From positions 64,001-128,000 of the forward strand of contig CAVXXK010000001.1 in the NCBI GenBank assembly GCA_963765675.1: DNA of 64,000 nucleotides, given 5' to 3'. The position numbers were made by a program, and so were the translations under genes. Below the pieces are notes generated by a model. It saw only the letters and a list, made by a program, of their open reading frames with translations, had not been told where the DNA came from and did not search any database. Source of the stretch: an uncultured delta proteobacterium. GTDB lineage: Bacteria > Desulfobacterota > Binatia > Binatales > Binataceae. This document shows, piece after piece, positions 1 through 64,000 of this stretch (positions are counted from its first letter, which is position 1; each line of letters opens with the position of its first letter).

Positions 1-1
1 T

Positions 2-460
2 TTCGACCGCGTGATCGCACTCAAGACTCGTGCGCAGAATCTGCGCTTCGCCGACGCGACGTTCGACGCGGTTATCAGCATCGGCTCGTTCGAGATGATC
101 GCGGAGGATCGCGCCGCCGCGCTCGCGCAGATGGTCCGAGTCGCGAAACCGGGCGCGCGAATCGGAATCGCGGAGCCGATGTGCCTGCCAGCGCCGATTC
201 CGGAGGCTGTCCGCGAGCTCGATCGCGTACGGTTCCCCGACGGCCGGGGATTCGAGTTTCACTTCCGCTCGGTGGATTGGAATGCGGAGCTTTTCGAGCA
301 GGCCGGTCTCAGCGTGATCGAGCGCCGATATTTTCCGGAAGCCGCCAAATGGTGGCGTGAGTACAGCGAGCGTGTTTCCGAAGCCGAGCGCGCGCTGATC
401 AACGCCGACGCCGGCGGATGGGCGACCCTCGGAATGGTGGTCGGGGAAAATCGAGGTTGA
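2..460 (+). CDS. Class I SAM-dependent methyltransferase (5' truncated by window edge)
   Basis: Frame open from the window start; motifs LRFADATFDAVIS and MVRVAKPGARI. Confidence 0.8.
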   Translation, partial: FDRVIALKTRAQNLRFADATFDAVISIGSFEMIAEDRAAALAQMVRVAKPGARIGIAEPMCLPAPIPEAVRELDRVRFPDGRGFEFHFRSVDWNAELFEQAGLSVIERRYFPEAAKWWREYSERVSEAERALINADAGGWATLGMVVGENRG

Positions 461-461
461 C

Positions 462-496
462 AAAAGAAACTCGCGGCGAGTCCCGCCGCGAGTTTC
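462..496 (-). terminator. Intrinsic terminator after lon (possibly bidirectional)
   Basis: Perfect 13-bp stem GAAACTCGCGGCG (466-478)/CGCCGCGAGTTTC (484-496), followed by TTTT on the minus strand, between convergent genes. Confidence 0.75.
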
Positions 497-497
497 C

Positions 498-2943
498 TCA
501 GTTCAGAATCGTGCGTTCCGTGCGCGGGCCTGTCGCAGGCTTTTCTGGCGCAGGCGCGGCGGCTTGCGCGGCGTCGCCATTGACCAGCGCGGCGGCCAGG
601 ACTTCATCGACGGTGTCGACGAAGATCATTTTCAGCTCGCCACGGACCTCTGCGGGTATGTCCTCGAGGTCGCGCTCGTTTCGACGAGGCAGAATGATCG
701 TCTTGATTCCTGCGCGACGTGCCGCGAGCACTTTTTCTTTGACTCCGCCGACCGGCATCACCTTGCCCCGCAGCGTGATCTCGCCAGTCATCGCGACTTC
801 CGCCCTGATCGGACGGCCGCTCAGGAGCGACGCGAGCGAAGCCGCGAGCGTCACACCAGCGGAGGGACCGTCCTTGGGAATCGCGCCGGCGGGAACGTGA
901 ATGTGGATGTCCGACTTTTCGAAAAAGTCGGCCGGGATTCCAAGTCGCTCGGCGCGCGAGCGCACGTAGGACATCGCGGCCTGCGCCGATTCCTTCATCA
1001 CGTCGCCCAGCGACCCGGTCAGCATAAGACCCTTTTGCCCCGCCATCCGGGTGGCTTCGATAAACATGATCTCGCCGCCGTTGGGCGTCCATGCAAGCCC
1101 GGTTGCGACACCGGTTTCGTTGGTGCGTTCGGCGACTTCGGAGAAAAACCGCGGCAGCCCGAGATAGCGCGAGACGTCTTCCGCCGTGACCTGCGTCGGC
1201 ATCGCACCGCCTTCGGAGGTGGCGCGTGCGATTTTGCGGCATACGCGCGCGATCTCGCGCTCGAGGTTGCGCAGCCCCGACTCGCGCGTGTAGCTGCGGA
1301 TAATCTCGGCGATCGCGCCGGCGGTGAACTCGATCTTCGACTCGCCGAGTCCGTTTTCTTCAAGCTGCTTGCGAATCAGGTGGCGCTCGGCGATTTGCAG
1401 CTTTCTCTTCCTCGGTGTAACCCGGCAGCTCGAGCACTTCCATTCTGTCCCGCAGCGCCGGCGGAATCGGATCGAGCATATTGGCCGTGGTCAGGAACAG
1501 AACCTTCGAGAGATCGAACGGCACATCGAGATAGTGGTCGGAGAACGAATTGTTCTGCTCGGGATCGAGCACTTCGAGCAGCGCCGAGGCGGGATCGCCT
1601 CGGAAATCCATCCCGAGCTTGTCGACCTCGTCAAGGATGAAGAGCGGATTGTTCGAGCCCGCGTTGCGCAGCCCTTGGATAATCCTGCCGGGCAGCGAGC
1701 CGATGTAAGTGCGGCGATGGCCGCGGATCTCGGCTTCGTCGCGGATACCGCCGAGCGACAGGCGCACGAACTTGCGTCCGAGCGCGCGCGCGATCGATTT
1801 GCCCAGCGAAGTTTTGCCGGTTCCCGGGGGGCCGACGAAGCATAGGATCGGACCCTTGGTGTCTTTCTTGAGCTTGCGCACCGCGAGGAATTCGAGGATG
1901 CGCTCCTTAATCTTGTCGAGGTCGTAATGATCCTCGTCGAGCACCTTGCGCGCGTTGGCGATATCGAGGTTGTCCTCGGTCGAGACGCTCCACGGCAGGC
2001 TCACCAGCCAATCGATATACGTGCGGACGACGGTATGCTCCGCCGATTCGGGCGGGATCATGCGCAGGCGTTCGAGTTCCTTGTCGGCGGCCTTGCGCGC
2101 CTCGGGGGGCATCTTGGCCTCTTCGATTTTCTTCTCCAGCTCGTCGATCTCGCTGGTGCGCGCATCGCCTTCGCCGAGTTCTTTCTGGATCGCCTTGAGC
2201 TGCTGGCGCAGATAGTACTCGCGCTGATTCTTGTTGAGCTCGGTCTGGACCTGCGACTGGATTTTGTGGCCAAGCTCGAGCAGCTCGATTTCGCGGCCCA
2301 GGATAGCGATCAGCTTTTCCAGGCGCGCGCGTACGTCAACCGTGCCGAGCAGATCCTGCGATTCCTCGACCGCGATCTTCAGATACGACGCGACCATGTC
2401 GGCCAGCCGCCCCGGCTCGCGAACCTTCATCGCCTGCACCTGCAATTCGTCAGGCAGGTACGGCACGAGCGAAACGAACTTCGAGAATTGGCTCACCAGA
2501 TGCGCGTGCAGCGCTTCGATTTCCTTGTCGGGTGCGGATTGATCGACCACGCGGGTCGCGCGCGCGATAAAATATGGCTCGGCCTGGATATAGTTGGTCA
2601 GCTCGATCCGCGCGATTCCCTGCACCAGCACCCGAACGCTCTGATCCGGGTAGCGCAGCATCTTGAGAATCTGCACCGCGGTGCCGTATTGGAACAGCCC
2701 GTCGGCGTGAGGAGATTCCTCTTCGGGATTCTTCTGCGCCGCGAGCGCGATAATCTTTTGCGTCTGTCCGACATCCTCGATCAACTTGAGCGAAGACGCG
2801 CGAGAGACCAAAAACGGATGAATCTGGTTAGGAAAGATTACGATACCGCGCAGCGGCAGTACCGCCAGGACATCGGGGATCTCAACCTTGCTGAGATCTT
2901 CCTCGATATCGAAACCTTTTTCCCCTTTGGGTTTATCCGCCAT
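498..2943 (-). CDS. lon: Lon ATP-dependent protease (one apparent +1 frameshift near 1402)
   Basis: LON N-domain, Walker [18 protein letters not shown], and PKDGPSAG catalytic Ser motif. Removing one A at GAG AAA G CTG joins ORFs 1360-2943 and 498-1202 in frame. Confidence 0.95.
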
Positions 2944-3099
2944 AGGACGATTGAAACCTCATTCAGGAGGGGACGCCGCCGCCCGTCGCTTCCACCCAAT
3001 CCACATTTTACCGTAGTATATGGATGCCGGGCAGACAAGGTAGCCTCTCTTTATTTGAAGGTAACCACGGTTTATTCCGGCGCCACTGGCGAGGTGATC

Positions 3100-3525
3100 T
3101 TGTCCAAATCCCGGTTCGAAAAGCTTTTCAGCCCCGACGAAGCGAACCATCTCATCCCGCGGCTCGAGATCATCATGCGCGACCTCCAGCTCATGGCGAA
3201 TTTCGTCCGCGCACGTATCAACGAGCTTGCAACCGAGGATCCCGACCTGCTCAACCATACGCTGCCGGAGATCGTCGAGCTTCATCCCGACCTCGACGAG
3301 CCGAGCACGCGGATGGCGCAGGCGGTGGAGCAGATCGAGGAGCTCGGGTGCTTTCTCAAGGATATCGATCAGGGCCTGGTCGATTTCCCGTTCGACAACG
3401 GCGAGGAAGTGGTCTTCCTGTGCTGGCAGTTCGGTGAGCAGAGCGTGATCGCATGGCATCCGATCGAAGGCGGCTTCGAGGGCCGGCGTCCGCTGCCGGG
3501 CGCGCCCAAGCCGTGGCTCAACTAA
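3100..3525 (+). CDS. DUF2203 family protein
   Basis: FSPDEANHLIP...LKDIDQGLVDFP...VFLCWQFGE...WHPIEGGFEGRRPL; TTG start after GAGGTG. Confidence 0.8.
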   Translation: MSKSRFEKLFSPDEANHLIPRLEIIMRDLQLMANFVRARINELATEDPDLLNHTLPEIVELHPDLDEPSTRMAQAVEQIEELGCFLKDIDQGLVDFPFDNGEEVVFLCWQFGEQSVIAWHPIEGGFEGRRPLPGAPKPWLN

Positions 3526-3583
3526 GTCGGTAGCTAAGTCTCGATGCTCCGCGCGGCGAAATGCGCGGGCGGAAATATCAATC

Positions 3584-4051
3584 ATGATTGCACTCTTCGT
3601 CTATCTGGTCGCGATCGCATGCTGGCTTGGCGGAATTGTGTTCTTTTCGTTCTTCACGGCACCGGTCATCTTCACCCAGCTCCCGATCGCGGAGGCCGGC
3701 AAGGTCGTGCACACGATCTTTCCGCGCTACTACGCGCTGGGTTACGTCGCGGGGACGATCGCGCTGGCGCTGGCAATCTACTTCACGGCGGTTCGCGATT
3801 CACGGCTATGGTGGGGCTTAAGCGTCGTGGCGCTCGTGCTTGCGCTGGGACTCACGTTCTATGCGGGCGCGGTCGTGCGGCCGCGAGTTGACGCGATCCG
3901 CGGCGTCGCCGAAGAGCAGAACCCCGATCCCACGCGCAAGGCGGAGTTCGATCATCTGCATCACCTGTCGGTTTACCTGAACGGCGCGGTGCTGCTGCTC
4001 AATCTCGCCGCGCTGGTTGCGACAGCAGAGGCGCTGACTCGCCGTGGCTGA
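3584..4051 (+). CDS. DUF4149/TMEM205-like membrane protein
   Basis: Four hydrophobic helices; APVIF..L....AG....IFPRY and FDHLHHLS motifs. Confidence 0.75.
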   Translation: MIALFVYLVAIACWLGGIVFFSFFTAPVIFTQLPIAEAGKVVHTIFPRYYALGYVAGTIALALAIYFTAVRDSRLWWGLSVVALVLALGLTFYAGAVVRPRVDAIRGVAEEQNPDPTRKAEFDHLHHLSVYLNGAVLLLNLAALVATAEALTRRG

Positions 4052-4799
4052 CCCGCGCTTCAAGGCTATCGTCCTGGACCTGTTCGATACGCTCGTCACG
4101 TGGAACCCCGCGTTGCTGCCGATGGTGAATTGGCGCGGACGTGAGTTCCGCAGCACCACCCCTCTGTTGTATCCGATCCTCGAAGATTCGCTCGGTGCGC
4201 GCTTTGACCGCGAGGCGTTCATGGACGCGCACAGCAAAGTGTACGAGGAGATTTTCGACGCACGCTCGCGCGACGAGATCGAAATCTCGTGCCTGGATCG
4301 CTTTACGCGCACGCTCGTGCGAACCGGCGTCGAGCCTGCTCTCGCCGCTCCTCTTGCCGAGCGCCTGCGCCGCACGCATATGGCGCGCGTGCGCGAAGTC
4401 ACCGCCGCGCCCGCCGCGCGACTGGAAGCGGTGCGCAGGCTGCACAAGCATTACCGGCTCGGCCTGCTCTCGAACTTCGACGACGCCGCGACCGGCCACG
4501 AAATCATGCACGACACCGGAATTCGCGAGCTGTTCGACGTCGTCGTCATCTCGGCCGAGCTGGGCCTGCGCAAACCGCATCGCGATATCTTTCGCCACAC
4601 GCTCGACGCGCTGGGGCTGAAGCCCAGCGAGATCCTGTTCGTCGGCGACACGCCGCACGAAGACGTTCTCGGGGCCAAGCGGATGGGAATCCATGTCGCG
4701 TGGATCAACAAGCATGGCAAACCGTTTCCAGAAGGAATCGGTGTGCCCGAAATTGAAATCGGCGACCTGACCGAGCTGCCGGAGCGACTCGGATGCTGA
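4044..4799 (+). CDS. HAD-superfamily hydrolase
   Basis: DLFDTL motif I, LSN, KP and VGDTPHEDVLGA. Confidence 0.9.
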   Translation: MADPRFKAIVLDLFDTLVTWNPALLPMVNWRGREFRSTTPLLYPILEDSLGARFDREAFMDAHSKVYEEIFDARSRDEIEISCLDRFTRTLVRTGVEPALAAPLAERLRRTHMARVREVTAAPAARLEAVRRLHKHYRLGLLSNFDDAATGHEIMHDTGIRELFDVVVISAELGLRKPHRDIFRHTLDALGLKPSEILFVGDTPHEDVLGAKRMGIHVAWINKHGKPFPEGIGVPEIEIGDLTELPERLGC

Positions 4800-4817
4800 C
4801 GCGGCGCTGAAATCGCG

Positions 4818-5228
4818 ATGTCCGCAAAAGATCGCAAAGCCTCTTTCGAGTCGATCGAGCGCGCGCCCTTCGCCGCGATACTCGCGCTGCGGATCGAATC
4901 GTCCGAGGACGGCGTGGTAGTCGCGCGGATGCCGTTTCGTCCGGCGATTCTGAATCCCGGCGGCCCGTCGGCACCCGTTCATGGCGGCGCGATCGCGACA
5001 CTCGCTGATTTTGCGGCGTGCGCTGCGGCCTGGACGCTCGAGCAGACGGTGCGCAGCGCAACAATCGCGATGTCGATAAATTTCACCGGCCCCGCGATCC
5101 AGAGCGATCTCATCGCGCGCGCGACAGTGAAACGCGCGGGCAGACGTATCGCGAGTATCGCGGTCGAAATTCGCGACAGCACGGACGCGCTGATTGCCGA
5201 CGCGCTCGTGACCTACAAAATCAGCTAG
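4818..5228 (+). CDS. PaaI-family thioesterase
   Basis: N....VHGGAIATLAD hot-dog-fold motif. Confidence 0.85.
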   Translation: MSAKDRKASFESIERAPFAAILALRIESSEDGVVVARMPFRPAILNPGGPSAPVHGGAIATLADFAACAAAWTLEQTVRSATIAMSINFTGPAIQSDLIARATVKRAGRRIASIAVEIRDSTDALIADALVTYKIS

Positions 5229-5229
5229 G

Positions 5230-6000
5230 GTGACAATGCCCGCTGCGATAATTATCGAGAAGATCCGCCGCGCCGGCGCGCCCTACGGACTCAACCTTGT
5301 CGCGACCGCCGCGGTCGAGCGCTATGACGCCGCGGTAACAGAACCCTATCGCGCGCGCGCAATCGCTCCAGACGCGCGCACGATCATCGTGGTCGCCAAT
5401 GGCGGCGGTGAATTATGGGCCGCGCTGAAGCGCCACGCCGACAGCCATCCCGGATGGTGGCAGCGCGCCAATCCGCTCGACGACTTCACGCACGAGATAG
5501 TCGAGCACGAGATCGCACCCGCCGCACGCGCCGGCGGCGCAAACGTGCGCATCGTTTATCCATTCATGAACAACGCCGCGACGCTTAATTTTATCGAGCT
5601 CGGAAAAGCCGCAGGCCTTGCCGGGCCGAGCATCCTTGGCGTCGTCGTGCATCCGGTATACGGACCGTGGATCGCGTTTCGCGCGGCAATCCTGATCGAT
5701 CAATCGATCGACGCGCCGGGTGCCGCGGTCGCGTTCGATCCCTGCCCCTCGTGCACCGTGCGCAGTTGCATTCCCGCCTGCCCGGTTGGCGCGGTCGCGT
5801 TTCCAACCGGATGGGACATCCCCAGATGCCTAACGCATCGCGTCGAAGACGAACCCGACTGCGCGCCGCGATGCCACGCGCGCGCGGGATGCGTGCTCGG
5901 CCCCGAGCATCGCTATCCCGACGACGAACTCGCCCATCATCAAGCGCGCGCCCTGCGCGCGATGCGCCCGTGGTACGAGAAGAACGTGAAGCCGAAGTAA
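5230..6000 (+). CDS. 4Fe-4S protein, QueG/CblC-like
   Basis: HPVYGPWIAFRAA followed by CPSCTVRSCIPACP and later C...C...C...C. Confidence 0.65.
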   Translation: MTMPAAIIIEKIRRAGAPYGLNLVATAAVERYDAAVTEPYRARAIAPDARTIIVVANGGGELWAALKRHADSHPGWWQRANPLDDFTHEIVEHEIAPAARAGGANVRIVYPFMNNAATLNFIELGKAAGLAGPSILGVVVHPVYGPWIAFRAAILIDQSIDAPGAAVAFDPCPSCTVRSCIPACPVGAVAFPTGWDIPRCLTHRVEDEPDCAPRCHARAGCVLGPEHRYPDDELAHHQARALRAMRPWYEKNVKPK

Positions 6001-6013
6001 AACAAAACCCAAC

Positions 6014-6040
6014 CGGCCACAAAGACACCAAGACACGAAG
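6014..6040 (+). repeat. Left inverted repeat of GxxExxY cassette (3x CACNAAGA)
   Basis: CGGCCACAAAGACACCAAGACACGAAG matches the reverse complement of 6447-6473 at 25/27 positions. Confidence 0.9.
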
Positions 6041-6436
6041 ATGAAAGGGTTTGATCCGATTCCTGCCGCGACCGAAGAGGCTGCTGCCATCGTGATCGAC
6101 GCTGCCTTTGCCGTTCACCGCTCACTTGGACCGGGATTGTTGGAATCGATCTATGAGGCATGCCTGGCGCACGAGCTCTTTCTCAGACACATTCCGTTTC
6201 AAACGCAGGTCTCGCTTCCGATTCAATACAAAGACCTGAAATTGGAAAGTGCGCTCAGATTGGATCTTTTGGTGGCGGATTCTCTCGTCGTCGAACTGAA
6301 GGCGACCGAGAGAATGTTGCCCCTATATAAAGCGCAACTGCTGACCTATCTAAAGCTATCGGGACTCAGGCTCGGTCTCCTGATCAATTTCAATGTCGGT
6401 ATAATCAAAGAAGGAATTAAACGAATCGTGCGTTAG
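6041..6436 (+). CDS. GxxExxY protein (PD-(D/E)XK nuclease-like)
   Basis: LGPGLLESIYEACL, RLDLLV, VVELK, AQLLTYLK and GLLINFN; visibly lower GC than its neighbours. Confidence 0.95.
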   Translation: MKGFDPIPAATEEAAAIVIDAAFAVHRSLGPGLLESIYEACLAHELFLRHIPFQTQVSLPIQYKDLKLESALRLDLLVADSLVVELKATERMLPLYKAQLLTYLKLSGLRLGLLINFNVGIIKEGIKRIVR

Positions 6437-6445
6437 CACGATTCG
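6422..6445. terminator. Perfect hairpin overlapping the GxxExxY stop codon
   Basis: CGAATCGTGC-GTTA-GCACGATTCG, 10-bp stem. Confidence 0.55.
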
Positions 6446-6446
6446 C

Positions 6447-6473
6447 CTTCGTGTCTTTGTGTCTTAGTGGCCG
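6447..6473 (-). repeat. Right inverted repeat of GxxExxY cassette
   Basis: Minus strand reads CGGCCACTAAGACACAAAGACACGAAG. Confidence 0.9.
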
Positions 6474-6493
6474 CCCGGTCTTCGTCTTGTTTT

Positions 6494-7468
6494 TTACCGC
6501 CCGAGCTTGCGCGCCACTTCCTTCGCGAAGTAGGTCAGGATCAAATCCGCGCCGGCGCGGCGGATGCTGGTCAGCACTTCCATTGTCGCGCGCTCTTCGT
6601 CGATCCAACCGTTGATTCCCGCCGCTTTGATCATCGAGTACTCCCCCGAGACGTTGTACGCCGCAACCGGAACATTGAATTTCTGCTTCACCCGCCAGAT
6701 CAGATCGAGATACGGCAGAGCCGGCTTGACCATCACGATATCGGCGCCCTCCTCGAGATCGAGCGCGACCTCGCGCAGCGCCTCATCGCCGTTTGGCGGA
6801 TCCATCTGGTATGAGCGGCGATCACCGAACTGCGGGGCCGAATCGGCCGCATCACGAAACGGACCATAGAAAGCCGATGCGAACTTCGCTGAGTACGCCA
6901 TTATCGCGACATGCGCGAAGCCGTTTTCATCCAGCGCGCGGCGAATCGCGCCGACGCGCCCGTCCATCATATCCGACGGCGCGACGATATCGGCGCCGGC
7001 GCGCGCGTGCGAAAGCGCTTCGCGCACGAGCAGCTCGAGGGTCGCGTCGTTATCGACGTCGCCGCCTTTGACCGCGCCGCAATGCCCGTGGTCGGTGTAT
7101 TCGCACATGCATACGTCGGTGATAACCGCGAGTGCGGGGACGCGTTCCTTGACTTCGCGAATCGCGCGCTGCACTTCGCCGTCGTCGTTCCACGCCTCGC
7201 TGCCGATCGCATCTTTACGCTCCGGGATTCCGAACAGGATCAGCGCGGGCACGCCGGCCGCGTGAAGCTCGCGCGCCTCGGCGACAATATTGTCCACCGA
7301 CATCTGCGCGACTCCCGGCATCGAGGGGATCGGCCGCTTGATTCCGCGGCCGGGGCATACGAAGAGCGGCTGGATCAGGTTGTCGGCGGCGAGCCGCGTC
7401 TCCCGCGTCATCCTGCGCAGCGTTTCGGTGCGCCGCAGGCGCCTTGGGCGATTTATCGGAAATGCCAT
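6494..7468 (-). CDS. hemB: Porphobilinogen synthase
   Basis: [37 protein letters not shown] and AYNVSGEY. Confidence 0.98.
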
Positions 7469-7525
7469 TTTTGAACTGACCCCGCTTGCGAACCCAGCGG
7501 ACGGATTATATCGCGCGCGCGAGTC

Positions 7526-9100
7526 TTAAAAAGCCCCGCGGGCTCGCGGCCTGGCCGCGGTTTCGTAGTGTTCGCGAATCGCCCCGATCAACGCCGGAAC
7601 CGTGTATTCCGAGGGCTGCACCACAACTTTGAACCCGCGCGCGACCGCGGTCGCCGCCGTGATTGGACCGATCACCGCAGCGTTGAGTCCGCGAGCAGAG
7701 GCGCCGACCAGGTCGCAAAAATTCTCGACCGTGCTCGAGCTTGTGAATGCGACGAGATCGATCTCTCCGGCCGCCACCATCGCGCGGATCCTCGCGGACT
7801 GCGCGCCCGATGGTTTGACTGTGCGATAGACTGGCGCAACTTCTACCATGCGCGCGCCCTGCTCGAGCAGAATTTTCGGCAGAATCTCACGCGCTACCTG
7901 CGCGCGCGGAATCAGGATACTCGCACCGCGAATCCGGCGCGCGCCGATCGCCGGGATAATCGCCTCGGCGCGGTACTCGGACGGCACCGCCGCGACGCGC
8001 AGCGCGTAATGCTCGAGCGCGCGCGCCGTCGCGGGACCGATCGCGCACAGGCGCGCACGTCCGAGGCCGCGCAGATCGTGGCCGAGCGCGCGCAGGCGCG
8101 CGACGAAGCCATCGACCCCGGTCGCACTGGTGAAGATCACCCAGTCGAATTTCTCGATCTTGGCGATCGCGCGGTCCAGCGCGGAGTAGCTTGACGGTTC
8201 CGCAGTGGCGATAGTGGGAAACTCGATCGCGTCAGCTCCGAGGGCGCGCAACTCCATCGCGAATGCGCCGCCGTGGGCGCGCGACCGCGTCACAACGATC
8301 CGCCGACCGAACAGCGGCATCTTCTCGAACCATCCGAGCTCGCCGCGCAGCGCGGCGCATTCGCCCACAACCAGGACGGCCGGTGCGCCGAGCTTTGCGC
8401 GTTCGCATTCAGCCGCCAGCGTCTTGAGAGTCGCCAGTACCGTCGCCTGCGCGGCGGTCGTGCCCCACTGGACGGCGGCGGCGGGTGTCGCGTCGGGAAG
8501 GCCTGCGGCTGAGAGGCGTGCAAGCACTGAGCGCATCCGCGAGGTGGCCATCAGGATAACGATCGTCCCGCGATTTTTCGCCGCGCGCGCCAGATCGGTC
8601 CACGGTATCGAGCCGCGCGCCGTCTTCGACTCGTCCTCGTGTCCCGTGACGAACGCGACGAACGAACCTAACCGGCGATGCGTCAGCGGGATACCCGCGA
8701 ATGCGGGCGCGGCAATCGCGGACGTGATTCCGGGAACGATCTCGAATTTCACTCCGGCTTTCGCAAGCGCCTGCGCCTCTTCACCGCCGCGGCCGAAGAT
8801 AAACGGATCGCCGCCTTTGAGCCGCACGACCTGATGTCCCTTGCGCGCACGCTCGATAAGCATCCGGTTGATTTCGGCCTGCTCGACAATTTCTCCGCCA
8901 CCGCTCTTCTTTCCGGCGTAAATCAATTCCGCGCCGGAGGGCGCGAGTTCGAGCAATTCGGGATTCACCAGATTGTCGTACAGAACCACCTCGGCGCGCC
9001 CGAGGCACTGCGCGCCGCGAACGGTTATCAGGTCCGGCGCGCCGGGTCCGGCGCCAACCAGATATACTGTGCCGGCGCGCGCGCTCCCGCGCTCACTCAT
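7526..9100 (-). CDS. cobA/hemD: Fused uroporphyrinogen-III C-methyltransferase/synthase
   Basis: VYLVGAGPG and RLKGGDPFIFGRGGEE, then a HemD domain (PLFGRRIVVTR, FTSSSTV). Confidence 0.93.
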   Translation of the reverse strand: MSERGSARAGTVYLVGAGPGAPDLITVRGAQCLGRAEVVLYDNLVNPELLELAPSGAELIYAGKKSGGGEIVEQAEINRMLIERARKGHQVVRLKGGDPFIFGRGGEEAQALAKAGVKFEIVPGITSAIAAPAFAGIPLTHRRLGSFVAFVTGHEDESKTARGSIPWTDLARAAKNRGTIVILMATSRMRSVLARLSAAGLPDATPAAAVQWGTTAAQATVLATLKTLAAECERAKLGAPAVLVVGECAALRGELGWFEKMPLFGRRIVVTRSRAHGGAFAMELRALGADAIEFPTIATAEPSSYSALDRAIAKIEKFDWVIFTSATGVDGFVARLRALGHDLRGLGRARLCAIGPATARALEHYALRVAAVPSEYRAEAIIPAIGARRIRGASILIPRAQVAREILPKILLEQGARMVEVAPVYRTVKPSGAQSARIRAMVAAGEIDLVAFTSSSTVENFCDLVGASARGLNAAVIGPITAATAVARGFKVVVQPSEYTVPALIGAIREHYETAARPRARGAF

Positions 9101-10067
9101 CGGCGATCAACGCCTTCGCGCCGCGCGCGAGCATCCGCTCGGCCAGCGCCCGTCCGGCGCCAGCCGCGATCGGTGGCGACAGATTGAACTCTACCGGCGC
9201 TTCCAGATCGTCGGCGATCGACTGCTTGCCGTCCGGGCTGAAGAGGATCGCGCGAATCGAGAGCTTCTCGTCGTCGGCGATCGCGCGCACTCCGAGCGGC
9301 GTGGTGCATGAAGCTCCAAGCTTTGCCAGAAACGCACGCTCGGCCGCAGTCTCGTAATGCGCACGCGAATCGTCGAGAGCTTCGAGCGCGCCGCCAAGCT
9401 CTGCCGAAATTCCGCTGGAACGGATTTCGATCGCAAGGGCGCCTTGCCCTCCGGCCGGTATGAAATCGCGCTCATCGAGGATCGTGAATTTGATCTCGGC
9501 CGCCCGCCCGAGGCGATTGAGTCCCGCAGCCGCGATTATGATCGCATCGAAGGTGCCCTCAGCCACTTTTTTGAGCCGCGTATCGACATTGCCGCGCAGC
9601 GCAACGATTTCGAGCGCGGGATTTTTTCGCAGCGCCTGAAATCGCCGCCGCATTGAGGAGGTTCCAACCCGCGCGCCCGCCGGCAATGCGGCAAAATCGC
9701 CACCCGCCGCCGACACCAGGATATCGCACACGTCCTCGCGCTCCGGCACCGCCGCAATTCGGAAACCGTCGGGAAGCACCGCGGGTAGATCCTTCATCGA
9801 ATGCACCGCGAGATCGATCTTCCCGTCGGCGAGCGCCTGCTCGAGCTCGCGGATGAAAAGCCCCTTGCCTCCCACGCGTGCGAGCGACGCGTCCTTCATT
9901 TTGTCGCCACTGGTGCGAATCGGAGTGATCTCGATCGCTTTGCCCGGCATAACCGCCGCCAGGCGCGACTTGACGTACTCGGCTTGTGCTGTCGCGAGCG
10001 CGCTCGGACGCGTCCCGATTCTGATTGTGGCAAGTTTTGACGCGCGCGCGCCCGGACTAGAACTCAT
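9093..10067 (-). CDS. hemC: Hydroxymethylbilane synthase
   Basis: IGTRPSALA, GGKGLFIRELE, VHSMKDLP, GTSSMRR and RGNVDTRL. Confidence 0.97.
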   Translation of the reverse strand: MSSSPGARASKLATIRIGTRPSALATAQAEYVKSRLAAVMPGKAIEITPIRTSGDKMKDASLARVGGKGLFIRELEQALADGKIDLAVHSMKDLPAVLPDGFRIAAVPEREDVCDILVSAAGGDFAALPAGARVGTSSMRRRFQALRKNPALEIVALRGNVDTRLKKVAEGTFDAIIIAAAGLNRLGRAAEIKFTILDERDFIPAGGQGALAIEIRSSGISAELGGALEALDDSRAHYETAAERAFLAKLGASCTTPLGVRAIADDEKLSIRAILFSPDGKQSIADDLEAPVEFNLSPPIAAGAGRALAERMLARGAKALIADE

Positions 10068-11409
10068 CGTCCTGGTCGTCCTGATCATCCTGATCGTCGG
10101 CGCCTAATGCTTCCAGCTCAGCGCTGGCGGCGGAGATCTCGCCGCACAGAAGCTTGCGCGCGACTTCGGCCGCGTATGCGCCCTCGGCGGCGTTTGCGCC
10201 GCTGGTACGCAGGCCCTGCAAAATCCGATGCAGCAGCTTGTTGGTGAGGCCGCGGGTCAGCACCTCGACCCGCTCGCGCTCGGCAGGTTCGAGCGCCGAG
10301 AGCCATCCGCGATGCCGCCCCATTTCGAGGTCGCGCAGACGGTCGATACTGTAGCGGATATCCTTGATCGTCGGCACGAGATCGAGCCCGTTCATCCAGC
10401 GCCAGAACGCTTCGAGTTCGAGTTCGACGATCTCCTCGGCCTTCGCGGCTTCGCGTTCGCGTTCGGCGCGCGATTTGTGCACCACCTGCGCGAGATCGTC
10501 GATATCGTAGAGGTAAACGTTTTCGAGCGAGTTCATCCGCTCGTCGAAGTTGCGCGGCACGCCGAGATCGATCAGGAAGATCGGCTTGTAGCGCCGCTCC
10601 TTTATGATCGTTTCGAATTCATCGAGTGCGATTACCGGACGCGTCACCGCGACCGAACCGATCACGACGTCGGCAATCTTGAGATAGGGCCTGTAGTTGT
10701 CGAACGGGACCGCGGTGCCGCCAAGCTCGCGCGCGAGCGCGACCGCGTGATCGAAAGTGCGCGAGGTGATGATGAGCGATTCGATTCCGATCGCGCGCAA
10801 TTGCCGCGCGGTCAGCTCCGCCATCTTTCCCGCCCCCATCAGCATCACGGTCTTGTCTTTGAGCGAGTCGAAAATCTGTCCGGCCAGCGCCACCGCAGCC
10901 GCGCTCACCGAGACCGAGCCGTGCCCGATGAGAGTTGCCTTGCGAATTCTCTTGGCGACCGTGAAGCCCTTGTGGAATGCGCGATGCAGCACCAGCCCGA
11001 CGGTGCCCGCCTCCGCCGCGTTCGCGTACGCGAGCTTCACCTGGCCCAAAATCTGCGGCTCTCCGACCATCATCGAGTCCAGGCTCGCGCCGACGCGAAA
11101 CAGATGCCGCGCGGCCTCGCGCCCCGTCAGGCGATAGAGCGCGGGGGCGAACGCCTCGAGCGCGACTGCGCGATCAGTCGCGATAAATTCAGCCGCGTCC
11201 GCCAGTGCGCGCTCGCAATCCGCGGCGACGCCGACAATCTCAACCCGATTGCAGGTCGAGAGGATTGCCGCTTCGCTGATCGACGCCACGCGCTCCCTCA
11301 GGCGCACGAGCGCCGGCGCGATATCGCCGTCCGCGTACGCCAGCCGCTCGCGCACCGCGACCGCGGCAGTGCGATGGTTCAGCCCGAGTATGAAGAGATT
11401 CTGCTCCAT
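10057..11409 (-). CDS. hemA: Glutamyl-tRNA reductase
   Basis: GLNHRTA, STCNRVE, SLDSMMVGEPQILGQ and GAGKM. Confidence 0.98.
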   Translation of the reverse strand: MEQNLFILGLNHRTAAVAVRERLAYADGDIAPALVRLRERVASISEAAILSTCNRVEIVGVAADCERALADAAEFIATDRAVALEAFAPALYRLTGREAARHLFRVGASLDSMMVGEPQILGQVKLAYANAAEAGTVGLVLHRAFHKGFTVAKRIRKATLIGHGSVSVSAAAVALAGQIFDSLKDKTVMLMGAGKMAELTARQLRAIGIESLIITSRTFDHAVALARELGGTAVPFDNYRPYLKIADVVIGSVAVTRPVIALDEFETIIKERRYKPIFLIDLGVPRNFDERMNSLENVYLYDIDDLAQVVHKSRAEREREAAKAEEIVELELEAFWRWMNGLDLVPTIKDIRYSIDRLRDLEMGRHRGWLSALEPAERERVEVLTRGLTNKLLHRILQGLRTSGANAAEGAYAAEVARKLLCGEISAASAELEALGADDQDDQDDQDDEF

Positions 11410-11412
11410 CGC

Positions 11413-12240
11413 CTAACCGAAACTGCCTCCGTGCTTGCCCGGATAAATCAGCGACACGCCCACGAACGAACCCACCAGTACCACGAAAACGACGATTGTC
11501 AGCGCAGCGGCGCGCCGCCCGCGCCATCCTACCGTCAGCCGCGATTCGAGCAGGCCGGCGTAGAGGATCCAGATCGCGAGCGACCACGACTCGACCGGCT
11601 CCCATGACCAGAAATGGCCCCAGGTCGCATCCGCCCAAATCGCGCCGGTCACGATCGCGAGGCTCAGCAGCGCGAAACCCCATCCGAGCAGCGAATAGTT
11701 GATCCGGTCAAGCTTCTCGAGGCTCGGCAGCCGCTCTGACGGCGGACCGAGCGGGCGCTTGGCCTTGAGCCGCGATTCATACGCCAGATACACCAAGCTC
11801 ACGCTGGCTGCCAGCACGAACATCGAGTAGCCCAAAATCGCGAGCGTGACGTGGATCGGCAGCCACACGCTTTGCAGGGTCGCGGGCAGCACGATCCTGC
11901 CGCCTTTCATAATGATTGTCGACGCACCCAGGGCGAGCGCCACTGCCGCGGCCGTGTACGCGCCGATCGCGGCCATCTGCAGCCTGACGATCAAAATCAA
12001 TCCGGCCAGAGCAGTCAGCCACGCCAGAAACGACAACGCCTGCGGAAAGTTCGCGACCGGGATATTGCCGGCCTGGAGTCCGCGCGTCGCCAGATCGAAC
12101 GCGTGAAAAACCGCGCCCGCACCAAGCAGCAAGGTGGCCCATCCGGACGCGCGCGAGACTCGCGCGACCCGGCCAACGATAAAAATCGCCGCCGCGAGCG
12201 CGTAACAAACCAGCGCCGGTGCGAGCCACAACGTTTCCAT
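11413..12240 (-). CDS. ccsA: Cytochrome c biogenesis CcsA/HemX-like membrane protein
   Basis: WLPIHV and the tryptophan-rich TGAIWADATWGHFWSWEP motif. Confidence 0.85.
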   Translation of the reverse strand: METLWLAPALVCYALAAAIFIVGRVARVSRASGWATLLLGAGAVFHAFDLATRGLQAGNIPVANFPQALSFLAWLTALAGLILIVRLQMAAIGAYTAAAVALALGASTIIMKGGRIVLPATLQSVWLPIHVTLAILGYSMFVLAASVSLVYLAYESRLKAKRPLGPPSERLPSLEKLDRINYSLLGWGFALLSLAIVTGAIWADATWGHFWSWEPVESWSLAIWILYAGLLESRLTVGWRGRRAAALTIVVFVVLVGSFVGVSLIYPGKHGGSFG

Positions 12241-12266
12241 AATAATCAGACGGCACTCAGCGGCGA

Positions 12267-12980
12267 TCAGCCGCCGCTCGAGGCCTCATGCGGCGCGAAG
12301 CGGAACCACTCGCGCGCGTCCTCGCCCGTGCCCTTCGCGAGCGTATCAAGCCCTACGCCAAGATGTGCCATCAGAATCCGCTCGACAGCCGCGCGATCGC
12401 CGGCGCGCAACTGGCCGGTGAGATCCGACGCCGCCAGCGCCGCGAGCTTTCTTCCGCGCGAAGAAATATCGTCGTCGTTCGCCAACAGAAACTCGCGCGC
12501 GACGCGCAACAGCTTGAGCGCCACTGCGTATTCCCATCCGAACTGATCCTCGAGCTCGCGCCGGATTCGCGCCGCCGTGGCGGGACTCGCGCCCGAGGTC
12601 GACACTGCTATTTGCAAATCGCCGCGCCGCACGACCGCGGGCGCGATAAAGTCGCACAGCTCGGGCTCGTCCGCGACGTTGAGCATGACGCCAAGCTCGC
12701 GCGCTTCAGCCGAGATCTCGCGATGCACTCCCGGATCATCAGTAGCGGCGAATGCGAGGTCGAATCCGCGCAGGTCGCCGCGCTTCCATTTGCGCGCGTG
12801 ATAAGTGATCGCCGCCGATTCGGCCAGGATCGCCAACTCCCGCACCAGCCGCGGGCTGATGACGGTGACCTGCGCTCCCGCCGCGAGCAGTTGCGTGACC
12901 TTGCGCGCGGCAATATCGCCGCCGCCGACCACCACGCATCGGCGCCGTTCCATCGCGAGAAATATCGGCAGATAGCCCAT
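12267..12980 (-). CDS. sirC: Precorrin-2 dehydrogenase/sirohydrochlorin ferrochelatase (CysG N-terminal/SirC)
   Basis: YLPIFL, VVGGGDIAARK, NVADEPELCDF and STSGASP. Confidence 0.9.
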   Translation of the reverse strand: MGYLPIFLAMERRRCVVVGGGDIAARKVTQLLAAGAQVTVISPRLVRELAILAESAAITYHARKWKRGDLRGFDLAFAATDDPGVHREISAEARELGVMLNVADEPELCDFIAPAVVRRGDLQIAVSTSGASPATAARIRRELEDQFGWEYAVALKLLRVAREFLLANDDDISSRGRKLAALAASDLTGQLRAGDRAAVERILMAHLGVGLDTLAKGTGEDAREWFRFAPHEASSGG

Positions 12981-13091
12981 CGAATCAGGCTGATTCTAGT
13001 ACAGGCGGTAAATCCTAGACAGTCCCGCCGCAATGCCCGTATTGACGACCCTGCCGCGCGCGCCGACAATCTGGCGGGTTACACAGCCATC

Positions 13092-13472
13092 ATGGAGCAT
13101 CCGCTGCGCGCGATTAATCGCACTCGGAGCACCGTCGTGTGCGAATTCCTGGAGGACGCGGGCGGCCTGAGCGGACAGAGCCGCGGGCTGCTCGGGCGCG
13201 AGCGCCTCGATCCGGGCCACGGGTTGCTGTTCAACAATGGCCGCTTCACGCCGTTCATGTGGATGCACATGTTCTTCATGAAGTTCGCGATCGACATCGT
13301 ATTTCTCGGCCGCGGCGGACGGGTGCTCAAGATCAGCCACGTGCTTAAGCCGTGGCGAGTATCCGCGATGGTCTTTGGCGCGCGCCAGGCGCTCGAAATC
13401 GAAGCGGGCGCCGCGGCCGCGAGCGGCACGCAGATCGGCGACATCGTCGAGCTCGAGCCGCGCACCGCCTGA
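13092..13472 (+). CDS. DUF192 family protein
   Basis: RGLLGR, HMFFMKFAIDIVFL, LKPWR and LEIEAG. Confidence 0.85.
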   Translation: MEHPLRAINRTRSTVVCEFLEDAGGLSGQSRGLLGRERLDPGHGLLFNNGRFTPFMWMHMFFMKFAIDIVFLGRGGRVLKISHVLKPWRVSAMVFGARQALEIEAGAAAASGTQIGDIVELEPRTA

Positions 13473-13528
13473 GCCTCTCGCGATTCACTTTGGATCAACC
13501 CTGCGGGAATCCGCTATGCTCGCGCGTC

Positions 13529-14452
13529 ATGGGGATCGCGGACACTACTGACAGCGAGCCGTGGCATTTTGAGAAGCTCGTCCTCGCCTCCGGACTGAAC
13601 ATGCGGATCGCGCGTGCGGGCGCCGTCGGAGCGCCGATGGTTGTGATGCTGCACGGATTTCCGGAGTGCTGGTACTCGTGGCGGCATCAGCTACGCGCAC
13701 TGTCGAGCTCGTTCGATTGCGTGGTTCCGGAGATGCGCGGCTATGGCGAGACCGACGCGCCGCACGGAGTTGCGAATTACACCCTCGACAAGCTGGTTGG
13801 CGACGTTGCCGATCTGGTGCACGCGCTCGGGCGCGAGCGTGCCGTGATCGTCGGACACGATTGGGGCGGAGGCGTCGCGTGGGCGACCGCGCTCAAGCGG
13901 CCCGAGGTCGTCGAGCGGCTAATCGTGCTGAACTGCCCGCATCTGAAGCGGATGTCCGAGGAGCTCCGGCACAACCCGCGCCAGATGATGCGGAGCTGGT
14001 ACATGGCGTTCTTCCAGCTTCCGTGGCTGCCGGAGGCGATGTTCCGTGCAGGGAATTTTCGCGCACTCGACCGCGCGCTTAAGGGCAACTCGATCCGCAA
14101 GGACGCGATCACCGACAACGACCTGCGCTACTTCCACGAAGCGTTTCGCAATCCTTACTCGATGACCGCCGCGATCAATTACTATCGCGCCAACTTCCGC
14201 TCCGGGTTCATGGCGCGGACCGGAAGCGACGACTGGATCGATCGCAAGATCGCGGCGCCGACGATGCTCATCTGGGGCGAGCAGGATTTCGCGCTCGGCA
14301 AGGAGCTCACCTACAACATGGAGCCGCTGTTCACCGGACCCTTCGAGATCGACTATATCCCGAGCGCGGGCCACTGGGTGCAGCAGGAAGAGCCCGAGCT
14401 GGTGAGCGCCTACATGCGCGAGTTTCTCAAACCGCTGCTCGCGTCCAGGTAA
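13529..14452 (+). CDS. Alpha/beta hydrolase, epoxide hydrolase-like
   Basis: HGFPE, GHDWGG, NYYRA and GHWVQQE. Confidence 0.9.
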   Translation: MGIADTTDSEPWHFEKLVLASGLNMRIARAGAVGAPMVVMLHGFPECWYSWRHQLRALSSSFDCVVPEMRGYGETDAPHGVANYTLDKLVGDVADLVHALGRERAVIVGHDWGGGVAWATALKRPEVVERLIVLNCPHLKRMSEELRHNPRQMMRSWYMAFFQLPWLPEAMFRAGNFRALDRALKGNSIRKDAITDNDLRYFHEAFRNPYSMTAAINYYRANFRSGFMARTGSDDWIDRKIAAPTMLIWGEQDFALGKELTYNMEPLFTGPFEIDYIPSAGHWVQQEEPELVSAYMREFLKPLLASR

Positions 14453-14475
14453 ATGCTCTCTGTGAGGTACTGACG

Positions 14476-14856
14476 ATGGAAAAGGTGATGGCGAAGTTCG
14501 ACCACATGGGTCTGCCGGTCACGAATCTGCGGCGCTCGCGCGACTGGTACGTCAAGAATCTGGGCTTCACGGTCGAGTTCGGACACGCCGATGTGATCGC
14601 GATTCAGGATAGCGCCGGCTTCACGATCTTCCTGACCAAGGCGGCCAAGCGGCTTACGGGCGCCAAGTGCACGCTGACGATTCAGGTCAAAGACGTGGAC
14701 CAGAAATCGCGCGAGCTCGAGCGCAGAGGCGTTAAATTCGTCAATACTCCGCGCCGATTGTTCTGGGGCTACGGCGCGGAGCTCCTCGATCCCGACGGCT
14801 ACATGATCAACCTGTGGGATCGCGTCTCGATGCGCCGCGCGTCACGAATGCCTTAG
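14476..14856 (+). CDS. VOC/glyoxalase family protein
   Basis: DHMGLPV..L.RS..WY...LGF and FWG....LDPDG. Confidence 0.85.
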   Translation: MEKVMAKFDHMGLPVTNLRRSRDWYVKNLGFTVEFGHADVIAIQDSAGFTIFLTKAAKRLTGAKCTLTIQVKDVDQKSRELERRGVKFVNTPRRLFWGYGAELLDPDGYMINLWDRVSMRRASRMP

Positions 14857-14862
14857 CACGCG

Positions 14863-16464
14863 TCAGATCTTCGGCGCGGCTCCCGAGCGCTGCATCTCCT
14901 GATCGAAGCCTGGCGTGATTGCCTGCACGAACGCGTTGCGCACCAGCTCTACGATTGCTTCCCAGGTGCTGACGTCGGGCTGATCGACTTTTCCGGACAG
15001 CTGCACTTCGGTGGCGACGTTGCCGGTCGAGCGATTCTTGAATAGGTGAGCCGCCCCACCAATTAACAATTTGTATGCCTGGGTCGTAAGCGGCTTTCGT
15101 TTATCCTGTTCCCAACTGTAAACCTGCAGGTTGCTGAACAGCGGCTTCACGTAGCCGTGAATCTCGCCCTCGCGCACACCCATCTGCGTATACAGCGAGA
15201 GCGTTCCCGAGGCGACGTCGATTTTTTCATACGCGCGCAGCACGTCGTTGAGCGATACCAGGTTCACATTTTCCGCGCGCGCGTCGATATCGAAATCAGG
15301 CCCGCTCTTTACCGAACGGAAATCTCCGGAAATCGTGGTCGCGCCGGTCCCCATGAGTTTTCCGGTGAGATCGAAGTGCGTAGGCTGCGGCTCGCTGCGA
15401 TTCGAGATCGAGGTCGCCTTCACATTCAGGCTGGTGACGAAAATCTTGTAATTGGGATCCTTGGTCTGGTCGATGTAGGCGAGCGAGCTTCGTCCGATAT
15501 CAAATTCGTCAACCGCGAGCTCCATGGTCTGCGACTTGGCGACTTTTTTCGCACTTTGCTTGACCTCGTCGATTCGGCGCTGCTCGCCGGCTTCAGTTTT
15601 CGGCGAGTGCGTGTAGTCGATATCGACTCCGTCGAGAAAGGCGTATTTCACGCGGGCGCGCTGGACCTTGGGTCCGTACTCGAACTTGCCGTCGCTGGCG
15701 AGAGTTCCGCCGCGAATCGAAAAATTGGCGCGCTTGATCTCCGGCTCGAACTCCGCGAGCGGAACCTGGCGCATCGAGTAGTTTGCTTTGACTGACGCGA
15801 ACGGCTTCTCGAGAAAATTCGCGTGGCCGTCAAGCCGCATCCTGCCGGTTCCGAACGCAACCATCGTCGCATGGATCGGCGACGGGTAGGCGTCCGACGC
15901 CGCGTGGACGTTGCGGATATTGTCGGCATTAAGCTCGAGCTCCGTCACATGCAGCGCGTGATGCGGATCGGTATCGACGTAGACTAAATCGCCATCAACG
16001 ATACTCATACGATTGATCTTGAATGGATATACCGCTTGCAGCGCGTCCTGCCATCCGACCTTTGATAGCGAAACTTTGGCCGACGCCTGCTCTTGGAGCT
16101 GCGGCAAATCGATATGTACCTTCGGCCGCGTGAGCGTCACGTCGGCCACCACGTGCAGCGAAACCAGTTCGCTCCACTGGATATGCACGTAGAGAATCGG
16201 AAGATCGGCGACCGCGGGATGCGGATGCGCGTCCTGGCGCACAATCAGATTGGACAAGGTGAGCGCTCCGCCGAGCAATTGCAGATGCGCGTGGCCGAGG
16301 GTCGTGTGGTAGCCGGTCAGCTTCGCATTCATCGCGCTTTCCATCCGTCCGCGCAGAAATGGATCGATCAGGTACGACGCCGCAAAAATCGCGACCACCA
16401 GGACGACGACAGCGACGATCCAGCGCGCGGCGCGCGTTGGAGGTGATTGCGGTGACGAACTCAT
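14863..16464 (-). CDS. DUF748/AsmA-like protein
   Basis: N-terminal TM helix, beta-rich repeats, GYVKPLF and LVRNAFVQAITPG C-terminus. Confidence 0.75.
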   Translation of the reverse strand: MSSSPQSPPTRAARWIVAVVVLVVAIFAASYLIDPFLRGRMESAMNAKLTGYHTTLGHAHLQLLGGALTLSNLIVRQDAHPHPAVADLPILYVHIQWSELVSLHVVADVTLTRPKVHIDLPQLQEQASAKVSLSKVGWQDALQAVYPFKINRMSIVDGDLVYVDTDPHHALHVTELELNADNIRNVHAASDAYPSPIHATMVAFGTGRMRLDGHANFLEKPFASVKANYSMRQVPLAEFEPEIKRANFSIRGGTLASDGKFEYGPKVQRARVKYAFLDGVDIDYTHSPKTEAGEQRRIDEVKQSAKKVAKSQTMELAVDEFDIGRSSLAYIDQTKDPNYKIFVTSLNVKATSISNRSEPQPTHFDLTGKLMGTGATTISGDFRSVKSGPDFDIDARAENVNLVSLNDVLRAYEKIDVASGTLSLYTQMGVREGEIHGYVKPLFSNLQVYSWEQDKRKPLTTQAYKLLIGGAAHLFKNRSTGNVATEVQLSGKVDQPDVSTWEAIVELVRNAFVQAITPGFDQEMQRSGAAPKI

Positions 16465-16629
16465 CGTGATGCTGTCGCCGTCATTGCATCGCTCTGCTTA
16501 TTTCTTTTCGGGCCGGGCCGAGCCCGGAAATTTCTGCCGGTTTCCATATTCCTGATAGCCGCGCATCTGCGATTTGATAGGTTCGATCGCAACTCGCGGC
16601 TGATTACTCGCGGATGGCGCTTTGGTATC

Positions 16630-17538
16630 GTGCAGGGCGTGCAAAAACCGAACCATCGCTATTACCGCTCGTTTCCCGGCATTTTCTGCCCTCGCACGAA
16701 CCGCCTCGCGGTATTCGCGCTGCTGATTGCGTCCTCGGCGCTGATGCTTTCGCTCGCGGCCGCGCCGTCCGCGTCCGCCGACGACAGCGTGCCCTCGCAG
16801 ACGCTGCGCAATGTCGCCGGAATCGTGGCGCATCGCAATGGCCATTCGGTTCCGATCGGCACAGCATTTTTCGTCTCGGTACCGAGCAGAGTATTCGAGG
16901 GTCGCTCGTTTGTTTACGTCGTGACCGCGCATCACAACCTGCTCGATTCCGCCGGCCAGCCCGCCGCCGGACTGTTCCTCACGCTCGAGGATTCTGGCAC
17001 CGGCGCGATGCGCGAAGAGGCGCTGCCGCCGGAATCACGATGGGTCCTTGATCCGGTGACGCAGAATTCCGACGTCGCGGCGACTCCGCTGAATCCCGCG
17101 GGCGCCCGAATCGCGCCGATCTCGCTCGATTCGATCATGGTATCGAGCGCCGAGATGAACGCTCTCGCCGACACCGGCGCGCAGGCCTACTACCTGACTG
17201 CCGCGAGCGCCGGGATCGCGCATCCGCGGTTCGAAGCGCTGGCGAGGTTCGGGCGCGTGTCGGTCTCGCGTCCCGTCGACGCCGAGGTTCCGGGCGCCGG
17301 AACGCAGCAGCTATGCTTCATGGACGGCGGCATCACGCCCGGCTTTTCGAGCGGCGCGCCGGTGTTCGTGCAGGCTGGCCTGCGCTTCGTGCTGTGGGGA
17401 ATCCTGGAATCGTCCAACTCAGCCAGCGATTCGCCGGTGTTCGAGGGACTCTCCGGAGTGCTGCCGGCGAGTTACGTCGCGGAGACGGTGATGGCGATGG
17501 CGGAGGCGCAGGAGAAAGGCCTGCAGAAGAAGAAGTAG
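16630..17538 (+). CDS. Secreted trypsin-like peptidase domain protein
   Basis: Signal-like stretch, GTAFFV, VTAHH, DVA and GFSSGAPVF; start uncertain. Confidence 0.55.
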   Translation: MQGVQKPNHRYYRSFPGIFCPRTNRLAVFALLIASSALMLSLAAAPSASADDSVPSQTLRNVAGIVAHRNGHSVPIGTAFFVSVPSRVFEGRSFVYVVTAHHNLLDSAGQPAAGLFLTLEDSGTGAMREEALPPESRWVLDPVTQNSDVAATPLNPAGARIAPISLDSIMVSSAEMNALADTGAQAYYLTAASAGIAHPRFEALARFGRVSVSRPVDAEVPGAGTQQLCFMDGGITPGFSSGAPVFVQAGLRFVLWGILESSNSASDSPVFEGLSGVLPASYVAETVMAMAEAQEKGLQKKK

Positions 17539-17620
17539 AGCCGCGCGCGGTTTTATCGCGCCACGGGGCGCGCCACTTGATTTGGTTCGCCAAGCTGGAT
17601 AGCAAAGAAGGTTCCGGTTG

Positions 17621-18916
17621 TTATCTGAGTGCTCCCCGGTAGCTCAGTCGGTAGAGCAGACGGCTGTTAACCGTCGGGTCGCTGGTTCGAATCCGGCCCG
17701 GGGAGCCAATCCTAAGTGATTGATATTCCAAGCTTTTGTTATCGCTCTGGGACAAAGCAGTAGATCCGTTAGCAGGCGACTGTGTGGACTTTTGTGGGGA
17801 CCCGCTCCTTGGACCGGAATGATCCACCGTTACGTCCGGTTCAAGCGTTGCGATCGCATCGCGGCGCGCCTGCACGCGAATGTGCGCATACCGACCGAGC
17901 ATTCGCGGACTGACGTGCCCAGCCAGTTGACGAATCGTTTCCTCCGAGACGGTCGGATTCTCCGCGAGCCGGGTAACGAACGTATGGCGGGCGTCGTAAA
18001 AACGGATGTTGACGCCCGCCTTCGCGCGAGCGGTATCGAACGCCGTCCGATAGCTCGAATAACTCATGGGCCGGTCGGCATTAACGCCATAGATGTGCGG
18101 GATGCGGTCGTTTCCTGCGATTGCGACATGATGGAACGGGAACACAAACGATTCTGGATTGGCGTCCGGAAAATGCGACAGCCAGAGCGTCAGCGCGGCG
18201 CAGGCTCGTTGGGTCAGTGGGATCATGCGACCGGTTCCCGCCTCCGTCTTCGAGCGTCCAACTACGATTTCACCCTTGGCGATCACGGCATCGCGCCATT
18301 CAAGCAGAAGACTCGAGCGGCGCAGCGCGCGAGTCTCGGACGGCCGCAGGCCGGCGTCGATCGAAAGAACGAAGAAGGGATATAGCGAAGCCGAGCGGCT
18401 TTGCCTGATCGCATCAAGCAGCCGCTGCTCATCTTCTCGGCTAAGTGCCTGGCCCACATCCGATCGCTGACGTAACATCCTGACGCGACCAGAGATGTGG
18501 GACCAAATACCGAAGTGGCGAAGTATCGCGCGAAGCGTGCCGACTTCGGCATTGATCTGGCGCCCGGAAAGCCCCTCAGCTTGGCGTTTGCGCTGAAGGT
18601 CCGCAACATCATCAGCCGAAAAGTCGGTAACCAGCCGGCTCCCAAACTGGCGTGAAAGCTTCGCGATGTATTGCCGGTAATAACGTTCCCCCAGAGGTGA
18701 GAGGCCGGTCTTGGATTGAAACCATTGGCGCGCTGCCGCCGAGAAGAGCGGTCTTTCCCGTTTCGTCAGACCGTTAACGCCGAGTTCGAGATCGCGTCGG
18801 CGGGCAAGCTCCGCCTGACGGGCAATTGTCTTCGAGTCGGTGCGTGTGCTCTCTCGAATTCGAGCGCCGTCGAATTCAAACTCGAACCACCAAATATTTC
18901 CTCGCTTGTAGAGCAT
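17621..18916 (-). CDS. int: Tyrosine integrase; C-terminal tail overlaps tRNA-Asn antisense
   Basis: MLYKRGNIWW arm-binding-type start; GLRPSE, YDARHT, LAGH and RYAH catalytic residues; first in-frame stop at 17621-17623. Confidence 0.92.
   Translation of the reverse strand: MLYKRGNIWWFEFEFDGARIRESTRTDSKTIARQAELARRRDLELGVNGLTKRERPLFSAAARQWFQSKTGLSPLGERYYRQYIAKLSRQFGSRLVTDFSADDVADLQRKRQAEGLSGRQINAEVGTLRAILRHFGIWSHISGRVRMLRQRSDVGQALSREDEQRLLDAIRQSRSASLYPFFVLSIDAGLRPSETRALRRSSLLLEWRDAVIAKGEIVVGRSKTEAGTGRMIPLTQRACAALTLWLSHFPDANPESFVFPFHHVAIAGNDRIPHIYGVNADRPMSYSSYRTAFDTARAKAGVNIRFYDARHTFVTRLAENPTVSEETIRQLAGHVSPRMLGRYAHIRVQARRDAIATLEPDVTVDHSGPRSGSPQKSTQSPANGSTALSQSDNKSLEYQSLRIGSPGRIRTSDPTVNSRLLYRLSYRGALR
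17633..17708 (+). tRNA. tRNA-Asn(GTT)
   Basis: 76-nt cloverleaf: TCCCCGG/CCGGGGA acceptor stem, GACGG-CTGTTAA-CCGTC anticodon arm, GGTTCGAATCC T-arm and CCA. Confidence 0.97.
17713..17725 (-). promoter_or_regulatory. IHF-binding consensus beside att
   Basis: TATCAATCACTTA matches WATCAANNNNTTR exactly, 4 bp after the tRNA CCA. Confidence 0.6.
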
Positions 18917-19023
18917 GGCGTCACCTGTTTTTCGCGATCCGGGTGGATCGCTCCGCCCTGAGGTCACGGGATTTTAGGATGAAGGAAATGATTCTCGGAG
19001 AGCATCGGGTTAAAGCATTTCGG

Positions 19024-19257
19024 TTAATGCACGCTGCTTGCCTCAGCGACGTAACGGCGGACTTCGGGATCTAGCACGACGACTCGACGGCCAAAATGGG
19101 CGGCTCGCAGGTGGCCGCGCTTGATCTCAAGACGCAGGAAGGGAACCGAGACGCTCAGGCTCTGAGCCAGATCGTTGAGGGTCCACCCCAGTTTCGGAGC
19201 AACGTGCCGGGCGGCGTCGGAATTGGATGGGATTGGAGAATTGGTATGAACAAACAT
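19024..19257 (-). CDS. xis: Excisionase-like HTH protein
   Basis: WTLNDLAQSLSVSVPFLRLEIKRGHLRAAHFGRRVVV winged-HTH pattern, directly upstream of int. Confidence 0.75.
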   Translation of the reverse strand: MFVHTNSPIPSNSDAARHVAPKLGWTLNDLAQSLSVSVPFLRLEIKRGHLRAAHFGRRVVVLDPEVRRYVAEASSVH

Positions 19258-19318
19258 GATGACAAAAAACCTCGGAGATTGCTTTCACCGGACGGAAAGA
19301 GCGTTTCAGTGGAGTTAC

Positions 19319-19351
19319 TAGCTACATAGCTATATCCACGCATTATGTCAA
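19319..19351 (-). promoter_or_regulatory. Putative xis-int promoter with palindromic operator
   Basis: Minus strand TTGACA-N17-TATGTA; the -10 position lies inside TAGCTATGTAGCTA. Confidence 0.65.
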
Positions 19352-19484
19352 GCCCCGCTGCACCAGGTCGCGCGTGCGAACCGCGATGGCAGGGAACGGC
19401 ACGCGACTGTCCGCGCCCGCGTCCCGAAGGGAAGGGCGCTCCGATACCTGCTTGGGTGCGCAGCATTTTGAAAGCGCCGCCCTC

Positions 19485-22469
19485 TCAACCGAGTCTGGAG
19501 GGCGGCGCAGGATTCTGAGACGCGTGTGGCGGAGCGTAGCAACCGTGCCGAGCGCAGCGTCCGGCGCGGGTGCCGGCGGCGCGGTTGCCCGCGGAGCGCG
19601 CGCCACCTTTACAGCGGCGCGAAGCGGAGCGCGAGGCGTGCGATGCACGCCGTGTCCGAGCGGCGAAGCTTGCGGAGCCCGAGCGTCCGCGCTCATAGCG
19701 AAGCGCCGATGAAAAAATGATTCGACGACAGCGTTCGGCAAGACCAGTCACCTTCTGATGCCGTGGGCAGGGGTGATGCTCTGGCGCGGCGGTTCTGGAA
19801 CCATCTTGAGGTCTCGCGCCCAGGTTTAGGTTGAGCCGTTCCAGGGCGATCGACTTTTCGCGGTTGCGGCCGACCGCGTGCCGGAGGGCGGAACTGTCGT
19901 CGGTGTAGACGGTGACCCCGTGGCGCGCGCGGCTGATCGAGACGTAAAACTGTTTGCGGTTCACGAGTTCAGCCGAGCGAGCGGTATCGATGTTGACGAT
20001 GACGCGGTCGACCGTCGCGCCCTGGCTGGAATGCGAAGTCGAGGCGTAACCGTAGTCGATGTGGCGGAGCCGACTGGCCGCGGCTTTGACTTCGCGCCCG
20101 TCGTCCATCCGCAGCGCGGCCTTTCGGTCGTCGATTGCAACGACCGTCGCAAAATCTCCGTTCGCGACGCCGAGCGCGCGGTCGGGTGCGCGGAACTGGA
20201 TGCGGTCGCCCTTGGCGATGACTCTGCGCTCCTCGCGGAACAGATCGACGCCGGTGAGCCGCGCTGGGTTGTATTCAACTGCTCGACCGTCTTCGGTGCG
20301 CACGGTGATCCGGTTGAGATCCGAGTCTGTACTCTCGACTCGTGCGTACGTGTCCTTGCCGAGCCCAAGATGGCGGCTGCCACGGCGGTAGCGAATCACG
20401 TCGCCAACTTCGTAACTCTGAGCGCGCTGGCGCTGTGCGGTGGTTAGGTTGCGGTTGACGAGGATGATCTGCTCTTTCCCTTCGGCGCCGACATGGGAGC
20501 GCTGCTTCAGGAGTTCGCGAATGGCGGAGTTGAGTTGCCGGCGCTCGTCGTTGGCAGGACTGACGACCAATACGCGCTCTCCGGCCTCGTGCGCGGTGAC
20601 GTATTCCTGTGCGATGGATTTATATCGCGCATCAGGATTGTCGATCTCGCGGATGCGGTCATGCTGCTCGAGCAGCGCGAGCGCGCGATCGATCTCTCCT
20701 TTGGCCGCAAGCTCCACTGCTTCGCGAAGGATAGGGTCCCGCTGGCGGCGAATCGTGTCCAGCCGCGCCACCGCATCCCGGCCTGCTGCATCTGGTGGAT
20801 CGGGTCGTCCCGCCTCGATCGCATGGTGCTGATGCTGGTCGCCGACGAACACGATCCGTTCCACGCCTGCGTCGCGGGCCTGATGAAGGAGGCGGTTGAC
20901 CTGGCGCGTCGCGAGCAAACTCGACTCATCGACGATCCATAATTCCTGACGGCCAGAAGCGGAGATTTTATTTTCGATCAGACTTGCCACGGTTCGGGAC
21001 TCGACTCCGGCTTCGGATAGCGCCTTGACCGCGCGCGTGGTCGGAGCAAAGCCGCGCACGGCGTAGCCGTGCTCTTCGGCGAACTCGCGGATCGCTCCGA
21101 CCGTGGTGGTCTTCGCGCTGCCGGCGCGGCCTTCGATCGAGGTGAGCCAGTCGGGCGTCGTGAGGATAAGTTGCGCGACTTCGATTTGATCGGCGAACAA
21201 TCCTCGGTCCGTTGCCCATCGGCGAATCTCTGTGTCATTCGCGATGGGCAGAATTTGGCCTTGGCCCGCGCGCATCAGGTCGAGGTTATCGCGCTCAAGG
21301 GCGAGCATCTCGGAAGTGGTGAAGGTGCCGCCCGGTGAGGCGATGGAAGCGTCCAGGACGATCAGCGCGCGGCGTTGTTCCCAAGCCATGCCCTCGCGGC
21401 GCAACTGGTCGAGATCAATTACTCCCATCGCGTGCTGGAGGGCGGTTGCTTCGAGCGCGCGACGGTCGATCACCGCCTCGCGCTCGGTGCTGTGCGCCAC
21501 GGCGAAGCGAAGCGCCTCCTCGATCCTTGCCTGGGTGGAGACCCGAACGGCGGCCTGGGTGTGGGAATGGCCCTCGAAGCGGATTCCGTAATCTCGCGCG
21601 CGCATGCGCCACTCCTCGCGAAGCTCGCCCTCGTCGCGCTGCTGCTTTGAGAGCCGGCTCTGATGAGCGATATTCTGCGCCGCGGCCGCTCCGCTGAGGC
21701 CGTTTCGCGCGAGCGTCTGCTCGATGTCCCGGCGGCGGCGCGAGAACGCCATCACCTGTTCTCGGCTATAACCTTCGAGCTCCCAGCGTCCATCGCCGCC
21801 GGTAACCGTGATGCCGTAGCCAAGTGAACGTACTTCGCGAGCCAGCTCGGAGCGATAAACCGCGCTGGCGAAGCTCTGTGAGCGATAGATCTCGACCGGG
21901 TCGAGCCCACGCCATGCGCCGTCGGGCCGGCGAGTCATGTTGGCGATGACGACGTGGGTGTGGAGATGCGGATCGGGACCGTAGCCGTCATCTGCACCTT
22001 TGGCTGGACGCGCCGCGATATGGTCGAAACGCGCGGCGACGATGTTCCGGGTGAGTACCCATTCGCTGCCGCCCTTCTGACGCGACAGCGCGTAATGCTC
22101 CAGCTCCGTCAGCGCGGTGCTGACCGCGCGGCGATGCGCATCGGTCAATCCGGCGTCTCCACCCGCCAGCGCCTGAATGCTGACCGACTTGGGCGCGTTG
22201 AAGGTCGCGTCCCATCCCGCGCGGCGTTCGGTTCGTCCATTGGCGTTGCGGACGAGAACTTCGGCAGTGCCCGGCTGTTGGCCGCGAAGTATCGCGCGAA
22301 AATCTTCGGGAGCGACTTCGTCAGAGAGCCCGAGTGCGTCGGCGCCCTGCCCGAACCATTGACCGACGACTCGATGTTCTTCGGTGTAGTAATCGTCCTG
22401 CGAGTACTTCTCTTCGTAGTAGGTCTCGGCCTGACCGGCGCTGAGCGCCCCGCTCGACATGACCAGCAT
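19485..22469 (-). CDS. mobF: MobF (TrwC-type) relaxase-helicase
   Basis: YY..DDYY, DATFNAPKSVS, DPHLHTHVVIAN, GRAGSAKTT, VDES, YASTSHSSQGATVD and YVSISRAR; true 3' end probably ~19750. Confidence 0.93.
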   Translation of the reverse strand: MLVMSSGALSAGQAETYYEEKYSQDDYYTEEHRVVGQWFGQGADALGLSDEVAPEDFRAILRGQQPGTAEVLVRNANGRTERRAGWDATFNAPKSVSIQALAGGDAGLTDAHRRAVSTALTELEHYALSRQKGGSEWVLTRNIVAARFDHIAARPAKGADDGYGPDPHLHTHVVIANMTRRPDGAWRGLDPVEIYRSQSFASAVYRSELAREVRSLGYGITVTGGDGRWELEGYSREQVMAFSRRRRDIEQTLARNGLSGAAAAQNIAHQSRLSKQQRDEGELREEWRMRARDYGIRFEGHSHTQAAVRVSTQARIEEALRFAVAHSTEREAVIDRRALEATALQHAMGVIDLDQLRREGMAWEQRRALIVLDASIASPGGTFTTSEMLALERDNLDLMRAGQGQILPIANDTEIRRWATDRGLFADQIEVAQLILTTPDWLTSIEGRAGSAKTTTVGAIREFAEEHGYAVRGFAPTTRAVKALSEAGVESRTVASLIENKISASGRQELWIVDESSLLATRQVNRLLHQARDAGVERIVFVGDQHQHHAIEAGRPDPPDAAGRDAVARLDTIRRQRDPILREAVELAAKGEIDRALALLEQHDRIREIDNPDARYKSIAQEYVTAHEAGERVLVVSPANDERRQLNSAIRELLKQRSHVGAEGKEQIILVNRNLTTAQRQRAQSYEVGDVIRYRRGSRHLGLGKDTYARVESTDSDLNRITVRTEDGRAVEYNPARLTGVDLFREERRVIAKGDRIQFRAPDRALGVANGDFATVVAIDDRKAALRMDDGREVKAAASRLRHIDYGYASTSHSSQGATVDRVIVNIDTARSAELVNRKQFYVSISRARHGVTVYTDDSSALRHAVGRNREKSIALERLNLNLGARPQDGSRTAAPEHHPCPRHQKVTGLAERCRRIIFSSALRYERGRSGSASFAARTRRASHASRSASRRCKGGARSAGNRAAGTRAGRCARHGCYAPPHASQNPAPPSRLG

Positions 22470-22472
22470 GAC

Positions 22473-24284
22473 TCATGCCCTCAATCTGCGGGGAGGACGT
22501 GGCGGTCGCGGGCCGCCGCTTCCCGGCGGCACAAGGAGCGGCCCGCTGCTGTCGTTTGGCGAGTCCGGCGGCAAGTCAGCGGGTTCAGTCCGGCAGATGA
22601 ACCCCGGATGACGCCGGAGCGGCGCGAGATACGGAATCGTGACTTTCGCTCGACGGTAGCCGGTGATGCAGAGATAACCCTCGAACGGGCGCAGCATCTG
22701 AACCTCACTCGCGAGCGCGACGCTCTCCACCTGCCGATGCGGGTGGATAGTAAAGCCGTCGCGGGAGTCGCCCAGCCGGGTGCTCTGACCGACGAGACCT
22801 CGGCTGACTTCGCGCTCACCGATCTGCGCACTCGACCACCGCGCGGTCTCGGCCTCGCCGGTACGCAGGATCAGCTTGGTGGCGGGCGCGGCGGCCAGAG
22901 TTGCGGTCTGGTCGTGCCCGTAGATGGCGCGAAGCTGGGTGATGGCTTGAAGGCCCAGCACCGCGCAGAGCCCGCGCTTGCGTCCGCGCACCACCAGCGT
23001 TTCGAGCTCGGCCTGACGGCGGAGCACGGGCAGCTCGTCGGCGATGATCCAGACTTTGCCGCGTGATCCGTCGTCGGTCATCAGACGTCGCACGATGCAA
23101 TCTAGCCAGACGCTCTGGAGCGGCAGCGCCGCCTCGCGCGAGTCCTCGGTTGAGCTGAGAAACAGCCACCCCTCACGGGTTCGCGCCCATTCGAGCGCGC
23201 TCCAGGCGTGGACGGCGGATCGCGGAAGATGCCGAAACGAACTGGTCGCGTTGAACGCCGTCGCGACGATTCCGGCGCCCTGCTCGTGCGCGCCTGGATC
23301 GATGAGGACCTCGGCGGGAGTCCCTCGGAGCGCTTCCTTCAGCTTGGCGCGGGGCAGCGCGAGCAGCTTCGGAAGCTCGCCCGGTTCCCTGGACTTGGCC
23401 GCGTCGAGCAGGCCGACGATGAGCGTGCGGGCCGACTGCCGGAAGAAGAAGTCGGCGCCGCCCTGACCGAAGGTATTCGCCGGGTCGGGAACCAGCGCCG
23501 CCGCGAGCGCTTCGGCGTCCATCGCCTCGCTTCCGGGTCTGAGCTCCGACCATGGTGTCCACGCCGGGCAGCGGGTATCGAGCGGGTTGAGGATCAGATC
23601 GCCGCGCTCGGGCCGGAAGAACTCAGGCAGGTACTCGCACTCGGGATCGAGCACGACCGCACTCTCTCCGCGTGCTTCGATCTGCCGGAGCATCCGCCGG
23701 ATCGCGGTGGACTTGCCCGAGCCGGGCGCGCCGACCAACAGAAAGTGTTGCGACTCCAGCGCGCGGGGAATCAAGACGCCGCCGAGTTCGACGCCGTCGC
23801 CGCTTAAGTCCCGGCGCAACCGCCGGCTCGGGATTACATCGGTCCCGCGCACGTACTCGTCTTCATCTCCTGCGCCACGGGGCGGAAAGATGATCAGGAG
23901 GCAGGCTCCGACTATCAGAGCGGTGATGACCGCGCCCCAAGGTGCATAATGCCAGAACCAGCCCGCGAACGAGCCGCCGAGGTAGTACCTGCGGTTGAGG
24001 AAGTCGTACATGCTGGCGATGGTGTAGCGCTGGCCGCGGTACGGCAGTGACGCGAACGTTAGTAGAATCTCCTGGGTTAGAAACCACGCCAGGAACCATC
24101 TCACGAAGTACCGGTGCGCCGCGGTCCCGCCGTAGTGGCCAGTCCAGTACCAGACCAGCGCAACCGTCAAAAGCGCCCACAGAAGCGCGATGAGGAGCAC
24201 CGCGCGGAGCGCCGTTTGCGCCCAGACATGCAGCGATGCGAGGTCGGCGCGTCGTCTGACCGCCCGATCAACATATGCGTTCAT
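22473..24284 (-). CDS. Type IV coupling protein (TrwB/TraD-like)
   Basis: N-terminal TM helices, HFLLVGAPGSGKS, WIIADELP and RGRKRG. Confidence 0.9.
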   Translation of the reverse strand: MNAYVDRAVRRRADLASLHVWAQTALRAVLLIALLWALLTVALVWYWTGHYGGTAAHRYFVRWFLAWFLTQEILLTFASLPYRGQRYTIASMYDFLNRRYYLGGSFAGWFWHYAPWGAVITALIVGACLLIIFPPRGAGDEDEYVRGTDVIPSRRLRRDLSGDGVELGGVLIPRALESQHFLLVGAPGSGKSTAIRRMLRQIEARGESAVVLDPECEYLPEFFRPERGDLILNPLDTRCPAWTPWSELRPGSEAMDAEALAAALVPDPANTFGQGGADFFFRQSARTLIVGLLDAAKSREPGELPKLLALPRAKLKEALRGTPAEVLIDPGAHEQGAGIVATAFNATSSFRHLPRSAVHAWSALEWARTREGWLFLSSTEDSREAALPLQSVWLDCIVRRLMTDDGSRGKVWIIADELPVLRRQAELETLVVRGRKRGLCAVLGLQAITQLRAIYGHDQTATLAAAPATKLILRTGEAETARWSSAQIGEREVSRGLVGQSTRLGDSRDGFTIHPHRQVESVALASEVQMLRPFEGYLCITGYRRAKVTIPYLAPLRRHPGFICRTEPADLPPDSPNDSSGPLLVPPGSGGPRPPRPPRRLRA

Positions 24285-24660
24285 TGCCTAATACCTCCGT
24301 CGCCTCCGAGGCGGTCGATGTAGTCGCGCGCGGCCTTCTCCGACGCCTCGATGATCTCGTCCACCGCAGACTCGCTCAGGCTCTGGTCGAGCGCGTGCAG
24401 GAACGCCGAGCGAGTCTTCACCACCTCGAATAACAGCCGCGTGAATCTCTCCGAGCGTTCTGTTCGAGCCGTTCGCAGGCTTTGCTGAGTGCGGCGGAGC
24501 CGCCAACTGCTGTTTCGGCGAGGTGCATGTACGTATCGACGACCAGCGACTGAATCAGCGTGGTCGGCGATAAGCCTGAACTTGCCGCCTGCTTTTCGAC
24601 TCGCGCGGCGAGCGTCTCAGGCAGCCTGATCGTGTAGGTTCTCTTGCTCTCCTGGCTCAT
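24281..24660 (-). CDS. Ribbon-helix-helix relaxosome accessory protein (TrwA-like position), frameshifted ~24450-24480
   Basis: TYTIRLPETLAARVEKQA RHH pattern. The C-terminal frame FTRLLFEVVKTRS...GIRQ* ends overlapping the T4CP start (ATGA). Confidence 0.6.
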
Positions 24661-24899
24661 CTGACTGGACCTCCGCGCTGCAAGCATCTGTTTGCAATGG
24701 AAAATCAAGGGTTTCCGACGGTTCGCTGATTCGCTTCCACGTCTGTGTACACGTCGCGAAGCACGCGTTTACGCTGAAAGATCGCGGGCTTTTCTCCATC
24801 TCCGTACTCGTTGCTGCAAGCAGGCTTCATTCGCGAATGAGTGACGTGTCATCAACTCACACGCGCAAAGCGCGTCTGCGCATTTGGTACTGCTGCGAG
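24661..24899. other. Candidate oriT region
   Basis: Non-coding gap upstream of RHH-T4CP-MobF containing hairpin ACGCGC-AAA-GCGCGT, palindrome TCATTCGCGAATGA and two copies of GCTGCAAGCA. Confidence 0.45.
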
Positions 24900-25175
24900 T
24901 CAGCCTTGTGACTTGGCGTCGCCGTTGGACAAAGAGGAACTGGGGCGGCGATGATGACTGCCGCCGCCGCTGGAACGTGACCAGGTCTGGAACTCACGGT
25001 CAGCTTGCAGGAAGGCACTGAGAATCTCCGGAATCAGCGCCTTCGAATCCACGGCGTCGCCGTGAACGTGCTCGTAGTAGCGCGCGTAGCCCTCGAGCGC
25101 GGCATTCAGGTCGCCGGCCAGCGTCACGCGCACCTGTAGGGAACGAAGCGGCTTTGCGATGCGTGCGAGTTTCAT
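24900..25175 (-). CDS. DUF2274 family protein
   Basis: L..DL..AL..YA.YY...HG.....LIP.IL..FL..DREF pattern. Confidence 0.75.
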   Translation of the reverse strand: MKLARIAKPLRSLQVRVTLAGDLNAALEGYARYYEHVHGDAVDSKALIPEILSAFLQADREFQTWSRSSGGGSHHRRPSSSLSNGDAKSQG

Positions 25176-25212
25176 ATCGGACCTCCATTAATGGTTACTC
25201 GGAAAGGACTGC

Positions 25213-25542
25213 TCAGAAGGGCGCGAGGTAAGTCAGCAAATGGACCGCAATCAGCGCGGCCCAAGCTGCTACTCCGCCAGCCAGCAGGCGCCCTGCTCGC
25301 GGGTAGCTGCCGATCGCGTACAAGATCGCCGACAGCGCGAAGTTCAGCGCTATCGCGGCGTGAGCCACGGGGCCGACCAGGATGCCTTGAATCGCGCCGA
25401 GCGTCTGGTCCCATGGCATGGCACCGGCGTATTGTGCGGCCCACGATGGCTCGGCTCGAAGCGCGAACAGCGCGGCGGCACAGGCGGCGATGAGCCATCT
25501 GACGTTCGATTTCGGCGCTTGCTTTACTGCGACTGGGATCAT
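25213..25542 (-). CDS. TrbC/VirB2-family pilin
   Basis: Signal-like leader, MPWDQTLGAIQGILVGPVA and two hydrophobic helices. Confidence 0.75.
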   Translation of the reverse strand: MIPVAVKQAPKSNVRWLIAACAAALFALRAEPSWAAQYAGAMPWDQTLGAIQGILVGPVAHAAIALNFALSAILYAIGSYPRAGRLLAGGVAAWAALIAVHLLTYLAPF

Positions 25543-25570
25543 GGGGAGTACTTTTGCGTGGCTACGTGAC

Positions 25571-25607
25571 TAGCTCGCTATGTAGCGAGATATCGGACGA
25601 GTGTCAA
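25571..25607 (-). promoter_or_regulatory. Putative pilin/mob promoter with the same operator
   Basis: Minus strand TTGACA-N17-TACATA, inside palindrome CTCGCTACATAGCGAG. Confidence 0.65.
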
Positions 25608-25653
25608 GCGTGAAGATCGATCAGCGCGAAACGGTCGGGAGCTTGTTGGCGGG

Positions 25654-26320
25654 CTACTCGGTCAGATAGCCGAGCTGGGAGAGCCGCACGGTGGCGGCTT
25701 CGACGGATACATCGAACGCAAGCGAAATACGCTGGCAGAGCGCTGACGCTTCAGGCGATCCCTTGGCCACCGGCGGGCGCTCAGAGCGATTCTGGAAATA
25801 AGCCTCGACCGCGCGCCGCGCGAAGCTCTCCGGCATCAGCAAGGCACCCGAGGCATAGCCCGCCTGCCATTCAAACCAGTCAACGACCGCGCTCGGTCGG
25901 AAGCAGGCTCTGCCAGTAACAGCGGTGCGGACTGCGGGCAGCGCCGTACTTGTCGTACAGCCAAGCGTGGAGCATCACGTGGCCATATTCGTGGGTCAGG
26001 GTCGTGCGCAACCGGTTGTTACGATGCCGTTGCTCCCACAGTTCCCGCGCGATTGTGACCCGCGGCTTTCGGCCGCGCTCGAACTGGGTGAAACCAAAGA
26101 CCTCGTGAATGTCATCGGAAAGATCCGTCGCCAAGTCGAGGTCGGCGGCGTCACGCTCGATCAGCATCGTGACCGCCTCGGTCGGCACCGGGATGCGTTC
26201 AAATCCGAAGTGCTGGCGCAGAAAGGAGGTGATCGTCTCCTCGCACATCTGCTCAAGCTCGCCGATCTCCCAGTGCGGACGCTCCGGAAAGCGCCCGGTC
26301 CTGTCCGGTATCATCTTCAC
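25654..26320 (-). CDS. ImmA/IrrE-family metalloprotease (frameshift ~25885)
   Basis: RLRTTLTHEYGH, then after a frame change DWFEWQAGYASGALLMP...FDVS..AA.VRL. Confidence 0.85.
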
Positions 26321-26640
26321 GGCTTCTTCCTGCGCTTTACTTCCCGCCGGAACGCCTTCCAGCCTGCGGCGAGTTCCTGCGCACTGTTGACGGTCGTCGC
26401 GCTGAGGTCGGCTGGAAACCGCCCTGCCAGAAAGTAGAGCACATCCGAATCGACCTTGAGAACCTTGGCGAGTTGTTCAAGGACTTCGTCGGAAGGCTTG
26501 CGCCGGTCGTGTTCGAGGTCAACCAGGAACGGAATCGAGATCGGCTTGCCATCGGAGTTGCGCACCTCCGCCACCACCTCGCGTCCCGCCAACCCCAGCT
26601 CCTTGCGCCGCTCAACGATGAACTGTCCGAGTGTCTGCAT
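26317..26640 (-). CDS. XRE-family HTH repressor (ImmR-like)
   Basis: TLGQFIVERRKELGL...ISIPFLVDLEHDRRKPS...LAKVL; overlaps the start of the ImmA-like gene. Confidence 0.85.
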   Translation of the reverse strand: MQTLGQFIVERRKELGLAGREVVAEVRNSDGKPISIPFLVDLEHDRRKPSDEVLEQLAKVLKVDSDVLYFLAGRFPADLSATTVNSAQELAAGWKAFRREVKRRKKP

Positions 26641-26645
26641 TAATA

Positions 26646-26655
26646 GCTATGTAGC
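26646..26655. promoter_or_regulatory. Third operator copy, 5 nt upstream of the repressor ATG
   Basis: GCTATGTAGC. Confidence 0.6.
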
Positions 26656-27065
26656 ATAATGGAATGTGATTAGGAAGATATGCTGCTCACATCATCCTCT
26701 TGCCGTAAGTGTGACACAACTATTCGACTTTTAAACAGTCTCCGCTCCGCTTTGTCTCAAAACCTAATTCTTCTTTTTCCTCTTCTTTCTTTTCTCCCCC
26801 TCCCCCCTCTCCCCCCCTCACCCCCTCCCCCCCCCTCTCCCCCCCGGAGATCTCCCCGATCCGGTGCTTGTCACGTTGCGTCTAAACATTGAGGTATGGA
26901 AGGTTGGCCGGACCCCGTCGCGCGTCGGACGACCCGACGTGCATCAATTGTGGCAGCAGCGCGTATCCCATTGCTGAACAAGCTGGCCGATCGGTCATCG
27001 AGTTTCGTTGAAGCCGCTCGCGCAGAGAATTTCGCACAATATCGGCTCCCCCCCCCCCCCATATA

Positions 27066-27976
27066 TCAGGCCAGGTTCCATCGACATTGGATTTCCTGAC
27101 TGTTCAAGACGTCGATCACGCGCACTGGTTCGCCGAGATCGCTCCATTCGCATCCGTGAACCGGAAGGACCGCAAGATTCGTCGGACGCCTCGCCAAAAC
27201 GTCCCGTGAAAAGTCCGTGTCATAGGAAGCGTACAGGATCTCGACGAATCGCTCCTCCGAGCTGGTCAGGAGTGCTCGACTTACGCGTGCGAAGGAGCGG
27301 TAGAGTTCCGGCGCCGATACCATGATAAGTCCCAAGAGCGTGGACAAACCAGCCACCATCACGAAGCTATTCCAGAGGCACGCGCGCTCCAGAAGTGTTT
27401 TGGCCAACTTCGGCGACGGTTTCACATCGCGAATGCCGGTATAATCCGCACCTACAGCCGGCCCCGGTTCGATCCAGCCGTAGGCGGTTTCACCACTGTC
27501 CGCGGCGATACCCAGGAGTACCGTCAACTCGGGGCGGAGTCTGACGGCGTGGAAGGCCAGATCAACGTGGCGCATGAAGTGGCGTTCGTCGCTCACGAAG
27601 TGATCCGACGGAAACAGTGCTACGTATGCGGTGGACTCCAATTTCGACAATCGGAGGAGCGAATAGAGGATCGCTGCGGCGGTGCCACGATTGTCGGGCT
27701 GAGATCACGAGATTTTGCTGCCGCACAGCTCCAAGCAGCGGTTCGTAGTAACGCTCATGCGCACGAGTCACCGCGATCAAGACTTGGTCGTCTGCGACCG
27801 ACAGGGAAACGCGATGGCGCGTTTGCTCGATCAGCGATGAGTCGCCGAGCACAGAGCGAAACTGTTTCGGCCTGGAATCATCCGCAATCCGTCGCGTTAG
27901 CGGAGATAATCGCTTCCCCCTCTCCGCCCGCCAAGATGATTGCCCAGAGGTTGCGATTCTCATTGTACGACCGCAT
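27066..27976 (-). CDS. Mannose-1-phosphate guanylyltransferase-like nucleotidyltransferase (several frameshifts)
   Basis: WAIILAGGEG, RPKQF, PSDHFV, YGWIEP, WNSF and WSDLG across three frames. Confidence 0.8.
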
Positions 27977-28317
27977 CAGATGCTTCCTTAAGGCTGGGCC
28001 TGCTTTGAACCGCCCAAATTCCGATCGAATCAATCTACTGGGGGAAAAAAATCGCGACCGCATCTGACTTCAATTTCTTTGCAAGAAGCATCCGCGCAAC
28101 TTCGCTCAGATGTAAAGCAGAGTTTTGTAATCTGAAGAACAAAATAGTGTCGATGGGCGGTGAGCCGCAGGCCTAATCTGCTAGGTTGAGCTTATAGGGC
28201 GCTCTTCGTATCTGGACGAAGCATTCTCTAGCTTAAGGGTGCCGGGGGGGAACCTCGTCCAACTCAGGTCCACAACCGGTGCTCTGCCAGTTCTTGAATC
28301 CAAGCAGAGGTAACTAA

Positions 28318-28400
28318 GTGTCAGCCAGGTTCGCGATCAACGGCTTTAGCTGCACGGGCCGCATGGGTTTTCAGGCTGCTTTACAATACGGTGGCCAGCG
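28318..28400 (+). pseudogene. GAPDH N-terminal remnant
   Basis: MSARFAINGFSCTGRMGFQAA resembles the AINGFGRIGR motif. Confidence 0.55.
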
Positions 28401-28444
28401 TCCAAGTAACCGAAACCGGCGACCGTCTGGGCGAAGGAGATCAC

Positions 28445-30898
28445 ATGTGCGTATCGGGAGGTCCGCACCTGACTGGCCTGGAATTCCGGCGCGTTGGACT
28501 TCCAGTGCCAAGGTCGCCGTCGGCACGGCCCTCAGCAACAAGAGCCGTGTCTGGTTTACGCTCAGCCACGGAATCTTCAACGAGAAATATTACCCTCGCA
28601 TCGACCAAGCCTGCGACCGCGACATGGGGCTGATAGTCACGGCTGGAAAGGATTTCTTCTCCGAGGAGAGAGGCGACTACAAATACTTAGGGGTGGAATG
28701 GCTGGCCGACGGCGTGCCCGCGTTCTGCCTGATTAACACCTGCGGTGAGGGCCCCTATCGCATCGAAAAGCAGATTGTGACCGATCCACGGGGGGACACG
28801 GTCTTGCAGTGTATCGCGCAGCAAGGCGCACTGTCCGATTATCACCTTAATATCCTGGCTCGTGCTGCACCTGGGAAACCACGGCGATGGAGATACCGGT
28901 TGGGTGGGCAAATTTGAAGGAACGCCGCTGCTGTTCGCCCAGCGCAAGGACTGCGCATTAGCGCTGGCCTGTTCTGTTCCATGGACCAAGCGGTCGGCCG
29001 GCTATGTGGGTTCATCAGACGGCTGGCAAGACCTGAAAGCGCACACCCAGCTGACTTGGGAATATATGTGGGCGGAAAACGGCAATGTGGCTCTGGCGGC
29101 CGAGATTGATCTTTCGAAATCGCAAGGAAACTTCGTCTTGGCCCTCGGTTTTGGAGAGGATCCGAACGGAGCAGCAAAGAATGCCATCGCCAGCTTGCGC
29201 GATGGTTTTGACAAGGCGAAGCAAGACTATATTTCCGGCTGGCAGGATTGGATGAAGACGCACGCATCGTTGAAGGAGAGTGAAGGCACTCCAGGCGATC
29301 TTGCCCGAAAAAGTCTCGCCGTCGTGCGCGTCCATGAATCCAAGTATGCGCCGGGCGCACTGATTGCCAGCCTCGCCATTCCTTGGGGATTTAGCAAAGG
29401 CGATGATGATCAGGGTGGTTACCACCTCGTCTGGTCGCGCGACATGGTGGAGACGGCGGGCGGTTTGCTCGCTATCGGTGCGCACGAGGACGTACGCCGA
29501 GTGCTCTCATTTTTGCAGAAAACCCAGCAGCCAAACGGTCACTGGTCTCAAAATATGTGGCTGGATGGCTCGCCCTATTGGAATGGGATCCAAATGGACG
29601 AGACCGCTTTGCCCATTCTTCTGGTGGATTTTGCCTATCGCGAGAAGGCATTGGTGGCGGAGACCGATGTGGCCCGGTTTTGGGAGATGGTGCGGAACGC
29701 TGCCGGATATTTGGTCCGTAATGGTCCGGTGAGTCCGCAGGATCGCTGGGAGGATGATCCCGTCTATTCGCCGTTCACGGTCGGGGCAGAAATCGCCGCG
29801 CTCTTGGCGGCGGCGGATATGGCCGACGCGAATCACGAAGCCGCTATTGCAACCTATCTCCGCGAAATCGCCGACGTCTGGAACACCTCCATCGAACGCT
29901 GGATGTATGCATCCCGCACGGATTGGTGCCGGAAGTTCTACGTTAAAGGCTATTACGTCCGGATCGCTTCGAACGAGACGGGGACAGGCGGGTCGAGTTT
30001 CCAAAAGAGTGTTCACGTCAAGAATGTTGCGGCCGCCGAGGACACCCGAATTGCGAGTCATCTGGTCAGTCCCGATACTCTTGCGTTGGTGCGTTTCGGC
30101 TTGCGCGCTGCCAACGACCCGCGCATTCAGGACACCGCGAAAATCATTGACGCATTGCTCAAGGTGGAAACGCCGTTCGGCTGCACCTGGCTTCGCTACA
30201 ACGACGACGGCTATGGCGAGCATGAAGATGGCGCGCCTTTTGACGGAAGCGGGATTGGCCGCGGGTGGCCCCTGCTCACCGGCGAGAGGGCACACTTCGA
30301 ACTGGCGGCAGGCCGAATCGAAAATGCCGAACGACTTCTGACCGCAATGGAATCCTTCGCCAACGAAGGCGGCTTAATCTCAGAGCAAGTCTGGGACTCT
30401 CCCGACATACCAGAACGCGGACTTCATTTCGGCCGGCCTTCCGGTTCAGCCATGCCGCTGGTGTGGGCACATGCGGAGTATCTCAAGCTGCGACGGTCGC
30501 TGCGCGACGGCCAGCTTTTCGACCAGCCGCCGCAAACGGTACAACGCTATCTCGTAGAGAAAACCATATCCCCGCGGATGGTGTGGCGGTTTAACCACAA
30601 GATTCGGTCTATGCCTGCCGGGAAAATATTGCGCATTGAGACGATGGCGCCTGCCATCATTCATTGGAGTTCCAATAATTGGAACACCGTCCACGAGGCA
30701 ACGACGCACGATGTCGAGTTGGGCATTCACTTCGCCGATCTAACGACCGAAGCGCTTTCCGAAGGCAAGCAGGTCAAATTCACGTTCTACTGGCCGGACG
30801 CTGATCATTGGGAAGGCAAGGACTTCACCGTCCCTGTCGTCTCTTTGCGAGCGGATGTGCCTGCGTCTGCTGATTGGACAGCGACCTATGAAGAATGA
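28445..30898 (+). CDS. Glucan 1,4-alpha-glucosidase/glucoamylase GH15 (frameshifts in the 5' part)
   Basis: WPGIPARWTSSAK, YHLVWSRD, QMDETA, QDRWE and SAMPLVWAHAEY; AAGGAG before the ATG. Confidence 0.88.
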
Positions 30899-30954
30899 CG
30901 CCAACGCACACGAATCCTATCTCAGCGATGAGCCGATCGAATGAAGCAAAGTCT

Positions 30955-31602
30955 ATGAAGAAAGCGGCCGCCATCACTTGCGTGTTTCTGGATATCGGCG
31001 GTGTCTTGCTCACCAACGGATGGGACCATCATGCGCGCAAACGAGCGGCGACGAACTTCAAACTCGAGTGGTCCGAGATGGAGGATCGGCATCACCTAAC
31101 CTTCGCCTCCTACGAAGAGGGAAAGCTCACGCTGGAAGAATATTTGGGTCGGGTGGTCTTTTACCAAAGGCGACCATTCACCCGGGCTCAGTTTCAGCGC
31201 TTCATGTTCGCGCAATCGAAACCTTATCCCGAGATGATCGAGTTGGTCGCTCGGCTCAAGGTAAGGCATCGGCTCAAGATCGGCGTGGTTAGCAACGAAG
31301 CGCGCGAACTGAATGCCTATCGAATTCGAAAGTTCAAATTGGAGGGGTTTGTGGATTTTTTTATTTCCTCCTGCTTCGTGCACGTCCGCAAGCCTGACGC
31401 GGACATTTTTAGGCTTGCGTTGGACGTCGCCCAATTACCAGCCCGGCAGGTCGTCTATATCGAAGACACTCCAATGTTCGTCCAGATCGCGGGAAGTCTG
31501 GGGATTCGAAGCATCCTTCACACGGATTACACGTCGACGTGCGCGAGACTGGCTTCGTTCGGATTACATGCTGGCGAAGGAGTCATCCATGAAGCCGGCT
31601 AG
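30955..31602 (+). CDS. HAD-family phosphatase
   Basis: FLDIGGVL, SNE and RKPD. Confidence 0.85.
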   Translation: MKKAAAITCVFLDIGGVLLTNGWDHHARKRAATNFKLEWSEMEDRHHLTFASYEEGKLTLEEYLGRVVFYQRRPFTRAQFQRFMFAQSKPYPEMIELVARLKVRHRLKIGVVSNEARELNAYRIRKFKLEGFVDFFISSCFVHVRKPDADIFRLALDVAQLPARQVVYIEDTPMFVQIAGSLGIRSILHTDYTSTCARLASFGLHAGEGVIHEAG

Positions 31603-31751
31603 CTCACACATTCTAACGATCAATGGCGGCTCATCGAGCATCAAATTCGCCTTGTTTGAAGTTGGCGAGCCGCTACGGCGTCCGGGTCATTCATACGAAT
31701 GAAGACCTCATGATCGCCAAGACCGTTTGCAGCGTTCTTGGCCTCAGCTGA
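31589..31751 (+). pseudogene. ackA: Acetate kinase with a large internal deletion
   Basis: N-terminus ILTINGGSSSIKFALF joined within ~100 bp to C-terminus RVIHTNEDLMIA. Confidence 0.8.
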
Positions 31752-31767
31752 AAAGGAGAATTGAAAC

Positions 31768-34141
31768 GTGAATACCGAAACTCTTTCCCCGGAACTATTG
31801 CACAAGATCGATGCTTACTGGCGCGCCGCCAACTATATCTCGGTCGGTCAGATTTATCTCTACGACAATCCGTTGTTGAAGGAGCCACTCAAACTGTCGC
31901 ACGTGAAGCCGCTGGTGGTCGGACATTGGGGCACCGTGCCAGGCCAGAATTTCATCTACGTGCATCTGAACCGGGTCATCAAGAAATATGACCTGAATAT
32001 GTTCTACGTCGCGGGCCCGGGCCACGGTGGCGCGGCATTGGTGGGGAACGTCTATCTCGAGGGCACCTGGAGCGAGATCTATCCGAACGTCACTCAGGAC
32101 GAGGCCGGGATGAAAGAGCTGTTCAAGCAATTTTCGTTTCCAGGCGGGATCTCCAGCCACGTTGCGCCGACGACGCCGGGCTCGATTCACGAAGGTGGCG
32201 AGTTGGGATATTCGCTCAGCCATGCTTTTGGCGCCGCGTTCGACAATCCTGATCTGATCGTCGCCTGCATAATCGGTGACGGTGAGGCGGAAACCGGTCC
32301 GCTCGCGACCTCATGGCAGTCCAACAAGTTTCTCGACCCAATAACCGACGGAGCTGTGCTGCCGATCCTGCATCTCAATGGCTACAAGATCAGCAACCCG
32401 ACCGTGCTCGCCCGCATCGAGCACGAAGAGTTAGAGCAATTTCTACGCGGCTGTGGCTGGACGCCCTACTTTGTGGAAGGTGACGAGCCGGAAAAGATGC
32501 ATCAACTCATGGCCGCCACCATGGAAAAGGCCATCGAAGATATCCGACAAATCCAAAGCGACGCGCGCAAGAAGAACGACACCACTCGGCGACGTTGGCC
32601 AATGATCGTCCTTAAGTCACCTAAAGGCTGGACCGGTCCGAAATTCGTCGACGGCTTGCAAATCGAGGGTACCTTCCGCTCCCACCAGGTGCCCCTGCTG
32701 GTGGATCCCGAGCATCCCGACCATGTCAAGCTGCTTGAAAGCTGGATGAAAAGCTACCGGGCCGAGGAGTTGTTCGACGAGCGTGGCCGTCTCATGCCTG
32801 AATTGGCCGAGCTGGCGCCTAAGGGAGAGCGGCGGATGGGCGCCAACCCGCACGCCAACGGCGGCATTCTGCTGCACGACCTGCGTATGCCGGATTTCCA
32901 CGAGCATGCGGTGCACGTGCCTTCGCCCGGCGCCGTCAGCGGCCAGGATACGCTCGTGCTTGGCAGTTTTCTGCGCGATGTGGCCAAGCTGAATCAGGAT
33001 AAGCGCAATTTCCGTGTCTTCGGCCCCGATGAGACACTGTCGAATTTGTTGGGTGCGGTGTTCGAAGTCACCGACCGTCAGTGGGACGCTCGCAAAGTTA
33101 ACAATGACGAATTCCTCGCGCCCGCTGGACGCGTGCTGGACTCAATGCTCAGCGAGCATCAGTGCGAGGGTTGGTTGGAAGGATATCTACTGACCGGAAG
33201 GCATGGGCTCTTCAACAGCTATGAAGCCTTCATTCGCATCATCGACTCGATGTTCAGCCAGCACGCCAAGTGGCTCAAGGTGACGCTGGAACTGCCCTGG
33301 CGGCGGAAGATCTCGTCGCTGAACTATCTGCTCGCCTCTCACGTATGGCAGCAGGATCACAATGGCTTCACGCACCAAGACCCAGGTTTCCTCGACCACG
33401 TGATCAACAAGAAGGCCGATATCGTGCGCGTCTATTTACCACCCGACGCGAACTGTCTGCTATCGGTTTTCGATCACTGCCTGCGCAGCCGGGATTACGT
33501 CAACGTAGTGGTGGCCGGCAAGCACGCGCTTCCCCAATGGTTGACCATGGATGAGGCGGTCGTGCATTGCACCGAAGGAATTGGCATCTGGCAATGGGCC
33601 AGCAACGATCAGGGCTCCGAGCCGGACGTGGTAATGGCCTGTTGTGGCGATACGCCCACGCTGGAGATCCTGGCCGCTGTTTCTATCCTTCGCAAACATC
33701 TGCCTGAACTGAAAATCCGGGTGATAAATGTGGTCGATCTCATGAAGCTGCAGCCCGCCGCAGAGCACCCTCACGGTCTGAACGAGAGAGATTACGACTC
33801 ACTCTTCACCAGGGACAAGCACATCATCTTTGGCTTCCATGGATACCCATGGCTGGTCCATCGCCTGACCTACCGCAGTACCAACCGCAACCTTCACGTC
33901 CGGGGCTACAAGGAAGAGGGCACGATTACGACGGCCTTCGACATGAGGGTCCAGAATGACCTTGATCGATTTCACCTGGTGCAGGATGTGGTGGATCGGC
34001 TACCGCATTTGGGCGCCAAGGGAAGATACCTGAAGCAGATGATGCAGGAGAAGCTCATCGAGCACAAGCATTACATTGACCAGTACGGTCAGGATCTGCC
34101 GGAGATTCGTAACTGGAAATGGGGTCGCGGCGAAACAAAAA
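31768..34141 (+). CDS. xfp: Xylulose-5-P/fructose-6-P phosphoketolase (stop obscured by homopolymer artefact)
   Basis: [38 protein letters not shown] and the C-terminal PEIRNWKW. Confidence 0.96.
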
Positions 34142-35351
<1,210 letters not shown>

Positions 35352-35442
35352 CAGAAAGAGAAACTGCTGGCAGGAACGGACGGAAAAGCGGAAGCGAACA
35401 TCGAGCACAACTTGTCCTGAAACGAACCCAAAGGAGGCCGAA

Positions 35443-35805
35443 ATGCCCGATCAACTCAATGAAGAAAACGGCGGAAAGATTCTCGCCGTTCGCGTCAGCG
35501 GGAAGCTGGTAAAGGCGGATTACGAGTACTGTGTGCCCGAGTTCGAGCGGCTCATCCGGCAACACGGAAAATTACGCGTGCTGTTCGATCTGACCGGTTT
35601 CCACGGCTGGGAAGCTGGCGCTCTGTGGGACGAAATCAAGTTCGACATTAAACACTTTGCCGATATCGAACGGATCGCAGTCGTCGGGGATAAGAAGTGG
35701 CAGCACGGCATGGCAACATTCTTCAAACCATTTACGAAAGCGACGACCCAATACTTCGATCATGCCGACGCCATTGAGGCGCGGAAGTGGTTGGGAGAAG
35801 CGTAG
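35443..35805 (+). CDS. SpoIIAA-like (STAS/SEC14) protein
   Basis: AAGGAGG RBS; VSGKL...[10 protein letters not shown] and ERIAVVGD..W. Confidence 0.85.
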
Positions 35806-35909
35806 CCGCTTCAAACCGGGCCATCAAGCACACGCAGTCCCCCGACAAACACAGGCAGGACGAGATAGTGATGTCCCGGCGGCTTACGCAATCAAAGGAA
35901 CCATCGGAA

Positions 35910-36980
35910 ATGAATACGCAAGTGCTTATCGACACCGCGCAAGCGTTGGTCGCCGGCGACAAAGGTTTGCTGGCGATGGATGAAAGTAATCCAACCTGCA
36001 ACAAACGATTTGCCAGGGTGGAAATTCCCCAGACCGAAGAGGCCAGGCGCGCCTTCCGAGAATTGCTAGTGACCACACCGGGTCTCGGCGAGTCTATTAG
36101 TGGCGCGATCCTATACGACGAGACGATCCGCCAGCGGAAGAAAGATGGCACTCCGTTTGTCCAAGTCCTCACCGATGCGGGAATCATTCCGGGAATCAAA
36201 GTTGACACCGGCGCAAAGCCCTTGGCAGGACATTCAGGCGAGAAAATGACCGAATGGTTTGGATGGTGGCGTGACTGCTTGGCTGAATACTTTCGCATCG
36301 TCGTTTGGTTCGTCAAATGGCGCGCAAGTGATTACCATTGGCGATGGGAATCCCGAGTTTGGGCCGCATTTATGCCAAACGTATATGCTCTTGGGCTTGT
36401 TATGCGACGAATGTAAAAAGAAACCGGACTGGTCCCTGCCGTCGAGCCGGAAGTGCTCATGGCCGGTGAACAATTTTGGACCGATGCCGAGGGGTGACGG
36501 AGGACGTCCTGCGAACGGTTTTCAACCAACTGAATGCTCAACGCGTGATTCTGGAAGGTATGATCCTCAAACCCAACATGGTGCTTCCGGGATTGGACTG
36601 CCCGAGGCAAGAAGCGGTGGATGAGGTGGCCGACGCCACCGTGAAGTGTCTCCTGCGCTCGTTCCCGCCGCTGTGCCAGGGATTGCGTTCTTGTCGGGCG
36701 GGCAATCCGGTGAGCTGGCTTCGGCGCGTTTGAATGCCATGAACGTTCGATTCAAGTCGCGACTTCCGTGGGCGTTGGCGTTTTCGTTTGCCCGCGCCAT
36801 CCAGCAATCGGCCTTAAGATTTGGCAAGGCAAGGAGGTCCAGATAATTGCGGCACAGCAAGCTCTGTATCATCGAGCCAGTTGCGACCGGGCTGCGCGCC
36901 GTGGCGAATACAGCTCGGCAATGGACAAGGACATTCGCGCACGGCAAGTATCCCGCAACTCGCGAGACCCACGGCATAGC
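35910..36980 (+). CDS. Class I fructose-bisphosphate aldolase (multiple frameshifts; end approximate)
   Basis: [35 protein letters not shown] and FSFARA. Confidence 0.85.
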
Positions 36981-37047
36981 AAAAGACAGACTTACTCGCG
37001 TCCTTTGCGAGTCCTGAGCGAACCCGATGACCGGGAAACCCAAGCAT

Positions 37048-37593
37048 CATGTAGTCTCCTATCTGGGATTCGCCGCGTGGGTTGCCTATGGCGTTTTGGG
37101 CGCAGCGGAGATTGGAGAACGGCAGCCGGCGCAGGGTTGGTGATCATGCTGGCGATCGTTGCGCTAGAGATTCGTACCCGAAGCGTCAAGATAATCGATT
37201 GCACTTCGCTCGCCTTTTTCCTCCTTGCGATTGTCGAGCTCACCACCATTCGTGAAGGGTATTTCATTCGCTACCAGACCATCTTCGGATGGGGCTTATT
37301 CGCGGTAGCCGCATGGGTAACAATGATTATAGGAGTTCCCTTCAGGCTTCAGTACGCTCAAGAGAGAGCGCCTCATGAGTTGTGGGACAAGCCATTGTTT
37401 CGCAGGGTTCATTTTCGTCTCAGTGTCGCATGGGCGGTTATCTTCACAGTCGATACCATTTTGGCAGCTATCGCACTGGTATCGGACACCGATTGCTGCT
37501 GGTCGTGATCGTACCGGTCGCGAGCTGGTTCTGGGCTTCTTATTGACCGTGCTCTATCCGGCATACTACCGCCGCGAGTCGGCGCACAAATGA
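37048..37593 (+). CDS. Hypothetical membrane protein (frameshifted)
   Basis: Several TM segments; PF.LQYA.E..P..LW..P.F motif. Confidence 0.5.
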
Positions 37594-37815
37594 CAAAGAG
37601 GTCCCTTCCTGGCGGCGATGGTCATGATTGTGCTCAGCGGCGCGAACTGAATGTCGGATTTTCTCGCAACCGCGATGATGCGCGTTCCTCCGAAAGCTAT
37701 TTTGATTCGGTCATTCTCAACGACAAGGCCGGTTTGTCATGGGACTCTCATTGCGCCGTGCTCAAAGTGTCGAATTGAGAGCACGTTGCGACAGATTGGC
37801 GTACTGATTTACAAA

Positions 37816-38643
37816 TTAACTCGTTTGCGCCCGAAGGATGAGTGCGAACGAATCAGCCTTTAGGGACGCCCCACCGACCAGAGCACCGTCAATGTCGGGC
37901 TTCGAGATTAGGGAGTCAACATTTTCGTCGTTGACGCTTCCGCCGTACAAAATCCTGACCCTTTGCGCATCATCGCGGCCGAAACGTTGGCTGAAAGCGG
38001 CGCGGACGGCGCCGTGAATCGATTCGGCCTCTTCCGGCGTCGCCGTGCTGCCGGTTCCGATCGCCCATAACGGCTCGTAAGCCATCACTACCCCTCTCAC
38101 CTGCTCGGCCGTTAACTCTCCAAGGGCGCCTTCCATCTGGCGCAAGATGATTTCCAACACGCGACCGGCGTCGTGCTCCTGCTTGGTTTCGCCTATGCAC
38201 AGGATCGGGACGAGCCCATGCAACAGCGCCGCGCGTACCTTCTTCTTAATCAAGTCGTCGTTTTCACCGAAGATATGCCTGCGCTCGGAGTGCCCAACGA
38301 TTACGTGCGTTACGCCGAACGACTTAAGCATCAACGGAGAAATCTCACCGGTGAACGCGCCCTTCTCTTCGTAATACATATTCTGCGCGCCAAGCTTGAT
38401 CGGCGAACCCTTGAGCGCTTCAGCAACCGCGGAAATGAGGTTCGCCGGCGGCGCGATCATTACCTCGCGGTCACGCAGCAACCAATTTGCGTCGCGTTCG
38501 ATATCGTCGCGGACTGCGGTAATAAGGGCCCACGCCTCCGGCGGCCTCAGGTGCATCTTCGAGTTAGCCGCGAGGAGCTTTTTTCGCAGCGCGGGTGAAC
38601 GTCGGTCCTTGCATTCTCTGAAGCTTCGATATTTGTGAACCAA
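37816..38643 (-). CDS. tpiA: Triosephosphate isomerase (start uncertain)
   Basis: AAN.KM, GAFTGEIS, GHSERR, AYEPLWAIGTG, YGGSV and LVGGASL. Confidence 0.93.
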   Translation of the reverse strand: MVHKYRSFRECKDRRSPALRKKLLAANSKMHLRPPEAWALITAVRDDIERDANWLLRDREVMIAPPANLISAVAEALKGSPIKLGAQNMYYEEKGAFTGEISPLMLKSFGVTHVIVGHSERRHIFGENDDLIKKKVRAALLHGLVPILCIGETKQEHDAGRVLEIILRQMEGALGELTAEQVRGVVMAYEPLWAIGTGSTATPEEAESIHGAVRAAFSQRFGRDDAQRVRILYGGSVNDENVDSLISKPDIDGALVGGASLKADSFALILRAQTS

Positions 38644-38832
38644 CCCTGTTTGGCAGGAGCAAAATAATATCTGTAACCCGCGGCCCTACCTGTTCCGGCA
38701 CCTTTAACGCATCGGCCCGATAATTCTTTCTTGAGGCACGGTTCTTATTTCAGATCCGCGTTCTGGTAGCGCTGAGTTCTTAACTGGTGAGTTACTGCTA
38801 CGTGGCTGAGTCCTGGGCCGAAGGCCTTAAGG

Positions 38833-39381
38833 CTATTTAGCCGGAAGCTCGGAACGTTCTTCGCTTTTGGTCCCGTGCAATGCCAGCTCCGTGGGGTGCG
38901 TAGTCTGTATGATGTCCTTGGCCTTGGCGACTTCGGCTGCGGTGCCATGGGCTAGGACAATAAACTTGTCAGCCTTGAGCGCCGACTCGTATTTCAGGAC
39001 ACTGTCTCGAGGGATACCGATGCTGTATAGCCCCGCGCCGACCGCAGTTAAGCCGCCCACCACCACCGCGCCTTCAAGAGCGCCGACAATCCACGCAACG
39101 AGAGGACCAGCCACCAACACCGGCCCGATTCCCGGAATAGCGAAGAACGCGGCTCCGAATAAAAATCCCCAGAAGCCTCCCCAAAAAGCTCCGACTTTGC
39201 CCCAGTACTTCATGCGATTGCCGGTGTTGTAGTAACCGGTAACGTCTTCTTCGGAGTGATAATCCTTTCCGACGATTGACAGTTTTCTCATGTCAAATCC
39301 GGACTTCTGAAGACTCTTCACCGCATCTTCTGCTTGAGAGTGTGTGTCGTAGATAGCTACAACTGAGTTTGTTTTCGTCAT
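38833..39381 (-). CDS. General stress protein/DUF1269-like membrane protein
   Basis: VVAIYDTHSQAEDAVKSL and a glycine-zipper IPGIGPVLVAGPL. Confidence 0.75.
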   Translation of the reverse strand: MTKTNSVVAIYDTHSQAEDAVKSLQKSGFDMRKLSIVGKDYHSEEDVTGYYNTGNRMKYWGKVGAFWGGFWGFLFGAAFFAIPGIGPVLVAGPLVAWIVGALEGAVVVGGLTAVGAGLYSIGIPRDSVLKYESALKADKFIVLAHGTAAEVAKAKDIIQTTHPTELALHGTKSEERSELPAK

Positions 39382-40151
39382 GACTTAGGCTGCTCCCTAT
39401 AGTACCAGGATGAGTGACTATTTGTTGTGTGTTGTCGGCGTTCAGTACTCAACCGGCCCGACTCTATTTGTTGAGAAACGGCTCTCCACGTCGAAGTGTG
39501 AGGACCAGACTAGCTATTTCCTAAGGACTTCTCTCTGAGTGCCAAAAACGCTCACGTACTTTTGTAGCCTCAAAAGAGAGGATCAACAATGCCATTAAAC
39601 CGCACGACAAATTTAGAGCGTTTCCTACTCGTATCCGGTTGATTCGATCAGGTATCTATTCTCGCCCTATTGTCGCATCTCGCAGGCGGGTCTCATTCCT
39701 CAACGATCTTTGACCGCCTTCGCTCGCAACCTCTCGCTTAGGCGCACCACAAATGCAGTAGTTGCTATAGGTTGAAAGGTCTTTCCCCAATCGGCCCCGA
39801 CCGGCGAAGAACTGAGAAGTTTAGACAGTTTTGCTTTCATTGACCGATGACCTATTCCACTGAAGAGTGTGTGGCGAGTGTCATCCGACGCCACAGCCAA
39901 AAGGCTTCCACCGCGTATTTTAACCTGAGCGAGCATAAGGGCGCATCAAGCTGAGAGCACGACCGGTTATCTGGAGAACAGACCACGCCGATCTCGGGGC
40001 TGGGCGGACCAGCGAATCTGTTAGGATCAAACGACATAGCGTCCACTATACGAATCTCCGAAACTCGGGAATTTCTAGTAGAACGTTAAACATATCCCTC
40101 TTTGCGGTTCTTCGCAGATGCTGAGTTGGACGCCGCAGGACGGGGAACAAA

Positions 40152-40504
40152 ATGTCGGCCAGGGTTGCGATCAATGGATTTGTTTGCGAAGGCCACAGAT
40201 TCGTCCGAATTGCGCGCACCATTCGGACCCCGAATTGGTCGCAGTAAATGCAGCGTTGAACGCGTGCTTCAGGTCGCGCGGTGAGACCGCCATCGCCGAG
40301 GAAGTGCTTTCGGCCTTTGTTTGCAAAATCGGAGGCCGTCAAGAAAAGGACTACTCGCCACCGAGGAAGCGACTAATGTACGTGTCTCGTTCAAACGCGC
40401 TAGTGCTCTTCGGGGTGACGGGCAATGTCGCGCGTATGATGATCTTTCGCGCGCTCTATGCGATGGTCGCACCCGAGCAGCTTCTCAAACTGACCTCCAA
40501 GTGA
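40152..40504 (+). pseudogene. Collapsed gap-gnd-zwf remnants
   Basis: MSARVAINGF (GAPDH N-term), FRSRGE..IAEEVLSA...IGGRQEK (6PGD C-term) and ALVLFGVTGNVA..MIF.ALYAM (G6PD N-term). Confidence 0.6.
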
Positions 40505-40508
40505 ACGA

Positions 40509-41804
40509 ATGGCCGGCGCGAAATCAATCGGCGACGCTGAGCTGGAAAGGCTTCAGCGCAATCGTTCAGTTACTTTCTGCATGAGACGAATCCGGACAAC
40601 GGGCTGGTAATCGATAAGACCGCGGCGAATTGGCCTGCCAGCATTGCCGCTACCGGCTTCGCGTTTGCGGCTTATCCAGTGGCTGTCGAGCGCGGATTGA
40701 TGCCGCGTGCCGCCGCGGTGGAACGAACGCTAGCCACGCTGCGTTTTTTCTGGAACAGCCCACAGGGCCCCGAGCCCGATGCGACCGGGTACCAAGGCCT
40801 TTACTATCATTTTCTCGACATGCGAACCGGCCGGCGCGCCTGGCAATGTGAACTATCAACAATAGATAGCGCTTTCTGCTGGCGGGGCGTTGACGGCGGG
40901 AGTCTATTTCGACGCGGACACCTCCGACGAGCACGAAATCCGCACGCTCGCTGACCAGCTCTATCGCCGCGCGGATTGGCAATGGGCGCAAAACCAAGGC
41001 GCAACGCTTACCCACGGTTGGAAGCCCGAGAGCGGATTTCTCGAATACCGCTGGGCAGGTTACGACGAAGCGATGGTGCTGTATGTCCTGGCAATGGGCT
41101 CGCCCACCCATCCGCTGCCCGAGAGCTCCTACGCGGCATGGGTTTCGACTTACCGATGGCGACAATGTTACGGATACGAATATCTTTACGCCGGGCCTTT
41201 GTTCACCCATCAACTCTCCCACGTCTGGATTGACTTTCGCGGCATTCAGGATGCGTTCATGCGCGTCAAAGGCATCGATTATTTCGAGAACAGCCGTCGT
41301 GCGACCTACGTCCAACAACAGTACGCGATAGACAACCCACTCAAGTTCACCGGCTATAGCCGCCATTGCTGGGGAATTACTGCGAGCGACGGCCCCGGCG
41401 GCGAGACGATCAAGGTGCGCGGCATCGAGCGCCAATTCTTCGATTACCTGGGACGAGGCGTGCCGTATGGGCCCGACGACGGTACCATCGCGCCGTGGGC
41501 GGTAGTAACATCGCTGCCATTCGCGCCCGAGATCGTGCTGCCCACAATCGACTATTATATCAACCAAATTAAATTAACCGCGCACAACCCTTACGGCTTC
41601 AAGGCGACTTTCAACCCGACCTATCCGGTAAAATCCAGCAATTCCTGTGGCTGGGTATCACCATGGCATTATGGTCTTAATCAAGGACCGATCGTCTTAA
41701 TGATCGAAAACTATCGTACCGGCTTATTGTGGCGATTGACGCGCGACTGCCCTTACATCGCTGTCGGATTGCGGCGAGCTGGTTTTGCCGGGGGTTGGTT
41801 GTGA
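40509..41804 (+). CDS. Glucoamylase-family/GH144-like glycosidase (frameshifts in the 5' part)
   Basis: YF.HETNP.NGLV.D, ASIAATGF, GLYYHFLD, GWKPE, AGPLFTHQ, WGITASDGP and DGTIAP. Confidence 0.8.
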
Positions 41805-41925
41805 AACCTGTACATATTGATATAACGGCCTTCCTCCGCGACCGCGAGATGCGTAAGCCGCATGGCCTAGCACCCTCGCGTCGCATTTCGAGGTTTCTCC
41901 GGCGGACCGCGACAGGAGGTGCCGG

Positions 41926-42564
41926 TTGCGAAGATTGAATCACCCGATCAAAGATAATTCTCTCTCGATTGTGCTGTTCGGGCTCTTCGCGATATGCATT
42001 TCCGTGCAAAGTGTTGTTGGCTGGCGGCTGCAAAACGAGACGCTTGTGGCGCACGCGCAGGCGTTGATCGGCTATTGGCATTTTCTTGCAACCGGGGCGT
42101 TCCTGGAGGGGCTCGCTTCTAATTGGCAGGCGGCCGTCCTGCAGCTTGGCTCGCTGATCATATTCAGCAGCTTCTTATATCAGCGCGGCGCGCCGCATTC
42201 CCGCGATCCGGGCAAAGCGAAACGTAAACACACCCGACGCGAAGCCCTTCGCTTCAGTTGGTTGTACCGCAATTCGCTGTTGGTAGCGTTTTTTCTGCTG
42301 TTTGTGCTCGCGCTCGCTCTGCATATAGTTTTCGGCACTAAAGCTTACAACGAGCAACGTGCGCTCGCGGGCCAATCGCCGATCTCGATCGCGGCGTTTT
42401 TGCGCTCGGCTAAATTCTGGTCGACAACCCTGGAAACCTGGCAGGCGGAATATCTGGTGATCACGCTCTATGTCGTGCTCACAATCTTTCTGCGTCAGGA
42501 GGACTCGCCGGAATCGAAGCCACTCGAATCCAGAACCGCAACCACCGGCGAGGCGAACAAGTGA
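41926..42564 (+). CDS. DUF6766-like membrane protein
   Basis: Two internal repeats: NSL...F....NWQ and NSL...FW...ETWQAE....LRQ..SPESKP. Confidence 0.65.
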   Translation: MRRLNHPIKDNSLSIVLFGLFAICISVQSVVGWRLQNETLVAHAQALIGYWHFLATGAFLEGLASNWQAAVLQLGSLIIFSSFLYQRGAPHSRDPGKAKRKHTRREALRFSWLYRNSLLVAFFLLFVLALALHIVFGTKAYNEQRALAGQSPISIAAFLRSAKFWSTTLETWQAEYLVITLYVVLTIFLRQEDSPESKPLESRTATTGEANK

Positions 42565-42682
42565 GTACCGCGCTGTCCCCTGCCACCACGCGGAAATTAC
42601 CTCCCGCGTTATCATTGTAAGGTTCTCGGAAGGCCGCCAGCCGGCAACCTTATGAATGGCTCGGGATGCGCACCGACGATGG

Positions 42683-42913
42683 TCACCTCTGTGGCCGGCG
42701 CACATCCTGTCTGACCGGGCTTAAAAAGATTCCGTGTGCCCGCAAATCCTTAAAAACAGAATATGCATAGAGCAGAAACCCGAGGCCGAACAAAGGAACG
42801 CCAAAAAAGAAAAACAGGCACATCGTGATCGGTGTGGTCTCGACAATGCACGGGACCGCGAGCAAAAACCCAAGGCCAGTAGAAATCAGGGCGGATTCTA
42901 TCAGCGTTGGCAT
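42683..42913 (-). CDS. Small two-TM membrane protein at the end of the cytochrome operon
   Basis: 76 aa, hydrophobic, starts 4 bp after the napC-like stop. Confidence 0.55.
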   Translation of the reverse strand: MPTLIESALISTGLGFLLAVPCIVETTPITMCLFFFFGVPLFGLGFLLYAYSVFKDLRAHGIFLSPVRQDVRRPQR

Positions 42914-42917
42914 ATGC

Positions 42918-43406
42918 TTATACCTGTGGTGTGTGAATCGGCTGGTGGCACGTAACGCAGCTAAGTTGATTAGCCAGAAGCGGCTTCATCACCGCCGCGT
43001 GCGCAGGATTGGTTCTGAAGTTTTCCGCCGGACCGTGGCATTGGAGGCAGTTTGCGTTCGGGAAAGGCTTGTAGAGCTTAATTTGTTTCGGCATTTCTAT
43101 GAAACCATAATAAGTCGCCACGTGCCCCATACTTAAAGCTTGGTTTAATCGGCCCATGAAGCCGTAATCGGCATGGCAGGTATAGCATTGATCATTAAGG
43201 ATCCAGCGATTGCGGAAATGCATCGCGGCTAAGGACTTGCTCTTCGGATTGTGCAGATCGGCCATCCAGGGCGTCATAGTATGGCAATCAGCACAAAAGG
43301 TTACGTGTGCAGCCCGCTGGAAGGAGAGCGCAAAAGTGGCGAGTCCAACCAGGGCCGGGGCGACTCCAAGAACAATCAGTAGCAATAGTTTTTCTCGTGT
43401 ATCCAC
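42918..43406 (-). CDS. NapC/NirT/CymA-like tetraheme cytochrome c
   Basis: N-terminal TM anchor plus CADCH, CYTCH, CLQCH and CVTCH. Confidence 0.8.
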   Translation of the reverse strand: MDTREKLLLLIVLGVAPALVGLATFALSFQRAAHVTFCADCHTMTPWMADLHNPKSKSLAAMHFRNRWILNDQCYTCHADYGFMGRLNQALSMGHVATYYGFIEMPKQIKLYKPFPNANCLQCHGPAENFRTNPAHAAVMKPLLANQLSCVTCHQPIHTPQV

Positions 43407-43431
43407 CGGATGACGACGCCGGGTCGCCCGC

Positions 43432-43797
43432 TCAGGAACCGAAGTGCTTCAAGTAGGCGACCAGATCCTTCACTTGGTCGTCGCTGAGATCGGGAAATGC
43501 CGGCATTACCGGCGACTCGCTTACCGCTTTGCCGCCCTCTTTATCGATTTCGCAATCCAGGCGTCGGATTTGCCTTTTAACGACACGGCGAAGTCCGCAG
43601 GCGCCGGCTTCAAATATTTGCCAGCGGGACCGTCACCTTTGCCGCTGGTTCCATGACAGCCAGCGCAATGCTGGTATATAGCGCAGCCGCCGTTTGAGCG
43701 TCCGACTGTGGAGCCACGAGCAGGGTCACTACAAATGCCGCAAGTGTCATCGATAGAAACCGGGAGAAAGTTTGTTCGCAATCAATGATCTCCCCAT
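43432..43797 (-). CDS. Periplasmic monoheme cytochrome c (frameshifted)
   Basis: Signal-like leader, CAGCHG..GKGDGP and distal VMPAFPDLSDDQVKDLVAYL. Confidence 0.75.
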
Positions 43798-43841
43798 GCT
43801 TGTTGATTATGCGGATATTTTTCCGTGCGTGACCAACATTC

Positions 43842-46180
43842 TTAAAAACGATACTTCAGGGCTATATATCCGGCGTTGCCGGTGTATGGTGTCCAGGAGG
43901 TGCGCCAACAAAGGTCGAATAGGGCGACGCGCTTCCCATCCACGACTTCAGATTGTCCCAGGCGAAGTCATTCTCGCCGAAGTGGTTAAAGTAGTAGCCC
44001 AAATTGAGGCTCATATTTTTTTTGAGCGGGTACTGGTATTGGAGGATGAGTTCCTCAAACGTAGTTCCAATGTTTGGAAACGAGTCGCCGGCCCAAGCGC
44101 CGCGTCACCGTTGGCGTGAGTTAGATCGGTGCTAACGGCGTAGGTGAACTTGACACTTAGCTTGGACTTGTTTTTCAGGAGCTGCGCGCCTTCGACCAGT
44201 AACGGTGGCAACGTGGTCTCGATTCCGAGATCGACTGAGCTGCCTTGATCACGGCCATAGCTGGTCCACACCTGTGCCGGACAGTTTTGGGAGTCTGGGA
44301 ATCCGGTGCCGCGGCCGGGCAGGCAGGCTCGATCGGATTGGCTGCGTAGGCTCGCGCTGCATTCCCGCCATATTCCAGTCCGTAGCTTGCCAACTATAAT
44401 TGACGAAGAGATTGAAATCATCGCTCGGCTGATACGTAACTCCGACCGATGGAGTGTAATCCGACGAGTGTTGCAGGCCGATTTCTGACGACGGATAGCG
44501 GTAGTCGTCATAATCCATCGCCGCACTAACGCTGATACTGTTCAGCTTGGGGTTCTCTGAACTGTGAAACGGATGAAACGAGCCGGATAGATTAAATTGG
44601 TTCACATGAACGGATGCTTCATCGAATCGGCGCAGATCGGCGAGCTCGGTACTTCCGCTATCCTGCTCGACCAGCGAAGTTCGGTTATTGTTGTAACCTG
44701 GCGAGTCGCGGTTCGCGTACTGGTAACTACTGTGGAATTCGAGCCAGTCGGAGGGCGTCCAATCGAGCAACGGACCGTAGGAAGTGGTGTTCTGTTGCAG
44801 CACCATCAGCCCGCTATTGTAGCAGTGTCGATCCTACCCACCAAGCGTGCCGCGAGGGTCGGAGTAATCCGATAACTCGCGCTCAGGTCGATGTTCTGGT
44901 CTGAGAATGAGAATGGGAACGCAGTCGCCGTGAAAGTGCCGGGACGTCATTCAGCGAGGTGATGTCCTTGAACGTGATCTTCGGATCCTGGTTGTTGTAG
45001 TCGTAATAACTGTAGGTACCCCTCAGTTCCAGTGGTTCAGTCGGATTGCTGACCAGCGTTGCGTTGGCAAAGAATGGCTGCACGTCGCCACCGAGACTGC
45101 TCTGCGGCAGCCTCTGGGACGGCAGTACCGAGTTTGCGGTGTACGGAATGAAGCTCTGATTCTGCAGCCACCAGCCGTATGACACACTGCCCATCGCGCG
45201 CGTGTTGAGAGGCAAGGTCACGCCGCCATCGACCGTGAAGGTATGCGCTTGGTTGTCCGGGTAGAGCTGCATTCGGCCCGTGCATGGTCCGGTTCCACCG
45301 GATGGCGAATAAGTGGCGGAGCTGGTGCAGGCGCCGGTCGGCGAAAGCTCGCCCCACACATCCGGATTCGACCAGGTCAGAACGGAGTCCTGATTCTTAA
45401 AGAACGACCCATTGTATTTCGCACCAAGCGTCCACCAATCGGCCGCGTACTCGACCCCGACTCCATAGTTGTAGATATCATAGTTGACGGGCTGGGATAC
45501 CTGCGAAATGTTGTAGCTTCCGGGGCTGGGGCCGAACATCGTACCGAACGCGTGATCACTGCCGCTCGGATTCTGGAAGTTGAACTGGGCGGTATAGGTC
45601 CAGTGCGGATCAGGCGTATAGCGAACGTTCAGATTCGCGACGCCGTCAAGCAGGCTCATCGCCGTCGGATTCGCGACCTCATTTACCCAGGTGCCGATGT
45701 TCTTTCCCGGCGGCTCGCCGGCCGTCGGAGGCGGCGGATGCGAACCCAGACTGAAATTACTGCCCTTCTGACTATACGCCGTCGAACCGATTCGTCGCTA
45801 AGATAATGCGGCATGTCGAGATACTGCACCTGGATATCGAGCAGGCCATAAACTCCTGCGTGTAGATTGTACATCTGGTTAGTCTGTCCCAGGTTGTAGG
45901 AACGAAAATTGGCGAAGATCCGGTCGTCGCTCTTAACGCCAAGGAGCAGGTGTAGTTCGGGAGCGATGACCTGCTGTGCCATGTCACTATACTCGCGATA
46001 CTTCGCGACATTGGTATCGGGAACCGGCTGTGGATAGGCGCCTACCTCCGCGGAGCCTTGCATGGTAACCGCTCCCAAGGTCGTCTGCGCGCCTGCGTCG
46101 CGCGAAGCCGCTAACACTGACACAAGCAAAACTGGGAGCACGACTGATACGACGAGCGCGTGATTCATCAAGTCTCTCAT
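43842..46180 (-). CDS. MtrB/PioB/MtoB-family outer-membrane beta-barrel (several frameshifts)
   Basis: Signal peptide, AKYREY.D, PDNQAH, LRRFD and C-terminal LKYRF*; directly follows the decaheme gene. Confidence 0.82.
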
Positions 46181-46211
46181 TGTGCCTACCTCGAGTTCAC
46201 TTCCGTCGCCT

Positions 46212-47288
46212 CTATCGGGTGAAGAACAGGCCTCCCGGTGAGTTCGAGCCATGGATGTTCGCGTGACAGTTGGTGCACGCATGTCCGAACACAAAAACCG
46301 TACCCGCGCCGGCAGGTGTCCCGGGATGATAGGTGCCGACGTGGCACTGCTGGCACAGCCGCGGCGGCGAGACTTTCAGCAGGAACATGTTGGTCGAGCC
46401 GTGAGGGTCGTGGCAGTTGTCGCAGTTCTGCAAGACCGGCGGATGGGCCCACAAAAACGGCCCGCGCTTCTCGGCATGACAGGTGTAACAGACTTCGTTA
46501 ACTGTCGGCTGTACCAGTTGATGCTGATAGGGACCGCCATGAGGGTTGTGACAGTCCGTGCAGACCATCAGCCCCTCGCGCAGCGGCATGTGCGACGGCA
46601 TGTTCATCTGATTCTGCTTGTCGAGGTGGCACCTGAGACAGACTTGAGTTTCGGGCCGCGTGTACATGAACGGGTTGGCGCGGAACTCGGCGGCCAGCTG
46701 ATAATCAGAGGTCTTGTGCATGACCACGTGGCAGTCCACGCACTTGACGCCTCGGAAAGCGTGCATACTGGCTTGCCAGAAGGCCTGGTCGCCCTTCTGG
46801 TGACAAGTGAGGCAGGCGCTATTCTCGCGCGCTTGCGATTCACCTGAGTCGGGCCGGAATGTGATCAGCGTCGCTTCCGCCGGCGGCCCATGCATCGCTT
46901 GTTCAGGGGTCGCGCCCTTGCCCATTGCCGCCGCCATTTCGGGAACGTACAGGCTACCCGGCCCATGGCACGATTCGCATCCGTGCTGCTCGGCGGAATC
47001 CCGCGGATGCTTGATCAGGATGTTGCCCATCATCGTGTCGCTGAACGCATGCGTGGCGGCTTGATGGCATCCCTCGCAAGCCCTGCTGCCGACATAATTT
47101 GCAGTTACTGCGCTTGCTCCGGGAACCTGCGATTGAGAAGACTCGGCCATCGAGGGCGCCGCCGACGATGCTGCAGATGGCTGCGATGAGTCAGCCGCGG
47201 TTGCGGTCCCGCGGTAAAGGATCGCCAGCGCCAGCGCAGCCGCCCAGACCAGTATTCGAAGGCGCGATCCGTTGAGTAGGATGATCAT
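46212..47288 (-). CDS. DmsE/MtrA/PioA/MtoA-family decaheme cytochrome c
   Basis: Ten CxxCH motifs, EKRGPFLWAHPPV and the IHGSNSPGG.FF.R terminus. Confidence 0.95.
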   Translation of the reverse strand: MIILLNGSRLRILVWAAALALAILYRGTATAADSSQPSAASSAAPSMAESSQSQVPGASAVTANYVGSRACEGCHQAATHAFSDTMMGNILIKHPRDSAEQHGCESCHGPGSLYVPEMAAAMGKGATPEQAMHGPPAEATLITFRPDSGESQARENSACLTCHQKGDQAFWQASMHAFRGVKCVDCHVVMHKTSDYQLAAEFRANPFMYTRPETQVCLRCHLDKQNQMNMPSHMPLREGLMVCTDCHNPHGGPYQHQLVQPTVNEVCYTCHAEKRGPFLWAHPPVLQNCDNCHDPHGSTNMFLLKVSPPRLCQQCHVGTYHPGTPAGAGTVFVFGHACTNCHANIHGSNSPGGLFFTR

Positions 47289-47814
47289 GGGTCTTCGCAG
47301 ACCTTCTTCTGCGAATCGCGCAGGTTTCGCCACTGCGCAGTCCCTTGGAGCTACCTTCCTATCGCGGCACACTTTACGTTGAGCATAGGTTGGCCAGCCA
47401 AGCTGGCGCGATTCCGGACGGAGCATGACTTCTTAACCCGTTGCCCGCGTCCCTCATCCCGACTCGCCTGGCGCAGCGGCCGTTCCCAGTTGTCGTGGAT
47501 GATCTCTCCGGGAGGCTAAGAGCGGACGCCGGCGGCCATCTGGGAGCGGCCACTGCTTCATCGGTCATGAAATAGGCCAGCAGCGCTGTGATGTTCTCGG
47601 CATTCATCAGGCATGCCGGACATATTGATCAGATGCTGGATCCCCAGTGCCGCACGGCTGACCGAAACCGCGCCGCTCGGATTAAGACCCGCCGCAGGTA
47701 TCCCCCCGAAGGTGACGCACGTGCCGAGCGCGCTCGCGCGCAGAAGTGACTCTGCTCTTTTTCCCCCCGTCAAGTTCCAGACCCCGAGGATCAAAGAGAG
47801 TCAGCTTGGGATGA

Positions 47815-48010
47815 CTACCCAGTCGTCGCGCGCAATTCTTTGAACTCATTTTCCGCCTTCAGCCAATCGTCAAGCTCGTTGCCCGGTCCCTCATTACGGC
47901 AGATATATTTCGTAGGCGCGCTTACGAATCTCGTCTTCCGTTGGCCCCGCCTTCTTTCCCACGACCGGTTGTTGATTGTCCTCTTTTTTCTCTGCCGATC
48001 TGGTCTCCAT
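47815..48010 (-). CDS. DUF2934 protein (frameshifted)
   Basis: EDEIRKRAYEIY...G.ELDDWLKAE. Confidence 0.7.
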
Positions 48011-48413
48011 CTCCTATCCGATGCGTAAGTTTCTGTAGACGCACAGATGACTTGTGAGCAAACGCCTTCCGCGCCAGATCCTTTAAATAGTGCGAAAGAG
48101 CGCGCACGACCTCTGATAGTGCGCCGTCACTAAATTCATCTCCTCCGTCACGTGATCTACGGGCCATGTTCTGTTAATAAAAAAGTTATGTTCAAGGCCG
48201 ATTTTGTTACATCGGGAACGAACATCCGGTTGTTTTCTCGCAGGGAATGTCATTACATCCGGGCGACCGCACTCGACTCCGGCGATTTGAAAAGCTGATA
48301 TAGACCTAAAGCGCAGCGAGATCTTATTCAATCTTCGTAATCATGCCACCACACTCCTCACGCGACTCATCAATCAGGCAGAGTTCGGCCTCACCTTCCC
48401 CAAACCTCGCGCA

Positions 48414-49091
48414 ATGAGCGCTCAAGATTTGGGTAAATTGCAAGGGCTGGCCGGCCTTTCGTTACGCAAATTGGAAGCGTTACGCGCAAGGATGAGAATT
48501 CGTCAGTTTTCCAGACACTCGATCATCTATGAAGAAGAATCAGGAAGCGGCGTGTACGTCCTGCTCTCGGGCATCGCCCGCCTTATCTATCGCAATCGAA
48601 AGCGGGAACGCAACCTGCTCGAGGTGCTGGGACCCGGCGATGTGATCGAGATTCCATCGTTGTTGCCCGATATTCATCACAGACTCTCCTGCGAGACGTT
48701 CACCGATTGTCAAATTGGGCTGATAAGCCCAAGCGAGCTGGTGGAGGGCGTCATAGGGATTCCATTCCGGGAGTTCAGCGAGGCCCTCAATTTGACGGTC
48801 GGCCGCTGGTGGACGCTTCTGGAGCGCCATTCAAATTTTCTCAGCCAAACCGTTCGAGAGAGAATTGCGATCGCCTTGCTCGACCTCGGCCGCAAGCTCG
48901 GTCAACAAGACGATCGCGGGATGATCATAAATCTCGGCCTAGGTGTTCAGGACATCGCGGACCTGGTGGAATGCTCGCGGCCGAAAGCGAGCGAGTGCCT
49001 CAAGAAGCTCGTTGCCGAAGGCGTCGTGATGCGGGAACGCCGCTGTCTCATCATCGATTCGGAGAAAATTAAGGCTAGCCTGCGATCCTGA
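48414..49091 (+). CDS. Crp/Fnr-family regulator
   Basis: cNMP-type domain (VYVLLSG..R, LGPGD) and HTH QDIADLVECSRPKASECL. Confidence 0.88.
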   Translation: MSAQDLGKLQGLAGLSLRKLEALRARMRIRQFSRHSIIYEEESGSGVYVLLSGIARLIYRNRKRERNLLEVLGPGDVIEIPSLLPDIHHRLSCETFTDCQIGLISPSELVEGVIGIPFREFSEALNLTVGRWWTLLERHSNFLSQTVRERIAIALLDLGRKLGQQDDRGMIINLGLGVQDIADLVECSRPKASECLKKLVAEGVVMRERRCLIIDSEKIKASLRS

Positions 49092-49263
49092 GGATCAATA
49101 GCCAGCCAGCATCGGGAAGACTGTGGACGGTGCCCGCTGTTCGCCGGCGCAATGATGATAGGTTTTTTGCTGGTTAAGCATCTGTATGGCCGCCTACATG
49201 CAAGGCAAGCTCCTGCACGAATTATCTGTTGAGATGCAATGGCTCGGACGGTCGTGACCTGCT

Positions 49264-49302
49264 GCAAGCCGATCTCGATTCCGTTCCTGGTCGACTTCGA
49301 AC
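49264..49302 (+). repeat. 39-bp inverted copy of XRE repressor coding sequence (26511-26549)
   Basis: GCAAGCCGATCTCGATTCCGTTCCTGGTCGACTTCGAAC, 37/39 identical. Confidence 0.85.
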
Positions 49303-49465
49303 TCAAATTCGCCGTCAGTGGTTCTTTTTTTCGGCACGCCTGATGAATCAGAAGGCGAAGAATGGATCGACGAACAATTTCCGTCGCGTGGATTTTTTAA
49401 GACTCGCAACAATAACTACGGTCGGACCGAAATTGGAGCCACGAGCCGCTAGGAGGGTCTCAAAC

Positions 49466-49712
49466 GTGCTAATCAGGGAACTGACCAGGCATGAGTGTCT
49501 GGAACTGATGACCCGATCGCGTCTGGGAAGACTGGCGTGCGCCCACGAGACTCAACCATACATCGTGCCGATCTATTTCGCCTACGACAACGATTACCTA
49601 TATAGCTTCTCCACCGTCGGGCAAAAGATTCAATGGATGCAAGCTAACCCCAACGTCTGCGTCGAAGTAGACGAGGTGAAATCCGCAACAATGGATTAGC
49701 GTTGTAGTGTAA
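49466..49712 (+). pseudogene. Pyridoxamine 5'-phosphate oxidase-like flavin-binding protein, truncated at an A-run
   Basis: RLGRLAC....PYIVPI.F, GQKI.WM.ANP.VCVEVD; AGGAGG RBS. Confidence 0.75.
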
Positions 49713-50419
49713 AAAAAAAAAAAAAAAGCAGTTCCGTAGTAACCCAGCGATCGTGGGCAGTCATCCAACGCGATCGACAGAGACCAACAGCGACGAGCTA
49801 GCGCCAGAACGTCAACCGCTCATCGTCTAACTGCCGAAACCTGATCAAGGCGGTCGCAGCGAAGAGAGACGGACGTAACAATCAACGGCCTGCATGACGC
49901 GATCGGCTCCCGTCCATCAACTCAGAACGCCGCAATCAAGGGAACGAAACTCAAACGCGCGGAATGTTATATGTCGGATCGAACACGCCAGTCGAGGGAG
50001 CCGACGGAGCTCTTCCACAGCCACCCACGCCGGACAAAGACCGGCTGCCACGGTTCCGCGACTGATCCGGACGCCCAACCGCAGTCGCGTCCGCGCAATT
50101 CAGCTCGAGCCAATCGCTGCGCGAGCCGTACTACTTCAATCGTGGGGCCGGACTCCCATGCTTACTTGAACCGAAAATGCGGCTGCACTGCTATTTTCCA
50201 CAGGGAGATAAAACACGGTACGGTCGGTGGGCAGCGGATATGCGGGAACGCCCGTCGAGCAAGAAAGTCCGCCGGCGAATCCGGCGAGCAGCCGTGGCCA
50301 GAAGAAGGCCGCTCGAACGGACGCCCATCCTGACAGAAGTCGATGCGGCGAGACGATTCTTACAGTAGCGGCAGCGTTCCTGAGCGCATGCGGAGATTTG
50401 CGTGCATCCAGGTGGAGCA

Positions 50420-52010
<1,591 letters not shown>

Positions 52011-52420
52011 GCGAAATGAGTTCGGAAGGTGTCTGTCGTGATCCGTTCGTTCCACTCGGGAGATCACGCGTCTCATCCGGTTCCCCATTTGCGACTCGCA
52101 CAACTCTTAGTCTCGCCATCGCCGGCATCTCCTGGAACGGCGGTCGTAGATCAGCGAGCGACGCGTGCCGAGCATGCGTTCAGGGGAATCGAATAAGAGA
52201 ACGGCGAGGTTATCTACAGAACGAATGATGCCGATCGCAGACCGCGCCGAACATCGAATTTGCTAAGTTTCAAGTCTCAAACCTTCGCTGCGAGAACCGT
52301 GAACCGCTGAGCTCGCGTCGAGCAATGCTCGAAGACCACAATCAATTCGACAAGATCTCTCGTTAGCTCGCAACCTGAGTCAGTCTTCGCTGTGTGAGAG
52401 GAATTTGCAGGAGTCAAAAG

Positions 52421-53148
52421 ATGGCTACTGAGAAAGTCCTCAGCAGATACCAAGACTTTAACGACTCAAAAGACTCCGCGCAAAACAGGTCCAAGGAAAA
52501 TGCCGTGAAACCCAATGGGTCGAAGCCCAGCGTGGACGAGCTTCGCAGGCGCGCATACGAAATATTCAAGGCGCGCGAAGACTTGCAAAAGGCGGAGGCA
52601 GCCCCTTTACGCGGATGCGGTAAAGGCTGATGCGGCGAAACCGGACGCGCCCACGGCTCCATGCGGCCAAGCCCGACTCGCCCTGACAGATGAGGTCAAG
52701 GCTGATGCATCCAAACCTGATGTACCAAAGCCTGATCCGTCCAAGGTAGGTGTCGCTAAGTCCACCGGTTCGAAGCCCGACGAGGACGAGATTCGCAAGC
52801 GCGCCTTCGAAGTGTTCAAGGCTCGCCAGGGCGGCAGTGCGCTCCAGGACTGGCAAAAGGCCGAGTCCTCGGTTACCGCCGAAGCGTCCAACAAGGACGA
52901 GCCAAGCCCGAGGCCGACAAGGCTGAAGGCCCTCAATCCGACGCGTCCAAGGCGAATGGATCCGAACCCGATACGGCTAAGGCTGACACCTCCAAGGCAG
53001 ACGGGTCGAAGGCCGATGCTCCCAAAGCTAACGGGACAAAGAAGCGGCCAAGGCCGACAGCTCCAAGGCCGACAGCTCCAAAGCTGATGCGTCCAAGGCG
53101 GATGCGCCTAAGGCAGATGGGGCAAAGGCAGACGCTTCTAAAGGTGCT
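52421..53148 (+). CDS. N-terminal extension of the H+-ATPase: two DUF2934-like motifs plus KADxx repeats (frameshifted)
   Basis: DELRRRAYEIFKAR and DEIRKRAFEVFKARQGGSALQDWQKAE; the last repeats are in frame with the ATPase. Confidence 0.6.
53048..53137 (+). repeat. Six degenerate 15-bp tandem units encoding KADxx
   Basis: CCAAGGCCGACAGCT x2 plus four variants. Confidence 0.85.
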
Positions 53149-55690
53149 GTGAAGGTACCGATTGATACCGGAACGATCGAGGAGGCGGTCACCAAGTTCA
53201 AGTCCAGTATCAAGGATGGGCTGACCCAGGAAGAGGCGGCGGCCCGGCTGAAGAAGGATGGTCCCAACGCCATCAAGGAAGTGCACATCAACCCGATCAT
53301 GCGGTTCTTGAAGTTCCTGTGGGGACCTGTTGCGTGGATGATCGAGATTGCGGCGGTACTCTCCGCAGTGGTTCGGCATTGGGAAGACTTTATCATGATC
53401 TTTTTCATGCTGGCGCTGAATGCAGTGGTCGGCTTCTGGGAGGAATACAAGGCCGACAACGAGATCGAAGCGCTGAAAAAGCATCTGGCAATGCATTCCC
53501 AAGTCCTGCGCGGCGGCAAGTGGAGCGAGGTCCCGGCCAAGACCCTGGTGACCGGCGACATCGTCATGATCAAACTCGGCAATGTCGTCCCCGCCGACAT
53601 GAAGCTGGTCGATGGTGACTACCTCAGCATCGATCAGTCGGCGCTGACGGGCGAGTCACTGCCGGTTGAAAAGAAGAAAAACGACGTCGCGTATTCAGGA
53701 TCAATCGTGAAAATGGGCCAAATGAATGGGCTCGTCACCGCCACCGGAATGAACACGCTCTTCGGCCGCGCCGCAAAGCTGACTGAGAGCGTTAAGACTG
53801 TTTCCCACTTTCAGAAGGCAGTCCTCAGGATCGGCAATTTCCTGATTCTGATTACCATTGGCCTCGTCGCATTGATCCTTAACGTCTCGCTATTTCGCGG
53901 CGACCCATTGGTTCAAACCATACTCTTTGCCCTGATTCTTACCGTAGCCGCAATACCGGTCGCCTTGCCGGCCGTTCTGTCCGTGACGATGGCCGTCGGC
54001 GCGTCCGTGCTCGCTAGAATGAAGGCTATCGTCTCTCGCCTGGCCTCGATCGAAGAGATGGCCGGCATGGATATTCTCTGCTCGGATAAGACCGGCACCC
54101 TCACTAAGGACGAGCTCGAATTGGGCAGCCCGGTTGTTTACAAGGCAAGCAACGAACAGGACCTGGTTCTGGCCGCGTGTTTGGCCTCGCCAGCGAACGG
54201 CCGGGATGGGATCGACGATGCCGTAGTCAAGGGTCTCACCGATCAGTCGGCGCTAAAGGCCTATCAAATCACTCATTTCACCCCGTTCGATCCGGTCAGT
54301 AAGCGAACCGAAGCCGAGGTCAAACACGGCAACGGCACTTTCAAAGTTTCGAAGGGGGCGCCGCAAGTAATTCTGGCTCTGGTCCATCCAGACGCGGAGA
54401 TGCGTAAAAGAGCTGAAAAGCAGGTCAACGATCTGGCCAAAAAAGGCTTCCGTACGCTTGGCGTGGCGCGTACCGATGCCCAGGGAAAGTGGGAATTACT
54501 TGGACTGCTGTCTCTGTCCGATACGCTCCGCGACGATTCGGCCTCGACTATCGCGGACGCGCGTAAAATGGGACTGCAGGTGCGCATGGTTACCGGCGAC
54601 AACCTTGCGATTGCTCAGCAGGTATCGCGCGAGCTCAAACTGGGGCCGAACATCGCAGTCGCCAGCCAGCTTTTTCCTGACGGCAAAGCGGATAATACCG
54701 ACAAGATAGACGCGGCCGACGGTTACGCAGAGGTTTTCCCCGAGCATAAATTCAAAATCGTCAAGGCCCTTCAGGCCGGTGGCCATATCGTCGGAATGAC
54801 CGGCGACGGCGTTAACGACGCTCCGGCGCTCAAGCAGGCCGATTGCGGCGTTGCGGTCAGCGGCGCGACCGACGCCGCTCGTGCAGCCGCAGACCTGGTG
54901 CTCACGGCGAAAGGCCTTTCCGTCATCACCGCTGCCATTTCAGAAGCGCGCAAGATCTTCGAGCGCATGAACAGCTACGCAATCTACCGGATCGCCGAAA
55001 CTATCCGCGTCCTGCTCTTCATGACGCTCGCAATTGTGGTGTTCAACTTCTACCCGGTAACCGCGGTCATGATCGTGATCATCGCGGTGCTCAACGACTT
55101 TCCGATCATGATGATCGCCTACGACAACACGATCGTCGCTCCGCGCCCGGTGCGCTGGGACATGGAACGCGTGCTGACGGTCAGCTCGGTGCTTGGCGTC
55201 TTGGGAGTGATCGCCGTATTCATCCTCTTCTGGATCGCGGAGAAATATTTACACATGCCCCGGCCCATGGTTCAGAGCCTCATGTTCCTGAAGCTCCTGG
55301 TCGCCGGACACCTGACCATCTACATCACGAGAAGCGCTGGAACTTTCTGGAGGCGACCATGGCCCAATTGGCGGCTGGTGGCTGCCTGCGAAACAACCCA
55401 GATCATAGGAACATTAGCCGCAGTTTACGGGTGGGGCATGACGCCACTGGGATGGAAGTATGCGCTGCTCGTATGGGGCTATGCGCTCGTATGGTTTTTC
55501 ATCAACGACATGGCGAAGGTTCAAGTTTACAAAATGCTGCATCTGGGGACCGCAAGCCATCAGCGCCATCTGGCAAGAGTCAACGCCAACCTTCATCCGG
55601 CCGCACAAGGCAAGCCGGCGAGCGACCGCTTAAGGGCAGCAGTTACTTCCGAAACTCAGCAACTGCGCAAGGATCGAATTAACCGTGAGT
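53149..55690 (+). CDS. Plasma-membrane proton-efflux P-type ATPase (P3A); end approximate
   Basis: DQSALTGES, IPVALP, LCSDKTGTLT, FTPFDPVSKRT, KGAPQ, GMTGDGVNDAPAL and YRIAET. Confidence 0.93.
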
Positions 55691-55788
55691 CTCGACGAAC
55701 GAACTGCATCATCCCGGAAGCTTCAACCGCGCAGCTTCCGCCTCACGCGCCTGCCTCGGCGCAGCCTCCCAAGTCAGCGTCGCCGTCG

Positions 55789-56364
55789 ATGCGGGGCGAA
55801 ACGTGGGCGAGGGGGCTCGAATCGATGTTCGTCCGCCGCCTGGTGGTGGTCGGAGTACTCGGCATACTAGTGATGATCGGGCTTTTTCTGTCGAACTATT
55901 CCAGCGGAAAGGCCCTCTTTTACTGGTGCGCGATGTTTCCCATCTTCGGCGTAGCCTGCCTCGCACATGAACTGGCGGCAGGGCGCGTATATCAGGTCGC
56001 TCTGTGGCGAATCCTGATGCGCCAGGCGCTTCATTGGGTCGGACCGATAGTTGCGGTGAAAATCCTGTTTATGCAGCATGCACGCGGCCAGATGGCGACC
56101 GACGCGGTAGCTCTAATGGTCATCCTGCTGCTTGCGGTGACCTGTTTTCTCGCCGGCGTTCATTTCGACCGCAGCTTCTACTGGGTCAGTGTATTTCTCG
56201 CGCTTGCGGCGGTGATTGGCACCGAGATCGAAACTTATCTCTGGTTCGCCGTGGTGCTGCTCCTGATCGCAATCGCGATCGCGGTGCTATCGGCGGTCCT
56301 GCTGCGCCGCGGTTCCAAGGCCAGCTCGGTGCCGACCATGCCCGAATCAACTTCGTCGAACTGA
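55789..56364 (+). CDS. Hypothetical multi-TM protein (in frame with the ATPase ORF here)
   Basis: About six TM segments with QALHW and LAGVHFD motifs. Confidence 0.55.
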   Translation: MRGETWARGLESMFVRRLVVVGVLGILVMIGLFLSNYSSGKALFYWCAMFPIFGVACLAHELAAGRVYQVALWRILMRQALHWVGPIVAVKILFMQHARGQMATDAVALMVILLLAVTCFLAGVHFDRSFYWVSVFLALAAVIGTEIETYLWFAVVLLLIAIAIAVLSAVLLRRGSKASSVPTMPESTSSN

Positions 56365-56377
56365 CCAGGATGGCGTG

Positions 56378-57236
56378 ATGCTCAGTATTCGGAAAATTCT
56401 TGTTCCGGTTGTGTTCGCGGACAGTTCGCGCCACGTCGTGCAGCAGGCCGCGTGGTTAGCGCGGCGCCTTCACGCGGAGATGATCCTTCTGCACGTGGTA
56501 ACTCCTCTCAGCTATCCCGCGGGGGTGCTTGAGCGTGGGCACGAGATTACCGCGCGGGACTTCCACGCGCAAATCGTCCAACGGGCCCAGAAAGATCTGG
56601 ATGAGGCGCTGCGGCCGGAGCTTGATGGGATTGCGGTCGCGCGTCTACTGCTCAGAGGCGACCCTGCCCAGGAAATTGTGAAGACGGCTCGCGACCGCAA
56701 TGTGGACCTGGTTGCGATGTCGACTCGTGGCCAAGGGCCGTTTTACCGCTTTCTGATGGGCTCAGTGACGGCGAAGGTACTGCACGAAATTCATTGCCCG
56801 GTCTGGACCGGCGGTCAGCTGGAGGAAGCCCCGGCGCACGAGTTCTCGATTCGCCACGTCCTCTGCTCGGTGGATTTGAGCCCACACTGCCGCCACACCG
56901 TGTCGCTGGCCGCCGAGATGGCCGCCGCCGTTGATGCGACCCTTACGCTCGTCCACATCACGGCCAGTGCGGAGGTCTCGGGGCCCCGGCGGCTCCCACG
57001 AGGACCCGGCGTGGAAGGAGAAGATCGTCGGCTTCGCCGCCGAAGATATCGCCAAGCTTCAGCAGGAGGTGGGCACGAAGGCCGAAGTCATCATCGATAG
57101 CGGCAAGGTTCCAGACTTGTTGAACCGAGCAGCAGAGCAAACGAAGGCTGACGTCCTTGTCATTGGACACATTCCTGGGCGCAGTCATCTGGGTGATAAC
57201 GGCAATGGCTATGGGATCATTCGGAAGTCATGCTGA
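56378..57236 (+). CDS. Tandem universal stress protein (frameshift ~56990)
   Basis: ILVPV.F, GDPAQEI, GSVTAKVL..CPV, then a second domain VLCSVD...ADVLVIG. Confidence 0.85.
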
Positions 57237-57852
57237 TCCCGGTCCTGAGCGTATGAGGACTCTGGCGTTTCAACTGGCGAAATGAGCCGAACACAGAGTC
57301 TGCTACGATGAAATCTCTGATTCGCCCCTTGCGCCAGTACCGAGCATTTTGAGGTCTGAGTGTCGGGAAGGTGACAGAACACCCCAATGAAAGACGCTGA
57401 TAGACGCCTGATCCTGAGCTCCGCCACGTGCGATGAGTCGTGTTCCGTGCCCCGTGGAAGCCGGGTCATTGGTTTGAAAGTAATTCAGGGGGCAAAAAAG
57501 ATACGATCTCGAGGCCATTCTCGACGAGCGGGGATTGAGCCACTGCAAGTTCGCGGCGCTGCTGCTGGTGTCTCATCCCCCCGCCGCCGCCCATTCCTTC
57601 TGGTCACGCTAAGGGGTATCGGTCTTGCACTTCGCCGGCTTCTGCTCGGCCATCAACCGCGGCTTTCCGAATTATTCCGTCCAGGAAGAGAGCGTGCATA
57701 ACGACGTACACTTCCTTCACGAGCCTGACGCTCAGCGGCAGAAGGTTGTGATTATCAACCGGCCCATCTCAGAAAGGTCCGACCAGCTTTTGGGCGCGCT
57801 CATCCACGTATCGGACGCAACTTCGTCCCGACGCCTGAAGGGAGCAGGATGA

Positions 57853-60638
57853 ATGCGCGCGCGAACACTTGTATTTGGTTTCGGGGCGATTTTAATTGGC
57901 GCTCTAGGTCTTGTGGGCCTCACGGACAGTTTGCTCGTCGACCTGCTCTGGTTTACAGTGCTTGGTTACCGAGGGGTGTTTACCGCCACGCTCGGGGCTG
58001 GATCGCGATCTTAATCATCTCTCGGTAGTCGCTTCCTTGGGATTTCGATAAGCGGGATCCTCGCGCTACGATTTCGCCGCGAGCGCGGACCACTTAAGGC
58101 TATCCACCGGAGCGGCGAACCGGCGCAGGTCGATCTGCCGCGAATGATCCGCCGGTTGGGCGACCGCGTGCCGTGGAGATTACTCATTCTTGTGCGGGCG
58201 CTTGCTCGCGCTGTTCGTGGCCGCAACTGAGTCATCGGATTGGCAAGTTTACTTAAAGGGGATCTATGGAGTGCCATTTGCTCTAAAAGATTCGGCTTTC
58301 GGCCTCAAGTATCCTTCTTGGTTTTCCGGCTCCCGTTACTGGAAGAGTTGCGCGATCTGTTTCTTTCGATTTTGGTACTGACAGGTCTGCTGACCGTGGC
58401 GATGTATTGGGCACGCGATACATTCAACTTTCGTGAATCGCCGCCGCGGATTTCCTCTCGTTGCGCGGCCCACCTCTCCCGTGTTGCTGGTCGCAGTTAC
58501 TTTCTTCAGCGCGGATTCAGCTACTTTCTGGAGCGCTACGAGCTCACCCTTCATGGCAATGGCGTGGTTTTCGGTCTGCGCTATGTTTGACCATATTCTG
58601 TGGCAACCGGGTTTATGGCTGCTGGTTGCACTATCGATCGTCGCTGCCGGAATCTGTGTATTGAATCTGCGCGAACGTGGCCTGAGACTTCCGATCGCCG
58701 CCGCCGTCGTTGTATTCGGACCGGCGATCATCCTCAATCTGATGCAACCGATCATCGAACAGTTGTGGGTAAGGCCCGATCAGCTCCGTGTCGAAACACC
58801 CTACCTGATACGCAATATCGGGATGACCCGGCGGGCGTACCAGTTGGACACATTCGATGTGAAGCCCATCGAGGGCTCGGGGACCTCACGCCGGCCTCTC
58901 TTACAGAGGATTCCACGACCATCAAGAACATTCGGTTGTCGGACCTCGCCCGTACCTCACCACATACCGCCAAGTACAAATATCAGTCTCTACGATGATT
59001 TCACAAGCCTCGATATCGACCGCTATTGGTGGGATAGCAACGAGAACGAGGTTATGTTGTCGGCACGGGAACTCAACGTCAGCCTGCTACCCTCCGAAGC
59101 ACAGACCTCAATCGACCGCCATCTTCAAGTTTACCCACGGCTACGGATTGGTAATGAATCCGGTCAACGCCAAAGACCAGCAAGGCTTGCCGGTCCTTTA
59201 TATCAAGATATTCCTCCTCAATCTTCACTCAATCTCGAGGATCATCAAGCCTGGTATCTACTTCGGCCAGGAACCAGACATTTACGCGCTGGTCAAGGCG
59301 CGCACACCCGAACTCGATTATCCACACAGGCAGCGACAATGTTTTCGGCTTAAACAAGGGCGAGTGGCGGTCATTTGCGTGGCCAGCTTCCTGGCGCAGA
59401 ACGGGAACCCTGTTGCCTCCGGCTTGTAGCCTATCGCGACCTCGGTAACCGATTCCCCTCTCATCCTGTCACCCGCAAACTTAAGGATCGTCCAGCCCGG
59501 CACACAAATGGCGTTGTCCCTCCCACCGCTGGCGGGATCCCGCCCACGCGTAGCTCTGGCAATAGCACCATCGCCACAGACCAACCCGTATATGGTCGTG
59601 CATAATGAAGGGTATTGCTCAATATTTGACTGCTATACGACGGCGATCACTTTCCAGAGTCACAGAAAGAAAAAGACCTCGAACAACCATTCCAGTCCAA
59701 AACTCATTTTAAAGCTGTAGTTAACGTTTACACCAGTACAACTGCGTTTTCGGTCGCTGACCGGAAAAATGCATGGTCATTCGGACATGGGAGCAAATTT
59801 ACGGGAGTGTTCAAATCAATGACAATCCATCAGTTTTTCGTGTCCGTATTCGTTACCCTCAGGATTTCTTTCTAATTCAAGCGGAAATGACCAGCACCTA
59901 CCATATGACGGACCCAGAAATGTACCCTACACAACCGCGAAGAATGTTGGCTATGCCACGAGAGAAGCTGCGCGGACCAGAGCATCGCTATAAACACCTT
60001 ATTATGTCATCATGCGCCTCCTTTCCCGGGACAGAAAAACACCGAGTACATCCTGATGCTTCCGATGCGTCCGAAGGGGCGTGACAACGTAAGATACCGT
60101 GGCTGGCGGCTCGCTGTGATAGCGACCGACTATGGCCGTGTTCGTTTTGCGATTTCGAAGGAAAAACCTATCTCAGGTATTATCAAATCCACTGGTTTCA
60201 TGGATAAAAGAAAATGCGGAAATTTCGCAAAAGTATTCCTACTGGAATCAGATGAAATCGAAGGTGATCCTCGGTAATCTTCTGGTCATACCAGTAGAAG
60301 ATGCGTTGCTTTATGTCGAACCGCTGTATATACGCGCGGCGAACGGGCAACTGCCTCAACTTCAGCGTGTGTTGGCCTCGTATCATGGATATACCGTGAT
60401 GGACACCAACCTCGACTCGACCCTCGCCGCGCTATTCACGAATCCAAACCAGGAGGCAGCGGCTGCTATGAAGTCATCAGCACCTCCATCTGCTTTTTCT
60501 GCCAATACTGCCCCGGCCCTACGGGCCGCTGCCGCTCACTATAATCTCGCATTGCAGGCGCTGCGGCGTGGTGATTGGGCGGCACTCGGCGCGGAGGTAA
60601 AGAAGCTTGGACAGTCTCTCGGCCAGCCAACAGAATAA
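57853..60638 (+). pseudogene. UPF0182-family membrane protein, many frameshifts
   Basis: DLLWF..LGY..VF, E.PY...NI..TR.AY.L, FTHGYG, RYPQD.F and GNLLVIP...LLYVEPLY. Confidence 0.8.
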
Positions 60639-60816
60639 ATGCTGGACTGGCAGCCGTGCGATCACCATTTGAGAAGTATAGGAAGTAGTCCAATGGCTAC
60701 GTTGCGGTATCTCAGTCGGTTCTCCACCACGATGTCAAAGACAATAGTATTTTGTCCGAGGAGAGTGTTCCGCACAGAGTGAAAGAGCGGCTACGTCACT
60801 TTGAACGAGGGAAATT

Positions 60817-61692
60817 ATGAACTACCGCAAGAGATTCGTCGTCGAGCCCGGCGCCAAGGTGAGGCTCGGCAAGATTGACCCGGAATTCAAAGACAAGCAC
60901 GAATCGCAGGACCGGGCGATGCCGGAGATCCAGAAGCACGTCGAGCGCATGGCCAAGCTGCAGTATCTGCTGTACGCCGACGGCAACCAGTCCTTGCTGC
61001 TCGTGCTGCAGGCGCTCGACGCCGGCGGCAAGGACGGCGTGGTGCGCCACGTGTTCGCCGCCATGAACCCGCAGGGGACGTCGGCCTTAGTTTCAAACAG
61101 CCGAGTAAGTTCGAAGCCGCGCACGACTTCCTCTGGCGCGCCCACCGGCGCACGCCGGACAAAGGGGAAGTCGTGATCTTCAACCGGTCGCACTATGAGG
61201 ACGTGCTGGTGGTGCGCGTGCACAAGCTGGTGCCGAAGTCGGTGTGGTCGAAGCGTTACGAGCTGATCAATGACTTCGAGAAGATGCTCCACGAAAACGG
61301 CACGCGCATTCTCAAGTTCTATCTCCACATCAGCCCGGAGGAGCAGCTCAAGCGCTTTAAGCAGCGGCTCGATGACCCGATGCGGCACTGGAAAATCAGC
61401 GAGGCCGACTACTCGGAGCGCAAGCTGTGGCCGGACTATATCGAGGCGTACGAGGACGCCATGGAAAGGACGAGCACCAAGCACGCCCCATGGTACGTGA
61501 TCCCGTCCAACCACAAGTGGTTCCGCAACCTGGCCATCTCCGAGATCCTGGCCGACACGCTGGAGGACATGGAGCTTGAAGCTGCCGCCGGCACGGGTGG
61601 ACATTGCGGAAATTCGTCGCAAGTATCACACTGCGGCGGCGCGGCAGGCGCGGCGCGGCAACAAGCCGCCGAAGGCGTCGCACAAGAAGTAG
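60817..61692 (+). CDS. ppk2: Polyphosphate kinase 2 (frameshifts ~61085 and ~61578)
   Basis: [28 protein letters not shown] and APWYVIP. Confidence 0.9.
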
Positions 61693-61715
61693 GCACGCCT
61701 CAACCCAGCGAGCTA

Positions 61716-63455
61716 GTGAACGTGACACACGGAAAGCTGCGGGATAGCGAGCGGTGGCCGTGGCTTTTCGGCGGCATCCGGCCCGTCACCCGTGCGGGAG
61801 CGGTGCGCGACGCGCTGGCTGGCATCACTCTCGCCGCGATGAACGTGCCGCAGGCGCTGGGCTATGCGCGAATCGCCGGAATGCCGGTCGTCACCGGGCT
61901 CTACACTCTACTGCTACCGCTGGTAGCCTTCGCAGGGCTCGGCTCTTCGCGTTACCTGGTGGTGGCGGCGGATTCAGCCACGGCGGCCATCCTAGCGGGC
62001 AGACTGTCACAGATTGCGCCTGTCGCCAGCGAGCATTATGTAGCGCTGGCCGGCTTGGTAGCACTGTTGACGGCAGGATGCTTGCTGCTGGCGCGGTTGT
62101 TCAAACTCGGCTTCCTGGCTGACTTCCTTTCGCAGACGCTGCTGGTGGGCTTTCTCACCGGTGTCGGCTTCCAAGTCGGCATTGCGATGCTTGGCGAGAT
62201 GCTTGGAGTGCCGATCACCTCCAATCGGACGGTTGAGCAGCTCGCGCAGATTGTCCGCGGTTTGCCTCACTTGAATGTTCCGACACTGTGCGTCGCGGTG
62301 GCGGTGTTGGCGATCGTCTTCGTCCTCAACAGGTTTGCGCCGAGCTTTCCCGCGTCGCTCTTCGCGGTCGTTGGGGCTATTGCAGCGAGCGCCGCGTTCG
62401 ACTTCCCCGGGCACGGCATCAGCGTCATCCAAAGAGTCACCGGAGGTCTGCCGCCGATTGGCCTTCCAGATGTGAGCTGGCGGGAAATTCCGCAGTTGCT
62501 CCCCGTCTCGGTCTCTTGCTTCCTGATGATCGTCACGCAGAGCGCCGCCACGGCGCGCGCTTACGCGTTCCGCGACAGCCAAAAACATGACGAGAACACC
62601 GACCTCGTCGGTCTGTCAGCGGCCAACGCGGTCGCCGCGCTCAGCGGCACCTTCGTCGTAAATGGCAGCCCGACGCAGACGGCGATGGTCGAACGCTCCG
62701 GCGGCCACAGCCAGATAGCCCAGCTCGCCACGGCCGCCGTCGTGGCCATCGTGCTCCTCTTCCTGACCGGTCCGCTGCACTATTTGCCCCGGTGTGTGCT
62801 CGGTGCCATCGTTTTTACCATCGCTGTCGGACTCGTCGATGTGCGCGGTTTGCGTGACATCCGGCGCGAGAGCCTTGGTGAGTTCTGGCTGGCGCTGATC
62901 ACCGCCGCGACGGTGGTGGTGATCGGCGTCGAACAGGGCATCCTGCTGGCGATAGGGCTGTCGCTGCTCTGGCACGTGCGCCACAGCTATCAACCGCACA
63001 CCGCCGTGCTCGTCGAGCACAGCGGACAATGGCGGCCGACGCCGGCAGTTCCGGGTGCGCTCAGCGGGCCCGGCCTCGTGATCTTTCAATTCGGGGCAGA
63101 CCTCTTCTATGCCAATGTCGGCCGGTTTGCGGCGGAGGTGCGTGGCCTCGTTGAAGGAGCGGATCCGCCGGTGAAATGGCTGGTAGTCGATGCGGGCGCG
63201 ATCACCAGCATCGATTATTCGGCCGCGCGAATATTGGCGAATCTGCAACAGGATCTAATCCGCCGCCGCATAGCGCTGGTGCTGGTTCACACGGAATCGT
63301 CGCTGCGGGCGGATCTGCACCGCCACCGGCTAGCCGACGTCATCGGCTCCGATCACATTTTCGACACCTTGCGTGAAACGCTCGCCGCGATAAACGAACG
63401 GCGCGTTCGTGTGATGCCCGCGACCAATCCTGTCGAAGAACAGCGACAGCGATGA
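61716..63455 (+). CDS. SulP-family anion transporter with STAS domain
   Basis: [31 protein letters not shown] and FYAN...DYSA. Confidence 0.92.
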
Positions 63456-63729
63456 ATCCCACGTGCGGCGACCGGCGAGCACTGCCAAAAGCGTGACGAG
63501 CCATTTAGCGATCGAAAACATTCGACTGTGCGCAGGTACTTCCGTACGCTCAGACCCTTGCGCGGCAAGAGTGAGCTTCGCAATCAGTCCCTTAGACCGA
63601 ACAAAGAGTATGTCAAAGACGTGGAGGGTTTTTTCAAATTCTTCGGCTCGTTTCCACAACGGGACTTTCGATGCATCTGCCATGAGGCATCCTCCGAATC
63701 CGCTGATTCATTCCACTTAAATGAGAATT

Positions 63730-63774
63730 TGGTCGGCGGTGCAGGTTTCAAACCTGCGACCCTCGGCTTGTAAG
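63730..63774 (-). other. tRNA-Val(TAC) 3' fragment, att-like
   Basis: Minus strand CTTACAA-GCCGA-GGGTC-GCAGG-TTTGAAA-CCTGC-ACCGCCG-A-CCA; no 5' half present. Confidence 0.75.
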
Positions 63775-64000
63775 AAAACGTAGCGATAGCCTGCGCGCCG
63801 TCAGCAAGGTTTTCTCCGAGCTCTAACGGCATCGCAGCGGCACGCGCACCGTATACGTTTTTGTGACCAGAATTGGCCTCGAGCGGCCAATCCGGGAGGC
63901 GACAGGGCCGGGAGGAACCTAAGGTTTTATTGGCTCTTTTGGCTGATTAGTCAAACAGCCCGGTTTTGAACGCCGGCGTTCAGACTGGGCTATATCGGCC

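What the first reader, a model, noticed from the sequence alone, without database searches (positions are those of the whole stretch)
6014..6473. GxxExxY nuclease gene packaged between 27-bp inverted repeats of 8-mers: candidate minimal mobile cassette
Seen: the 396-bp ORF is bracketed by inverted repeats matching at 25/27 nt. Each is three tandem CACNAAG(A) units, and both mismatches fall at the N position. The left repeat abuts the ATG with no Shine-Dalgarno. The gene is lower in GC than its neighbours and occupies the gap between two convergent genes. No transposase or target duplication is visible. Known: GxxExxY proteins are PD-(D/E)XK-like with no function I can assign. Inference: the repeats are recognition sites of a small selfish or mobile unit, loosely analogous to REP/RAYT, or they fold the mRNA into a long stem that closes over the gene.
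Basis: partly seen in the sequence, partly recalled or inferred. Interest (0 to 1): 0.75.

Follow-up and report, generated by a model that had tools for sequence, protein, structure and literature searches.

The report
Nuclease gene bracketed by repeat arms
A small nuclease gene sits between two mirror-image arrays of 8-base repeats, and the same arrangement accompanies this gene family in many bacterial phyla, so the arms look like a conserved working partner of the gene.

Summary
ORF 6041-6436 (131 aa, GxxExxY family, PF13366/TIGR04256) is bracketed by 27-nt inverted arms matching 25/27. Each arm is three CACNAAG(A) units. The pattern occurs twice in the window and never in 100 shuffles.

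It is a family-wide architecture. In 80 loci from at least 14 phyla, 55 of 78 GxxExxY genes have flanking inverted arrays of 8-9-nt units (C-R-C-N-R-A/C-G). Flanks displaced by 1.2 kb gave 0 of 64. The A-rich arm lies 5' of the gene in 47 of 55. Unit type follows the protein tree. At syntenic loci the arms stay 79-93% identical while four-fold sites are saturated. Gene-less hairpins with the same arms and ends exist.

Most close relatives are syntenic, no target duplication is seen, plasmid copies are rare and phage copies absent. This is therefore not an actively hopping cassette.

The protein model (pLDDT 96) is a minimal Cas4/RecB-like nuclease with intact D..ExK and QxxxY residues.

Best reading (confidence 0.4): a REPIN/RAYT-like partnership of nuclease and cognate repeats, transcribed by read-through. 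Its arms also close an RNA stem like ORF-bearing 23S rRNA intervening sequences.

I found no paper linking GxxExxY genes to these arrays.

The parts
5230..6000 (+). Upstream co-directional neighbour (256 aa, ferredoxin-like Cys cluster). Its stop codon TAA is at 5998-6000, and the cassette starts right behind it.
   Evidence: ORF list. Only sub-threshold matches to QueG and MMACHC. In 56 of 65 loci the upstream neighbour is co-directional, and the 5' arm starts a median of 10 nt after it.
5999..6017 (.). Outer, weaker extension of the left arm (A-rich; AAAAC repeats)
   Evidence: the repeat finder pair I1: 5999-6045 against 6442-6488, 47 nt, 77% complementary.
6014..6040 (+). 5' arm: GGCC followed by three tandem 8-nt units CACNAAG(A). 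It abuts the ATG.
   Evidence: It has the same build as the arms of 55 of 78 homologous loci.
6041..6436 (+). GxxExxY gene, 131 aa: a minimal PD-(D/E)XK nuclease with G32xxE35xxY38, D75, E85-x-K87 and Q99xxxY103
   Evidence: PF13366, E 3.7e-40. TIGR04256, 141.6 bits against a cut-off of 35. Invariant columns. AF2 model pLDDT 96. Best PDB folds are Cas4 4ic1 and 4r5q.
6422..6445 (.). Inner perfect 10-bp hairpin (4-nt loop) overlapping the stop codon TAG at 6434-6436. On the minus strand it reads as a terminator-like site for hemB.
   Evidence: the repeat finder pair I16. Terminator scan: minus-strand site 6448-6419, 13 pairs plus a T-rich tail. Two sites were found in the region against 1.1 expected, so this is weak evidence.
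6447..6473 (+). 3' arm: the reverse complement of the 5' arm (25/27), T/G-rich, starting 10 nt after the stop codon
6470..6488 (.). Outer, weaker extension of the right arm (GTCTTC / GTCTTG), followed by a T-run up to the hemB stop codon
   Evidence: the repeat finder pairs I1, I19 and I20.
6494..7468 (-). Convergent neighbour hemB (porphobilinogen synthase)
   Evidence: PF00490, E 5.9e-154.

Best explanation
The locus is one copy of a widespread three-part unit: a 5' array of 8-9-nt units, a GxxExxY nuclease gene, and the same array inverted. It is inherited as one piece.

My preferred mechanism is a REPIN/RAYT-like partnership. The small Cas4/RecB-like PD-(D/E)XK nuclease recognises the repeated units (consensus C-R-C-N-R-A/C-G). 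These units flank its own gene and also form gene-less hairpins elsewhere. The nuclease acts on them as DNA, as duplex or folded single strand, and so maintains them and occasionally copies them.

The unit is mostly passed on vertically and only rarely moves to a new intergenic site or host. The gene has no promoter of its own. It sits a few bases behind a co-directional host gene and is transcribed by read-through.

Because both arms are then in the transcript, they also pair over the start codon. That makes a duplex of about 27 bp of the kind RNase III cuts in ORF-bearing 23S rRNA intervening sequences. This would keep nuclease synthesis low.

Shown here: the architecture, its family-wide distribution, the polarity, covariation of the arms, their conservation, co-inheritance with the protein clade, the existence of gene-less hairpins, and intact catalytic residues.

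Inferred: that the nuclease binds or cuts the units, that DNA rather than RNA is the substrate, and that RNase III cuts the stem.
For: 1. Specific association. Best flank inverted-repeat score >=12 in 55 of 78 genes. Controls: 0 of 64 for flanks displaced by 1200 bp, and 26 of 234 for flanks paired across loci. There are 157 arrays in 562 kb of loci against 1 in a shuffle, and 114 of the 157 lie within 200 bp of a GxxExxY gene.

2. A shared unit consensus across at least 11 phyla. Pairing alone would not keep this. The arms carry 12 variants of the 7-mer C[AG]CN[AG][ACG]G. GACAC occurs in 25 of 55 loci and CAAAG in 25 of 55.

3. Unit class follows the protein tree: 16 changes against 27.2 +/- 1.8 (minimum 21) in 300 shuffles. 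Phylum does so only weakly: 39 against 49.1. Example: Verrucomicrobiota L076 and Desulfobacteraceae L075 have 74% identical proteins, the same CTCACGCAAAGGCGCAAAG arms and no flank similarity.

4. The arms are under purifying selection. In 7 of 10 syntenic pairs arm identity is 0.79-0.93 while four-fold sites are 0.21-0.58. The first unit changes in both arms together in the syntenic Chitinophagaceae group (AGAG / GGAG / TAAG). The third unit does the same in L018 against L030.

5. The arms match in register, including the variable spacer bases (L014 51/52, L052 32/32).

6. No RNA-type wobble preference: 43 G:U-type against 41 A:C-type among 179 mismatches. This points to a constraint at the DNA level or one that is symmetric between strands.

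7. Gene-less hairpins with the same units and the same outer ends (..ACCAC / ..ACCGC / ..TCACGC): 8 in 7 loci, lying between housekeeping genes. The one in L018 nearly copies the arms of the gene 2.4 kb away. Decayed gene remnants lie inside arrays in L056, and interrupted genes in L025 and L032.

8. Geobacter metallireducens carries 24 + 21 + 8 intergenic pairs of tandem octamer or heptamer sites on opposite strands. Class 2 is TCTCCGTS, the reverse complement of CACGGAGA. They are absent from G. sulfurreducens (PMC2700814: passages, supplementary Figure S4 and Table S4).

9. The catalytic residues are intact and invariant. The fold is Cas4/RecB-like.

10. The upstream neighbour is co-directional in 56 of 65 loci. 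The RNA fold closes the arms (z = -6.35).

11. REPIN-RAYT systems are described as mostly vertically inherited and long-lived (abstracts of 10.1101/2022.05.22.493013 and 10.1101/2021.07.10.451892).
Against: - No binding or cleavage is shown.
- The protein has 131 residues and no separate DNA-binding domain.
- The fold matches are weak (best E 3.6e-3, TMq 0.56).
- The link between unit class and protein clade could be plain co-inheritance, not co-evolved specificity.
- The window has no gene-less copy in 64 kb.
- In the 8-kb loci, the gene-less hairpins share the unit class of the neighbouring gene in L018 and L027 but not in L010, L013 or L076.
- I could not check whether G. metallireducens has a GxxExxY gene flanked by its class 1-3 sites.
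- In that genome the sequences between paired sites are not conserved (supplementary Figure S4). That is unlike a copied whole element.
- 23 of 78 genes show no clear arms by my ungapped test.
- The sample is the 80 best-scoring of at least 585 confirmed loci, not a random sample.
Confidence: 0.4

Rival explanations
1. A purely RNA-level device, like an intervening sequence outside rRNA. The arms matter only because they pair in the read-through transcript. The duplex hides the start codon and is cut by RNase III. That insulates the inserted gene from its operon and limits nuclease synthesis. The nuclease has nothing to do with the arms.
For: - The Coxiella 23S intervening sequence has the same anatomy: a 28-bp terminal stem, an ORF of about 130 aa in the loop, three tandem heptamers directly before the ATG, a poor Shine-Dalgarno, and RNase III cuts mapped inside the stem (PMC4990558, passages).
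- In the window the stem closes in the minimum-free-energy and centroid folds: -185.1 kcal/mol against -149.6 +/- 5.6, with 0 of 100 shuffles as stable.
- The 5' arm abuts the ATG.
- The upstream gene is co-directional in 56 of 65 loci, and the arm starts a median of 10 nt after it. The arms are therefore transcribed.
- The arms are conserved and covary at syntenic loci.
Against: - There is no excess of G:U-type over A:C-type mismatches (43 against 41).
- A unit consensus shared across phyla and the tandem periodicity are not needed for a stem.
- Gene-less hairpins, and 53 gene-less pairs in one Geobacter genome, have no ORF to regulate.
- 8 of 55 loci have the opposite arm polarity.
- No Rfam family matches.
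Confidence: 0.3
2. An active mobile or homing cassette. The nuclease cuts empty sites or gene-less hairpins, and the gene with its arms is copied in, or the unit transposes with the arms as terminal inverted repeats.
For: - The genomic contexts are diverse. Only 43 locus pairs, out of roughly 3,000 possible among 78 genes, share flanks.
- Three of the 11 closest protein pairs have unrelated flanks (L075/L076, L056/L076, L063/L077).
- The phyla are intermixed on the tree.
- The gene is consistently 5-11 GC points below its flanks.
- 5 of 80 loci carry two copies within 8 kb.
- Gene-less hairpins could be targets or derivatives.
Against: - Six of the 11 closest pairs are syntenic on both sides, and synteny extends to proteins only 50-58% identical (Chloroflexota group).
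- Gene GC tracks host GC (r = 0.91).
- No target duplication was seen in the 41 best loci.
- No transposase is present.
- 6 of 72,556 plasmid records, all non-mobilizable, and 0 of 50,697 phage records carry the gene.
- The window holds a single copy.
Confidence: 0.15
3. The arrays are binding sites for a host DNA-architectural or global regulatory protein of the IHF/HU type, as proposed for Geobacter metallireducens. GxxExxY genes merely tend to lie between such sites.
For: - Tandem short units are typical of protein-binding arrays.
- The paired sites in G. metallireducens were interpreted this way (PMC2700814, passages).
- There is no strand-specific wobble bias.
Against: - 114 of 157 arrays lie next to a GxxExxY gene.
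- Unit class follows the GxxExxY tree rather than the host phylum.
- The arms match in register including the spacer bases, which a binding-site array does not need.
- No conserved host factor with such a patchy distribution is known to me (recalled, not tested).
Confidence: 0.1
4. A chance inverted repeat, or an ordinary bidirectional terminator between convergent genes.
For: The site lies between convergent genes, with an A-run on the left and a T-run on the right. An inner hairpin scores as terminator-like on the minus strand.
Against: - None of 100 shuffles gave any match to the pattern.
- The same architecture occurs in 55 of 78 homologous loci, most of them between co-directional genes (38 of 65).
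- A 396-nt loop is not a terminator.
Confidence: 0.02

Closest known systems
REPIN-RAYT systems (REP doublets with a domesticated IS200/IS605-type Y1 transposase)
   Same: An enzyme gene is flanked by inverted copies of its own short repeats. Gene-less hairpin-forming doublets lie in intergenic spaces between housekeeping genes. Inheritance is mostly vertical and persistence is long. Different paralogues have different repeat types.
   Different: The enzyme here is a 131-aa PD-(D/E)XK (Cas4/RecB-like) nuclease, not an HUH/Y1 transposase. The repeats are arrays of 8-9-nt tandem units, not a 20-40-nt imperfect palindrome with a GTAG or CGTC tag. The gene family is strongly intermixed between phyla. 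Often there are several paralogues per genome. No activity on the repeats has been shown.
ORF-bearing 23S rRNA intervening sequences (Coxiella, Leptospira, Xanthomonas; S23p four-helix-bundle ORF)
   Same: Terminal inverted repeats form a stem of about 28 bp that encloses an ORF of about 130 aa. Tandem short repeats lie directly before the start codon, and the Shine-Dalgarno is poor. These elements were long suspected to be relics of a mobile element. RNase III cutting within the stem is demonstrated there.
   Different: The element here lies between protein genes, not in helix 25 or 45 of 23S rRNA. The ORF belongs to an unrelated fold. The units are 8-9 nt with another sequence (the heptamer is GACAGAT in Coxiella). 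RNase III processing was not tested here.
Paired tandem-repeat 'global regulator binding sites' of Geobacter metallireducens (Aklujkar et al. 2009, classes 1-3)
   Same: Pairs of sites lie on opposite strands, each of 3-5 tandem octamers or heptamers. Class 2 (TCTCCGTS) is the reverse complement of the CACGGAGA unit found around GxxExxY genes. They are intergenic, between housekeeping genes, with the same outer-end style (..AACAC).
   Different: They were described without any gene between them and interpreted as IHF/HU sites. No link to GxxExxY was made. I could not check whether that genome has a flanked GxxExxY gene.
Foldback transposons and MITEs
   Same: Inverted terminal arms are built from short tandem units. 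There are many copies without coding capacity and a few with an ORF in the loop. This comparison is recalled and was not tested.
   Different: Those are eukaryotic (foldback elements) or have a transposase and target duplications (MITEs). Neither is seen here.
Cas4 / RecB-family nucleases
   Same: A PD-(D/E)XK core with D..ExK and QxxxY. These are the best structural matches (4ic1, 4r5q, lambda exonuclease-like, the AddAB nuclease domain).
   Different: There is no Fe-S cluster cysteines module and no CRISPR context. The protein is about 60% of the size. The matches are weak (E 3.6e-3 and above; PADLOC Cas4 E 0.017-0.035).

Membership tests
GxxExxY protein family (TIGR04256 / Pfam PF13366 PDDEXK_3) | Profile match above the curated cut-off over the full length | tested here: met
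   TIGR04256: 141.6 bits (cut-off 35), profile positions 3-116 of 116. PF13366: 137.4 bits (cut-off 22).
GxxExxY protein family (TIGR04256 / Pfam PF13366 PDDEXK_3) | GxxExxY motif and PD-(D/E)XK catalytic residues | tested here: met
   G32, E35 and Y38; D75, E85 and K87; Q99 and Y103. These are invariant or nearly invariant in 26- and 98-sequence alignments.
REPIN-RAYT system | The enzyme is an HUH / Y1 (IS200/IS605 TnpA-like) transposase | tested here: not met
   The only family match is PD-(D/E)XK. The fold is Cas4/RecB-like.
REPIN-RAYT system | The gene is flanked on both sides by inverted copies of its cognate repeat | tested here: met
   Window: 25/27. Family: 55 of 78.
REPIN-RAYT system | Many gene-less repeat doublets of the same type dispersed in the same genome | tested here: inconclusive
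   None in the 64-kb window. 8 gene-less hairpins in 7 of 80 loci. 53 pairs in G. metallireducens according to PMC2700814, but no whole genome could be scanned here.
REPIN-RAYT system | The enzyme binds and cleaves the repeat | not testable with these tools
   Needs biochemistry.
ORF-bearing 23S rRNA intervening sequence | Inserted in 23S rRNA (helix 25 or 45) | tested here: not met
   The flanks are protein genes. No rRNA match at 5800-6700 or in 15 loci.
ORF-bearing 23S rRNA intervening sequence | Terminal inverted repeats form a long stem that encloses the ORF, with tandem short repeats before the ATG | tested here: met
   Compared with the description in PMC4990558.
ORF-bearing 23S rRNA intervening sequence | The ORF belongs to the S23p / four-helix-bundle family | tested here: not met
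   PF13366, an alpha/beta nuclease fold.
ORF-bearing 23S rRNA intervening sequence | Excision by RNase III | not testable with these tools
   Needs transcript end mapping.
Cut-and-paste transposon / MITE | A transposase gene, or identical copies elsewhere, with target-site duplications | tested here: not met
   No transposase, and a single copy in the window. No direct repeat at the arm boundaries by eye in the 41 best loci. I made no formal scan for target duplications.
Intrinsic (bidirectional) terminator | A short G+C-rich stem, a loop of a few bases, and a U-tract | tested here: not met
   The arms are 396 nt apart. Only the inner hairpin 6419-6448 scores as terminator-like, on the minus strand.

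The most novel reading that the evidence does not exclude
GxxExxY genes and their paired arrays are a second, independent kind of long-lived enzyme-plus-repeat replicator in prokaryotes. It would be run by a minimal Cas4/RecB-like nuclease instead of an HUH transposase, and it is present in many phyla, including an archaeal MAG (L078, Methanocellaceae).

The arms have a telomere-like polarity: the T/G-rich strand runs 5'->3' outwards at both ends. This holds in 47 of 55 cassettes and 7 of 8 gene-less hairpins.

ORF-bearing 23S rRNA intervening sequences, and the 'global regulator sites' of Geobacter, would be the same class of element with other cargo or with none.
Probability: 0.25. Interest if true: 0.85.

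Novelty: new variant of a known kind. Interest (0 to 1): 0.72.

Why it matters
GxxExxY / PDDEXK_3 is a very large family: 18,853 clusters at 50% identity with E <= 1e-3. A survey of the PD-(D/E)XK superfamily lists its function as unknown (PMC3424549, one passage read).

The gene almost always travels with a defined, conserved pair of repeat arrays. That gives the first concrete hypothesis about its substrate and a simple assay: cognate array oligonucleotides with purified protein.

It also connects three observations that have stayed unexplained:
- why ORF-bearing rRNA intervening sequences have repeat-built stems;
- what the paired octamer sites of Geobacter are;
- why many annotated proteins carry odd N-terminal tails such as PQRHEDTK, which are read-through of the arms.

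If the nuclease maintains the repeats, this would be a REPIN/RAYT-like system based on different chemistry.

Tried and rejected
- Homodimer prediction (98-row alignment, 2 copies): no verdict, score 0.00 against a mark of 0.42. It counts neither for nor against. The only hint of a dimer is the existence of tandem two-domain proteins of about 275 aa.
- The first AF2 run on the shallow 26-row alignment was unusable (pLDDT 50) and was replaced by the 98-row run.
- PDB by sequence: no relative (best E 0.5).
- PADLOC: only sub-threshold Cas4 models, E 0.017-0.035.
- PHROGs: none.
- Rfam: nothing at 5800-6700 up to E = 10 apart from three chance-level hits. Nothing at gathering score in 15 loci, 106 kb.
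- Promoter scan of 5700-6700: 0 sites.
- Target duplications were looked for by eye only, and none was seen.
- Other gene families inside arrays: of 23 ORFs next to arrays more than 200 bp from a GxxExxY gene, 13 matched ordinary, mostly housekeeping families (rpe, a HAD hydrolase, folA, a class-I glutamine amidotransferase, recR, a metH fragment), one of them a YafQ toxin. Ten matched nothing. None matched S23p. Whether four-helix-bundle genes have the same arms therefore stayed untested.
- An inversion switch was considered. It was rejected because all syntenic pairs keep the same gene orientation (LL + RR).
- An SD/anti-SD mimic was considered for the GGAG-type units. It was dropped because many unit types (CGCAACG, CACGACG) are not SD-like.
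- The arm detection for L068 picked an unrelated 16-mer, so the L068 rows are not used.
- The L066/L067 arm identity (0.44 / 0.33) is an artefact of the 18-nt minimum overlap. One search gave 0.88.
- Literature searches:
  - 'GxxExxY': 3 papers, none about repeats.
  - 'PDDEXK_3 / PF13366': 2 papers.
  - 'TIGR04256 / IPR026350 / TIGR02436 / 23S rRNA-intervening sequence protein': 5 papers. All five hold only the last term, and I read none beyond the listing.
  - Six 15-nt arm strings: 0 papers.
  - A foldback/hairpin search gave nothing pertinent.
- Ralph & McClelland 1993 (PMC47033) is not held.
- The empty-site test, a census of solo repeats in the source genome, and any search of metagenome or viral contigs could not be done.
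Full report
**1. The observation**

The window sequence shows ORF 6041-6436 (131 aa). Directly before it lies GGCC plus three 8-nt units, CACAAAGA CACCAAGA CACGAAG (6014-6040). Ten bases after its stop codon lies the mirror image (6447-6473).

The arms agree at 25 of 27 positions, and both mismatches fall at the N of CACNAAG. A search for three such units with up to three mismatches finds only these two sites in 64 kb. None of 100 dinucleotide shuffles gave any match. A looser unit definition also finds only these two arrays.

The repeat finder extends the pairing, at 77%, from the stop codon of the upstream gene to just before the stop codon of hemB.

The ORF has GC 0.50, against 0.64-0.655 for the neighbours. 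The neighbours are convergent: a 256-aa ORF with a ferredoxin-like cysteine cluster on the plus strand, and hemB on the minus strand.

**2. The protein**

The ORF is a full-length member of PF13366 / TIGR04256, 'GxxExxY protein'.

The family is very large. 7,992 of the 8,000 scored candidates have E <= 1e-5 in the 90% clusters. 18,853 clusters at 50% identity have E <= 1e-3. The best non-identical relative is 95% identical on a 3.9-kb contig, and the next are 75-76%.

G32, Y38, D75, E85, Q99, N116 and G125 are invariant in 98 sequences. E35, K87 and Y103 are nearly invariant. This gives the GxxExxY motif, a D..ExK catalytic set and a QxxxY motif. The motif names are recalled from the RecB/Cas4 literature.

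A shallow alignment gave a useless model (pLDDT 50). The 98-row alignment gave pLDDT 96 and pTM 0.89. Its best PDB neighbours are all weak:
- Cas4 SSO0001 (4ic1, E 3.6e-3, TMq 0.56)
- Cas4 Pcal_0546 (4r5q)
- lambda-exonuclease-like enzymes
- the AddAB nuclease domain
- Hjc, lower down the list

No PDB entry is related by sequence. PADLOC gives only sub-threshold Cas4 matches. PHROGs gives nothing. I read the protein as a minimal, catalytically intact RecB/Cas4-like nuclease.

**3. The lead**

Some homologues have N-terminal extensions such as KPQRHEDTKN (P0115), PQRHKDTKG (P0111) and PPRHQDTKE (P0151). The window's upstream arm, read in frame, gives PQRHQDTK-M. Gene callers elsewhere have therefore translated the same repeat. 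That suggested the arms are not special to this locus.

**4. The family test**

The sample is therefore the best-scoring loci, not a random one. It contains no close relative of the window's gene.

tblastn finds 85 gene copies, of which 78 have complete 150-nt flanks. The best ungapped inverted match between the two flanks gave these counts:

| Comparison | Score >=12 | Score >=16 |
|---|---|---|
| Real flanks | 55 of 78 | 42 of 78 |
| Flanks displaced by 1200 bp | 0 of 64 | 0 of 64 |
| Flanks paired across loci | 26 of 234 | 9 of 234 |
| Same flanks compared in direct orientation | 15 of 78 | 13 of 78 |

The cross-locus control is inflated because loci share the motif. The direct-orientation hits come from nested extra hairpins. 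The window itself scores 22.

The arms are tandem units. The best period is 8 nt in 24 of the 55 loci, 9 nt in 14, and another value in 17. The commonest units are CACAGAG, CACCAAG, CACGGAG, CGCAAAG, CACAAAG and CACGAAG.

A unit-based search finds 157 arrays in 562 kb against 1 in a shuffle. 114 of them lie within 200 bp of a GxxExxY gene. A motif-free k-mer count gives the same picture. A cultured Bacteroides finegoldii record shows the same arms.

Twenty-three of 78 genes have no clear arms by this simple test.

**5. Polarity and strand**

In 47 of 55 loci the A-rich (CAC..AG) arm is 5' of the gene. In 8 it is the other way round.

For an inverted repeat this does not depend on the orientation of the gene inside. 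It is a property of the hairpin: the T/G-rich strand runs 5'->3' outwards at both ends. Seven of the 8 gene-less hairpins have the same configuration.

Among 179 arm mismatches, 43 would be G:U-type in the sense transcript and 41 would be A:C-type. There is therefore no sign of selection for RNA pairing on the coding strand.

**6. Inheritance**

Gene GC follows the flanks (r = 0.91, slope 0.82) but is 5-11 points lower. The genes are long-term residents with a persistent compositional offset.

The protein tree is poorly resolved: 133 columns, and only 7 of 76 inner branches starred. Phyla are intermixed: 39 changes, against 49.1 +/- 2.0 in shuffles and a possible minimum of 13. Unit class follows the tree better: 16 changes against 27.2 +/- 1.8, minimum 21. 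Related rows share labels, so this shows co-inheritance of gene and arms, not co-evolution.

Of the 11 protein pairs with at least 70% identity:
- 6 are syntenic on both sides
- 2 have only weak one-sided flank hits
- 3 have unrelated flanks, including a Verrucomicrobiota / Desulfobacteraceae pair with the same arms

Synteny reaches far. Three Chloroflexota loci share flanks although the proteins are only 50-58% identical.

In 7 of 10 syntenic pairs the arms are 0.79-0.93 identical while four-fold degenerate sites are 0.21-0.58, that is, at or near saturation. One caveat applies: arm identity was maximised over offsets in low-complexity sequence.

In the syntenic Chitinophagaceae group the first unit is AGAG, GGAG or TAAG, in both arms of the same locus each time. 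L018 and L030 differ by a double change in the third unit. Mean arm identity within a locus is 0.85. Between orthologues it is 0.73 (the L068 rows are unreliable).

The arms are thus kept, and kept complementary, by selection or by continual homogenisation.

**7. Context**

The upstream neighbour is co-directional in 56 of 65 loci and the downstream one in 44 of 65. The outer end of the 5' arm lies a median of 10 nt behind the upstream gene (the neighbour calls come from a simple longest-ORF rule).

No promoter-like site is found in the window's spacer. The cassette therefore looks promoter-less and read through, which puts both arms into the transcript.

In the window the RNA fold pairs them: -185.1 kcal/mol against -149.6 +/- 5.6. 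An inner perfect 10-bp hairpin over the stop codon (6422-6445) reads as a terminator-like site for hemB on the minus strand.

**8. Gene-less forms and decay**

Eight hairpins consist of two arrays with loops of 7-34 nt. They have the same outer ends and lie in 7 loci, between genes such as rpe and a HAD-family hydrolase gene, or next to folA. The one in L018 repeats the arms of the gene 2.4 kb away almost letter for letter.

Profile searches of six-frame translations find interrupted genes in L025 and L032, two remnants in L056 and a fragment in L055. The remnant at L056 2943-3121 has an array only on its 3' side in that listing.

**9. Literature**

'GxxExxY' occurs in 3 held papers and PF13366 in 2. 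None of them deals with repeats. Searching for arm strings gives 0 papers.

Two papers describe closely related anatomy.

(a) The Coxiella 23S rRNA intervening sequence (PMC4990558, passages read). It is a 428-nt element with a 28-bp terminal stem and an S23p ORF in the loop. Three tandem heptamers lie just before the ATG, their number varies between strains, and RNase III cuts map inside the stem. The authors mention older proposals of a transposon origin.

(b) The Geobacter metallireducens genome paper (PMC2700814; passages, supplementary Figure S4 and Table S4 read). It reports pairs of sites on opposite strands:
- 24 pairs, each site with four tandem octamers
- 21 pairs with three TCTCCGTS units, the reverse complement of CACGGAGA
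- 8 pairs with heptamers

The sites in the class 2 figure lie 84-438 nt apart, and the four pairs I looked up in Table S4 lie next to ordinary genes. The pairs are absent from G. sulfurreducens and were interpreted as IHF/HU-type sites. The inner sequences in that figure are not conserved between pairs. No connection to GxxExxY is made there.

REPIN-RAYT systems are described in abstracts as mostly vertically inherited and persistent.

**10. Interpretation**

The arms are a real, conserved, family-wide partner of the gene. A currently mobile cassette is not supported. A unit that settles rarely and then persists is.

Two features argue that a protein reads the units: the unit consensus shared across phyla, and the tandem build. 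The only constant protein is the nuclease itself. The lack of wobble bias and the DNA-nuclease fold favour DNA as the substrate.

The transcript must nevertheless contain both arms. A duplex of about 27 bp over the start codon is what RNase III cuts in the intervening-sequence precedent.

I therefore rank the explanations as follows:

| Explanation | Confidence |
|---|---|
| REPIN/RAYT-like nuclease-repeat partnership, with an RNA-stem side effect | 0.40 |
| Purely RNA-level device | 0.30 |
| Active homing or transposition | 0.15 |
| Host-factor binding sites | 0.10 |
| Chance or terminator | 0.02 |

**11. Limits**

- There was one genome scan only, capped at 80 best-scoring loci.
- There is no whole genome, no close relative and no empty-site test.
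- Inverted-repeat detection was ungapped, and start codons were approximate.
- The tree is weak.
- No experiment supports any activity.

Noticed in passing
window 34143-35349: A run of about 241 G (34143-34383) is followed by about 966 A (34384-35349) between ordinary coding sequence. This is almost certainly an assembly or sequencing artefact or filler, not biology.
   Followed up: partly
window 1-26000 against 26400-60000: GC falls from about 0.62-0.69 in the first 26 kb to about 0.50-0.60 afterwards. Together with the homopolymer block, this raises the question whether the window joins two different sequences or contains an island.
   Followed up: no
window 6494-10088 (minus strand): A tetrapyrrole cluster lies next to the cassette. 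It holds hemB (6494-7468, confirmed by Pfam), a 524-aa ORF (7526-9100) and a 331-aa ORF (9093-10088). I read these two as a cobA/hemD-like fusion and as hemC-like, by eye from the translations only. They were not scanned against any family library.
   Followed up: no
proteins P0121-P0126, P0128, P0130, P0132 etc.: Natural proteins of about 265-295 aa consist of two GxxExxY domains in tandem, with two matched stretches each. This is a hint that the single-domain protein works as a dimer. The dimer prediction gave no verdict.
   Followed up: partly
proteins P0111, P0115, P0151, P0164, P0031, P0073, P0092: Annotated N-terminal extensions or fusions such as ..PQRH(E/K/Q)DTK.. are read-through translations of the flanking repeat arrays, or of the upstream gene. 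The ..LRAFVV.. tails look like the same thing on the opposite strand. These are a systematic gene-calling artefact around this family.
   Followed up: partly
L005 2654-3034 and 4392-4745; also L024, L056, L069, L073: Two GxxExxY genes lie within 8 kb of each other. In L005 they have different unit classes (CACGACGG against CGCCAAGG), so paralogues in one genome keep distinct arms.
   Followed up: partly
L078 4001-4390 (Methanocellaceae MAG): An archaeal copy has a 23-nt perfect inverted repeat of a different unit style (..ACGGCACCAAATCTAAAACAC).
   Followed up: no
L056 about 2361 (ORF 1741-2361): A run of masked or unknown bases (X in translation) lies inside a neighbouring epimerase-like ORF of this locus. 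It is a gap in the record.
   Followed up: no
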